From the NCBI GenBank assembly GCA_030295235.1, contig AP026145.1:558001-622000 (forward strand): DNA of 64,000 nt. The letters run 5' to 3'. Below the pieces are notes generated by a model. That model made no database searches, had not been told where the DNA came from, and saw only the letters and a list, made by a program, of their open reading frames with translations. Positions 1-64,000 of the stretch are shown here, piece by piece. The position numbers and the translations under genes were made by a program. The first letter of the stretch is position 1, and each line of letters starts with the position of its first letter. Origin of the DNA: Fistulifera solaris (Eukaryota).

Positions 1-634
1 GCGCTTCAAATCCTTGATTGCGAAGTCGTTACTAACCTGTGCCGATCAAAACATCATCGCAGGTTGGTTCGATTTCAGCATCTAGCGTGCCGAGAGCGCT
101 CGTTTTGATGTTCTTCAAATCGTGGATGCTGTCATCCGATACAACAGAAGCTGACCTGCTTCTTTCTTCGAACTCGATATCCTCTATCGGTTCACTCTCA
201 GAGCCTGTCTTGCTCCCAGGAGAAACTGGCGCTTCGAGCATTTTTCGAGTCGTTGAGATGGCAGCGTCCGTATTAAAGACGCAAGGGGTTCCATCAACCC
301 CAACTGAACACTCTTTTCTGTAACCGCTGAAGGGCGAGAAAGGATGAGTTTGCAGCTGACCGATTGGATACATCGCACGCGTCGTCGAAGTAGGCAGGGC
401 TTGTGAGTTCAGGGTCAAATCTCCAATGCAGAAACTTTGGGAGATGATTTCTTTGCAATTGTTTCTAAGCTGGCTGTCTTCGCATGCGTTCATCTTGCTT
501 CGCTTTGCTTGACGATTCTCATAAGCTCGAAGATCATGGAATCTCTTCTTCGGCGGCAAAGTCTTAGAACTTCGCGCTCGGCTAAGATTCAAGAGACAGT
601 CGGCGACCGTAATTTCAATGTTGTCCAGGATCAT
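1..634 (-). CDS. Hypothetical protein, 5' exon only, running off the left edge; possible DUF6824-type domain begins at the exon end
   Basis: Long ORF; likely ATG at 634 (MILDNIEITVADCLLNLSR). It ends ...PTCDDVLIGTG at a GTTAGT donor (~36), resembling the diatom 'P..DVL.GRG' motif. Confidence 0.45.
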
Positions 635-1563
635 GATGAAAATTTGTGTTGTTTGTGAGGGTGTGAAAAGATCTGATCTTTTGCGCATCAACAAAATATA
701 CACCAGGTACGTGTCAGGTGAGGCAAAAGTGATTCCTTCTCCACTTCCATCAAAAGAGCAACATGTCGCATTTCGTGCTTTTCACGATTTTTTGTGTGCA
801 GAGGGTGCGGCCATTTTGAGAGCTAAAAAAATAGAAATGGTACGGAGTACACTGTGAGATTATACAGACTTTTCTTCCCTTTACCTTTCCTCCAATCGTG
901 CACTTCGTGCTTTGCTCGCATTGCTCGTGCCGAGTGTGTGTCATAAAAATTCAACTTGCCTTCACTATATAAGCAAGTGTTGTTTTTGGTAACGTAAAGA
1001 CATCGTAGCGACATCAGACATCTATGAAACCATAGTATAGTCTATTAAGTAGAATGTGCGTCAACCGTGCCGCACACGTGACCACTTGACACGTGACGAC
1101 AATTGAATCAAGATGAAGTACCTGTACCAGGTACCGGTACAGCCTTTTGATACCTTTAGCTAGGCCTAAGCGAATCTATGATGAATTATGATTATTTATG
1201 ATTGATGATTCATAAATTATAAGTCATCAACATCATCTTATGAATCACGTGCAAACTAGAGACCTATTACTTGTACATCACAAGATAGATGCCGTTTGAT
1301 TTCAGAGTAATAGTTATTACGCCAGTCTTGAGAGATTAGCCATACGCTCTATTTTGGGGGTTTTCTCTGTGCTGTAACTCTTTTTTCTTCTTTAATTAAG
1401 TATTCTAGCAGAGATGGAATCACAAACAATCACATTAGGTTATGACTACATCTCATGTCACAAAGCTTCTCCATAATTTCATGATCAGCATAGCGAAATG
1501 ATCGGTTCGAAGGTATAAAGTAAGGACTGAGTAGAACATGGAACCGACTATCCGCCTTTTCTA

Positions 1564-3240
1564 TCACCAATTGTTGCGATTGCCATTCCCTTCCGTTTCA
1601 TTTTCACCATCATTTAAAATGCATTGTACAGTATCTGCTGAGATCTCTTGGAAAATCGATAGACCACGAGTATGCTGACGTTTCGATTTGGGTTTGATCT
1701 CCTTGCAAACAACGCCGCTCGCCAGATCGAGCTTTTCGGCTGTGGCCTTGTCATGATGCTTCTTGCACATGCCGCCAAGAATAGCTTGTTTGCTGCAGTT
1801 ATCAACTAAACAAACGCGTTTCTTTGCACCATGGGATATGCACTTGCCACCTTGTACAGCCACTTTATCACAACCTTCAGCATCGCAGCGTTTTCTTGCC
1901 GGTCCATGCGTACTACAAAGTCCAGCTTTCTTCACATTCTTGTCACACCCTGGGTGCTTGCATGTCTTGCGCTTCGCGCCGTGCGTAATACACAGACCTC
2001 CTTGAACGACACGATTGGCGCAGCCTTCGACCGAGCACTTGCGACGCACGCGTTTGCTGGATCCTCCGGTTGCCAATTTCGCCTCGGATCGTACTGCCAC
2101 GGGCCCAGGTACTCCTAGCTCCGTAGCAACCTCGGCATCTGCGGCTTGCAGATTGCGCAGAAACGTATCATCCACATCCCCCATTGAATCGAGGAACGAA
2201 ATAGACGACGAAGTCGCACGATGATGTCCAACCTTGAGAGGATGCATGCTTGCTGGTGGTTCACTTCCGTTGAAAAGAGTAGGACCAAAGAGTGCGCTTA
2301 GACTGATTGACGATAGTTTTCGATGATGTGCTCCGGAATTAGCTTGTTGTGCGTTTTTCTCCGTTGCCCATTGCTGGTGCAACGGGCTGGTTACTGCGCT
2401 GTGAATTCGAGCGTCCGCAGGCCTCTCCATCATCTCCATCGAACCGCGCCTTTCCTCCATACGAGGATGGGCCTCGCTTGGAGGATAAGCATACGGAGCC
2501 ATGGGGAGACCCGGCATACCAGCAAAATAGGGAGCTCCCGGTGGCATGGGGTAAGCGGCAAAGTGTGATACTGGCGCGTATGGCATTACAGGATGCGGCC
2601 CAGCATGTCGCAACTGAGATAGATGCATACGGTAGGGGTCCGCCATTTGTGGTTGTGAAAGAGGATGCTGCTTGTAGACAGCCGCGTCAAATTCCTCCTT
2701 GCCAAGACCAGCGGAAGCAGCGGCTGAAAGCATATCCAAACCACCACTATCGACACGGTGATGCTGACGAGTTCTGCTTGTTTTCTGGTCGATAGGCACA
2801 GCCTTTCCGTTCGAGTTGATACGACGATGAGAAACCGGGGGTGCAAACTGGCTGCTTGGATGCGAAAGCATGTGCTTACGGCTAGCTTCGATGGTTGGAT
2901 CACTGTAAGACCCATGGACCGCGACATTGCGCTCGTTCATCATTTGATGTCGCGGATCGTGCATAGGTATATTGATGGGACGCGACGTAGTTCTGACGGG
3001 AGAAGATCTTTGGTAATGAGCGTCGCCGAAAGAAGGTTGAATAATAACAGCCGAGCCGGGATCCATCTTTGAGAGAGGTTCTCTTGCAGACTCGGAAGGA
3101 TGCATATTTCTCAATGAACCTTGAATATCGTTAAACTGGGAGGGCATGTGGATCATAATGTTTTCACAAGGGCTGAATAATTGTAGAACTGTAGTTCCCA
3201 CGAGTATCGCACTTTCAAGTTTCTGATGGTCGGACTTCAT
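1564..3240 (-). CDS. WRKY19-like zinc-finger repeat protein (putative transcription factor)
   Basis: 558-aa ORF with four tandem C-x4-C-x10-C-x2-H repeats (CSVEGC..HG, CKHPGC..HG, CDAEGC..HG, CLVDNC..HH) after a low-complexity N-terminus. True start uncertain. Confidence 0.8.
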   Translation of the reverse strand: MKSDHQKLESAILVGTTVLQLFSPCENIMIHMPSQFNDIQGSLRNMHPSESAREPLSKMDPGSAVIIQPSFGDAHYQRSSPVRTTSRPINIPMHDPRHQMMNERNVAVHGSYSDPTIEASRKHMLSHPSSQFAPPVSHRRINSNGKAVPIDQKTSRTRQHHRVDSGGLDMLSAAASAGLGKEEFDAAVYKQHPLSQPQMADPYRMHLSQLRHAGPHPVMPYAPVSHFAAYPMPPGAPYFAGMPGLPMAPYAYPPSEAHPRMEERRGSMEMMERPADARIHSAVTSPLHQQWATEKNAQQANSGAHHRKLSSISLSALFGPTLFNGSEPPASMHPLKVGHHRATSSSISFLDSMGDVDDTFLRNLQAADAEVATELGVPGPVAVRSEAKLATGGSSKRVRRKCSVEGCANRVVQGGLCITHGAKRKTCKHPGCDKNVKKAGLCSTHGPARKRCDAEGCDKVAVQGGKCISHGAKKRVCLVDNCSKQAILGGMCKKHHDKATAEKLDLASGVVCKEIKPKSKRQHTRGLSIFQEISADTVQCILNDGENETEGNGNRNNW

Positions 3241-4143
3241 TTATTTGATTTAATGAGAAAACAAAAAGAAAGGGGAGGCTACGTTAGTCTCCACGGTGAA
3301 GTAAGCACTTTGCTTGTCGCATTAGCAGAAAATTGAATAAAGCAATGACTTAAAAGCGTGGAGTTGAACGTGCACAATGGAATGCACCTCATTTCTCCAA
3401 AATTCTTGTTTCTTTTATTATTTCATCTTTTCAAACAAAAGGAGTCCCGAGTCGTTTCGGAATTCATGACTATGGTTTGTGAAGTACAAATTCTTGACAT
3501 CGCTCCAATTTTCTGACGTCAAACACACGTTTAAAAACGTGCATCAACATCACCACAAACAAAACACGTCCGTTTCACCGCCCATGAGCGGCAGCGAGCA
3601 ACGTCACGAACAGCATGGTTGCTTGTTGATTGAGTTCAACGGAGAAAACATTTTCAAAATTGGTTCCGACGCCGCTACGACCAAGACAAATGGCTTACCT
3701 TGAAAGGAAAAAGATGAGTGAGGAGGAAAGACAACAAAAATTTGACTTTCCCTTGCGATGATTGTGAGACATGAATGTCCCGCTACTCCGATTGTGCTGC
3801 GATACTCCGAGGTTGCAGCAAGCTCGATGGTCGCTTGTTTCGGTCGCAGTTGAATTTCGGAGGCGCGTGGATGAGTACCGGTATGATAGTAGATCCAAGG
3901 AAATAGTACATTTCAAACCGATAGTCATATATGATGGACAGTGCTGCAAATTGTACTAGATCTGCTGGCGTGGTTAAAGTGATAACTGCGTACATTCGTC
4001 GTACAACCAGTGTAGACACGGATTTCGATCGAAATATTTCAGATTCTTCAACAACTAGGGTTTAACAAGTCTTAAGTTAGTTCGACGTAGGCTATGAATG
4101 GAAACAAGATCTATCCGGACATCAAATCTTTAATCTCCGTCGA

Positions 4144-5433
4144 CTAATGCTCGCTTCTCAACCTAAAATGCATCCCTAAGGTAGTATCGTCAATAAGGGC
4201 CGGCAAGCGAAGATTTCCTCCATCAGCACCCCGATTTCTAGACAGTACCAAATCAACCATTCTTCTTCCAAAATTAGAGGCCAAGTTCTGATGCGAAAGC
4301 TTAACCCAATCATCCATTGTCCAGTCTCGACAGATGCCGGAAACTGTCTTTGAAGGCGCTTCCTTTCTTTCTATCAAGGGGCTTTCTGAGTAGCACAACA
4401 TCCGCTCGTCATGAGTATTTTGCGTTTCTCCTCTTGGAAGACAAAGAGTAGACTCTTGGCTCTGGATGTTACTTTGGGAACTCATATTGAGCGACAAGGA
4501 TCCGTTGGGAGGTACAGGGCTTGTCCCTAGGTCATCGTCGGCCAGGTCGGAAACGAATAGCTGGCATGGCTGAAGCGGTGGCTTATTATTCACTCTCCTG
4601 CATGAATCCAAAGTATCTTTGGTTTTGAATCGATTATGCGGTGTGATGAGGCTTCTCGGTGCGTGTATAGCATCGTTTTCTTGGGTGTCTAATTTATCCC
4701 CACCTGACGAGCCGCTTTGATCGATAGAACTAGAAGGAGATTGGCGCAATCGCGCGGTTACTCGAGTGTTGTCATTGATGATGAAACTGTTCGGATCTTG
4801 TGCGCTAGGCCTGCGAGAGCTTTTCTCGGTTCCGTCAATACTGCCCATTAAAAATTCCTGAAAATCGGCCGAGCCAGGTTCTGAGTGAAAAAGTCGCCTA
4901 CGAGTTTGTGAGACTTTTCCTTCATCTTCGATGATTACAGAGGAGGGATCCGGCGTAACAAGGGGGCGCAGACCAATTTTAAATCTCATCCACGGCTTCT
5001 CTGATTGATATATAAAATCGCCAATCATCATAACATAGCTTTCACCGCAACGTAATCGGTTCATCGATGTAAAGTGCACGCCGCCATGCAACCAGAGTAT
5101 TATGTCAGAATGCTTGGCACGTAATTCGACATTTCCAGAAGCATCAATGGTGACGATATCTCGAGAAAGACGTTCTCTGTGACTCTTCCGCCTGACGCGG
5201 GCGCAGTATTGCTGGCACGGTTCAGATTCGGGGCGCTCAGCGTGACAGCTATTGGGGCAATATTTCCACCACAGTTCAGCTAGATTAAGTCGCCCCAAAG
5301 TGCAGGGAAGTGATAAAGTTAACCCTTTTTCCAAGGCGTTAGGACATCCGAAATAAATGGGAGCGATGCGAACATTGGCTATTATGTTGTCGTTTCGTCC
5401 TTCATCTCTCCGCCTCTTTCGAACCTCGTTCAT
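4144..5433 (-). CDS. Hypothetical protein
   Basis: 429-aa uninterrupted ORF with ATG; N-terminal part looks folded, C-terminal part is Ser-rich; no family recognised. Confidence 0.6.
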   Translation of the reverse strand: MNEVRKRRRDEGRNDNIIANVRIAPIYFGCPNALEKGLTLSLPCTLGRLNLAELWWKYCPNSCHAERPESEPCQQYCARVRRKSHRERLSRDIVTIDASGNVELRAKHSDIILWLHGGVHFTSMNRLRCGESYVMMIGDFIYQSEKPWMRFKIGLRPLVTPDPSSVIIEDEGKVSQTRRRLFHSEPGSADFQEFLMGSIDGTEKSSRRPSAQDPNSFIINDNTRVTARLRQSPSSSIDQSGSSGGDKLDTQENDAIHAPRSLITPHNRFKTKDTLDSCRRVNNKPPLQPCQLFVSDLADDDLGTSPVPPNGSLSLNMSSQSNIQSQESTLCLPRGETQNTHDERMLCYSESPLIERKEAPSKTVSGICRDWTMDDWVKLSHQNLASNFGRRMVDLVLSRNRGADGGNLRLPALIDDTTLGMHFRLRSEH

Positions 5434-6367
5434 AACTTGTGAGATTCTTTGATAGAGACAAGGATGTGCTTTGATTTCACAACAAAGCAGTCAAGAAGCA
5501 ATATTTAGTTGCAATTTGCAATAAACGATCGATGAAAAAAGCGCGAAACAAAAAAACCTGTCCGAAACAGACACAGGATGCAGAATAAAGCTCATTAAGG
5601 TTAGAAATTACATTAAAATGTACATCTGAGCAGAGTGTCATAAACAACGACTTTTCGAATTACGCGTTTGGCGACGACAAATGAAATTAATGCGTTTCGC
5701 GATTAAACTCAATGAATACCGTGTGAGATACTTATACACAAACACAATCCTAAATGAAATAAATCATGGTGCAAAAAACTCCCCCTTCATTTTTTCCTCC
5801 TCCATTCTTCTGACAAGGCTCAAGTCGAGTCTACAAGTTCACGACCAGAAATAGCTAATTGGCGTGCTCCGTCAAGAAGCACTGACGCAGAAATGTGCAG
5901 AGGATGGTAGAGCAATGGCTCGCATTTTATCGTTTCGTTCAATTTCTAAGCCATGCATTGATTAGGCGACCCCTACGGAATTTCACTTGCCGCCAAAGGC
6001 GGGGAGTACTGCTCGTATTGCAACGTCGTGCACTTCTTTATAAAAGCAGCGTGGTGGAGTGCATGATTTCACGGCTATAGTACGACTCTATCGGGCATTG
6101 TATTTCTCATGTTGTCGCACCTTGATTAACTGGCCTTCCAAAGTTGGGCCTATGAGAGTCTTGTTACTATTACATGACAACTCAGTGCATCTAACGTTAA
6201 AGTGCTTGTAATAACGTAGCGTGTAGTGTTTGCTTCTCAAGGAATTTCCTTGAAAGTGATACCAAATAAGTCAGCTTCCGGACGTAAAATGCTTTCACAA
6301 AATAGTTCAATTTGTCATTTCCTATTCCACGCATACGTGTGACATATTCAGAGCGTTCTTCAATTTA

Positions 6368-7020
6368 TTACCTCCGTCTACGTCGACGCAAAACGCCATC
6401 AATGCCATTGCCAACTCCATCCCCGGCTTCCAATCGCAAAACATCTCGAGCATCGCCACCTGATTTGACCGAATTTGTCACCATCCGCGCCAGTGTCCAC
6501 ATTCCGCCGTCGCGATCAAGCCCCCGCCGACTGTTTCCGTCATTTTGGCTACTTCTTTCATGGTCGCCGCATCCATGAAAGGAAGATCGTGCCCTGTTTC
6601 TTGCTTGAACCAGTCTTCAAAATCATCCGAGTCATTGTCAGCCTCGGATCGCAGTATAGCCAAGCCATTTGGACCCTCTACAATTTGCTCAAATGCTTCA
6701 CGGGCGGCAATGAAAATATCGCGACTGTTCGCCATACTCTCTTCGTCCTTTTTCGACATAGTATCGGGGTGGTGCTCCATGGCGATTCGTAGAAATGTCT
6801 TTTTCACATCCTTAAAGAGAATAGAGTTTTTCCGGTCGCTCATAGCTATGCCCAGAATCTGAAAGGGATCAGTTTGTTTCTTTTTCTTTCGGAGCTTGTG
6901 GTATTGTTGATTTCTATAGGACGAAAAGGACGCTACTGGCGGAGAGTAACGTAAAGGAGGCGGAGCGCGGAATAGCGCTGTTCGAACAAATAATAGCCTT
7001 GTGATTGTGTGCGGCGACAT
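6368..7020 (-). CDS. DnaJ (J-domain) protein, probably mitochondrial; apparent frameshift
   Basis: DPFQILGI...KKTFLRIAMEHHPD J-domain with HPD motif and Arg/Ser-rich presequence. Adding one G at the run 6521-6525 gives GGGLDRDGGMWTLARMV...RRRRR* with stop at 6368. Confidence 0.8.
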
Positions 7021-7396
7021 CTTTGTAAGTCAAGAGACGATTTTAAAGTCTGATATCGATTGACAGAAGCTCAGAATCAATAATTGCAAGCAACAGAGAG
7101 CAGATTAACGCATTTGTTGCTTTATTTTTTGTAGACTAGACGACAACAAACAAACAAAAAAATAATGCAACCGAAAGGTGCGTTCCGCTAAGGTTAGGTT
7201 AGAGAAGAGTTAGAGGTCTTGCGCAGGCCATACGTACATTTTTTCTAATGCTATACGGCGATTCCATTCTTCCTAATAAATAGTCGCAGCATAACTCGTT
7301 TGTTGGACTTTCCTCCCACGACAAGAACATAGCAACACCTAAAGATGTAAATGCGATTGTACATTCATGTTTAACTATTATTGCGGGCTGCTTAAA

Positions 7397-8527
7397 TCAC
7401 AGCAGAAACCCAGCCAAAATCGCCATACCAAACAAAAGGACGGTTAGTAGTAGAAAAACACCGTCCGAAAGATCTGCTCCCTCTATGGGACTCTGGCTCG
7501 GTTGGGCATCCTCATGGTCGTCATTTACTGTTTGTTGTGTTTCACTTGCCCGATAATCGACGTTAGTGGATCCCTGGTATGCTTCCAGCGAGAACCGGGG
7601 CATCTGATAGTCCGTAGGATACGGAACGATGTCTGGAGAACTTCTTTTAGAAGAATCTTGCTTGCTGACCCAGAAATCTGACATGACGACCTGATCGGCC
7701 TTTCGAACGGCCAATTTGTCGCTGATGCCGATGTGTGCTCGTTGCTGTTCAAAAGGATACGGATCCACCATGGCTTGCCGTAGAGTCATTTTCTCCCAGT
7801 TGGTGTTTTTCTTATTACGAAGAAACTCATGAAGCGCATAAGTGTACCGTTCGATCACGGAAAGTCCTAGATTTTCGTCCCCGTGATGCGCATAGGAGCT
7901 CTCTTTACGGAGGGAACTCCCAATCACTGTAATATTCGGGCTGGTAAATGCATCCCCTAATGTAAAGGCCTGGCAAGTATCCGCGACGAACAATATCTCG
8001 TGATACCGCTTGGCCGCGTGCATTTGCCGAAAGACGGACGACAAATGTTGCGTCATGATCTCCTCGACATCTTGAAACTTGAAAAACTGATCCCCACCGT
8101 GTCCTGTCAAGTAAATGAGTATATTGCTCTTCTCGTCGGTATGCAAGACGGGCAAACCGGCGTTGTGGTGTCCCGACAATGCGTGTACCAAGTTCGATAC
8201 GGTCACGTCTTCTCCTCGATAATCAACCTCGGTCGACGCGTCGTACAACGACGGTCCTTCCTGTGCCGTCAATATACGATTTTTGAATACATTCCGTGGA
8301 TTGACCGCATATTCGTCAGCCAACATGAGTATAATATTCTCATCGCGGAAGCCATTTTCTTTTAAGAACTGGTAAATGGTCAACGCGTTGGCGTTGTGTC
8401 GATAATTGAACCAATATCGTGACGAGCTGACAATTACGGCATGATTCGAAGTGTGTTGCGCACAAGAGCTGACGAGAAGCAATAGCAAGTGAAGAAAAAT
8501 TTGCAGTGATAGCAGCCCGTTCATCAT
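7397..8527 (-). CDS. GPI8: GPI-anchor transamidase catalytic subunit (peptidase C13, PIG-K)
   Basis: Signal peptide, NHAVIVSSSRYWFNYRH, YLTGHGG (catalytic His), ADTCQA (catalytic Cys), C-terminal TM helix. Confidence 0.95.
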   Translation of the reverse strand: MMNGLLSLQIFLHLLLLLVSSCAQHTSNHAVIVSSSRYWFNYRHNANALTIYQFLKENGFRDENIILMLADEYAVNPRNVFKNRILTAQEGPSLYDASTEVDYRGEDVTVSNLVHALSGHHNAGLPVLHTDEKSNILIYLTGHGGDQFFKFQDVEEIMTQHLSSVFRQMHAAKRYHEILFVADTCQAFTLGDAFTSPNITVIGSSLRKESSYAHHGDENLGLSVIERYTYALHEFLRNKKNTNWEKMTLRQAMVDPYPFEQQRAHIGISDKLAVRKADQVVMSDFWVSKQDSSKRSSPDIVPYPTDYQMPRFSLEAYQGSTNVDYRASETQQTVNDDHEDAQPSQSPIEGADLSDGVFLLLTVLLFGMAILAGFLL

Positions 8528-9026
8528 TACGATTTAGTCGAGAACATGACGCCCTCCGTTTGATATTGTTTTGACGATCGCATTAACCGAAATCATCATT
8601 GCAACAGCACAATCTATAGTCTTTAGGCACAATAAAAGAAGAAGGCGGTCCACTAACATTACGGCTAGCGTTATCTCAAATTATCCACGACTGCATTTCA
8701 GTCATGAATCCTGAGCGGATGAATGTCATTATTTCTTTTTTTATTTTTAAAAGGCCTTGGCCATTTACAAAAAATATCAAAAAAAATTAAAAAATTTGGG
8801 AGGAGTCGTCCGATGAATCATCTTTCGAAGCGGAGTACTCTACTTTCACCGCCAATCTGTAGCGTTGCAAGCCAAAACATTAGCGGGTAGCAGCATAAAT
8901 AAAAAACGTTTCTTAAGGAAAGACTCGTTGGTTCACGCTGCTGATGGTCGGCGAAATTGGGGCCCTTTTGCGGGGGGTAAAAATTGCTACGGCTGGTGTC
9001 CAATCGTCACAGCACCATGTACCCCT

Positions 9027-9059
9027 CGTAGAAAATGTACGGCTAGTACATTTTCTACG
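9027..9059. other. Perfect 14-bp inverted repeat (hairpin)
   Basis: CGTAGAAAATGTAC-ggcta-GTACATTTTCTACG. Confidence 0.9.
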
Positions 9060-9279
9060 TCCCAAAAGCTCCGTAGGAGCCGTCCGAAAGAATTTAATCT
9101 AAGAGAGAATAGCCATGAAATCATTTTAGGTCAACTTTTATTCCTTCCTTCGACAGTTCGACACATAAAGAAATATAATCAACGGTTATTCGGCTCGATT
9201 TCGCGTTTTGTCCACCTTAATGAGACCGATCTAAATTTTCGTCCCAGTCATCGCGAATCGCGACAAATGAAACAATTGT

Positions 9280-10522
9280 GATTCATGACTACTGTACACT
9301 CCAGTCTTGGCTGGCGTAAACCGACACTCCGTTTCATAGTGGAAATTCAAGGTGTCGATCCTCGGATTATCGTCGTGAACATAGAAGAAACTCTTAACAA
9401 ATAGTTCAGAACCATCATTGTTGCAACTTTATTTACCCGTAATCATAATTTTATTTGCAATTGAATGACAATGGACGGATGCGAGAGACGCAAACCGGAA
9501 CCCTTTGGTTTTCGGTTCGTGACTACTGTACACTCCAGTCTTGGCTGGCGTAAACCAACACTCCGCTTCATAGTGGAAATTCAAGGTCTCGATCCTCGGA
9601 TTTTCGACGTGAAAATAGAAGAAACTCTTAATAAGTAGTTCAGAACCTTCATTAGTGCGACTTAATTTACTCGTAATTATAATTAAATTTGCAGTTGAAT
9701 GACGATTGACGGATGCGAGAGACGCAAAACAGAACCCCTTGGTGTTCGGTTCGTGGCTACTGTACACTCCAGTCTTGGCTGGCGTAAACCGACACTCCGT
9801 TTCATAGTGGAAATTCAAGGTGTCGATCCTCAAATTTTCGACGTGAAAATAGAAGAAACTTTTAACAAATAGTTCAGAACCATCATTGTTGCAACTTTAT
9901 TTACCCGTAATCATAATTTTTTTTGCAATTGAAGGACAATGGAGGGATGCGAGAGACGCAAACCGGAACCCTTTGGTTTTCCGTTCGTGACTACTGTACA
10001 CTCCAGTCTTGGCTGGCGTAAACCAACACTCCGCTTCATAGTGGAAATTCAAGGTCTCGATCCTCGGATTTTCGACGTGAAAATAGAAGAAACTCTTAAT
10101 AAGTAGTTCAGAACCTTCATTGGTGCGACTTAATTTACTCGTAATTATAATTAAATTTGCAGTTGAATGACAATTGACGGATGCGAGAGACGCAAAACGG
10201 AACCCCTTGGTGTTCGGTTCGTGGCTACTGTACACTCCAGTCTTGGCTGGCGTAAACAGACACTCCGTTTCATAGTGGAAATTCAAGGTGTCGATCCTCA
10301 GATTTTCGACGTGAAAATAGAAGAAACTCTTAACAAATAGTTCAGAACCATCATTGTTGCAACTTTATTTACCCGTAATCATAATTTTATTTGCAATTGA
10401 ATGACAATGGACGGATGCGAGAGACGCAAACCGGAACCCTTTGGTTTTCGGTTCGTGACTACTGTACACTCCAGTCTTGGCTGGCGTAAACCAACACTCC
10501 GCTTCATAGTGGAATTTCAAGG
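9280..10522. repeat. Tandem array of 234-bp units (~5.3 copies) alternating A/B, giving a 468-bp higher-order repeat
   Basis: G(A/G)CTACTGTACACTCCAGTCTTGGCTGGCGTAAAC recurs at 9287, 9521, 9755, 9989, 10223 and 10457; diagnostic variants alternate between units. Confidence 0.95.
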
Positions 10523-10710
10523 ATTCACGAGAAAATGATTATACTAAAAAAATAAAAAAGCCTTTTGCCGACTGTTTTTTTATTAAAACAAAAAGTCACG
10601 AATGATGAGGCCGCCGCGCTCGCACCTTTTTCCGTCAATCTTTTCACCATTTTCGTCCAATTTTCCGGGGAACGTGAAAATTCTCAATTTTTAATTTATT
10701 TATACCTGCC

Positions 10711-11070
10711 CCAGATTTTCTGGACCACGTCTAACACCACTCTTCCCTATTTCCTGGGAACGCGAAATATTAGGTCCTGATTTTCTTGACCACGTGTAAA
10801 CACCACTCATCCAGATTTCCTGGGAACTGGGAACGCGAAAAATTAGGTCCAGATTTTCGGGCCCACGTGTAAACACCAAACTTCCAGATTTCCTGGAAAC
10901 GCAAAATTCAATAGGTACAGATTTTCTGACCAGCGTCAAAACACCACACTTCCAGATTTTCGGTCCAGATTTTCTGGACCACGTGTAAACACGACTCCTC
11001 CAGATTTCCTGGGAGCCTGAAAATACAACTGGTCCAGATTTTCTGGACCACCCAGATTTCCTGGGAACGC
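10711..11070. repeat. Degenerate tandem array of ~65-70-bp units (~6 copies) containing palindromic CCAGATTT(T/C)CTGG motifs
   Basis: Units start near 10711, 10776, 10849, 10917, 10965 and 11034; core GGTCCAGATTTTCTGGACCACGTGTAAACACC...CCAGATTTCCTGGGAACGC. Confidence 0.85.
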
Positions 11071-11215
11071 AATTTTGTACGAATTGTTTCAAAATAATCT
11101 CTTTCGACCGGTCCATTGAGACCTTAACCATTTGTATGCAGCAGTGCAGTTTAGTAATGATAGCGACGGTAATTCTTTGAACTTCCCAGCACAAGTCGCT
11201 TTTACAAACAAAACG

Positions 11216-12073
11216 ATGAGCCGTCGCCTCGCAGCAGCCCGACTCATTCTTACTGGGTGTCTCCTCCATCTTGTGACATCCATCACCGTGCGCGAATATG
11301 CGGCTCGTCCTTCCGTTCAAAAAGCCCGGGCATCTCCACAACGACCGGAATCCGTCTTGTCATTCTTCTTTGCGGGTGTCGATTACAGCGATGCGGCACA
11401 AGTGGATGAGATTCTGCGCAATGGAGCGTGTTTGCAAATAATGCAGCCACTATGGTGGACGGGTGACCCAGAATACGATGCCCTCTGTCGAAGCTTTTCC
11501 GAAACAGTACGGCACGCAGGGACGAAGGGATCGTTTGACAGCAGCCAGGAGGATAGTGGTGTCTTATCGGAAATCGACAAAACAATGAGTGAGCTGATAT
11601 TGTGCGACCAATTGTCGAGAAATTGCTTCCGTGGTGAAGCCGAAGCGTTTGCTTACGAACCTGTCGCCATTCAAGCAGCTCGATCAATAGCGGAAGAGGC
11701 GCTTTGTTCGCTCGAAGTGATAACAGACAAAGGAGAGATTTATCCACCCTATTTGTCGTTCTGTGCTACTGCCATGATGCATTCCGAATCATTAGCAGAT
11801 CATGAATTGGCGGTAAATGTGATAGAGCTCGGAAAATCCACTGCGCCTAGTCAAGTGAGGCGATTCTTTGAACTACAAATGAGTATGGAGCTAGCGCATA
11901 TGGATGTTATCAAGCGTTTCGGTCGCTATCCACACCGCAACGATGCACTTGGCAGGCAAAGCACTCGAGACGAAGCACTCTGGCTATCCGATTACGACAA
12001 TTTGCCGGCTTGGGCCAAGTCCCAAATGAAGTCGCCGGGCAAAAATAGTAAAACTGTCGCTGTATACATATAA
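11216..12073 (+). CDS. DUF924 family protein
   Basis: VLSFFF, LILCDQLSRNCFRG..EAF, MHSESL.DH and H.DVIKRFGRYPHRN.ALGRQST..E are DUF924 hallmarks; ATG at 11216. Confidence 0.85.
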   Translation: MSRRLAAARLILTGCLLHLVTSITVREYAARPSVQKARASPQRPESVLSFFFAGVDYSDAAQVDEILRNGACLQIMQPLWWTGDPEYDALCRSFSETVRHAGTKGSFDSSQEDSGVLSEIDKTMSELILCDQLSRNCFRGEAEAFAYEPVAIQAARSIAEEALCSLEVITDKGEIYPPYLSFCATAMMHSESLADHELAVNVIELGKSTAPSQVRRFFELQMSMELAHMDVIKRFGRYPHRNDALGRQSTRDEALWLSDYDNLPAWAKSQMKSPGKNSKTVAVYI

Positions 12074-12260
12074 TTGTAGATAAATGAGCTTTTTTGAAGC
12101 AGTCCAGCTAAAATTTTCCATTAAAAGATGATCACCAGATGTTGTATTAAAATGAGTTAAAACTTCCCCGAGGAAGTTGCCTACTGTCAATCGACCCAAA
12201 TATATGCTCCCCATCCGTTCGGCACGAATGCTCCCTATTTTGTTTTCTTAGTCCATGCAC

Positions 12261-12750
12261 TTATAGACCCAAACCGGCCACCGCCAAGACCAGTCCAGCA
12301 CATGACGACACGATGGAAGAGGAAGATGTGGCTACAGCGACGGGAGTGGAAGTAGGAGAGGATGTTCCTGTATCGCCGCCAGTGCTGGGAGGCAGGGTGA
12401 CCGCTGTTGGCACAGAGCCTGAGACAGGAGCGAGGGTCACTCCAGCCGGAACCGGGGGCATAGAGGTGGAGATATCACCACCCGACGGAGGGTCCGAAAC
12501 AAAATCACTGGGGAGATCGCTGGGGATATCCGAACCCATTCCTTAAGGCGATACACAGATTTGTGAGTACAAGGAGGGAAGCATCATGACGTAATCGGCC
12601 ATAGCACGACTTACCTTCAGCCATGGTCGGAGGCGGGCTAATAGTAGGGACAAGCGAGGGGAAATCGCTCTCATCTTCTTGAAGATCACGAGAGCTGATT
12701 ACTTCAGCCGACACAGCAAGTAGCAAGAAAGGGAAAACGGAAAACTTCAT
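12261..12750 (-). CDS. Small secreted Pro/Ser/Thr-rich, probably GPI-anchored surface protein (2 exons)
   Basis: Signal peptide MKFSVFPFLLLAVSA; in-frame GT-AG intron 12542-12614; PSxxPS motifs; hydrophobic C-terminus. Confidence 0.75.
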
Positions 12751-13615
12751 GATTAACGGTTTGTATATTTTTCTTCCGTTGCTGAATGAATGTGGCGAGC
12801 TGTTGGGGAATGAATCGGAAGAAGAAAAAATCGGTAACGTTTGTATTCGGACGAACGAATGAGGAGGTGTGAGTCGGAGTCGACCTTACGGGTGGAGGGA
12901 AAGTCGACGAAATCGCTTTCCGTTGATACGGAGCACCTCTATGTATTCTTTTTTTCAAATTTTAAATACGAAATAAAGTAGCTGGAACGTCTTGCCTGGT
13001 GCGTTTCTCTACTATCACTGTCGGGGCTTTATCCTATCAAAACTGGACGGTGTAAAATTTGTGTATATATAGAAACTAAGTACTCTTAGCAACCGATATT
13101 TTGAGTAGAGCGAAACCTCCTAGAAAGAAATATGCCTTCTAAGGATACTTAGTTCACTAGCGTTAACTTGGCGTTCAATTTGAAGTTTAAGTGCAGAAGT
13201 CCCGCATTTGCAAAATGGCTCCAATGTTTTCCAAAAGCCGGCCCGGCATCGGACATTTCAAGCATTCATTTCTTCGCTTTCGTCCTACGTGGAGACAAGA
13301 AACGATGACTGTTTCGCCGTGATTGTTTCTCTTTGGGACTGTTTTGAAAGGATTGCGTTCCGTGTTCCGTCCCGTGCTCATCGCGTGGAGGAGAGAGTTA
13401 CGGGTTTGTTTCCCATGACCCATGACCCGTCTGACTGTCATCCACAGACTAACCTTATACCTCTAGCCCTAATGTAATTTTGAGAGGCAGAAATTTTTAG
13501 CGAACCCAAAAAATAATAGAAGCGCAAAACACTCCATCGTTGTTGTCGATGTTGCTTCTAACCAAATTTGTTGCAATACAGTCGTATCCATAATCCTTGA
13601 TACTCGATAACAGTT

Positions 13616-13940
13616 ATGATTGCGTCTTCCCTCATCCGGCAACGCTTAGTTGCTCTAAGTCATAAAAGAACGGTACGAATCCTTCTATTATCAACACATT
13701 CGCATTGTATCTTGTACTTACCCAAGCTCTTCGTTGCAGGTAAAGGCTGCAAATTTCTCTACCCAGACACCGGTAGCGACGGCTAATATTTTCCAGCGAA
13801 TGTCCTCATTCTTGGTTGGGGCGGGTTTGTGCGCTCTAGCTACGCAGTTCTATATCTATCAGGAAATTCGCACGGGAAATGCGTTGATGATTGCGAAGCA
13901 AGCGGAACTCGAAAAACGGCTTCGACAATTGGAGAAGTAA
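13616..13940 (+). CDS. Small single-TM protein, probably mitochondrial (2 exons)
   Basis: MIASSLIRQRLVALSHKRT, intron ~13673-13739, then VKAANFST...SSFLVGAGLCALATQFYIY and a coiled-coil end. Confidence 0.65.
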
Positions 13941-14140
13941 GATACGAGCCAATTCTATTGTATATGCTCGTATCTTTGGAGACTATGCCGGCAGTGTAAT
14001 TCGATTTAGTTCGTAAATGTGTTGGTAGAAGCATTCTATAGACAACTTAATTAAATGATCCATCTTGCTTCTGTGATGGATAGTAGGACGCTACCTTTAT
14101 GCTTTTCTTTTTTGTTGCAGGTGTTGAACCACCTGTTTTG

Positions 14141-16960
14141 TTAGGATATTTTCAATTTGGCCTCGTTCTCTGCTTTACGAGAGAGTGCTTCGGCAGAATG
14201 AGCGATAGTGAAGGTAGAGTGATGCGGTTTCTCTACCCATTCACCATGCCCGTCTTCTTGCATTATAAGACACTCGATTTTGCTTGAATCATTTGAAGTG
14301 GGGTCGCAAAATGGCGCCCCCGTGATGTCGCCTGTTACATTACTCGCCAAAACTTGCTCTCGAATCGTTTCGAAATCGTGAATCGGGACGCCTAACTTTC
14401 TCAGATATTCTGATACCTTGGCCGATGGCACCAGCTGATCTTTATAAGACAAAACAATGTGACATGGCACATGTATTTGATCAGCAAAAGAATAATTCTC
14501 GGCCATGGGAATTGCCTCTGTATCGTATGTCGAACGATTGCATCCGTGCGAAGAATGTAAGAAATCGTTCCAATGTCGGGCCTGGTGTACACAAACGATT
14601 TCGTTAGCCGTGGGTAATGCAAGCAGAAGCAAATCGGGTCCAAGAAAAGTAAAGCCGAAACAGCTTCAGGGGCTAGCTTCGTCATATACGATAACCATGA
14701 CGTGCCATATGAGTGGCCTATCCAGGTGGCTGTGAGGTGACCATGAGTAGCTAGGATAGCAGACATTGTTGATGCGACGACTGCGGGAGGCAAGACGGCG
14801 CTCGAAGATTGCCATGGGCGGAAGCCCGATACGTAGGGAATTTCAGGGAGGAAGATCGGCCGTTTTGATCGGAGGAGGTCATCAATCAATGGAATGTAAA
14901 ATATAAGTCCGAGTCCAATACCATGAACGAAAACAAACGGTAGCTTGTTCGCGTCGACGACGTCAGAATCGTCAGAAGCGTCACCACCGGGGTGGTAATA
15001 ATAGGCAACATTCCCGATTTTTCTCCGCAAGAAACCACGTCGATGCATCATCACTCTCAAGGGTATTTCTGTACATCCGATGAGTAGTAAGTGCAGGCAT
15101 AACGGGAAGGTTGCCACATTCTCAATAGGGTCGGCAGAATACTTTGCATATCCTTGCGGCTCTTTTCTTTGCATAAATGCAGGTAAGCTCTTCAAAGCAA
15201 ATCCCGTGAAGTCTACGAATGCAGCCTCGGCTCGACTCTCCAAGCTTTCCATAGCCTCGTAGCATTCGGTAATGCGTCGCATTAGAGAAGCCATTTGTTT
15301 TGATGGTACCCCAGATGACATGTCCAACATTCGATTCAACATCAGCCTGTAGCCTACCATTTGCTGTTTTAATCGATTGCGTTGACTAGAGAGGAATCGT
15401 GCCGTTTCCAGGCGGCGCTGATCATTCAAAGCTTTGACCGAGTTCCATGCACTGTGTAATTGCAAGTATGTGGCATACAATTTCTTGTCCACCATTGAGC
15501 CCATCGGCACAATACTTTCGTATATTTGACTTGCTTTTTGACTCGCAGCCGCCTCCGCCTCTGCTATGCTCTGAGCAGTACCTGCTACTAATTCGCGAAA
15601 GTCTTTTACAGGATGAAAGTTATCGCCTGTTGCTTTCTGCACCATGTCCTTTAGATCCTGAACAGGCCGGAACTCCATCTGATCATAGCGCCGTCTGTAT
15701 GATTCGAAAAGATTCGTGAAAAAATTCCCCTCTTCTTCATGCGCGTTACCTCCTGGAAATTGGAAAACTTCAAGAAAAAATGTTAGCGAATTGTCGCGAT
15801 GCAGAAGATAAACTTAGCAAAATGCGTTCTTACATTTCTTGGGCTTGGGGAGACCCACTTGCCAAGCCGGTACTGACAGTTGATTTTCTCCCCGAAGCGC
15901 CGGGTTGTCACTGTCATCATTGACTACTTTAGTTTCAGTCTCCGGTCCATACAGTTCCAGCGAAATACGCCATTCAAGCTCCTCCACAAAAGATTCCACT
16001 ATGAGCGAAAGGAAAGGGTCAGCAAGGAACTTCACTCGACAACAGTCTGTCCTGCTAAACGAACTTACTTTGTACTAACTCGCTTTCCGACAAATGTTCC
16101 TGGTGCCGACATTCAAACATGCTCCAGCATACAAAGTCACGAACGTCATACGCGCTAATATCTTGGCAATCATGATCGAAGAACCAACCGGATAAAAACT
16201 CACAAACGTGACCATCCTCCACTTCTTGCATTCGTCGCCAGAGGCTCTGCCGTTCAGAAAGATCCATTAGGGGAGCAGCTGACAGACTTGCCTCTAGAGG
16301 ATCTTTATTTCGTAACCAACGAATACGGATCCGCATCAAAATGAAAAACAGAGCCTCGAACGAGCACCATATCTCAATCCATAACCACAGCCATGTCCGA
16401 GGATTGCGTTCCATTGTAGAAGTGGACTCGAGGATGTTCGGAATAGTGAAGCTGCTACCACTTCCCGTCGAGTCTAACACTCCCTCGGTAACCAAGGCAA
16501 GAGAATCGCCGATGATGAGATCGTGCGGCATTTTCGGTGGCCGCAAATTGGAAATGGCCGAAGCTAGAGTCCACTGGTGCAAGAGCGGCAAATAGTTTTG
16601 ACCAAAGACGAGCAAGTATTCACCGAATAGTTCTCGTAAAACCACCATGCCGATATAAAAGTAACTGATTGGTGCCAATAAGAACATAAATACCCACACG
16701 ACGGCGAGGGGCGAGAATAGCTGGTATTCATCCAATATTTGTTCGCTCGAGCCTTTATAGCGATACTTTGAAAAATACTGACGACTTTTCCGGTTCGTCG
16801 ACGAGAATGACTGTCTTGTAATGGGAGACCCACCCATGAAAAACTTTTGCTTAAAAGGAGATGACATGTTTTCTACGAGTTTTTTCTGAAAGCCGAGAAC
16901 ATTGTGTGAGCCTAAAGATGTCGAACAAAATTTGGCGATTGAGTGACAGCATCGTGTCAA
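14141..16960 (-). CDS. Membrane-associated alpha/beta-hydrolase (multi-exon, frameshifted)
   Basis: PFVFVHGIGLGL, GHSYG nucleophile elbow, LFLDPICF; N-terminal TM segments; introns near 16.0 and 15.8 kb; T-run indel near 14487. Both ends uncertain. Confidence 0.75.
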
Positions 16961-17963
16961 ATGGGAGCCAACTCAAAGGAACTCGATCAAGAAGCAGAAT
17001 TAGCGATAGAATCTGCATTCACTATATGCATGACGATTGTTAATAAATTGGTATTTGTCTCCGACTGCCTCGCCCTAGAGTCGTATTGCCAACATAGTGC
17101 GTGTACCTCCAATCGCCGGTATCTGCTCAAGAACCTACCTTTCTAAACACCCTGCTCTATTGCTGCAAAAATCACTGTACGATAAGTCAAATGAAGACTT
17201 ATATGCCGATTCTGTAATTTTTTCGCCACACGGGTCAGCGAAAATGGACAATGGCTTTTTGTAATGGCCTTGAGAGGTTCGTGTGTGATTGGGCTCAACA
17301 AAACTGACTGTCTGTCCGGAGCTCTCCCCTTCCGATCTCTTGGGGTTCCTCTTCTAAGCGTTATGAATGTGAATAGAGAAGGACAAAAAAGGAATTGCTT
17401 GTTTGTTGGTTAAAGAGTAAAAAGAGGAGTCCGTGTCCTTTGTCAAATGAAATGGCAATCAGAGGCTACGCGATCGTGGGGGAGGAGGAAAAACGACGAT
17501 GCAATCACCAAAAATGTCGCAGAAGTTGCTTTACTTAGGTGACACAAAAATGTCAATGAGCTTGAACCTACTGTTTAGTGATAGTCGCAACTAAGCTCAA
17601 ATCGTAGCGGTACAAAACGTCTTTCAGACTTCGAAAAATTCAAAACGTCTGTACCAGTAGACTCTAGAGTGACGACGACTCGTGACAGCAGACGATCAAC
17701 ATGAAACTATGGTTGTGTTTGGGCCTTTTCCGTTTCGAACTCACAAAATGAAGCAAGACGCGTGAACATTGAAGAATTTCTCGCAATTTCTAAAGGAGAG
17801 AGGCAGCCTTTTCTCTCAAAGAACGACGATTGCGATAGTTCCCAATGTTAGTTTGATATGAGACTGCCAAGGCCTTTAAATTTACTGAACTTGACTCATC
17901 TTTTTTTCGATAGCTGGTAAATGTGCGACTCCCAGTCAATCGGTTGTGTTGAAAAGAGTATCC

Positions 17964-19213
17964 TTAAATGTTGCCGTCATTTGCCTTCCAGCGAAAAGCA
18001 GCATCCACGGACATGACAACTCCATTCTTAATCGATGCACTCGATGCGCTCTTTGGTTGACCTCGTAACTGCAACCGAACGTGTCCCGGAGCTGACGGCC
18101 CGTGAAGAATCGGGGTAAATTCCACCGTGATGACAGGCTCGGGTAATATATCGTAGCTTTGTGATAGGCGCGCGAATTCCACATTCCAATGATGCGGTTT
18201 GGTCGAGCTGGAGAGAAATACCGAGTCAAATTCATTATCGTATTCGTCTTTGGTCCATGTAGCACTCGGTTCGTGGGTATTCTCCTTGATCGGCGGGGAA
18301 ATGAGTACATCGCCCAAGCGTTTCGCCATTCGCTGCATGACTTTCAAGTAAAGTTGCAGCGATTCATCCCAAGAGTATTCGAGTCGAGAAGCTTTTGGAG
18401 GCCAACTGGCCACTTGGTTGCCTCCTTCGGTTCGAATGCGTATCCGTTCGACAGAATCCGATAACGAATGAAAGGAACAAGCAACAGCATCATTGTAATA
18501 CGACAGTACATCATTCGCCAAGTGGATATGTTCTTCCAGAAGTTGACTGGGTACTCCGTGCCCTTTCAAAAGAAACTTGTGTTGCACCGGTACCAATTTG
18601 CGCACCACCTGCAGAAAATCATGTTGGCCGCGCAACAAACGCCGCGCCGCAGCCGTACCCGACTTGGTCGAGTTCTTGGCCGACTTGACGCAATAGCTCT
18701 TTGTATGCAGCAACGAACTAGCATTGAGTACGGGTAACAGGCCCGACTTGGGTTTCCGCGGTACTTCTAGAATGGGCTGACCCAACGTATCAAAGACCTC
18801 GACCGGATCCTTTTCACTCAGCTTCTTTTCCGGCGTCTGGGAGTTCCTGTAATGAGACCCACTGTGTTGGCGCTTTTCGTAGAGTCTTCCACACCGACGC
18901 GACGTTTTACAATCAAACGTCGAGGGACGGGTGGTGGTGAATCTTCCAACGTCGGCTTCTTTCCGTCCTTGTTTTTGTGATCACCCGAATTTCCCGTCGA
19001 ATCATACTTTTTCGCGTGAATTGGCTTAGCAGCTTCCATAATCGATTCGGGTACAGCAGTTTCAAGTATCGTGCGTTCTGATAACCGGCTTGTTGACGAT
19101 ATTATCATGTTAGTTGACATTCCTGAAGGAGGTGCTTTGTCGTGAAAATGCCGGCATCGTGTCGCGAGCGAACTTGGTGTCCGCAAAATTCGAATGTTGC
19201 TCCGAATAAACAT
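17964..19213 (-). CDS. Hypothetical protein, probably mitochondrial; two ORFs joined by one frameshift
   Basis: Arg-rich presequence MFIRSNIRILRTPSS; ORFs 18818-19252 and 17964-18785 join if one base is added in the run near 18875. Confidence 0.55.
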
Positions 19214-19701
19214 GTTTGACTTCAAAATGAAATCACTATACAGTCTAAGCAAGAAAAATAAGTAAAGGGCGCTCTTTCAAGTAAAAATGTTGAATGACAT
19301 GACTGACACCATCGCGCCTATTGCGATGAACAAAAAAAGCTCTTGCAAAAAGCGCAATAAGGCGTCGGTAGTCGGTACGTCGTCGCTAAAGTGACTTACC
19401 GGTACCCATTTGCTTCTAGGCTTTCTGTAGACTACGGGCTTTAATGTAGGAAGCAAAACCGGTCTCTCACACACGCCTGAGAAAACCCTCACAAAAAAGT
19501 CGTTTCGAAGCTCGTCCGTTTCCATTGAAAACCATCCTGCGTTTGTCAATCAAAGTGTGAAAAATGAAACGACACGATACAAAGAAAACTGGACCACGCG
19601 CAACTTTTTCATCGCAGCAAGGATCATGAACCTCTCACAAATCGACCAATCGACAAATCGAAGTCGTTCGCGGTCATCAAAATTCTCCTGAAACTTTCAC
19701 C

Positions 19702-20617
19702 ATGACACGCCTCGCCAACTGCCTCACCTTTATTATGTTTTCCTTCGCGGCGATTTTACTTTGCGTCGGAACCATCGTTGTCTACGAGAAGGTAGCTATA
19801 ATGTGAAGTCTCATTGATTCACGAAATACATTATCGCGCATGCTCACTCGTTGTCGTCACACAGGTTGTGGTCAGCAAGGCTACTACAAACGACGAGACG
19901 CTTCCGGTCATGATCGACGGAGAAGGTGTCGTTCAGAACGGACCCTTCCGTACCTGTGAATGCTCAGGAAACATATTCTTTGGAGAAGATCGCGTCGAAT
20001 GTCTTTCGGAACAATCGCACATCGCCGGAGACGTCGTCGTCTTTTGCATCTGGAATGAAATGCTAGAGATCCGTGCAATCGATCAGGTGTTTGTGAAGTT
20101 GAATCAGAACCGGACCTATCAGCTTATCGAAGACGGTATTCCTGATATTCATACCCAGTCTTATCTCCAAACTCGTGCGGCGGTAGTCAGTACCGTACTC
20201 GATCCTGTGTGGTTTTTGGAAACGAGCACCATTCTTGGATTACAAGTCAAACTACAGGCCGAAGCCAAATTTCAGACAACGGATGAATACGATATGCCTC
20301 ATTTGTTGGACGTACAGCGAAACTCCTACCATGGCCTACGTCAAATGACGGAGCCGGAACCGGAGCAAGAACCAAACCCCTATCTTCTTTTCATAAATTT
20401 CATCTATTTCACTTTTTGGGCGTTCGTGATTGCTTTCCATTATTGGTTTTGTGTGAAAGATTGTGAGGGAAGTCAGTGGAGGCGTGAGGAGCATCAGGAA
20501 AGCGTTCGACGAACGGAACAGCGATACGTCCGAAAACAACCGATTGACCGCGGAGAGCCGCAAAATGCCACAATCGATCACTCGAAACCGGACGACCACA
20601 TCTCGACGACTGCTTGA
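19702..20617 (+). CDS. Uncharacterised membrane protein, tandem paralog 1 (2 exons)
   Basis: N-terminal hydrophobic exon MTRLANCLTFIMFSFAAILLCVG..., intron ~19792-19864, lumenal domain, second TM near the C-terminus. Confidence 0.7.
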
Positions 20618-21192
20618 GTATCCAATCAATGTTAATTTTTTCAATCACTTGTGAAAATAATCATCTCTTTCTACATCTATAATGAGGTTGTTATCCATCA
20701 AGATGCCCGCCCCATCAACGCGTATCTTTCGGAATGACAACGTTAATTGTCTAGAATTGCATAAAAGGGCAAGAATTGGTGAGGTCTTTGCCGAAACTAA
20801 ATGTTTGGGACCTGCCAAGATGCCATTCACGTCTAGACTATACCTGTACCCGTACTTTTTGTCAAAACTGACATAACTGAAGTCACTTCAACAAAACGTC
20901 GTCGTTGACTTACCGGTACCGGCACCTCGCACACACGTCTGAAAAACGTCTCACAAAAGTCGTTTCGACATAGGAGTAAGTTTCTTCGTCGTCAGTTTGC
21001 TTTGAAAACCATCATCCTGTTGTCGAACAAAATGTATAAAGAATGAAACGACACGATACAAAGAAAACTGGACCAAATGCAAATTGTTTGATCGTAACTT
21101 GCCGAATCGTATCATGAACCTCTCACAAATCGGCCTATCAACTCGAAGTCAATCGCCGTCACAAACATCCTTCATCCACCGCACCTTTCACC

Positions 21193-22152
21193 ATGAAACG
21201 CACCGCCAACTGCCTCACCTTCATTATGTTTTCCTTCGCGGCGATTTTACTTTGCGTCGGAACCATCGTTGTTTACGAAAAGGTAAGTTTCCTGATGATT
21301 CTGCCCTCGAAAATAGTTGACGCATTCTCAGTCATGTCTTCGCTCTTGTGACACAGGCCACTGAGAACAAGGATGCGAACGAGCAGACACTCCCAGTTAC
21401 GATTGATGGAGAAGGTGTCGTCCAGAACGGACCCTTCCGTACCTGTGAATGCTCAGGGGGAAGATCGCGTCGAATGTCTGTCGGAACAATCGCACATCGC
21501 CGGAGACGTCGTCGTCTTTTGCATCTGGAATGAAATGCTAGAGATCCGTGCGATCGATCACGTGTTTGTGAAGTTGAATCAGAACCGTACCTATCAGCTT
21601 ATCGAAGACGGTATTCCTGATATTCATACCCAGTCTTTTTTCCAAACTCGTGCGGCGGTAGTCACTACCGTCCTTGATCCTGTGTGGTTTTTAGAAACGA
21701 GCACCATTCTTGGATTACAAGTCGAACTTCAGGCCGAAGCCAAATTTCAGACAACGGATGAATACGATATGCCTCATTTGTTGGACGTACAGCGAAACTC
21801 CTACCATGGCCTACGTCAAATGACGGAGCCGGAACCGGAATCTAAATTTGATTCTGAGACACGCGTATCGTTTTATTTAAAATTGGCTTGGATGGCGTCC
21901 ATGTTGTGTTTGTTTATGGCGATGATCTTTGGCGATCGCATGAGAGACCGCAGGGGACGTGCGGAGTACTGGGAAACTGTTCGCCGAATGCAACAGCGGG
22001 ATTTTGAGAAATATTGGATTGACAATGGAGAGCCACAAATCACCACAACTGATGTCCATGATTCGAGACAGGACGATCACACCTCGACGACTGCTCAATT
22101 ATCCGGCGGCGACGATGAATCGGTGTCTACTAAACGTGAGTTCGCAGCATAG
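21193..22152 (+). CDS. Uncharacterised membrane protein, tandem paralog 2 (2 exons, frameshift at ~21457-21460)
   Basis: Near-identical to paralog 1 over exon 1 and the central domain; short deletion at TGCTCAGGGGGAAGAT; divergent TM and C-terminal tail. Confidence 0.65.
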
Positions 22153-22329
22153 GTGCGACTTCTACGAATCGATTTGTGCACAAGCAAGTACTTCTCTCGA
22201 TTTCATCGTTATGCTATTTGTATAACAATTCACGTTTATGCAAGGATGAAACAGATCGTACAGCGAGATGCCCGTTCTTCTCTACATGTCACACGACTAA
22301 AAATTCACATAAAAATGATATTTTACCTA

Positions 22330-23593
22330 TTAAGCGCCTCCTACAGCTGGAGGTTGTGATCCTTGTATAGAATTTTGACCGCCCCCCCTGAACCGAGCCT
22401 GGCTGCTGCTGTGGCACGCTTCCGTCCCCCGCATGGCTACCATACCGCAAGCCCCCAGCAACTTGATTGATGGCAGCGTCTTCCGCATGCACACCATTAC
22501 CAGATCGACTGCGTTCCAAGTCATCGGCTTTGCGAGCCTCATCTTGTCCATCATTTTCCCCATCCGCTGGTCCAAGAGGACGTTCTGCTGGGAGACGTGC
22601 GCGTTCTTGTTGCAGGTTCAAAACAGTCCAGTCGAATAAGTTATCGTATTGAAATCCTTTGCGATAAAAGAGTTCTTTGAACAGTCTCTTCAAGTAAGCA
22701 TAGTCCGGTCTGTCCTCAAATCTCAATGATCGACAGTATTCAAAGTAACTTCGGAATTCCGTCGGATAACCTTTGCAAAGTTGCTCCGTACTGGTAGACA
22801 TCTTTCGATCCATGATGCGCTCGTACTTTTGTTTCTTCGTGTTCGCCTTGAGTCCTTGCCAGGGAAGTGAGCCACGGATAAAGTACATAAGGACGTATCC
22901 AAGCGACTCCAAGTCATCACGTCGACTTTGTTCAATGCCAATGTGAGTATTGATCGAAGCATAACGAGCCGTACCTGTAAGATTTTTATTTTCGCGATAG
23001 GGAATGTGCTGATGCGATCGAGGATCACGGTACTTCTTGGCCAAACCGAAATCAATGATATGAATCACCGACTGCCGTTTCCCCAGTCCGATCAAGAAAT
23101 TGTCCGGCTTGACATCGCGATGAATGAAAGACTTTGTATGCACGTACTCTAGACGACTGAGTAGCTGATCGGCCAGCATGAGGACGGTCTTGAGCTGAAA
23201 ACGCCGACCGCAATAATTAAAGAGATCTTCGAGCGAGGGGCCGAGTAAATCAAGAACCATGACGTTGTAGTCGCCTTCAATACCGTACCAGCGGACATTC
23301 GGAATTCCCACTAATTCAGCGTAATCATAATAAAGAAAAGTGTGAGTGATGCGAATGAGCAGTGCATCAAGGAGAAAGCATTCTCATGTAATAACCGTAT
23401 ACGTACATCCACCGTGAAGAATACGATAAATCTTGCTCTCGTACAACAACTGAGGGTGTTTTGTTTTAACGCTTTCCAGTTTAATGGCTACTTCTTCACC
23501 CGTCGTCATATTGGTGCCGAGATAAATATCACCGAACGAACCGCTACCGATCTTGCGGCCCAGCCGGTATTTTTTCCCGACCCGCAATTCCAT
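22330..23593 (-). CDS. CK1: Casein kinase I (2 exons)
   Basis: [55 protein letters not shown]; intron 23311-23406. Stop is 22330 if the run at 22382-22388 is over-called, otherwise 22289. Confidence 0.97.
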
Positions 23594-24196
23594 TTTGGAG
23601 CAAACGTGACGAAAATATAGACGGGGACGATAGAAAGCGCTCTATTAAAGGTCTTTCCCGATTGATATAGAATGTCCTGACGGATTTGTTTAAGACGACA
23701 AAGAGATAGGTTGTTATTTGCATCAACAACTTCGATGACAACAACAGCACAACATAATCAAGCGACCGCCTCGTGTCCATCGTAGCTGCTGCTATGAAAC
23801 TTTGTGTAGAAGCGGTCTTCGAAAAGAGACCGGCATTCAACTGCGAGTACCAGTGCATCGAATAGTCATATTATGTTTAATAAAAGAGGTACCGCTTTAA
23901 AGTTTCTGATACATATAGTTCTAGTGTCGATTTAACAACGAAAATATTATGCATGCCAACGGAGAATAAGGGACGGAAAAAGGGTGGAAAAAGCCGCATC
24001 AACATGACGAGATAAAGACATTTTGGTTAAACGTATTTTTTTCAGTTAAAGAAGCCAAGAACAAAGAGGAACATAAGATTCTTGTCGTGGAAATGCTTCT
24101 CAAGCATGCGTCTCGATAGCGATGGCTTGATCCGGTCACCGGCAATCCCACATCATTTGCCCATTAATTTTTGAAAGCAACAACAAAGCAACAACG

Positions 24197-25616
24197 ATGA
24201 AGCAGTCACCGCTGGATTCGCCGCGATTCTCAATCGGCTCTTTGCATAAGAGAAAGTTTATCGCCCGACCGCTCGTTCCGATTACGAACAATGAAAACGA
24301 GCGATCACCCACAATAAGGAAGTATAAAGTCTTTTCGAAACTAACGGCCGTACGACGTCGTCCTGTTGCGTCCTTGAACAACGATGTTTTGCATTGGTTG
24401 CAAAGCGATTGCCCTCAGGATGTGGTTCTCCGAGTTCTCGCATTTGCTGGACCTCAAACAGCATCGGCTTTGTCCAAGACGAACCGATATTGGAAGGAAG
24501 TCATGGACGACGAAGAAACGTGGCGTGTTCTGTGTGAGCAACTGTATAAGGTGCGTGATGGAATTGTAGATTGCTTTTATTTGTTCGGAGCAAACGTTAA
24601 GAGTCGCCGTTTTACATTCTAGTGGACACCATCGGATGATACACCTGATTCCTGGAAAGACTATTACCGTCGCCACCCGTGCATTCCAGTGGATTTTCCT
24701 TCCGTTGGCACCGCCTTGGAGACTTTGTTTCCTTCAAAGCCTAGAAAATCCACGACACAAAGTAGATTCATCCGTTCATTTTTTGTTTCGACCGGGCACT
24801 TACAGCATAAGCCGAACGATTTTGGTTCGCGGAGCTCACAAGTCAGTCCAAGTCACATTAGAGAAAATGGACACTCCAGCGTCCCGTTTTTTGAAGGGCG
24901 ATACCGACGTCACCCTTGTTTACGATGGACTGAAAGCGAATTATCCTCTTTTCTGTGTCGAAGCTGGGACTTTGCTGCTGCGAAATCTACGACTTATCCA
25001 TCAATCCACCGGCTTTGACCTTTGGGCCGGAAATGCCGCAATTCAAGTGCAAGCTCGAAAACGTTTGGCCCACGCTTCGATGGAGCGATGTGAAGTCACT
25101 TCCAGATCTGGACGAGGCATAGTCGTTTCGAACGGAGGGAAGCTCACACTCCGTCAATGTAATGTTCACAGTTGTGCTGCTACTGGAATTTACATGTCTG
25201 GCAGCAACTCTACGGCAAAGATTGCTTCAACAGACATTCTTGGCAATGGTAATGGTAGAAGAGGTCTTGTCGGAGGACATTCCGGTGTCTATTTGGAAAA
25301 TGGAATCGCGTCTATCCATGATTCGAATATTTCGCACAACTCTTCTGCAGGAATTTACATGGTTACTCGAGAGGAATGGCGCTTGAGTCTCTCGGACTCG
25401 GCCTTGGTCGGGAATGGAGCCTTGCAGCTGGACCTTCCGAGCTTGCGTGTTGGCATGATTGCCAGAAATGCAGCCGCCCACGGAGACCGTGTAAGCATCC
25501 TGGAGCCAAGACTTCGTTCGGGACTCTCCTCAGGGGTGATTTTCGCTTCCCATCAAGTTCAATTTGAAGAGCTCTTCAGCGATGTAGATGAGTCTCCACA
25601 CAACGAATTTGTCTGA
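24197..25616 (+). CDS. F-box protein with right-handed beta-helix domain (FBXO11-like)
   Basis: F-box-like CPQDVVLRVLAFAG...SKTNRYW; intron 24551-24622; beta-helix repeats (SRSGRGIV, CAATGIYM, HSGVYLE, SSAGIY); frameshift near 24720-24780. Confidence 0.75.
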
Positions 25617-25945
25617 CCCAAAAGAAGCCAATTTTAAGCTAGCAATTTGCATGCTTTCCAACTACCTGTTAGGGCCTGTACTAACGGCAGGGTTTTGAGG
25701 ATGGGATCCCAGGTTTTATGGCCTAACAGGCTTTAGGATGACACGACAGACGGTCCCAACAGGCCAAAAAAATCTGGGTTTGCCCAGGTTTTTTTCGTTC
25801 CCCATTTTTTTTCTGGGCAGCCCAAGTAAGCTGGGATCGGCTGGGACCGCGCGAATTTTCCCTCGTCCGTTTTGATTTCTTTTCACTCCATTCATCTTCC
25901 GTTTTCACAATATCCATCTATTCCGGTAACAACGTAAAGACTAAC

Positions 25946-27030
25946 ATGGCTAGCGAAGACACGACACCTCCCAACGATTCTCTTCCCGACTGGGGGTCGA
26001 ACAATGGCAACTACGACGACGATTCGCTTTGCAACGACAATCCACCGGCTGAAGAATCTTCGGTGGAGACCGCCCGAACTTCAGCTGTATTGAAGTTCCT
26101 GTCACGGCACAGCCTAGAAACAGGCCTCGTACAGTAGTTGTCCCTGCATCCGCTCCAGGACAACCAGATGCCTCTAATGCGTGCCGATGAGACCGCTGGC
26201 TGCTGCCCCAGCTCCGTCGATTGCCGCAGCTTCTAACGGCAACAACACTTCTAACGCCAACGGCACTGTTGTCACCGCACCATCTTCCGGCCGAGACTTC
26301 CTCCACAGGAAAAGGAACAAGGCTGGATTAATGATAGTGTAACGTTTGCGGATTTTGACGTTGACGAATCAGGCACGCCGGTCTCCATCCGTGGCATGCT
26401 ATTCTCGACTTTCCACTGCAAAGTCCTTCGCTCACTCTGCAGTCACGACAAATTCAAACTAAATGGTGTCAGCAAGTGTACTACCAAAGCTGACTATATT
26501 GCCTTCCTCGTAGATGGGTATAAAAACAAAGATGTGATTACCGCCCGTGGGAGGTATTGACGAAAGGATGACACCCAATTGCAGATTCCGTGATTCTCAA
26601 CATCATCTTCGGCGACCGCTCGCCACCAAATTCATCGAGGCACATCACACCACTGGGACTATTCCTGAAACTGGGGGGAGGTAAGGAGGGCGTTTTGGAA
26701 GGAAGCAGAAACGGAGTTTCAGAATCCTGAAAAGTATTACGGGGTATATTTTACTAGCGGTGAATCAGATAAAGTCGACCTGCTCCTACGAGAAGACCTC
26801 TTTCATCAAAAAAACCGACAAAATTCTTCCCCACAACGCAAAGCGGCTTCGCTATCTATCAGGAAATCACCCGCAAGTACAGGGACATTCACTTTCGTTA
26901 CACGCGATCCAGCAGCCATCAGGACTTTTGGAATTTCTGCGGAGGATGCATTACTTCTTATTATCTTCACAAGTTGCTGCAGGATTTGAAGCCGAATTTG
27001 TTAGCAACGGTCAACAAGGAATTGCCTCCT
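25946..27030 (+). pseudogene. Decayed second ORF (accessory/DNA-binding protein) of the Harbinger element
   Basis: Starts MASEDTTPPND...; further fragments such as VTFADFDVDESG...LRSLCS and LNIIFGDR are broken by stops and frameshifts; convergent with the transposase. Confidence 0.55.
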
Positions 27031-27199
27031 GACTCTTTTATGACTACGGAGGACATTCGTGCCATCTTCTTGGAGGACGACGGGACTCCCACAGCGGCAA
27101 TTTTGTTAACGTAAGCTCTCCTGAGTTGAGACTCCCCCGTAACCTGTATAGCTAGCTCTGGATAGACAAGAGGCCTATCGTGAGAAATTATCCGCATCT

Positions 27200-27783
27200 C
27201 CATAGTTGTCGATTTCATCATCGTTGTCGGCATACTCTAACGTTTGCCCATCGTGTCTGAATTGCATCTCACTTTCGGCCGATACAGAAATTCTGGAGAA
27301 TGCAGCATGAAAGGAAAATGAGACCAACTGTTCGAAGACATGCCTTCTGGTCATGCTGAAAGATACGAGCGGTTGGTGAGATAACCAAATGCTCTTCGAT
27401 TGTGGTTCTCATCTGACTCAAGTAGAAGTTATAGTTGCCGTTCATTTCAGTTCGACCACTAGCACCCGCAAAAGGGGTCAGCAGGTGCTCAGTACAACCA
27501 TACGCGTTATCGCCAGCAATGAAGTAGCCAAGGGGTAAACTTTCAATTTTGTTGGCAAGCGGATTAAGCTTATGTGCAGACACGTCTGGTTGGCTGCCAG
27601 GAAGCGCAACGCAGACAGAGGTAAAGCGCATAGTGGGATCACAGCACGCTTGGCCGTTGATGCCGTAGCGGTGATAATGACCAGAAAAAAAGGCCTTTTA
27701 AAATCCCAGTCGGAATCGGAATCGGACTCATGCAGCCAGGAGTGGATAATGTCGCTGCAATTTATGGAAGAAAAACATAGCAA
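27200..27783 (-). pseudogene. Harbinger (DDE_Tnp_4/HARBI1-like) transposase remnant
   Basis: RFTSVCVALPGS.PD, GYFIAGDNAYG..EHLLTPFAG, YNFYLSQMRTTIE, CCILQNFCI; N-terminal catalytic half appears deleted. Confidence 0.85.
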
Positions 27784-28636
27784 GCGTTTACGTTAGGTGA
27801 ATGAACTAAAGCAATGAACATTAAGTGAAATGCCGACAATCTAAAATGTGGCGCCAAAATTGATTTTTTTAAAAAAAAATGCGTTGTCTTACTGTCACTA
27901 ACATTAAAACCCATGATCCCAAGTGTAAAAACTCGTTAACACCAATTACGGACCCCATGTAGGGATAAGCCTCTTGAGTGCCAGTCGTAGGCCATAAAAC
28001 CTGGGATCCCATCCTCAAAACCCTGCCGTTAGTACAGGCCCTTAAACCGGGGAGGAGTTCATCACCTATCCCAATGTATTTTCGGTTTCACCTGTGTTAT
28101 AGGCCATGCTCTTTTTGAAAGCGAAGGGTTGCCAATAACAAGTAGTAATGTACTTGTAATAAAGCCAAGGAGCTAAGGGGCTCTCTAGTTTTAGTTGGCA
28201 CTATTCTTCTCCGAAAACTTAGTACTGAGTACTACGTAATAAATCTTCACGCAAGTGGAGAACAAAGAGATGCCCCGTTTAGCCACTTAGACAAAAACCT
28301 TAGTACATACTGCACAATAGTCCCAACATCACAATAAAAGGTCCATTATCACGTTTCACGTTTAGCGTTTAGCATTAATCGTGTGGTCATAAGTCATCCG
28401 GTACGGTACTCCAGATCAAGTCATTTTCAACTCTCTACTTGTAATCCGACGTTTTTTCTTTTCTCGTCTCTCGTCTCCTATTCATCGTCGACTTCGGTTG
28501 ATGCTATAAATTTTACTCAACAGCGGCTTCTTCTTAATGAGCAGACTCCACATTACTCCGTATTATATTATCTCAATTAGAAGTGCATAATATATGTGTG
28601 GAGAAGAAGGGATAATGATCTGAAGGAAAAAGCATC

Positions 28637-30156
28637 ATGACGACGCGTGCTGTTCCGTTCCAGACCATTTTCATGCACCACCACAAAAATTCGTGCATCC
28701 GCCCCGTCACCTGTCAAAAAGAGACTTTGGTTTACGTACACGCAGAAGATTTGTAATAACTATCGCAGGTCTTCTCCTTATCTCGACGGCCGGCTTTTGG
28801 CCTATCTGTGAATTTATTGTCGATACGCTGAGGTCTACCACGTTTTCGAAAAGCGTGTGGAGTGATTCGACGCACATGGGCGATGTCACTACGGGGAAAT
28901 ATTGCGCTCACGAAAACAGACGATGGACTTGCTATGACTGTAACGATGGTAATTGTCGGATCATTCGTGGCCGTAACAAATGTCCCCAATTTCGTCGCGT
29001 TCCTGGCGATTATCCTGTTCCTCGGGCCAGTTCCGCTGATGCGGTAGAGATTGCAGGGTTGCCCACGAGAACTTTGTCATGGATGGGGATCCGATACTAT
29101 CATGAGCAACCGATTTGTACTATTGCGGGATGCTTCAATCTCGAAAGATGCAGTGACACGGTTTTGAAAGTATATGTCGATCATGAAGGAGAGCATGCCC
29201 TGCTGGATTATGCGGCGGAACATTCCAAGCCCATTCCAGTGCAGCGAGTTCATAGTGCGAATGACGCATGTCTCATTGTCGTGTTAAGCAATACCTATTC
29301 GTCGGTGCATGACATGAAGAGCTCGGGACATTGGAATGATGGGGAGAACCACTTGCTGTGGGATTTTAGTAACTTTCCCTACCGCAAAATCGCCCCCGAT
29401 GCTCCCTTTAACATGTTTCATGTCGGGAAAGCTATAATTGCCAGTGAAACGATTGGCACAGCTTATGCTAGGCTGGGCTATGATTTAGTTCTGCCGTTGC
29501 CAAGAAGATGGGGAAGGGCCTTAGCGCCCAATGATGTTGATATTCATCGACCAAGGAAGTATTTACTTTCTTTCCGAGGGAGAGTGATAGATTCGATTGC
29601 TGCAGCTTATCAGCACAGGTGGCTCGCTGCCGAACATTGGGAAGTAGCCGACGATATTGTAGTAGACGTGGAGTGCTGGCACTTTGACTGGCTCGTTGAC
29701 AAAAAATCCCTGATCAAACCGTATGAAAGATCGCCTGGCATGTTCGACGACATGATGTGGAACTCTACATTCGGCTTTACTCCTGGTGGTTCTGGCATGA
29801 GCTCCTATCGCTTTGGTGAAGTGCTTTCTACGGGAGGCATCCCTGTTGTGGTGCATGGAGACTTTGTTCCCCCGCTGGCTCCGGAACTCGATTGGTCCAA
29901 GTGCATTGTCTGGGTGTCGGAACAACGGATTATCGATCTGCCCCACATTTTGCGCCAGATACCACCCGAAGAAGTTCACGCGAGACAAACAGCTTGTTGG
30001 AAGCTACATTCGGCCGTTTTTGGAGAAAAGGAGGTTGATGGAAAGTGGTACAATGATGAAGGAGTCGTTTTTACTAAAGGGTTACAGATTATCGCGCAGA
30101 GAGTTTCGAGCGCTGCTCAGATGTCGAAAATAGTTAATGATTTTGCAGATACATAG
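28637..30156 (+). CDS. Exostosin-family glycosyltransferase (GT47), type II membrane
   Basis: N-terminal TM; RKYLLSFRG, NSTFGFTPGG.G.SSYRFGEVLSTGGIPVVV, P.APELDWSK. ATG at 28637 requires one extra A at 28685-28689. Confidence 0.85.
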
Positions 30157-30277
30157 TTAAGACAAACATAGAAGCAAGTAAAACATGTATTTATTTTTAA
30201 AAAGAGATCCCAAAAGGTATTCTTAGTATGCACCTAGTATATAAGGGATCACCAGGTTTCTTTGGACCAGCAGGACT

Positions 30278-31950
30278 TTACTGGATCACATCCACAAGAA
30301 AGTCAAAGATATCAGTCTTTTGAATAGCTTCTTTAACATCTTCTTTTTGTAAAGTGCGTCTCTTGTGCAACTGGCTGTATTCTGCAGGCACAAATGGAGA
30401 GCTAATTAGACAACAACGGTTCCATCCCAGAAACAAATAGCCTGTCTATCTCAACTTACCAAACGCACGAATGGATAAATCCAAAATGAAAAGCTCGCAA
30501 GCTTTCGCAAAGAGGACCGGAGCCTCTGCCGATATCATGCGCACATCCTCGTCACTCTTCATGATGCGCTTGATTCTAGCCAACGGCAAGTCATTATGGT
30601 TTTTGAAATCTTGTTCACTTTGATTCTCCAATGCCTGTATAGAAGCATACGAATCACACCAGAACTGCTGCAGCCGCTCCTGCAACTGCTGCAGAAATTG
30701 GGGCGAATTCGCTGCCGGTGGAGGCTCCGACATATCAAAGTCGTCGTTGTGGTCCCCTTCCAGCATCGGATCCGATTCTTCCGCCACACTCGGTTTCACC
30801 GGCGGTGCCTTCCGGGCCGGGGGCTCTGCTTTGACGGCTGATTCTTTCGTTGGCGCCGCATCACCCTTGTATATCCCTGATTGGATCTGCGCGGTTGTAT
30901 GAGCATGGATTAACGCTTGACACTTAGTTTAAAAACCGGAGCGACATGGAGATTAGATTACGGAGTATTATTTTTGGCAAACAGACTGGTTAGCCCCAAC
31001 GACGATTGAAAATTTGTGGCAATACCAGGTACTGCCCTTTGTCGAAGGAGTCGCAACAGCACAGACTTACCTGTAACTGAATTTGCGTGGAGATCTGGGC
31101 CGGTGTTAGATTCGCAGTAGCTGCTTTTCTTGCATTCACAATGGCTTGAGCTTGAATTTGTGACAAGGTGGCGATTTGCTGGGCATTCATCGGAACTAGA
31201 CCGTCCCCCCTAGCTTTAGCCGCTGCGACTACTGCTTGCGCTTGAGCAGCTGCTTGAACCTCGAAGAACAAGACGTTTAGTTGAAAAATTTGGCAAACAA
31301 TGATGTGCTATAGCGACCGAAACACTGGAAAAACTTACCATCGCCTTAGTTTGCGACAAGGCAATTAAAAGGAAAGCAACCGGAGCGACATTTCAAAAGC
31401 AAAGGACAGCAGAAGACGTTTAGTTCAATTTGGCAAACAATGATGTGCTATAGCGACCGAAATACTGGAAAAACTTACCTGGGCCTTAGTTTGCAACACG
31501 GAGAATACAAAGAAAGCAACCGGGGCGACATGGCGAAAGCAAAGGATAGCAAAAGACGTTGAGTTCAATTTGTGGGGCAAACAATGATGTTGTACTATAT
31601 AGCGTCAACCGAAACACTAGGTCACAGCAGAAGAAACTTACCTGTAACTGAATTTGTTCTGGCGTTATGTTGGCTTTTTGTCCTGAAAGAAGAAGCATAA
31701 GATACATTTGATTGGAGAATCAAGAAAGCCTAAAACTTCATCAAAAGGAGATCTTACCGCGTTCCGCAGCCGCTTGAAGCTGTGCCTGCAGCTGTTGTTG
31801 CAGCTGCTGTTGGATCTGCTTCTGCAATTGCTGTTGTGTAGATGTCGATGTGGTCGTTGTGGTAGATGTCGGTGCAGGTTTCTTTTTATTGGGATTGTTG
31901 TCTTCATTTGTATCCGCAGCGGGACGCTTTCCTCCGCCGTCTTTGTCCAT
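30278..31950 (-). CDS. NF-YC: Nuclear factor Y subunit C (HAP5) with Gln/Ala-rich multi-exon N-terminus
   Basis: DFKNHNDLPLARIKRIMKSDEDVRMISAEAPVLFAKACELFILDL and last exon KRRTLQKEDVKEAIQKTDIFDFLVDVIQ*; several GT-AG introns; indel near 30820. Confidence 0.92.
31260..31641. repeat. Tandem ~140-160-bp intronic repeats in NF-YC, each with a minus-strand GTAAGT donor
   Basis: AGACGTT(T/G)AGTT..GGCAAACAATGATGT..TATAGCG..CCGAAA.ACT..AAACTTACC occurs three times. Confidence 0.85.
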
Positions 31951-32535
31951 TTTGGTTGTTGTTCCTTGAAGAGTAATGTAGAAAGAAGCGAACTATCGCG
32001 ATGAGAAGGCAATCAATGCAATTGTTCCTAATGTCAGCAGAATACAAGAAGAATACGCTTTGCTTGTGCACTTTATTGAATGATACAATAACCAATGACA
32101 CACTCGAGAGATGCCAAGAATCTTTTCAAAGAACAATGGAAAAGATCGCAATTGGTCTGACTTGTGTTGGGATGGAATGACAAAAGGCAAAGTGGCTGTG
32201 CTGCTGCCAAATGGAAGTCGCTGGAGTGAATGAAGCGAAATTCGAATTTTCAACGCGATGGAGGGAGAAATTGGATGGTTCAGCGTGCTCCGACAGACGT
32301 ACGAGCGCACGAAAAGCGCGCGATTGATTCACTATAGTGTCAAACTGTTGTCCTTTTTTACAGCACCCGAGACTGCATTTGAGTCGTTAGTCGCGATGGT
32401 TCCGTTGGAGTACCGAATGTATTGGCGGCATTGAAATATTGACGACAGCCCTTGCTTCATTCGGCTTAATCATTGCGGTGCTTATAGAATCATTTTTATA
32501 ACTTTGTTACGGATTACGAGATATATATTAACATC

Positions 32536-33267
32536 ATGACAGCACGAGAAGAAAAGATTTACGTCTTGTACGGATCGCAGACGGGAAATTCCGAACAGCT
32601 CGCGCTCGACTTGTGCTCGCAAGTGCCGACCCAACTCGGTCCGGCCCAAATCCAACAAATCACCGGAACTTCTGCAACCATCACCGTCATACCCAAATGC
32701 ATGCAATTGGATGATTTCTTAGAACTTGATCGTGCCGAGTGGACGCGGCTGGTCGTCATCGTGACGAGTAGTTATGGTGTCGGCCAAGCTCCGTTGGGTT
32801 GTTATCGGTTTCGTGAGTTGTGTGATGCGTGGAAGAAGGAAGGAGACGTTCATAAAGGAACACTGGAGGGAATGACTTACGCTTTGTGTGGTTTGGGCGA
32901 CTCCAAATATACTACATTCTTTCGCAATCCTACCGTCATTGACGAAGCGTTGCATTTCGTCGGGGCGAAACGAGTCGGTCCGTTGGGAAAAGCCGATGCC
33001 AGTGGCCCGGAAGATCAAACGGCCGTTTTGGAGAAGTGGTTGCACAGTATTTGGCCCTTCTTGGCGAAAGTAGTCGTAGAACCTCCGTTAGATCGTGAGC
33101 GTTTGCAACAAATGCAACAACGAACGGTAGACGTGTGTCGAAGAATCAATCCAGATTTCGAAGCCAAGGCTCCATCGTCGCAGCCCCTTGCATCAAACGT
33201 AATGATCATTCTCTTGGCCGTTCTGGCGATTATAATGGGTTACTATTTTACTTCAACAACGAAATAA
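32536..33267 (+). CDS. Stand-alone flavodoxin (P450-reductase-type FMN domain) with C-terminal TM anchor
   Basis: VLYGSQTGNSE, VTSSYGVGQAP, YALCGLGDSKY; hydrophobic tail VMIILLAVLAIIMGYYF. Confidence 0.85.
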   Translation: MTAREEKIYVLYGSQTGNSEQLALDLCSQVPTQLGPAQIQQITGTSATITVIPKCMQLDDFLELDRAEWTRLVVIVTSSYGVGQAPLGCYRFRELCDAWKKEGDVHKGTLEGMTYALCGLGDSKYTTFFRNPTVIDEALHFVGAKRVGPLGKADASGPEDQTAVLEKWLHSIWPFLAKVVVEPPLDRERLQQMQQRTVDVCRRINPDFEAKAPSSQPLASNVMIILLAVLAIIMGYYFTSTTK

Positions 33268-33296
33268 TGGAAAGGATGAAGACGCTAAAGCTATTT

Positions 33297-33961
33297 CTAG
33301 ATGTTTTCATCTTTCTCAGCAGTAGATTTTGAAACTTCCCAAGTCCCAGCAACAATATCCTCCTCCTCTTCTTCACTGTTTTTCGGTTCTAGCATTCTTA
33401 TGTCTACAGATTTCGGCAGTCGTGGAGCAGGGAGATCAAATCCGTCGTTATCTGTCTGAATTGGAGGTGTTGATGTTGAAGAGGAAGTGTCTACGTAACC
33501 CAGTAATAGTTTCCCAATCAAACTGACGACGAAAAAGGTTGAGCGACTACCAGCCAGCTAGCAAAACATCATTTCAGCACGTACTTTTCTTCGTTTACCC
33601 AGCGATGATACTTGTCGTACAATTTCGTGGCATCTTTCCCCAGTACACCCCGTAGAATGCTTTCTCCTCCGGGATGATACGCAATATAGGGTGATAAATT
33701 GTAAACTTTGCCACGCAATACAATCCATCCATCGTGTAGCGATTTATGTTGCTGTACTTCCGACATAGTGATTCTCCGTAGCGGCTGACCTTTGCGTTGC
33801 GCCAAGTCTTTCGACAGTTGCAACAAACGATTCCATTCCGACAAGCCAAAGCGGCCGGTTTTGTGTCGGGGTGGTGGTTGTGATGAGGAAGGCGGTGGCG
33901 GAGGCATAGTGGTGTCATTCATGACACGTTCGTTTGTTTCTGAAGTCGGTGATTCACTCAT
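33297..33961 (-). CDS. Cytochrome b5-like heme-binding protein (Irc21/NCB5OR-b5 type; 2 exons)
   Basis: ITMSEVQQHKS.HDGWIVLRGKVYNLSPYIAYHPGG...GKDATKLYDKYHRWVN; intron ~33523-33583 then LIGKLLLGYV. Confidence 0.9.
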
Positions 33962-34513
33962 ATTTTCAGAAGTAAGTGTAAAAGAAAAGACTTCTTACTC
34001 TGGAGTATATGAATAGCAAGCGCAATGGATGTCGGGTGAAATTCGATTTTGTCGAAGACTACGCCTTCAGAATTTCCGTGTGAATTCGTTTTCTTATAAC
34101 TTATAAAATGCACTTACAGCTTTTCTGTATGTAGTATTAAAGCATTTTACACATAAACAGAGTTTCTGTTATCGCAACAACATACTCCATAAATTTTATC
34201 CCGGGACTGAAACTACGTCGAGTCGCAACTTTGTCAATCCATAGTAAACTTAGATTCTTCATTCATTGATTACATCGGTACCAGGCACGGTGCAGTAACA
34301 ACAGCAATAGCTTGCCATAATACTGAGTAGATAGTTCTCGCGAAAGAGTTGTCAGCAAGTATTACCTTGAAGCAGCTACTAGGAAGTCGCATGTCATTGC
34401 CATCGAAATCGTGGGCGCTTGTTAATAACTTACGACGACCGACGCTATCAAAATTCATGAGGGATTAGATTGGAGCTGGTGGAATCGAAGTTAATATGCA
34501 TTTACTATTACAC

Positions 34514-36141
34514 TTAGTTCTCATTTCGAGTTGTTTTCCTTGCAAAAATTGCCGCATCACCCGATTTCTTGCGCTTCCGAATCCGATTGCACTGAGAGGA
34601 TTCTCGAGAAAGAGATGTCGGCGAAAAGGTACAGTCAAGATTCAAAGTATGAATAAACTCACACAAGGTATCCGTATGATTTGCTAACAACAAGGCTGTG
34701 CGCTGAAAGCTCTTAGAAGCACCTTCCGCCAGCGTCGTCGCCACCAACGGTGGCCGCACAACCGTTGCTTCTGCAACAAGTCCGGCTGATCCATTATAAA
34801 ACTTATTAAGAGCATACAGCTCATCGATGGTCGATCCGTCTGTGCACTTTTTACCGGATTTATCCTGCACCACCACATTCCGGTTGCGAGAGAGCAGGTG
34901 CTGTAGCGTCGAGCGGTTGAAGTAGTATCGCTGAACAAACTCTCCTTCCGCTTTATCCAAGTATCCCTCCAATGAATCGAATTTTGTGGCAAAGGATTGT
35001 ACAACCAAGGTACGAAGAGATGGGTGTCCTTCTATAGCTTCGAAAACTCCTTGAAAATGGGGTCCCCAATAGAAACGGGATTCGGTTTTGCTCAAGTCTA
35101 AACATTGTAGATTTGGATTCGCGTAAATGACACGGATTAATGCACGTGCGACCGGTGCAACGTCATCAAAATCGAATGGCTCTGTGCTCTCAATGGACAA
35201 ACACAGCCTTTCAATATGGCCACATGTAGTAACTTGGTTCAAAAACGCAGTGAGAGTTGCAATGTGCTCGTCGCTGAATTGCCATAGATGCAAAGTGAGG
35301 TCTCTTGCCCGAATTTCACAAGAAATGAAATCTTCTGGCTCAATGTGGCATGAAAAAAGCCGGTAGTTCAAAACGTTTACCTTGGCGGACAATGGAGTTA
35401 GGGCACATTCCCTATTGTATGAAACGATCTTTAGCTTTTCAAGGTTTGACAGGCGTCTCAGATTAGCGCTGCTCAAACACATCCTATTACGAGACTGGAA
35501 CAGATCGAGCGATCCAAAAGTAGACACTCTATTTTCAAGCGCATCGACAAAAGCTTTTCCGTCGTCAAGAAACGCCACACCGTGTCCCATCAGGCGCAAA
35601 TCTAAAGGATAAGGCCTTGACGCTAGAATTACAGCTTGCTCGGGGCTGAGTTTAGCGTTTATGCAGACGCGCCTTGTCGGATTCGAGTCAAGTACTTGAG
35701 CGAGCTGCGTCGGCTGCAAAGAGTTCGTAAAATCGAACTCTAATTCGTTTTTCTTTTGCTGTAACATGCTATTTCCGTCTGCTTCTCTGATGCATGCTGG
35801 AGAGACCCAAAAAATGCAAAAGTCTCGGCAATTGCAGCATCCGTTTCACCGTAAATGGTGCAGTGGAAATTTTTCTCACAGACGTTTTCGAGTACCAAAC
35901 ACAGATGCCGCTCCCAAAACGAGTCAACCCAATTTTGACAAATGATAATGACGGTACCATTCTCCCGCCAGATGGCAATGCGTCGCAATTTCTTCCAGTC
36001 AAACTCGTCGAGCGACGTCGGTTCGCGCAGTAGTTTGTACATGGGAAAAGACCTTTTCGGGTGTAGAGCCTCTTGTCGGGAAGAAAGTCGGTCCCGTCGC
36101 ATGAGCTGCAAGAGCGGTTGTCGTCGTGCTTGATTATTCAT
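34514..36141 (-). CDS. RNI-like/leucine-rich hypothetical protein (frameshift ~35770)
   Basis: Two adjacent ORFs (137 and 417 aa) with degenerate LRR segments (NPNLQCLDLS, HPSLRTLVV). Confidence 0.6.
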
Positions 36142-36739
36142 TGTTTGCTGCAAGGAGACAAGTAATGCAATCCCTGGGAAGCTCCTTTATCAAATGAAGA
36201 AAGAGAGGCGACAAGATAGTGCTCGCCTGCTTCAACAACTTTGTTATTGTTGCGCTTGATGCTTTATGAGGATTGCAAGCAAGTGATGATGCTTCGCGTG
36301 AAAAGCAGCTCCGCCAGAGGGCGCACAGCAGTATAACTCCCACGTGACATCGTCGCTGCGGCTGCCTGAAAGGCCAGTTTGAGCGCGGGAATGAATAGGA
36401 TGAAAGGTATTACGGAGTATTTTTTTAAAATCAATGCCATTGTACCATGTAAGTGTAGTAAAAGAACACTTTCTTTTTCTTCGACAAAACGGTTAATAAT
36501 GCAACAAAAAAGATCGCGACGCGAGGGTCAGGGCACTTTACAGTACCCGTAGGACTTGTTATGTAGCTAATCGCACTGTCGGAAAACGTCATCTTCACAG
36601 GCACAGCTTATGGTATTTTTACAGCTTTTCTGATAATGCGAATATACCAGTCTAATTGTTGTCAGAATTACCGTCGTTCATTCTGCATTCTGCATTCTGC
36701 TTAATGCTGCAGTTCTGGTAGTCTTTTCGAAATGATGCT

Positions 36740-37042
36740 ATGTTGCGAAATCATTTTCAACGCGTTCTTTTGTCAGGAAAAGCTCACAGATCGGTATGGC
36801 ATGCCGGTTTTCTCCATGCGAGGGAAGCGGAAGAATTGTCACGGACGATTGCTCAGAAACGTCAGGAAATCTCTCGATTGACCCAAACATTTTCTTCAGT
36901 GGTTCGTCTGGTGGAATTAGAAGACGAAATTAGCACTTTAAAGCAACAATACCTATCTTTGTGTGGAGAAGAGTGGGAGGAGGGTGATGGTTCGTTGGAA
37001 CGAGCAAATGAGAAACCAGAGCCTGCCTTGTCTTCATTATAA
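36740..37042 (+). CDS. Small hypothetical coiled-coil protein
   Basis: 100-aa ORF with presequence-like start MLRNHFQRVLLSG and helical acidic body. Confidence 0.45.
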   Translation: MLRNHFQRVLLSGKAHRSVWHAGFLHAREAEELSRTIAQKRQEISRLTQTFSSVVRLVELEDEISTLKQQYLSLCGEEWEEGDGSLERANEKPEPALSSL

Positions 37043-37311
37043 ATCAAGAAAGACGATGAAAATTGTTTTCTGGGAGCATGAAAAAGAAGAAATAGAACTC
37101 GGCAACCAGATCGTTCTATTTTCTATATGGGTTACATCGCACGGCCGATTGCAGAATCAATGTCGATGTTTGACGTTCTCATTCAGTTCTTTTCAATTTA
37201 GAATTCTCTATGTTTACTTTATCTGTAATTTCTTCGAAGTATTGTTCCGTTTTCCATGAGTCCGCTAGTTTAGTATGAAGCCAGGACATTATATCCAGCA
37301 CCTGCCGACTA

Positions 37312-37959
37312 TTATTTTGTGTTCATATTCATTTCTTGTAGACGATCTTCCGCTAACGGGGCGTCAGCCAGAACCTTCGACAGTGGATCCCATATCGTTT
37401 CGATCCACTGTCGAATTTCTTCCTGCTGTTTCATTCGATTTTCCGCGTCTGTTGCGCCGACGTCACCCACCAATTCAGCTCCAGCCATGGTCAATGCTTT
37501 CACAATCGTTTTGGGGTTCTCCTGATACGTTTGGTACTTCGAGTCCCCTTGTCCACACATCGCTATGTAAATGCCTTTCAAAAACCCATCTTTATCTTGG
37601 TTGTCAGTGTAATCCGTAATCACTCGATCGCAAAACTTTCGAAATGCCTGAGCACCCATGGGCGCTCCGCCCGTCCCAAAGCTACTGACGAAGATGACCA
37701 CCACCGTTCGCCACGATGGAGACTCGAGGAAATCATCCATTTCCACGATTTTCACTTTTACATTCAGGCGCTGGGGCGCTTCTTTCGCAAAGGCCCGGGC
37801 GGCGTCTTCACTGGTGCCGCGCTGCGATCCGAAGAGCACCAAAATTTCTTCTTCTTTTTCAGCCATTGTCGTTTCTTCTTCGGTCATGGAAGTTCCGGGT
37901 TGAAAGTGCGACAGCGGTCGATTATCTCGTTTCGATGGAGGTTTCGCTAGACCGGGCAT
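37312..37959 (-). CDS. Stand-alone flavodoxin (P450-reductase-type FMN domain), soluble paralog
   Basis: VLFGSQRGTSE, FVSSFGTGGAP, IAMCGQGDSKY; start may be the Met at ~37888. Confidence 0.85.
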   Translation of the reverse strand: MPGLAKPPSKRDNRPLSHFQPGTSMTEEETTMAEKEEEILVLFGSQRGTSEDAARAFAKEAPQRLNVKVKIVEMDDFLESPSWRTVVVIFVSSFGTGGAPMGAQAFRKFCDRVITDYTDNQDKDGFLKGIYIAMCGQGDSKYQTYQENPKTIVKALTMAGAELVGDVGATDAENRMKQQEEIRQWIETIWDPLSKVLADAPLAEDRLQEMNMNTK

Positions 37960-38503
37960 TTCAATGATTGTTGTTCAAAGTAATTCGTTTATGCTTGGTT
38001 TTTGCTTTGGTGATCCGTGTTGTCGCCATGGAAGAATGCTTTGGCAGTCATTTTGTGACGCGGCTTCGGTTTTCTTCGTGTCACAAAAAGTCACAACATC
38101 CTTTTCCCAATGTAGTCGTACCGGCAACCGTCTTGATAATACAACACATGAAGCAAGTACCGTTGCATCGACTGTAGTTTTGAATGTATACGACTTTTTT
38201 TTACGTCGCATTTCTTTTTTTTTGCTGCCCAACACCCACACACACTTGCACACTTCTGCTTGCTTGACAGACACACTCGCGGCATGAAGGTGTGCTATTC
38301 CCGCCATCCACACTTTTTCCTTCATTCGAATCACACTCACATCACCGACAAAGTATGTTGGACAGTAGGAAAGTCACGCGCGGGGAAAAGTGTTTCTTTC
38401 CTTCCATTTCTTGACGCCGGAGGCTCTCTCGCATTATTATCGTTATCGTTATTTTCGAAAACAATATTTCTTTTTGCATCCATCAATCCCATCATCAACA
38501 AGC

Positions 38504-40777
38504 ATGAAGCCCTCTCTCGTTTTATACACGTCTCCGAATTGTTGTGAGGAGTCGGATAATTTGAAGGACTTTCTCGTGCAAGGGGGCTTTGATTTCGAAG
38601 AAAAGCGAGTGCTGGTGGTGCCCGGTACGTGGAATGAAGTTTGTCGAAGCTCCCTGTCATTCTTCCTCTCTCTTACAAACAGTTCTTTCAGCTGTCTTGA
38701 AATTAAAGTGGGGACCCGAGGCATCCTTGCCGGTGTTGCGGTACGGAAAAGATCATTGGATAGCGGCTCGCGATCACGAATCGCTGCGTCAACTCTACGT
38801 CGACCAGCTTCTCCTCTCGCACAGTCCTCGTTCTTCGTTGCAATCTCCAAAGAATGTTCTTTCACTCAAAGAGATCAGCTTTTCTCCCAACAATGGTAGT
38901 CTCAAAAAGCGTACAGTTTCCGTGTGCCTTCGTTCTGCCCCGTCGAAGATACGACGTCGACATCCGCGTCGTCCACGATCGAAATCGAATTTGTTCCTCA
39001 TAACCTGGAGGGTGGCTTCCAAGCCGTTGAAGAAAAGGATTCGAGCTCGCACTTGTATCTCGAAGAGGTGGAGGAATACCAGCGCACAACAAATGAGGAC
39101 GACGAGGATAGTCAAGAGTACATGGAAGAAATGTCGGTGATGGAGCGAGGAGATGAAGTAAGCGACGAGGAGGAGGACGACGTAGAAGAAACTATCATTG
39201 CGACATCATGCCGCGTCACGAATGAGGCGTCAAACTCACATACCATGCCGCCAGTGCCGGAGTTGATGCGTCGATTGTTGAAAGCTCTTCATCACGAGAC
39301 CTATCAGGACCGACAAGGCCAAACGCATTACTACGTCAAAGGTCGCGACGCCGTACGCATGCTACGTGCGCACCTGGAAAACGAGGGCGACACGCCGAAT
39401 GTTTCCGACTTTGATGCCATCTCCTACGGGAAGCAGCTCCTTCAGATGCAAGTTTTGCAGAATTATACGCCCGACGAGGATGAATTCGAAAAGTGTCTGT
39501 TGGTATTGCAGCCATTCTGGACTCCGCAAGTGTTGAACTCGTTCATGATCTGGCCCGAGGACCAAGAACTGTCGGAATCCGCCGAAGAAGTATTGCGTCG
39601 TTTGTCGAAGCAAATGGATGCGTTGACGAATGATCCCATTGCTGAAGACAACGAAACGCGTTGGGACGCTTTGGAGGTCGCTGTCTGTGAGCTACAAATG
39701 GTAGAGTTTCCTCACGAATCACCCGAGTTTGCTCTCAATCTCTACAACCTGATAGTCCGTCATGCTGTACATAAGAAAAGTAGCGACGAGTGGCCTACAG
39801 GTCTCGAATCGATGGAGAAGATGTGGCAGTCTATCGGTTATAACGTCGGTAGCGAATGGATTGATCTCATGACATTGCAGACCATGCTCTTGGGGCAGCA
39901 GAAACGAGTTGAGAAAAACCGCGACGTCATGAATCGGTTGCTTCGTCGGGGACGTCGCACTGAAAGTTACGATGGTTTCAGTCCTTGCTACTATAATTCG
40001 GTGGCACTGGACCCGCGTTACATATTTGCGATGACTTGGGGGTGCCAGTCGAGTCCGGTTGTCGCTACTTTGTGTCACAATCTTGAACAGTCATTGCGAG
40101 AAGCCGCGGAGCGCTATTGCCAGAAGCATGTCAAGATTTCGAAGCAACGAGTTGTCTTGCCGACCCTAGTCTCGTGGTATTGCAAAAGCTTTGGAGCCAC
40201 ACACGCCACCCAGGTCTTCAAACGTGTCCGGTCGTACCTCACTCCAGAACAGGACAGTCGTGTCAAGAAATACAAGCTACGCAATCCGCAATTCGAAATC
40301 GTATTCGCCGATGCGTCGAATTTCAAATGGGAGCCTCGCCTTTCCGATGATACGGAGGAAGGCGTCAGCGACACCGACGATATTCACAGCCAAAGTACGG
40401 CGACTGAAAGCTTCCATGATGCTTACATGAGCTCTCACCGACGTCGAGTGGAGCAGCTTCGGGCGTCAAGACCCACTCCTTCCCAAATCTATGGCGATAC
40501 CGAAACGCACACAAGAGCCTCATCCGGTCTCTGGGGCGAATTGATTGACGAAGAGCCACCAAGCGAGAAAGATTATGATGATCACTTTGACTACAACGAC
40601 GACGAAGTTATTCAATCCGGCTCCAGAAGTTTACTCGGTGATTTAGATTCATTTCGTGATCGTGGTGCCCTAACGCGGGGTCGCTCGCTCTATCTGACGA
40701 TGCGCAAAGAGATTTCTGCGCTCACTTTAGACATCGCCTTTCAGGACGAGCCCGGATTTCAACGTTTGCAACTATAA
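38504..40777 (+). CDS. Glutaredoxin-like + DEP-like + DUF547 protein (degenerate motifs)
   Basis: N-terminal LYTSPNCCEES; FALNLYNLIVRHA, Y.VG, DPRYIFAMTWGCQSSP and LPTLVSWYCKSFG resemble DUF547; intron ~38625-38691; frameshift near 38940. Confidence 0.65.
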
Positions 40778-40840
40778 ATAATATGTGCCTTTCCAATAGT
40801 AACTTCATTTCTCGATTTCGTATAAATGCTAGCAATCTAC

Positions 40841-42136
40841 CTAACCATCACTCGCTGTGTCGACAGTATCATGGTTACTGCATCCGCCGTACTTAGCACG
40901 CTGAGGCATCGAAGCATGTATTCTGCGATGATCTTCACGTGATCTAGCCTGGTGAAGTTTTGCTGACTTTGGTTGCAACGTATTCGTTAGACCGCTGACA
41001 CCAAATAACTCCGCTGGCGAATGCTCCTCGGACCATTTCCAGGTGGGAAATACATCTCCGCCGTAAACACTATTTGTGAACTCGACAATAAAGACCCAAA
41101 AGGCAAAAGCTGATGTTGCCCATCCGACTATAAGCTGCATATATGCCAACGGTCCATCGTTATCGTTTCGTAGCAACCGAAATGCTTGGATCACAAGCTT
41201 CGTACAAGACAAAGTAATCAACATAGTTGTAAGTTTCGATAACAGAAATGATTGCAGCCAGAGACCGCAAACAAAAGCAAAGAGAAAGGAGGTCTGCACA
41301 AAGTTTCCTACGTTGTCCACTGGCCCGTCTAGCAAATTTTCGGCCAGAGTGCCTTCTGATGAGAAGTGAGTCTCAAGTATGATTTGAACACCCTTTGAAA
41401 ACCAGAACGTGCCAAAACCCAAAAATGCAACTGCCCCAAACAAGTTGTTCCGGAATACTTGCAACGTTCCAACTGTTACTTGTAGGAGCCCTCCTACAAA
41501 TACCATGTAAGGCCCCCAGGCCAAACGAAACGAAGACTCTACTAGAGTGGGAAAGATGTCATTCATCAGAGCAGTGGTCTCAAGTCCTATCATCATCGAC
41601 AAAGAGAAGAGCGCAGGAGCCATCGAGTTTGAGTGAGATTGTTTTAGAGCCGAAGACGATGATCCGAACGATTCTTGTTTTCTTCCCGCGGGTGCTTTCA
41701 TCATACGAGGTTTCAAGTTTTCCTCTCCTTGTGATTCATCACTATGCAGGCCTGACAAACGAATGTTCAATATGCCAGGATCTTCGTATGAGGTACTGCT
41801 AAAATCCCACTCAATATTGTTGGCTTCGCAAGCTTCGATGCGCATGAACGACTGCAGCTTGTCGAGGTAAACTTCAATCAAACGTCCTGGCACGGCTATA
41901 TCTTGATGCTCCAGAAACAGACTCACATGCGCCGGTGAACAAATGGCTGGTGGATTGAACCAAATACGCGCCACAGCATTGTCGAGACCATACCCCGGTC
42001 GATCGGGAAAGTACCGAACGGCAGCGAGTCGAGTAGTGTTCCGTTCTTGGGCATTCTGGGAGCTCGGCGGACGTACTTTCATATACGTTTTAACTTCTTT
42101 TGGTGCCATGAGTGTATTGTTAATATTGTCAGCCAT
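40841..42136 (-). CDS. GPR1/FUN34/YaaH (SatP) acetate/ammonia channel with N-terminal soluble domain, paralog 1
   Basis: Six-TM region with FVGGLLQVTVG...NNLFGAVAFLGFGTFW. Confidence 0.8.
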   Translation of the reverse strand: MADNINNTLMAPKEVKTYMKVRPPSSQNAQERNTTRLAAVRYFPDRPGYGLDNAVARIWFNPPAICSPAHVSLFLEHQDIAVPGRLIEVYLDKLQSFMRIEACEANNIEWDFSSTSYEDPGILNIRLSGLHSDESQGEENLKPRMMKAPAGRKQESFGSSSSALKQSHSNSMAPALFSLSMMIGLETTALMNDIFPTLVESSFRLAWGPYMVFVGGLLQVTVGTLQVFRNNLFGAVAFLGFGTFWFSKGVQIILETHFSSEGTLAENLLDGPVDNVGNFVQTSFLFAFVCGLWLQSFLLSKLTTMLITLSCTKLVIQAFRLLRNDNDGPLAYMQLIVGWATSAFAFWVFIVEFTNSVYGGDVFPTWKWSEEHSPAELFGVSGLTNTLQPKSAKLHQARSREDHRRIHASMPQRAKYGGCSNHDTVDTASDG

Positions 42137-42348
42137 GGCTACGAAAACAGTTCCGCACCATAATACGAGAGTTCACATGATGCATGCTGGAATGTGACAA
42201 GAAAATGAAAAAATGATGAGAACCGTGCATCCTTCGATAAGAACCGAACCGAATACCCTTTCTCGAGGGTCGCGGAGTAGATTTCTCCGGGGTGGAATGT
42301 TGTATTATAAGCTCTACCTGGTAATCGCCATTGATGATTTCAGTCGTC

Positions 42349-43719
42349 TCAACTGGTCTTGCTCGTGTCTTTAGTGGTTGTTAGCTCGCCGTTATCACCC
42401 TTATTCTCCGATACGTCACAGCCACCAAACTTTTCACCACGAGGTAAAGATGTGTGCACTTTGCGATGGTAGTTGAGAAATTTGGCTTGACGAAGCCTCG
42501 CCGCTTTTGATTGCAGTGTACCAACATTACCACTGGCTCCGAACACTTCTTCCGGCGAGTGCTCTTCGGACCACTTGTAGGTCGGATAGACCTGCTTCTT
42601 GTATACTCCGTTCGTAAACTCGACCAAAAACATCCAAAACGCAAATGCAGATGTCAGCCAACCGATGATCAGCTGCATGTAGGCCAGAGCTCCATCTTGA
42701 TCGTCACGCAACAATCGAAAAGCATGGACAATGAGCTTGGCGCACAACAGGCTAATCAACGCCGTACTGAGCTTGGACATTAAAAACGTTTGCTTCCATA
42801 ATGCACACGTGAAAAGAAAGACAAAGAGAACTCGAACAAAGAGCCAACGTTGTCAACTGGCCCCTCCAGTAGTGATTCGGCCACAGTTCCTTCGGATGCA
42901 AAGTACACTTCAAGTATGGACTCGGTGCCGTTGGAGAACCAAAATGTACCAAAGCCCAAGAATGCCACCGCGCCATACAAGTTGTTTCGGAACACTTGTA
43001 ACGTTCCGACAATTACTTGCAACAGACCTCCCACAAAGAACATGTAAGGTCCCCAGGCGAGACGAAACGAAGGTTCCACGGAACCCGGGAAGAGAGTGCC
43101 CATCAACGCCGTAGTCTCCAAACCCACCATTAGCGAGAAGGAAAACAAACCCAGAGGCACCGAGTTGGCGTGCTCCGGTCCTCCCTTTTTCTCGTTGCAA
43201 TGGGATGCTGTCGGCATGGAATCTCCCAGAGACTTGGAGCTCTGGGACGTTGCCGTGCTCCCCTGCCGTGGAGGCGATCATGGACGGCTTAAAAGACAAG
43301 GATAAATCTTCTTGCCAGTGAGGACTCTGCAAGTCCGTGAGACGGATATTCAGTATGCCAGGGTTTTGAGGAGACGATTCGCTAAAGTCCCACTCGATAC
43401 CGCTCGCTTCGCACCCCTCAATGAGCATGAAGGATTGAAACTTATCCAAATAGACTTCCACCAATAGACCCGGCAACGCAATGTCTTGTTGCTTCAAAAA
43501 CAAGCTCACATGCGCTGGTGAACAAATTTCGGGAGGATCGAACCAAATTCGTGCCACCGAGTTGTGTAGACCGTATCCGGGCCGATCGAGGAAATAGCGA
43601 ATGACGGCGAGTCGAGGTTCGTTTCCTTCTTGAATGTTCTTGAAGCTCGGCGGACGCACTTTGGTGTGCGTCTTCTTTTCCTCCCGGAACACCATGTACT
43701 GGTTACCGAAGTCGGTCAT
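42349..43719 (-). CDS. GPR1/FUN34/YaaH (SatP) channel with N-terminal soluble domain, paralog 2 (two apparent frameshifts)
   Basis: ANSVPLGLFSF signature (cf. NPAPLGL), FFVGGLLQVIVG, AFLGFGTFWF; pieces lie in three ORFs colinear with paralog 1. Confidence 0.8.
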
Positions 43720-44395
43720 CTCGCTTGTCTTTTGTTGCTTATGAGAGAGGATTCGTTTGTATTTTTTGCGATAATTGTGTTACGTCGTCGCTCAAGTGCC
43801 AATTCCACTTTTTATCTTGCGATTTGTGGTGGAAAAATCGTTGGAGGGAGATGATGACGATGCGACCGTTCGTTGTATAACGATTAAAGTACGATAGAAT
43901 CGTCGGGTTCGCATTTTTTTGTTTGATTGCGCAAGGATTGCGTTCCGTCTCCCAGTCCCGACCATGATATTATGTTGATGGTAAGTCGTGAATCGATCTC
44001 CGGGTTTTTCGACCTACATGCGTGCATAATAGCACTTGCTTAAGCCGGCAATGGAACCGACCTGTGTAACAAAGCAACTGAAATCAACCTGTTTTGAGAA
44101 CACACGGAAGGTCGGTAAGGTTAGCGTCGGAAAGACAGTTTACTCTGCTACAATTAAGCGGCCCTCTGCTTTCGGATTGAAGGTCCAAGGTTTGATGAGG
44201 GTTGCAAGAATTTTTAAAGGCGGCTCGATTGATGCTACTAGTCCAATCGCGTACATAGACTATTATTCCTTGTCCCAAGAGAAACTGTGACGTAGTAATC
44301 ATTTGTAAATTCATAATCTTAAAACTTTAATTCACTTAACACATTCGAACACCTTGTTCCCTCCTTCGAACACTTTCACTTGTTAAACTTCTTTA

Positions 44396-45764
44396 TTATT
44401 TCTTGTTCATATTGATCACGGGCGTCACCATGGAGCAATCATTGAAAAAGTCGACCATGACAATGTTTTGCGTTTTTCCGTCCCAGTCATCTTCGACCCA
44501 GTTGGACACTTTCGGAGTCGCACGCTTGGCAATGTTACGAATCGACAAATCCCCTCTACCTTCGAAGATTTCTTTTTTGATCAAGTCCGTATCCGGTGTC
44601 AAAATACCTTGCAAGACGAAGAACTTGTTCTTGGGACGCGCTTCGACCGTGTTCTCGAGCTTGGAACGGAGCGTTTCCGTGTCATTCGCTTCGGGCCATT
44701 TCGAGTCGATGCAATTCTTAAACCAGAGCTTGCCGTTGGAGGCATTGTGCGTCGCTTCGTCGTGGTAAATGACGACCGCTTGAGCGTTTTTCTCCCAGTA
44801 CTCACGGACCGGGCTGTCGGGACTCAATCCCTCCTTCTGGCTGGCCATCTTGGGACCGAGTTTCTGGGTAATGCGCGCCGCCAGCAATTTGTGATGTTCC
44901 GGAGTCATCTCATACAAGTGATTGAAATCCAAAAGAACAATTTCTTTGGGATGGTTGCCGAGGAACTTGGCCACTTCATCGAGCACCGTGTCAATGTTGA
45001 CACAGTACACTCCGTGACACGTATAGAACTGATCTTCACCGTGACTGGCTATGCGCAAATCAAGGTAGCGAATGCCTTCATTCAGCTGCTGCGAAATGGT
45101 CAATTCTTGGCATTTGCACAAGCGTTCAAAGACCACGCCCAAGACAGCATCGTTGATCTTTTCCGTCAATTTCCGGAACAAGCCGCGGCCCACTTCCAGT
45201 TTATCCTGGATACCGGAAGTCAAATCCGAATCTGGCGAAGCCCCCAACTCTTCATTGAACTGATAAGTTCCACTGTCGTGAGTTCCGGGCAACGCCACTT
45301 GACACAGCGGTTTGTCAGCAATCACGTTACCCAAGACTTTCATCCAGTCCGCCGGGGGGAATGTAATCGTGAATTTTGATATCGATACGATAATTCCCGT
45401 CTTCTTCGACTCCCACATCAGCGCTGATGGCGAGAGCAGGCTTGGCCTCGTCTTCGGCCACACTGCGGGCCCACCACTTTTCCGCATCGCACAAGAGTTG
45501 CATCTTGTCGTCACCTTGTTCGTGTTGCGCCACCAGCGTCAACTGACCGTCTTTCTGTACGCGCCTCTCGGCTTCCCCTTCAATGTACGTATAGTTTCCG
45601 CCGTACACTTTGTGGGCCGGTTCCGCCGGCAACTGCTTTCCGGCGGCCAGCGTGCCATGCAACTGGGGCATGCCCTGATCTTCGATGCGGGCCTTTCCTT
45701 CGACGACCATGGTCACGGAACGCGTTGAGCGGTTCTGAATTCGAACGTAAGCACCTTTTCCCAT
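44396..45764 (-). CDS. PI-PLC X-domain protein (PLCXD-like) with ~135-aa N-terminal beta-rich domain
   Basis: DWM, LPGTHDSGTY, CQELTISQQLNEGIRYLDLRI, HPKEIVLLDFNH, NIVMVDF; joins the MGKGAYVRIQN ORF if one base is removed from the run at 45354-45359. Confidence 0.85.
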
Positions 45765-46298
45765 GATTGATGAATATCTTATTTCTAAAGAAGAACGGAG
45801 GGGAAACTTAATGACCTTACAATTTGTGCTGTTGCGATGAAAGATACAAGCGCGAAGAGAGAGATACTCCGAAAAAGCAGATTTTGCGTTGTTGCAGATG
45901 TTGGACGAGATCTTTTTGAATCTTGTGAACGAAGAACGAAGGAAGCAGTCGCGCATGCCACGTGTACATAGTACTGTAAAAGAAACAGTGATGTAAGAAC
46001 TAGCGACAGTACCTGGTACTTTGTCTGTGCTATTATGTAAAGAAAGCTTTAACCTTACTGTTGCTCGAATAACCCGCGCTTTCATGAATACCAGGTACGG
46101 AGTATAAACTATTGAAAGCGTGCAAAAAAGTCTCTCAAGTTTCAAAATCACTTATAATTCGTCCTCATCTTTTCCTGTCGAGAATCAGTTGAAGAAAAAA
46201 TCCTGATTACTGTTACCATTCTGCCTTTCAAAAGGTTGTGTAACCGGGTACGCAAAGTAGCCTCTTCTCCGTCTCGTATTTGGTGCCGTACTTTGTCG

Positions 46299-46703
46299 AT
46301 GACATCGACTTCGTCCCCTCCGCGGGCCATCAATCATCAAGAAGTAAGCAACACCATTTACATTGGTAATCTAACTCCCCAATATGCGACAGAAGTCATA
46401 ATCGAAAAGATATTGCAAAAGTACGGCCGTGTCGAACGCGTATCGGTTGTACGACCGAACGATCGGACCGCGTACGCGTTTGGGCAATATGCGACCGCCG
46501 AACAAGCTCAAGGGGCGCGACAAGCACTGCATGGACGGAAATTGGGAGGCCGAATTTTACAAGTACGACCCGCACGGTCGTCCTCAACAACGACAACAAC
46601 GAATTCTACCGAAACAGAAACACCGCGACAATTAGATCATCGGATACGAGCCATTCAAGAGAAACTTCATCAAAAGACAAACGCCAAACTTTCTCCAAAA
46701 TAG
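46299..46703 (+). CDS. Single-RRM RNA-binding protein (RBM18-like)
   Basis: RNP2 IYIGNL, RNP1-like AYAFGQY, LHGRKLGGRILQVRPA, C-terminal RIRAIQEKL. Confidence 0.75.
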   Translation: MTSTSSPPRAINHQEVSNTIYIGNLTPQYATEVIIEKILQKYGRVERVSVVRPNDRTAYAFGQYATAEQAQGARQALHGRKLGGRILQVRPARSSSTTTTTNSTETETPRQLDHRIRAIQEKLHQKTNAKLSPK

Positions 46704-46776
46704 AGACTGCTGCAATTTGCAAGAAAATCTAGTTTTTAGCCTACGTGTTCTTCTAAAAAACTGCTGCGAGGATGAA

Positions 46777-48259
46777 TTAAGCATCCTTCTTGTCGTCATC
46801 GTCATCGGGAATTTCTTCGCCCAAGACTTCCGCAAGCTCTTTCTTAGCCTTCTTCAACAATTCTTGTTGTTTACGCTCTTGACGCTTCTTAAAGTCCGCC
46901 AATTCCATTTCTTCGTCCACTACTTCACCCATCTTGATACGGTACTTCAAATCACCTTCCAACAACGCGCGGTCCCAGACCGTTTCCTTGAATTCGGCTT
47001 CGGTCATGTCATTTTCGACCGTCCCCGCCATGGACTGACGGAAATATTCGCGCTTGACCCACTCGTTGGCAATGGCTTCAATTTCTTTCGTGCGTTCGTC
47101 TTTCTCTTGTTGCTGTTCCGCCAAGAATCGTTCATCCGATTTGCGACGACTTTTCTGGAATTGTTCCTGTTCCCACCAGGCGTTGGTTGTGTATCCCTTG
47201 GCCGCATCGGGGTTGCTGGTAAGCCATTCTTCAATCGCTTTCTCGTAATTCTGTTATAAATGCGTCAAAGTGAGTCTCTAGTAACACACACGGCCTGCCA
47301 AAACACCCAACCTTGCGTACCTTGGCTCCATCCCGGAGCATGTGATCGATTTCTTGCAAACGCGCGTAGCCAGCTTCTCGTAAACCACGAATCAATCGAA
47401 CTTCGGTCGCATTGACATTGTAAATTTCCGCAAACGAGAAAGCCTTGTTCGCACCGGCCTCCAATTGCAGCATTTCCGTAATCATGCGGTACGATTCTTG
47501 GCGAGAAAAGATGGCCTTGGCGGGCAGTGTGCCATTGACGGTACCAAATTGATCAAAATGGTACGCCTGTTTGCCTTCGGGTTCATCGGTCAATTGCCCG
47601 ACGGCCGCGATGGAATAGGTTTTACCGGTGTTCTGAATGGCCTCCAACGCCGCCGCACTAGCCGTGACATCCAATTCATTCGCTCCCACCAACAAAATGG
47701 CAATATTCTCGACACTGGGTGCATCTGCTAAAGTCTTGGCGATTGTTTGTACTTGTTCGAGCAAGTCATCACCTTGCAAATAGGCCAACCAACTCTTGAC
47801 ACCGTCCAATTGCGCCGCCGTGGGCAAACTGTCGCCTTGCGCAAAATCGAGTTTATTCAACAATCCCGTGTACCGCGCCGATCGACTGATGAGTTGCTTC
47901 TTTGCCAATTTCGTGTCGGGACAAAAGGCGACAATTTTGTCAAATTCAAAGGCCGAATCTTGATGATTGAGTAAATCAAACAAAAATTGATCGTCCGCAG
48001 TGACCCCCGGTCGAATGAGTCCCGACACAAGGCACGTCCCATCAATGGTACTGCGGGCTTCGACCGGTTCCGGTGCTTTCAAATAGGCTTGTACTTTTTC
48101 GGCAGGATTCTCTCGTTCCATGGTACGGAATGCCGGTGGTCCTTTGACGCCCCAGGACGAAATGTACAGTGCTGTCGTCGACGACGACGACGCGGAAGGT
48201 TGTACGACAAAGGCCGTCGATGTCGCGGTCGTCGCGAGGAATAAAAACCCAATTCTCAT
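46777..48259 (-). CDS. Conserved plastid-targeted hypothetical protein (2 exons)
   Basis: Signal peptide with TAF|VVQP (ASAFAP-like) motif and Ser/Thr transit region; in-frame intron ~47250-47321; acidic coiled-coil C-terminus. Confidence 0.75.
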
Positions 48260-48871
48260 CTTTGTTTGTTGAATAAATGAAAAATTGATTAATCAAAGAC
48301 AAAAAGAGAGAGAAGAAAAGAGAAAGTGTTCGGGAGGAGATAAGCCGAATTTATACTGTCAAGGCAAAAAAAGATATCGTTCTCATCACTTTCGCATCGC
48401 GACGAGAAGAACGGAGAAGAAAAAGAATGACGATGACGGCGATGACAAAGAGGTGCGCGAAGTGGTGTCACGGATGCGTAAGCCGTTGTGTATCAGACCA
48501 AGAGTAGGACAGGGCACGCGGGACACGCGGAAGCCATCTGTTCGATGAAATAATGAAAGTCGTAGTGGTATTCAAGTTGTTTTCACGGGCACCATGGCAT
48601 AGAAAATGCGGGCTATTAAGTACACAGAAAATCTGCTTGGTGTTTGTCTTCACGCGCACTGACTATCCGTTAGCAGCAAATCTGTATGATTGTTTTTCAC
48701 GTTCCCAGAAACTATGGGGGTGCGGAGTCTCTACTTTGTAAATACCCAGAAAATCTGGGTGATCCACGCTTTCACATGCACAACAACGGGGTGCGTTTTT
48801 GTTTTGTTTCTTGTGTTGCACAACAACTAAGAACAACACCTCAAAGATCAACTAATCACTAATGTTAACAA

Positions 48872-49354
48872 ATGAAGCTCTTCTCCGGATTCTTCCTAAC
48901 CTTCTTCTATTTAATTTCCGCCGCTCACTGTTTTCTTGTTCCCCCTCCAATCATCTCTCCGCATCGTCCGTGTTTTCAAACACCGCGTGACATGGATGAG
49001 GGCCTCGATGACTCCTTACGACCACCGCCCTTTAATTTACGCAAAGAATCCATTCTCTTTGATAGCAATGCCACTACCATGGCCAATAACAACGCGTTGC
49101 GAATTTGGCGGTTCATGCGGCGGCGATTGCCTCTTTGGTTGACCGGCACACAATCGGACGAGAATCCGTGGGGTGCCATTTACAATACGCTGCTGGTACG
49201 GTTCCCTACACTGGTGGCGGGAGTTTTGTACGGAAAGAATGTAATACAAGGACATCCACTGATTGTGGATTTGGGAGATGGTCCCTTTGAAGTGCCTCCT
49301 TTGGTAGTAATAGGAATTCTAGCGAGCATTCTTCGCGTACCAAAGTCATCATGA
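48872..49354 (+). CDS. Plastid-targeted small membrane protein
   Basis: Signal peptide ending AHC|FLVPP; 160-aa ORF with hydrophobic C-terminal segments. Confidence 0.65.
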   Translation: MKLFSGFFLTFFYLISAAHCFLVPPPIISPHRPCFQTPRDMDEGLDDSLRPPPFNLRKESILFDSNATTMANNNALRIWRFMRRRLPLWLTGTQSDENPWGAIYNTLLVRFPTLVAGVLYGKNVIQGHPLIVDLGDGPFEVPPLVVIGILASILRVPKSS

Positions 49355-49520
49355 CAGTCTACTATTATCGATTTCTTTTCGAGCAACGATAAAGAATACA
49401 AAGCCAACTTTTTGCATTCCAGCTTATTTTTTAAGTAATGATAGTTTACGTACGTAAATATGCGAGCCGTTGCGTGTCCTCAGAATTCATCCATTCGAGT
49501 TAGTTAGTCATCATTTGTGT

Positions 49521-50554
49521 CTACGAAAGAGAAGGAAAGGCTTTCTCATCGAGTGGGTTGATACCGCGTCCACCACGTCCTCCTCCACGGCCACCACCGC
49601 GTCCTCCACGTCCACCTTCACGACCGCCTCGGCCTCGACCACGGCCGCCATCGCGACCTCCTCCGCGTCCACCACCATCACGGCCTCGTCCTCCTACGCG
49701 GCCGCCACGTCCTCCGCGATCATTGGCACTACCACTTTCTACTCGGAAACCCAACTCGACCACCGGCTTGTCACCTTCTTCTTCCTTCTTGCTCTTTCCT
49801 CCTTTGCGTTTCTGTTTTCCCGTCGAAAAGTACTCTTCTTCTTCCGCCTTGGCCTTGGCGGCCGCTTTGTTGAAAAAATCTTCGTCCGCGGCCGATCGTT
49901 CCTTGAGAGGAGCGAAAGCTTCATGATCCGGTCGAGCCTTTTGTGCCAAATACTCTTCGTACGACAAGGTGTTGTCTTCGGGTTCCGGTTCCGGCTCGAC
50001 CTCTTCGACGACAGGCGCCGTTTCTTCACCCGCCGCTTCTTGGGCTTCGGCGGTCAATTCGGCCGGATTCTTTTCGTTGCCCCAATTGTGAGCACCGCCA
50101 CCACCTTTTTTGATTTCTTTGCCACGTCCCGTACCCGACTGACGATCGTACGCGCGTTTGCCATCACGGACGGGAGCCCGGCCCCCGCGTCCGAATTTCG
50201 TATTTCGGTCGTTGTTGGAGGGCTTTTTCTGTCAAACAACAGTATGCGTGAGTGAGGGATGAGAAGGGACGTTTCGTGCGTTCCGCTACAACAAGACCTA
50301 CCTTTGATCCGGTTTCGACGGTTCGACTACGGTCGGTGCTGCTTTCTTGGCAGTCGTCGTGGTCGTTTTGGTGGTCGTTGTCTTGGCCTTGGGAGCTTCA
50401 TCGCCCGAGTCATCATCGAGTGCAGCAAAAAGTTCTTTGACTTTAAAATAAAGGAGTCAAACAATACTGGATGTGAGAACGACCAGAAGAAGAAAAAGAA
50501 GAAAACAAGGAACCAACTTTGGGCCTGCCGATGGGTTGATGTCTCACGCACCAT
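49521..50554 (-). CDS. HABP4/PAI-RBP1 (SERBP1/Stm1-like) RGG RNA-binding protein (3 exons)
   Basis: M|SKNFFAALDDDSGDE, KRAYDRQSGTGRGKEIKKGGGGAHNWG, TLSYEEYLAQK, RGG box, DEKAFPSLS; two homopolymer indels. Confidence 0.85.
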
Positions 50555-51268
50555 TTTTGGATTCCCTTTGTATCTTTCTTTAATTGCGAATGAATGTATA
50601 GGTCAATGGAATAAATCAATGTCGCACGGCTGACTCTCTTTCTTGATGGACTGTTTGACTTCTTATTTCTAGGTGTTCTCGATGCAAAAGAGCTTCACCT
50701 TTGATAATAAAACAAGCAGCAAAGTAAACAACAATAATAGCCCGTGTCATACGAGCGGCTCACAACAAACGGTGCCAAAAACTTGAGTTTTGCTCCCTCG
50801 AGCCGAGCGAGAGACGTATGACAGACAGACTTGATTCGGAACCGCAAATCCGTCTACTTCTTGTGCTATAGTACGTCTGTTGTGCAGCCCGATTCGTCAC
50901 GACTGAATTTCCAATCGTGAGACATGGCAGTGATCTATGCATGTGTACGAGAAAGGAATGTTAGCGAGCACAATCAGCTGCATGATATCTGCTTTTAAAG
51001 TGTTAAAAGTAATTTTTAAAAATTATTTGAAGAGCGTCTTTCAGTTGACTTTGTCCGAAACGCAGTTCATCATGAACTTCCCAATGTACTATAGGCCAAA
51101 AGTGTTTTCCGTTTTCACCATGACTGGATTCAGTCATGAGAGCCAGGAAAAGATTTTCTCGTTTTTCGGCGGCACTTTCTTTCGGTCTCGCAGATGAGGA
51201 CCATAATAGCACAAATCATCCAATAGAAAATCAAAACAACGTCTCATCAGAGTGCCCATCATGTCAGC

Positions 51269-54043
51269 ATGTCGACTTTGGACGAGTCCTCGCGCTTACT
51301 TTCGGTAAAGAAGCAAGAAAAAGAAGGAAACGACATGACACCGTTGCGTCGACGCATCCTTTTTGGGACGTTGCTTGTGCTCCTCCTGGCCGGCTTGTCT
51401 CCGGCCTTTCGACCGCATCATGCTAAGAGCGAACCTTTTCCGTCCGACTTTCTCTTTGGTGCGGCAACCAGTGCCTATCAAATAGAAGGTGCCATCGAAT
51501 CGAGAGGATGGACCGTTTGGGATACCTTTGTGCGTCAGACTCCCAATCGGAGCAACGCCAATGTCGCATGCGATCACTATCATCGCATGAAGCAAGACGT
51601 GACACTGATGAAAGACTTGAATCTACAAGCGTACCGATTTTCGATATCCTGGTCAAGGATTCTGCCATCGGGGACGAATAAAACCATACGACAGGAAGGA
51701 CTCGACTTTTACCACCAACTGATCGATGAATTGCTGGAACACAACATAACTCCATTCGTGACATTGTTTCATTGGGATACACCCGAAGGACTGGAAGACC
51801 GGTTCGGTGGTTGGATGGACGAACGCACCGTCCAGGCGTTTGTCGAGTATGCTCGTCTGGCGTTTGCGACCTGGGGCGATCGTGTCAAACACTGGATCAC
51901 CATCAATGAACCATGGACGGTCGCCGTGAATGGATACAGTACGGGCATTCATGCACCAGGGAAGCAGGATGCTACGGCACCGTACCGTGTTGCACACAAT
52001 TTGTTGCGGGCGCATGCCTTGGCGACGCGGGTCTATCGAATGGAGTTTCAGACCCAACAAAAGGGTATCATTGGAATGGCCCATTCGGGTGATTTCCGCT
52101 ACTCGGCGGAGGATAATTCAGCTGCGGCGGAACGGGCTATGCTCTTTCAATTCGGTTGGTTTGTTGATCCTATTGTATTTGGTGATTACCCTCAAGTCAT
52201 GAAAGAACGACTGGGGCATCGTTTGCCAACTATAACGGATGACGAGAGATTACTATTTTTGAGTGCTTCGACCGATTTTCTGGGTTTGAACTACTATTCG
52301 TCACTCGTGGCGTCCACTCCAGAACGAGAAGCAAATTACAGTGGATATTGGGCGGACATTCACGTGGATTTTGCCAGCAAACCGGAGTGGTCTCAAAACT
52401 TCATGGGGTGGAGTGTCGTTCCCGACGGTTTGAGGGAAATGTTACTTTGGATTCACAAACGCTACCATGGTCCTACAATCTATATTACAGAAAATGGATC
52501 CTGTGAAGACGAGCCTAATGTGAATGCAGGAATACAGGACGAGAAACGGCGTTGGTATGTGCAAGAGCACCTTCGGGCCTGCTCGGAAGCTATTAAAGAG
52601 GGCGTAAAATTGGCTGGCTATTTCGTATGGTCTTTGATGGATAATTTCGGTACGTTATTCCATCGCGACGGCTCACATATGCTTAAGTTACTTATAGTGT
52701 TTTTCATGGCTAATTAGAGTGGCAGTTCGGTTATCAGCGGAGATTTGGCATCAATTATGTTGACTTCAAGACACTGGGTCGGACACCCAAATCTTCTGCC
52801 GTGTTTTACCGGGATACGATCGGTGCACGGGGTCGAAATCTGGCCGTAACGACACGTTCAAAAAGCCATCGGACACTCATAGAATCCTCCCGGTCGAGTC
52901 GTCAGATTCCTGACAGAGCTCTTATAGGATACGCTAGTCACAAGCTCGAATCGGTAAGAAATGCTATCTCGCAAGGGGCTAATGTTATAATGTGGTCGTT
53001 TGTCGACTTTCGAGCATCCTTCCATTCTCCAGACTCGTCGACTTCGCCGCATCGGCGCTTTTTGAACGTCAAAAACGTTGTACCGGATACCACATTAGAT
53101 CTTGAAGCGATCAAGATCTTTCTACGCGAGCTCGACCTGGAAGGCCATGGCCACGTTCTGCACATGATTGCGGTGGGTGGATGGAACGGGAAGCACCTCG
53201 ATCCGTTGGTCAGTGCAAAGGAATGGTACGAAGCATTCGACACTCATCTCGGTGATGTATTCGATGGAATTGATTGGGACTTGGAAGGGAACGATGACAT
53301 GAAAAGTATCTACAATACATTTACTTTTGAATGTTTAGATAAAATGGGCGAGATTAGTCGGATGGCTCATGAAGGTAAGGACATCTGGTACCGTGACCGT
53401 CCGCGTTGTTATCAAAATGTTCCCTTATGACAAACTTGGTAACTCAGGTGGCTACGTTGTGTCAATGGCTCCACCACAATCATATCTCGACATTCATGGC
53501 TCTGCTGACTTCAGCAGAGCTGTTAACTCTGACGGACAAAACGCGACCATGGCACAATGATTTTACCTATTTTGGGCGTAACGTATACGCCTACCTTTGC
53601 AGAAATACGGGGCATGGATAGATTTGGTCTCGTTGCAATTTTACGAAAGCTATTCAAGAGCTGCAATGTCGATTCTTGAAGGCGGCATGACTCCTGCTGC
53701 TTATCTGGTTGCTTTTGTCGAAGAATTGGCGTTCACCAATTGCACCTTTCAAGTAAACTTTGATCAAGATCCTGAAGCAAACTTAACGGTGACCAATGTC
53801 TCACTTCCTCTTTCTAAGCTTGTTCTCGGGTTTGCCAATGGGTGGGCAAGCAACGCTGGAAATAAAACGTTATTCGTTCCATCAACAGAAATAAGTTCGG
53901 CATGGGAATCGCTTCGAGCCAAAGATTTGCTACCACGTGGAATGATGTTCTGGATCATTGACGAAGAAGGAACCAATGGTGTCAACATGTCGCATGATCT
54001 CGGTCAGATCCTGGCCGAAGCGTGCGGGACTTCTAAATGCTAA
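51269..54043 (+). CDS. Membrane-anchored GH1 beta-glucosidase fused to a C-terminal GH18-like domain (3 exons)
   Basis: GH1: FLFGAATSAYQIEG, TINEP, YITENG, WSLMDNF|EWQFGY. After intron 52650-52717 the frame runs without a stop into FDGIDWDLEGND (DxxDxDxE); intron 53375-53447; then MAPPQSYLD, LQFYE, KLVLGFANG, GMMFW. Confidence 0.8.
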
Positions 54044-54143
54044 TTTTAAAAAAAAAGAATTTTGTTTTATAGTTTTCGTTATAGCGACTAAAAAGGCTGA
54101 GCCTATGACCACGAAGCACTAGGGAAAATTACCAGCTAAGCAA

Positions 54144-55356
54144 CTATCCACCAGCTTTTTTACAAATCTGAACAATGTCTTCATCCGATAGAATGTGATC
54201 TTTTCCGCACCTTTGAGGTTGATGTTTACAACTTCTACCTGAAAAACGAACAACAACATGAGTGATGTGAATCAATCGTTTCACATTTGTAAGCACGGAT
54301 ACTGCGCACTACACCCTACTTACCCCATACCCACGCATGAGAGAATTCTTGCATGAGACCTCGATGGATTCGATTACAGAACTCTTCAATCGATGGATTT
54401 TCTGCATGTAGAATGACCGGCTCGTCATAGTCGGGGATTTGACCTTTCGGTTTGGTATAAATTCGTAGCATGTTACACCGATCCCAAATCGTATCCATCA
54501 GCTCTTCCAGATTCCACTCATGCTGACTGCTGATGGGGACGTAATTTGGCATCTGGTCTAATATATCCAGTTCTTCAATCGTCAAAGCATCAATTTTGTT
54601 GAATACGTACAGAACTGGAATATAGGCCCGATTACCCTCAATGACATCAATGAACTGATCGACTGTTATATCCTCGCGCAAAATGATTTCCGCACAACTG
54701 ATTCTGTATTCTTTGCAGACCAAACGTGCCACTTCCGCATTCATTCCTTTCGTTTGTTTGACCATTTCTTGATAACTGATACCTCCACCTTCTTTCTTGG
54801 TCAACTTGACATCCGGCGGTTCTTGATTGATGCGTATTCCAAAAGAAAACAATTCCGCTTCAATAATCTTTTTGTGCGTGACGGGCTTGGCTGCATCCAA
54901 GACAATGAGAATCAAATTGCACGTCCGCGCCGTCGAAATGACTTGTCGACCACGACCTTTGCCATCGGCGGCCCCTTCAATGATTCCTGGCAAATCCAGC
55001 ACTTGAATACGAGCTCCACGGTACTTCATTGTACCCGGAATACACGTCAAGGTCGTAAATTCGTACGCGGCCGCTTCCGATTTGGTGCCCGTCAAGGCCG
55101 TCAATAACGTGCTCTTGCCGACGGACGGAAATCCGACCAAACCAATGCGCGTATCACCACTTTTCGTAACATCAAAGCCGCGTCCGGCGTCTTTGGATCC
55201 GGCGGATTTGCCGCCGGGGCCGTTGATGAGTTCCGATTTCAATTTGGCAATCTTGGCTTTGAGCGTCCCTAAATGATAATTGGTGGCTTTGTTCTTTTGT
55301 GTGCGGGCCATTTCGGCCTCCAATTCGGCAATTTTCTTTTGAATGTCTTCGGACAT
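54144..55356 (-). CDS. DRG1: Developmentally regulated GTP-binding protein 1 (2 exons)
   Basis: [61 protein letters not shown] domain; last exon [23 protein letters not shown]. Confidence 0.93.
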
Positions 55357-56065
55357 GATTGTTTGTTTGGTTTGTTGTAAAAAGATAGGAAAGAACGTTA
55401 AAAATGAAGACAGCAAAGTGGAAATAACAATAACGCAATAAATTTTATGCCGCCAAGCCGCCATGGTCGTCGCGAGGGCGAGTTTTTGGTTGAAACTTAT
55501 TCACAGCGCGCAGAGCGCGCGCGACTATATTTCAACGCATTATTCATGACTGAAATGCAGTCGCGCTAAAAGTAGGCTACACTTTGGATCTATAGTGAAA
55601 GTGAATACGGCAGCAAGGATGGACAAAGATTTTCAACGTCAATCATCGACTCCGTTGCCAATGCTGCAACAAGTAACTAGATCTTCATCATGTTCTCACA
55701 TCTAATCTTTACAGCTTAGACTAGGAGAGCAACTATTGTAGTTTAGGAAGCAGTCCGGCTTGGAGGCATGTCAGTTCGTGACTTAATCGGAGAACGCAAG
55801 GTGTTTCGACTCAAGGGGAAAGAATGAATGAAGAAAGGCAATTCTTATGACTTGTTAAAATGCAATCTTTCAAAGTGAATGGACCAGTGTCTTTTTTCGT
55901 CAAAAGAATGTGAGCTGCTCATTACCGCAAGTCGCGGAGCAATGAGGATTATTTTCTGTAATTCTCGGCGACAACCAACCATTCTCGTTGCTTGTTGACT
56001 GTCTTACATAAATTCCTATCCGCCATTGCCTCTTCTTTGGATTTGATTGCACAGTATTCTCTATC

Positions 56066-56454
56066 TTAGCGTGAATACCGGGCAAAACTCAACAAAGATG
56101 TCTTTTGCACGGGTATCAGACTGAACGAGGGCAATTCGGCACCACCACTGGGAAAACCACCCCGATCTTTGGGTCGCACATTGGGATTGATCCCTTGCGC
56201 CGATTGCACGGTATCGTAAATGCATTTTTCCATGGCCAAGGTCCCCAAGGGCAACGCCAACAGTCCGTATACACCCACGGGCGATTTGACCACCGCATCC
56301 ATGACCCGGACGGTCATTCCCTTCTTGTGTCCATAAAGAAAGCCACAAAGGGTACCATGACCGCCGCAAAGGAAATCATCCATTCGTAACCGTTGCGGTC
56401 GTCGTATTCGGAAACGGAGGAGGGACGCGCCATTTCTTCTGTGCTGCTGGTCAT
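56066..56454 (-). CDS. Small membrane hypothetical protein (frameshift ~56335)
   Basis: MTSSTEEMARP...WMISFAAVMVPFVAFF joins YGHKKGMTVRV...RGGFPSGGAELPSFSL with one extra T. Confidence 0.55.
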
Positions 56455-56636
56455 TCTATTTGTCAAAAGCGAACGCTGCTGTCTCTCGGACTGGGTAGCA
56501 AGAAGGGATATCAACGATTCACTAACTCTTAGAATGACGAGTTCGACGATACAACAGAATGTCTCGTCGGAAGTTCATCGTTGCGAAAAGGTCGCGACGC
56601 GATGGAAGGACAAACAAAGCGGAAAAACTTCGCACC

Positions 56637-57180
56637 ACGTCACAACACGGGACTCTCTCTACTATACACCGTAAAAGTAGCTCACTTTTTTTGAAGTGGA
56701 GCCAGAGAAAAATGACGGATGACGTGTACATGACGTCGGTGCTGTCGTGGTCTACTTCTTGTAGAATAGTGTTTCAGACCACTGTAGCTGGAAATGTAGA
56801 AATCGTTCTAGCATCGAAAGATCGAGCGCCGCAACACACACATTTCTGGCTCGATCGTTCTCCGCATTTTCCATTCGACAGCTGCTGCTTGTGGTGGAAA
56901 CATTCTTTCTTTCAAACGATCATCTCTTTTGCAAACAAAAAGATGATGATGATGCGCCGCTGTAGTCGACGACTGCTTTCGTTGAAGCAGCGTCGTGTGT
57001 ATTCCGCAAGCACGCCCGCTTTCGGGGACGCTTTGGACATGGTCGATACGTTCGCCCGTCGTCACAGTAAGTAGGGTTATTCGTGCGGAGCGGCATTCTT
57101 TGGTGGAACGTCACGCCCGTACTGTTCAGTGCAGACAACATGGGATCAGTCGCGGACTTGTGTCAATCACGCGATGACGT
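56637..57180. promoter_or_regulatory. Cluster of TGACGT/ACGTCA (CCRE/bZIP-type) motifs around the GDC-P start
   Basis: Motifs at 56637, 56720, 56731, 57108 and 57175. Confidence 0.55.
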
Positions 57181-60100
57181 AGACATGTATCCTTAATGAA
57201 TTTTCGTGAAAAAATGACCACCTTAGTTTCATCACAAAGTGTAACTTGTCTTGTCGTAATGAATAAACTCAACATCTTCTTTCCCTTCTCTTTTACCATG
57301 ATCAGTCGGTCCTACTCCCGAGGAGGCCAAGAGCATGCTGGCGACGATCGGTTTCGATTCGTTTGACGCCTTGACGAAATCGACCGTTCCGGCCAAGATT
57401 TTGACCTCCAAACCGATGAAATTGGACGCTCCCTTGAGTGAATCGGAAGCCTTGGCGAAATTGAAAGGCATGGCGAGTAAAAATAAAGTCATGAAGTCGT
57501 ACATTGGTACCGGATATTATGATACGCAAGTTCCTCCCGTCATTTTGCGCAATGTATTGGAGAATCCGGGATGGTACACGGCGTATACTCCCTATCAAGC
57601 GGAAATTTCGCAGGGACGTCTCGAAATGTTGTTGAATTTTCAAACACTCGTGGTCGATTTGACTGGGCTTCCCATGGCCGTCGCATCGCTTCTGGACGAG
57701 TCTTCGGCCGCTGCCGAAGCCATGCAAATGGCGTTTGCCCTCAAAGGGAAGAAAGGAACCAAAAATAAATTCTTTATCAGTCAGGACGTTCACCCACAGA
57801 CCATCGGCTTGATTCAAACGCGAGCCAAAGCCATCGGTATTGATGTCATTGTAGGAGATCACTCGCAGTTGGATTTTTCGGGCAAAGATTATTGTGGAGC
57901 CCTGGTGCAATATCCGAATACGTACGGGAGCATTGAATCGCCCGGAGAATCCTACGCGTCGTTTGCGGAGCGAGCGCACGAGGCGGATGCCATGGTGGTG
58001 GCCGCCACGGATTTGATGGCATTGACGAAACTATCGCCGCCTTCCTCGTGGGGTGCAGGTACGTCTCGTTTGTGTATTGTGTTTGTATTGATTTACTTGT
58101 ATCTTTGTGCACTGTCTTACCTTTTTTGATAACATGATAGACATTGCGGTAGGTAGTGCTCAACGTTTTGGTGTTCCCATGGGATTCGGAGGTCCCCATG
58201 CGGGCTTTTTGGCGACTTCGGATAAGTACTCTCGAAAAATGCCCGGTCGTATCATTGGTGTCACCATCGATTCGCAAGGAAAGCCGTGCTTGCGCATGGC
58301 CATGCAAACTCGTGAGCAGCACATTCGTCGTGACAAAGCTACGTCGAATATCTGTACAGCACAAGCTCTTTTGGCGAACATGGCAGCATCGTACGCAATT
58401 TACCATGGTCCGCAGGGACTGACGGATATTTCCTCCCGTATCCATGCTTTGGCCAAAGTAGCTCATCGTGAAATTGGTAAGGCTGGCTTCAAGGTGAGCA
58501 ACGATGCTTTCTTTGATACCTTTACGGTCGATGTTTCATCCAAAGGTATGACGGCAGCGGAGGTGCAAAGTGGGGCGGTTAGTGTTGGTGCCAATGTGCG
58601 CGTCATTGACAACAATACCGTGGGCATTAGTATGGGAGAGGGAATTACCCGCGACGATTTGAAGGCCTTGTTGGAAGGGGCATTCAAAGTCAGCAATTCG
58701 GATCTTACAGCGGACGATTCTGTTAAAAATGTAGATGGCAAGTACGCCCGTGAGGGAGAGATTCTAACCCACCCGATCTTCCGTCAGCACCATTCGGAAA
58801 CGCAAATGCTTCGATATTTGAAAACTTTGGAAAACCGCGATCTTGCACTGAATCACTCCATGATTTCGCTAGGCTCTTGTACCATGAAACTGAATGCTAC
58901 CAGTGAAATGATTCCTGTTACTTGGTCGGAGTTTTGCAACATTCACCCATTTGCTCCAACGGATCAAGTTCTCGGTTACCATGAAATGATTGAAGATTTG
59001 AACAAGGACCTTTCCGAAATTACTGGTTTTGCAGCTGTCAGTGCCCAGCCGAACTCGGGTGCCACTGGTGAATATGCCGGTCTGTTGGCCATCACTGCGT
59101 ACTTGGAGTCCATCGGCGAAGGTCACAGAAACGTGTGTCTCATTCCCAAGTCGGCTCACGGAACCAATCCTGCAAGTGCTGTCATGGCAGGTATGAAGGT
59201 TGTCGTCGTTGAGAATGATGACAATGGAAACATCGATTTCGATGACCTTACGGCCAAAATTAACAAGCACAAGGATCATTTGGCCGCTTTCATGGTGACG
59301 TATCCTTCGACGTTTGGTGTTTTCGAGGAACGAATTGTAGAGGTTTGTGAAGCAATTCATGCTGCCGGTGGACAGGTATACATGGACGGAGCGAACATGA
59401 ATGCTCAAGTCGGTTTGACCAGTCCGGGCCTCATCGGTGCGGATGTATGCCATCTCAATTTGCACAAGGTACGTAGTCTAGCTGATACTCGCAATCATAT
59501 TTGCCGATACAGCTCATACTTTGTGAATTATCATAGACGTTTTGCATTCCTCACGGAGGTGGTGGCCCGGGAGTCGGCTCGATTGGTGTCCGTGAGCACC
59601 TTGCCCCCTTCCTTCCAGGACACTTCCTTGAACCTCAAGCTTCAGGAAAGCTTTGCGGATCTGATTTGTGTGTACCAAAGAAAGAAGGTGCGGTTGCTGG
59701 GGCTCCTTTCGGATCGGCAGCTATCCTTCCTATCTCCTGGATGTATATCAAAATGCTTGGAGCTGAGGGTTTGAAATCTGCGACCGGAAATGCCATCTTG
59801 AACGCGAATTACATGGCCGCTCGGCTGAATGGAGCTTACGACGTCTTGTTTGTTGGCGCGAATGGACAATGTGCACATGAATTCATTCTCGATTTGCGCC
59901 CTCTCAAGGCTGCCACCGGCGTCACGGAAGAGGATGTTGCGAAGCGCTTACAAGACTATGGCTTTCATTCTCCAACCATGTCTTGGCCAGTAGCTGGAAC
60001 TCTGATGGTCGAACCTACAGAATCGGAAGATTTGGCAGAGCTGGATCGTTTCTGTGATGCTATGCTGGCCATTCGAGCCGAAATTGATGACATAGGTGCA

Positions 60101-60349
60101 GGTCGTGTCCCTCTCGAAAACTCTCCGCTAAGGAATGCGCCCCACACTATGGACGTCATTCTTTCGGAGAAGTGGGATCGCCCGTATTCACGTGAAGTAG
60201 CGGCTTATCCGGCTCCTTGGATTCGAACGAACAAGTTTTGGCCAACTTGTGGTCGTGTTGATAATGTTTATGGAGATCGTAATTTGGTGTGTACGTGCCC
60301 ACCCCTGGAAGCTTACGAAGACCCCGAAGATAAGAAGGTTGCCGCTTAA
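56943..60349 (+). CDS. GLDC: Glycine decarboxylase P-protein, mitochondrial (4 exons)
   Basis: [53 protein letters not shown]-lysine [18 protein letters not shown]; introns 57067-57305, ~58059-58140, ~59469-59536. Confidence 0.97.
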
Positions 60350-60533
60350 ATTATCGATCTTTGTATTTCCGAAACGTTAGAATTTTCACAAATTAAAGAA
60401 ACTTTTGCAATTTAATGGGGCTTTTCGTTGCTCGAAAACTAGCTTACCTAGCACACAACCATCGAAACCCACAATTGAAAGGAACTTTGGCTATAATACT
60501 TATTATTGTGCAAAAGGAAGATGATATTATATT

Positions 60534-61347
60534 CTACCCTCTTCGCAAGAACAGTCGTTCTGGGGCGACGGGTGCACTGTCATCGTTTCCGGTAAGGGAG
60601 CCTTTCTTGACAATAGCATATACAACGACAACGACCAACAAAATACAATTGATCATTGCAAAACATTGAATGAAGTGATCAGAAGCCATTCGCTTGCTGA
60701 ATTGCTTGATGAGCGCTTCCGCACGAGCTAAATTGTCATCGAGACGGTCTGTTTCCTTTTCAATGTTCTGAATCACATTGCGCTGGCGCTCCAATTCCTC
60801 GAGCGTTGCTACACCGACTTCCTTCGATGCCGCAATCATATTCTTTGTATTCGCCAAGGAGTCTTGTGTTTTATCCTGTAGCGCTGAAGCTTCTTTTAAC
60901 ATACTGTCACCCGCCTTCACCCCGTCGGCTTCGTTGAATTGTCGTTCCTCGTCGCCGCCATCGGTAAACAACTCACCTCGTGCATTATCCGCTTCTAATG
61001 CCTTACAATCTTGCTGCATGACTTTTAGTTGTTGATCTAAACGATTCAAGCGGGCCTCGTATTCTTTGCGGAGAGCTTGGTCTTGCACCAATCGAATTTC
61101 CATCTTAAACGACCGTTTGCTGCCGGCGGCATCGCGCAGCTTTTTCTTGCAATTATTGATTTCTCGTTTCTTGTCGGCACCTTTCATGTGCGGAATATCC
61201 TCCAGCATGGCGGTAATATGCTGGATATCTTCCGCTAAAATGTCTTCCCAGTATTGAATATCGGACTGGAGGAGAAGGCAACGGTCAGCGATTTTGCACG
61301 ATTCGGGAGGACGGCGTTCTGTTTCGACGGCATTACTTTCTTACCAT
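60534..61347 (-). CDS. Qb-SNARE (Vti1/NPSN-like) (2 exons)
   Basis: Habc-like N-terminus, SNARE motif VGVATLEELERQRNVIQNIEKETDRLDDNLARA, C-terminal TM; ATG is followed immediately by an intron. Confidence 0.8.
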
Positions 61348-61825
61348 TTTGATTTACAAGCGTCGTTCTAGTATAGCAGGAAAACAGAAGGGGGCGCTTC
61401 TTTCACCGTAGACTATAAAAAAGAGAGGATGAAAAGATCAAAATGTTCTAGTCTGTTCTGTTTATGCCGATTGTAACACGCTTATTTGCCGCCGTTTTTT
61501 TTTTTTTTTCATCTCCTCATGGTTGCGGTTCGGGCATCTAGCGGTCATCCGTTGTGTCTTTTTTCGTCACAATGACTTGGAAAGTGCTCAAAACCTCTAG
61601 GACAAATTACGAGCCGCCTTGCAATCTGTGTTTGATTCTACAGTATAAAGGTTAGGGTGATGCAATCCTACGACAGCTATGGTGCAAACTTTTAGTTGGT
61701 CTTAGTATAGGTAAATCGCTTACAAAGTTATGAAGTGATTTATGCAAATAATTAAGTCTAACTGCTAATATCTTCAGCGTGATCCAAATTCCAAAACGTA
61801 AGATAACCACATGTTCTACGGAGCA

Positions 61826-63993
61826 TTAAGCTGCAACCTTCTCGCACTGTATGGTTACGAAGGTTCCGGTCGGTTTATCTTTCGAAATGAGCTCGACTTC
61901 CTTCTTTCCCCCGGTAAGCAAAACATCCTCCACCTTCAATTCGGCGCTACCGAGTTTGTCATCACGATAGGTTCTTCCCTCTTCATTGTCGTAAGCATCG
62001 ATCTGGATCGTTTCGTTCGGACCGGAAAGGACAAAGGCCGAAGTCTCGTTCCAAATTGGATTCTTACTCTTGTAACACGTCTTGGTCCTCCAGGAATTAT
62101 TTGGATTAGATCCCACTTGTATCTTGAGATAGGCATTCGACATGTGCGATTCTTGTAATAAATGCTTGTGGTACTTGAAGTCACGTCCTTGAACAGCAGT
62201 CAATTTCAAAATGTCAGCATCTTTGTCCGATTTAGGTTTCGTCGTCGTGTTTCCGGTCGTATTCGTATTCGCAGTCGCCTGAGGAGCGTTAGAAACCATC
62301 CCTGCCTCGGAGGTCTTGACGACTTTGCCCTTAATTGTTGATTCCGACGAGAGAACAGCCGAAGTGGGATTCGCCGTTTGCAAGTCGATGCCATGCAACG
62401 AAATGCGGTAGCGCAACGCTGTCCCACCACTTCCGACTGGATGCGTTTCGTTGATGGTAGTATCTGCCGCACGCTCTAAGGCAGAATAAGGAAGGTTGAT
62501 TTCACCCAACAATGTTTCCTCTGGTGCCTTTAAAAGGTTTTCTTGGTAGCACTTGTAGAGTGTCAACGTTATGTCTTTTCCACCTCCCTCCGAAAATGCC
62601 TTGGTGGAGATCGGGATATGGAACGCCGTGTTGTAGTGTGGATTGGTACCTGGCAATAACAACGTTTCGAATTTCTCGTCACCATATTGGACACGGACTT
62701 TGGAGGTGACATGCATTCCTTCCATTGCCTCCAAAGGTACACAGAAAGCATGATCAATCAAGACGATGATAAGGCCACCCATGGTCTCACTCGAAGGTGA
62801 TTGCGCGGTTAGACTTGAAACTTCTTTGACGAAGGGGATCAGATCGCACCGAATCGTAATTTTCGAACCGGTCGGACTTCCGTTCTTGCCGATCAAAGCA
62901 AGCTTCACGGTACGATTTTGGGCTGCCAGTAGTAGTTCGCGAACCGTTATTTCAGCCTTTCCAAGGTCGTCGTCTGAATCCAACGCGCCATTGCTCTCAT
63001 CCCATGCCTGCAAGAATATGGATTGACCAAAGTCATACAACAGGAAATCGAAGAACTCGTCGCGATCCCAGACAGGATTGTTGTTGTCCCAAACAGTTCG
63101 ACTTCGAAGAGGTTTGGACGCACCGAGTGCGATTTTGCAAAACACGTCGGGCACATCGTCTTCACCAAGTACACGGGGTGCATCGACAAACCCTTCACCG
63201 CGCAAAAGTGTCACACGGAAAACACTGATCGGTGGCCGATATATATTGAAGTAGTCGCAATCTGGGTCGACTTTGGCAGCAACATAAGAATAAGGAGCTA
63301 CCACGATATCCTTCAGAGCCGCTCCTATGCCAGCCAAAATCTTGTTCTTGATCAGTTGTATGTCAGCGATTTCAGCTAAGCCAGTGAAATTCATTTGCAG
63401 TTTCGGCGGATCGATGAAAAGAACTGCGCCGCTGATACGCAGGGCAACACTTTCGTCAGGGGTTTCAACACAACCGCGATTCTACCGTCAAGCTCAATTC
63501 TGTCCACGCCCACAGATCCAACGTAACTAGCTTTCAGCGAAATCCTACGGTTTGTAACGTAATTAACATCCATGTCAAATTGCAGAAAGCCATTCTTCAA
63601 ATCATGCACAGTCGCTTGTCCCAACACAAAATTCTCAATACCAAGATCCAACTCCGTGAACCGAAGTGTAGTCAAAGGACCAGGGAGATCTCGAAGCATT
63701 GGTTCTACAGTAGCTCGAATGGCGTTACAGATAGCAGGATTCAAGTAAGGCCACAGCTGCTTCACAATGCATACGATCAAATCACGGCGCGGTTCCCTTT
63801 TCTCATCGACAGTATCATCCCGTGTCGAAATAGAAGTATCGTCGCGTGTTCTGATAGACGGTGTCGCCGCCTCGTCTCTTTTATTCATAGTCTGTTGTCG
63901 CATTGCAATAGCAGTCACTGCAGAACCGACTGCCATGCCGGCAATGCCGCAAAACACAATGAAGAATATCATGATTATCATATCCTCGTGCAC
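61826..63993 (-). CDS. Extended synaptotagmin-like protein (TM + SMP + C2 domains); frameshift ~63420
   Basis: N-terminal TM; SMP region QLWPYLN...LRFTELDLG; FIDPPKLQMNFTGLA restored by one extra T; C2 motifs PDVFCKI, NNNPVW, DDDLGKA, KNPIWNE, DDKLGSA. Confidence 0.85.
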
Positions 63994-64000
63994 CTTTGGC

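Follow-up and report, generated by a model that had tools for sequence, protein, structure and literature searches.

Analysis of the window (the whole 64-kb stretch of DNA under study) led to a minus-strand gene that encodes diatom NF-YC, a histone-fold transcription factor and the gamma subunit of the CCAAT-binding factor NF-Y. The translation of its exon 4 harbors the CBF/NF-Y-type histone fold, matching Pfam PF00808 with an E-value of 8.5e-12 and 45.6 bits (cut-off 21.4). A protein search returned 483 matches, the best of which are diatom proteins carrying the JGI name 'nuclear transcription factor Y gamma', so that, judged by the names of the matches, the closest relatives are NF-YC proteins and not NF-YB, NC2 or Dpb3/4. 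The exon-intron layout of the gene is given in Table 1.

Table 1. Exons, introns and conserved intron core of the NF-YC gene, with positions in the window.
Feature	Position	Strand	Length (nt)	Description and evidence
Exon 1, coding part	31758..31950	-	193	ATG at 31950; ends in phase 1; sequence and translation
Intron 1	31683..31757	-	75	GT..AG; joint 31681->31757 skips 75 nt in X2 and X3
Exon 2	31642..31682	-	41	...ANITPEQIQLQ; sequence, translation, transcript contigs
Intron 2a	31485..31641	-	157	GTAAGTTT...AAACTAAG; site B (after the first codon pair); spliced out in X2 and X3 contigs
Micro-exon 1	31479..31484	-	6	GCCCAG = Ala-Gln; AG/GT flanks; in X2 and X3 contigs
Intron 2b	31345..31478	-	134	GTAAGTTT...AAACTAAG; site C; spliced out in X2 and X3 contigs
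Micro-exon 2	31339..31344	-	6	GCGATG = Ala-Met; AG/GT flanks; 6/6 nt in X2 contig, first 4 in X3 contig
Intron 2c	31260..31338	-	79	Site D; equals the 5' 69 nt of the repeat unit plus GTTCTTCGAG
Exon 3	31071..31259	-	189	VQAAAQAQAVV...QISTQIQLQ; sequence and translation
Intron 3	30923..31070	-	148	GTAAGT...AAACTAAG; joint 30922/31071 in X2 record 10
Exon 4	30460..30922	-	463	Variable linker and first part of the histone fold
Intron 4	30382..30459	-	78	Within the histone fold; joint 30381/30460 in X2 record 8
Exon 5, coding part	30278..30381	-		TAA at 30280-30278; reads ...YSQLHKRRTLQKEDVKEAIQKTDIFDFLVDVIQ, matching orthologues
Conserved intron core ATGTCGCTCCGGTT	31378..31391	-		Further copies at 31518-31531 (1 mismatch) and 30934-30947

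Exons 2 and 3 are held apart by three related introns (157, 134 and 79 nt), with two hexamers separating them. As a sequence-only reading of this DNA had proposed, the hexamers are read on the minus strand as AAACTAAG/GCCCAG/GTAAGT (31484-31479) and AAACTAAG/GCGATG/GTAAGT (31344-31339), their sites are 140 nt apart, and the in-frame peptide QIQLQ-AQ-AM-VQAAAQAQ results when exon 2 is followed by both hexamers and then by exon 3; translation through the introns runs into stop codons. The immediate flanks, CTAAG/GCCCAG/GTAAGT and CTAAG/GCGATG/GTAAGT, provide the acceptor AG and the donor GT of a micro-exon (at most 15 nt). Evidence of splicing was found in the assembled contigs of X2 and X3, two runs that belong to a single study; neither is recorded as RNA and this nature is a guess, while the spliced state is seen in the contigs themselves. 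X2 record 11 (345 nt) and X3 record 14 (340 nt) contain exons 1 and 2 with 0 mismatches, intron 1 being removed at the joint 31757/31758. Beyond exon 2, and before 31641 on the plus strand, the former has 11 extra letters (CATCGCCTGGG) and the latter nine (TCGCCTGGG); read with the C at 31641, these letters correspond to GCCCAG+GCGATG in reverse complement. This 12-mer is contiguous nowhere in the 64-kb window. The predicted junction, CAGTTACAG-GCCCAG-GCGATG, is therefore present in transcript contigs of both runs, and the hexamers are real 6-nt exons of spliced RNA following exon 2. The X2 and X3 contigs end at micro-exon 2 (31190-31338 is covered by none of them), so its 3' side rests on reading frame and orthology: from the frame and the colinearity with orthologues, we infer that GCGATG is joined to exon 3 and that intron 2c is removed. 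The predicted full mature junction, CAGTTACAG-GCCCAG-GCGATG-GTTCAAGCA, is observed as far as GCGATG. Further downstream, the AAACTAAG acceptor of intron 3 was also said to lead into an open exon, and the X2 joint 30922/31071 demonstrates that it is used to enter exon 4.

Repeats of 140 nt are prone to mis-assembly and the X1 contigs do break within the repeat, hence the array or the transcript junction could be an artefact of assembly. We consider this extremely improbable. X1 records 2, 4 and 5 together cover 30458-31896 without a mismatch, and their overlaps extend across both hexamers (X1 may be the window's own source sample, in which case this agreement is non-independent). Moreover, the terminal 31-mer of the X2 transcript contig contains the copy-specific TTACAG as well as both hexamers, which means that the junction must occur in single reads.

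Comparison with other diatoms showed that the residues encoded by the hexamers are conserved. The motif ITPEQIQAQA[Q/S/A]AMVQAAAQ, with Q/S/A followed by AMVQAAAQAQAVV, is present in 8/8 orthologous proteins covering the region (P0001, P0002, P0004, P0007, P0012-P0015; alignment A2), and the window gene with both hexamers translates to ITPEQIQLQAQAMVQAAAQAQAVV. The stretch M-V-Q-A-A-A-Q-A-Q-A-V-V, including the Met of Ala-Met, is invariant in 9/9 aligned orthologues, and the residues of exon 3 are identical to those of P0001 at 58/63 positions and to those of P0121 at 57/63. Both hexamers keep the reading frame, the residues that they encode match the orthologues, and with both of them included the window gene equals its orthologues in the number of codon pairs. 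Since AQ and AM are conserved and the number of codon pairs is equal, the hexamers are best regarded as old coding sequence, namely ancestral Ala-Gln and Ala-Met codons that appear to have been split by newer introns, and not as added residues. The earlier proposal that a tandem duplication 'produced' the hexamers is not supported by these observations.

Conservation also bears on whether the hexamers are regulated cassette exons, the skipping of one or both of which would give isoforms shorter by 2 or 4 residues and tune the Gln/Ala-rich region. Every skipped combination would stay in frame, and three near-identical donors with two identical acceptors offer several possible pairings; however, skipping would delete sequence that is constrained among diatom orthologues, and we regard such regulation as unlikely. 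A direct join of 31642 to 31259 was found in none of the X1-X4 contigs, although contigs drop rare forms and are hence uninformative on skipped isoforms.

The sites of the introns were compared in 80 metagenome loci, scanned on the basis of protein, the closest of which is about 55% identical in exon 4. The hexamer region is contained in 48 of them. It is read uninterrupted in 33/48, most of which are short contigs that may be transcripts, with 10 of those 33 lying on contigs of at least 5 kb. An intron at site A (before AQAQAM) was found in 14/48 loci and one at site C (before AM) in a single locus (1/48, L048), while sites B and D carry introns in 0/48 informative diatom loci. Likewise, the site of intron 3 is occupied in 0/51 loci containing the ALVHAHT motif. 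The relative's protein P0121, which is 94% identical in exon 4, reads M-V-Q unbroken, and intron 2c is therefore absent there. The JGI metagenome contigs contained no exact match to a 21-mer across the border of exon 2 and intron 2a, and blastn-short of the introns of the distant diatom loci against those of the window returned matches of 12-15 nt only. The introns, rather than the codons of the hexamers, appear to be the new part of the gene.

Concerning the introns, Tandem Repeats Finder reported an array at 31270-31590 with a period of 140, 2.2 copies and 85% matches (score 446), and a separate repeat search found two 140-nt copies with 87% identity. The unit includes the donor GTAAGTTT, the core CCATGTCGCYCCGGTT and the acceptor AAACTAAG. 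Scores of the intron alignments were compared with those of 300 shuffles. They were exceeded or equalled in 0/300 shuffles for 2a-2b (z 42), 2b-2c (z 43) and 2a-2c (z 13), and intron 3, which shares sequence blocks with intron 2a, aligned with 2a at z 5.6 (0/300), with 2b at z 4.8 (0/300) and with 2c at z 2.8 (5/300). Intron 2b is identical to 2a at 119/134 aligned positions, and 2c differs from 2b by 2 substitutions per 66 aligned positions. Intron 1 presents no similarity with 2b, 2c or 3 (z -0.5 to -0.8) and one weak score with 2a (z 2.4, equalled in 10/300 shuffles), and intron 4 has no sequence similarity to any of introns 2a, 2b, 2c and 3. Both the repeat detection and the shuffle-tested alignments bear out the earlier view that the introns around the hexamers derive from one another by copying, and introns 2a, 2b, 2c and 3 are paralogues. 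With up to 2 mismatches allowed, the 14-mer ATGTCGCTCCGGTT occurs at three places of the 64-kb window (30934, 31378 and 31518), all of them within the NF-YC gene; 0.45 matches are expected by chance and three were reached in 2/100 shuffles. The similarity extends into exons as well. The last 15 nt of exon 2 and of exon 3 are identical, and a 36-nt repeat of 86% identity (D4, 31621-31656 against 31050-31085) spans these 15 nt and the donor. At the protein level, an internal repeat (TPEQIQ--Q/AQAM against TPQQIQTQIQLQ/AQAL; alignment score 57, matched by 1/500 shuffles) places introns 2a and 3 at a homologous point.

The array invites the classic AGGT-duplication route, in which tandem duplication of an intron together with 6 exon nucleotides would have created the hexamers as new in-frame code. 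Its head-to-tail arrangement, with splice sites inside the repeat and with an own donor and acceptor in each unit, agrees with that route; the duplicated exon sequence and the uniform divergence that should accompany it were not found. The number of codon pairs is that of all orthologues, the hexamers being the conserved AQ and AM, and they are unlike at 3/6 positions against 3-11% between the intron copies (P = 0.02 at the 2a-2b rate and 5e-4 at the 2b-2c rate). Divergence is also uneven along the unit, with 2/66 substitutions in the 5' half against 13/68 in the 3' half (Fisher p = 0.005), and the third copy is without the 3' half of the unit. This route is very unlikely in our view. Of the proposed intron gain by tandem duplication, what stands is that the introns are copies; the differing hexamers and the uneven divergence weigh against a one-step duplication of 140 nt. 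Schemes that start from a single intron and reach the array through one or two tandem duplications were considered too and rejected, as each of them adds codon pairs or requires GCCCAG to have mutated to the ancestral GCGATG.

Alternatively, the four introns may be insertions of a locally hopping, Introner-like element, with NF-YC being one of many genes struck. Each of the four related copies carries splice signals and sits in phase 0 at a (C)AG/G-like or TG/G site, three of them keep a core of 14-16 nt, and Introner families are described from many aquatic protists (PMC12130899, PMC9860276). Against it, 3/3 matches of the motif in the 64-kb window lie inside the NF-YC gene with no further copy, and blastn for intron copies elsewhere in the window gave just matches of 15-23 nt (E-value of at least 0.01). 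Inspection of the intron flanks by eye revealed no target-site duplication, the ends GTAAGTTT and AAACTAAG forming an imperfect inverted pair only. No intron folds more stably than its shuffles (z +1.3, +2.2, +2.3 and -0.5), and the 15 nt of flanking exon carried with 2a are unlike the behaviour of a transposon. A hopping element seems an improbable source. A search of the introns in Rfam gave a sole match at E = 0.9, far below threshold; together with the folding results, this leaves an RNA gene or structured element inside the introns unsupported.

The reading that we favor, and hold to be highly probable, is that three new phase-0 introns cut a conserved N-terminal Gln/Ala-rich stretch, that they came from local copying of one intron family, and that the hexamers are constitutive. 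An ancestral stretch ...PEQIQ-AQ-AQ-AM-VQAAAQ... would have been cut at three successive codon-pair boundaries, so that the old codon pairs GCCCAG (AQ) and GCGATG (AM) would be left standing alone as 6-nt exons. Each intron carries its own strong donor GTAAGTTT, and 2a and 2b also their own AAACTAAG acceptor; with these signals, the introns are presumably removed one by one, by intron definition. The mature mRNA would then restore the ancestral protein sequence, the hexamers being constitutive coding exons and not inserted extras. As to the order of events, intron 3 would be the oldest copy. Intron 2a may have been placed at the homologous point of the internal protein repeat, carrying with it 15 nt of the exon upstream of intron 3 and changing Ala to Leu; such an exon flank suggests that 2a probably arrived by a DNA-level route, either ectopic recombination or gene conversion. 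Introns 2b and 2c would have been copied afterward, each one codon pair further on and with no exon letters duplicated, for which repair-templated insertion, reverse splicing or a mobile intron are candidate routes. Gene conversion among the intron copies could blur this order.

For Oikopleura, reverse splicing has reportedly been proposed as a way in which an intron spreads to close-by positions within its gene. The NF-YC introns resemble that proposal in being similar, close together in one gene and located between intact codons. They differ in that 2c is partial and 2a comes with an exon flank, both of which a DNA-level route would fit better. The partial copy 2c suits neither reverse splicing nor simple transposition. 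Going beyond the favored reading, a spliceosomal intron might have copied itself into successive codon boundaries of its own gene, leaving the exon sequence undoubled and producing 6-nt exons with which the spliceosome of the diatom can cope, a possibility that we put forward tentatively and consider rather doubtful. Three generations could then be told apart, namely an old copy, one diverged by about 11% and one diverged by about 3%. The retained core of 14-16 nt may be a cis element promoting copying or splicing. If self-copying were true, the gene would offer a natural and still active system for studying the gain of introns from existing ones.

Micro-exons of 1-15 nt are described in plants and animals as tiny coding exons that are often missed or mis-annotated, and two adjacent ones (5 and 12 nt) have been validated in a rice transcript (Yu et al., 2022; PMC8831610). 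The diatom pair is similar to those reported there in having canonical GT-AG flanks and in encoding conserved residues. It differs from the anciently conserved cases of that report, since the two 6-nt exons are consecutive, recent and lineage-specific, and all three introns flanking them are mutual copies. Our literature search for 'diatom' with 'microexon' or 'micro-exon' returned no relevant paper. Intron gain by tandem genomic duplication has been presented in several studies (Lehmann et al., 2010, PMC2891723; Hellsten et al., 2011, PMC3265369; Ma et al., 2016, PMC4974935). What we describe shares with it the local duplication, head to tail, of DNA bearing splice signals. In the model as outlined there, though, exon sequence is doubled and one copy becomes the intron, while in NF-YC a pre-existing intron would be copied with the exon letters undoubled. 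As in near intron pairs and intron sliding, the introns of orthologues are slightly shifted, by no more than 18 nt: 14 loci have one at site A and a single locus has one at site C, against B, C and D in the window gene. Lehmann et al. (2010; PMC2891723) argued that the coexistence of introns less than 32 nt apart in a single gene is very unlikely; contrary to that expectation, three introns 6 nt apart coexist here, at least the first two of which are spliced. The copies also recall Introners as characterized by Gozashti et al. (2022; PMC9860276) and in PMC12130899, since they are similar introns bringing their own splice signals. Unlike the Introners of those reports, they are seen in one gene only (within the 64-kb window), showed neither terminal repeats nor target duplications on inspection by eye and no stable fold on folding, and include one copy with an exon flank.

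A review describes recent gains of introns whose source can be traced as rarely documented and their mechanisms as disputed, and a major review (PMC3488318) treats gain by duplication of existing introns as negligible in most lineages. In the NF-YC gene, the source intron would have beside it both an intermediate copy and a partial one that is very young, with an exon-flank footprint that points to recombination of DNA. The splicing of two consecutive 6-nt exons by a diatom bears on the lower limit of exon size under intron definition, and the region also matters for genome annotation, as the public models near it are incomplete.

Natural controls are at hand in a diverged second gene copy and in relatives without some of the introns. 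The second copy, represented in the same organism by X1 record 3 and by the P0001-like mRNA, has an identity of about 87% and is shorter by 291 nt across 30458-31896; the 291 nt are the exact sum of introns 2a and 2b. A relative's contig (X4 record 20) bridges 31502 to 31260, skipping 31261-31501. Both records may hint at fewer introns there. Regarding gene models, querying with the ORF that spans intron 2c, exon 3 and intron 3 for unspliced ORFs of relatives returned just P0188 and distant proteins. P0188 is an ORF fragment and the sole representative of the window's own gene in the protein collection, and the public model P0121 begins at the Met of AM and continues into intron 4. Both observations agree, indirectly, with the earlier remark that gene callers would miss the hexamers.

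The window gene is encoded on the minus strand by five-plus-two exons and its product has 333 residues. The CBF/NF-Y histone fold lies in exon 4 (PF00808, E = 8.5e-12) and the top relatives are diatom proteins with the JGI name NF-Y gamma, the named rows pointing to diatom genera; the source organism is accordingly a diatom. The sequence-only reading had proposed two 6-nt micro-exons, GCCCAG and GCGATG, produced by tandem duplication of an intron, and all the features it described are present. Specifically, AAACTAAG precedes and GTAAGT follows each hexamer with a spacing of 140 nt, and translation showed that the frame is kept with both hexamers and that stops are met on intron retention. Tandem Repeats Finder reported a period of 140 with 2.2 copies (85% matches, score 446), and a repeat search gave a 140-nt unit present twice with 87% identity. 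Additionally, the 14-mer ATGTCGCTCCGGTT, with up to two mismatches, has three occurrences in the window, every one inside the NF-YC gene (0.45 matches expected; three reached by 2/100 shuffles).

Features of the NF-YC gene (window positions)
Feature	Position	Strand	Length	Basis
ATG	31950	-		sequence and translation
Exon 1	31950-31758	-		
Intron 1		-	75 nt	
Exon 2	31682-31642	-		
Intron 2a	31641-31485	-	157 nt	
Hexamer GCCCAG	31484-31479	-		
Intron 2b	31478-31345	-	134 nt	
Hexamer GCGATG	31344-31339	-		
Intron 2c	31338-31260	-	79 nt	
Exon 3	31259-31071	-		
Intron 3	31070-30923	-	148 nt	
Exon 4	30922-30460	-		
Intron 4		-	78 nt	
Exon 5	ends at TAA, 30280-30278	-		
Core CCATGTCGCYCCGGTT copies	30934-30947, 31378-31391, 31518-31531	-		

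Both hexamers are real micro-exons, as revealed by spliced contigs assembled from two sequencing runs of one study (X2 and X3). These sets behave as RNA: introns and flanks are uncovered, and the joints fall at GT..AG borders (30381/30460, 30922/31071 and 31681/31757 for X2; 31681/31757 for X3). Exons 1 and 2 are matched with 0 mismatches by X2 record 11 and X3 record 14, which carry 11 and 9 unplaced letters, respectively, before 31641. Together with the C at 31641, these letters read CATCGC-CTGGGC on the plus strand; on the coding strand, CAGTTACAG is followed by GCCCAG-GCGATG, an exact match to the predicted junction CAGTTACAG-GCCCAG-GCGATG. The GCCCAG-GCGATG junction exists nowhere in the 64-kb window as contiguous sequence, and the X2 contig has as its final 31-mer a sequence containing both hexamers and the copy-specific TTACAG, which excludes a graph chimera involving the second gene copy. 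The contigs demonstrate use of the donors at 31641 and 31478 and of the acceptors at 31485 and 31345. Since the contigs of both runs stop at the second hexamer, we infer the join to exon 3 and hence the removal of intron 2c. A further set (X1) consists of unspliced contigs that tile the region and are identical to the window; X1 may be the source sample, and its agreement is therefore not independent support.

Orthologous proteins were fetched following a search with exon 4, and the eight covering the N-terminal part in question read ITPEQIQAQA[Q/S/A]AMVQAAAQAQAVV, with no variation of M-V-Q-A-A-A-Q-A-Q-A-V-V in 9/9 aligned orthologues. With both hexamers included, the window gene encodes ITPEQIQLQ-AQ-AM-VQAAAQAQAVV, equal in length to the orthologues and with an Ala-to-Leu replacement as the sole change. 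Because of this equal length and the conserved residues, the hexamers are old, constrained, ancestral codon pairs and not products of duplication, AQ and AM being already encoded by the orthologues. Hexamer omission would remove conserved residues; all skipped forms would be in frame, so that regulated skipping, as had been proposed, would be possible in principle. Each intron would be recognised singly, by its own acceptor and a perfect donor in which GTAAGTTT follows CAG or ATG. Since two spliceosomes cannot sit on a 6-nt exon simultaneously, removal of the introns is probably sequential, and the resulting mature mRNA would encode the ancestral protein.

Concerning the introns flanking the hexamers, their proposed paralogy was upheld by local alignment scores compared with 300 shuffles. 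The pairs 2a-2b, 2b-2c and 2a-2c gave z-scores of 42, 43 and 13, and intron 3 scored 5.6 with 2a and 4.8 with 2b (0/300 shuffles each); for 2c and intron 3, z was 2.8 (5/300 shuffles). In these alignments intron 4 had no relation to any other intron and intron 1 none save a weak score with 2a (z 2.4, 10/300). Three features link intron 3 to 2a, namely ~21 nt at the start, a block in the middle, and the core CCATGTCGCYCCGGTT together with the AAACTAAG at the end. Intron 2c is no more than the initial 69 nt of the unit with ten other letters. The 14-16-nt core is retained in introns 3, 2b and 2a despite divergence of the rest of intron 3. Read on the minus strand, the final 10 nt of 2c (GTTCTTCGAG, 31260-31269) and the start of exon 3 (GTTCAAGCAG, 31250-31259) are alike at 6/10 positions; this may be chance, or what is left of a short direct repeat formed on insertion. 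No further copy of the family was found elsewhere in the 64-kb window by motif search and blastn, Rfam gave no match in the introns, and folding showed no intron more stable than its own shuffles.

The sequence-only reading thus stands as to real micro-exons and paralogous introns, but not as to simple tandem duplication, against which codon-pair count, hexamer mismatch and uneven divergence all speak. Duplication of an "intron plus 6 nt" unit adds a codon pair, and the count is that of the orthologues; the hexamers are unlike at 3/6 positions versus 3-11% between the introns (P = 0.02 and 5e-4), and GCGATG would have to arise by mutation as exactly the ancestral Ala-Met. Moreover, the 5' halves have 2/66 substitutions in every pair and the 3' halves of 2a/2b have 13/68 (Fisher p = 0.005). 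The period of 140 exists because intron copies of ~134 nt sit 6 nt apart. An old N-terminal internal repeat was detected (TPEQIQ--Q|AQAM-V vs TPQQIQTQIQLQ|AQAL-V; score 57, reached by 1/500 shuffles), and introns 3 and 2a sit at the same point in its two copies. The 15 exon nt upstream of 2a and of intron 3 are identical, and through them the first repeat has exchanged an otherwise universal Ala for the Leu native to the second. Given this shared point and the identical 15 nt, 2a was probably derived from intron 3 with some exon flank, by ectopic recombination or gene conversion between the repeats; 2b and then 2c would have been inserted, each one codon pair further along. As 2c is partial and 2a has an exon footprint, we tentatively favour copying of a repair type, at the DNA level, and consider reverse splicing or transposition less likely, and gene conversion among copies may have blurred the order of events. 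Overall, we consider it probable that the consecutive 6-nt exons result from intron copies inserted into conserved codons and not from exon duplication.

Plants are documented to have micro-exons of 1-15 nt, among them two adjacent ones of 5 and 12 nt, and these are often mis-annotated (PMC8831610). Tandem duplication is a documented route of intron gain (PMC3265369, PMC4974935, PMC2891723), coexistence of introns <32 nt apart is considered very unlikely (PMC2891723) and a wide range of protists carry Introner families (PMC12130899, PMC9860276). A review regards duplication of pre-existing introns as negligible in many lineages and gain mechanisms as largely unknown (PMC3488318). Unlike plant micro-exons and gains by tandem duplication, the window gene has consecutive 6-nt exons that appear to stem from intron copies, with codons conserved. 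Literature pairing "diatom" with "microexon" or "micro-exon" gave no related case, nor did the matches listed (best 10 of 173) for diatoms, intron gain and NF-Y; what is new here is a verified series of consecutive 6-nt exons, probably from inserted intron copies without exon duplication.

A profile scan of metagenome contigs led to 80 NF-YC loci, all of distant diatoms (at most ~55% identity in exon 4), with the region present in 48. ITPEQIQAQAQAM is uninterrupted in 33/48 loci, 10 of the 33 on contigs of at least 5 kb. An intron lies immediately before AQAQAM (site A) in 14/48 (L007, L013-L017, L019-L023, L027, L036, L050; DNA looked at in 10/14) and just before AM (site C) in 1/48 (L048); none of the 48 has one at site B, which follows the first AQ, or at site D, which follows AM. 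In the window gene, site A is uninterrupted and B, C and D each hold an intron. All 51 loci with the ALVHAHT motif read through the intron-3 position. Besides the window gene, L048 (2700-2960) alone has AQ-AQ-AM split by an intron; by eye this intron is largely ~5 head-to-tail copies of a ~35-nt unit, and it is a second, independent repeat-built intron at that spot. L045 has an intron before ANITPEQ. In the short NF-YC stretch upstream of MVQAAAQ, intron position varies from diatom to diatom, making it a hot spot. GC donors are apparently used by the L007 and L027 introns.

Among contigs of closer relatives (X4), intron 3 is present at ~95% identity (record 18) and the exon 2/2a border is unchanged at ~92% (record 20); in a ~95%-identical relative, however, 30934-30987, which spans the core copy of intron 3, is swapped for 10 other letters (joint 30933->30988). 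Public models of the region are truncated or unspliced: P0121, from a relative (144/153 residues of exon 4, 94% identical), and P0122 both begin with the Met of AM and extend into intron 4 (ending GKL...). P0121 continues from this Met into VQAAAQ, so intron 2c is absent in that relative. Just past the acceptor of intron 3, within the opening 12 codons of exon 4 (30887-30922, minus strand), the protein reads CQALIHAHTT where P0121 and most orthologues have AQALVHAHTQ; three changes against P0121 fall within these 12 residues, the remainder being 94% identical, and the I and T are also found in P0009. A second, ~87% identical gene copy of the same organism is also transcribed (X3 record 15; window 31757-31839). 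Past exon 1 its letters translate to GQQASITPEQI, as in protein P0001, and across 30458-31896 its genomic contig (X1 record 3) falls 291 nt short of the window. The sole public record of the window's own gene, P0188, is a 66-residue ORF fragment.
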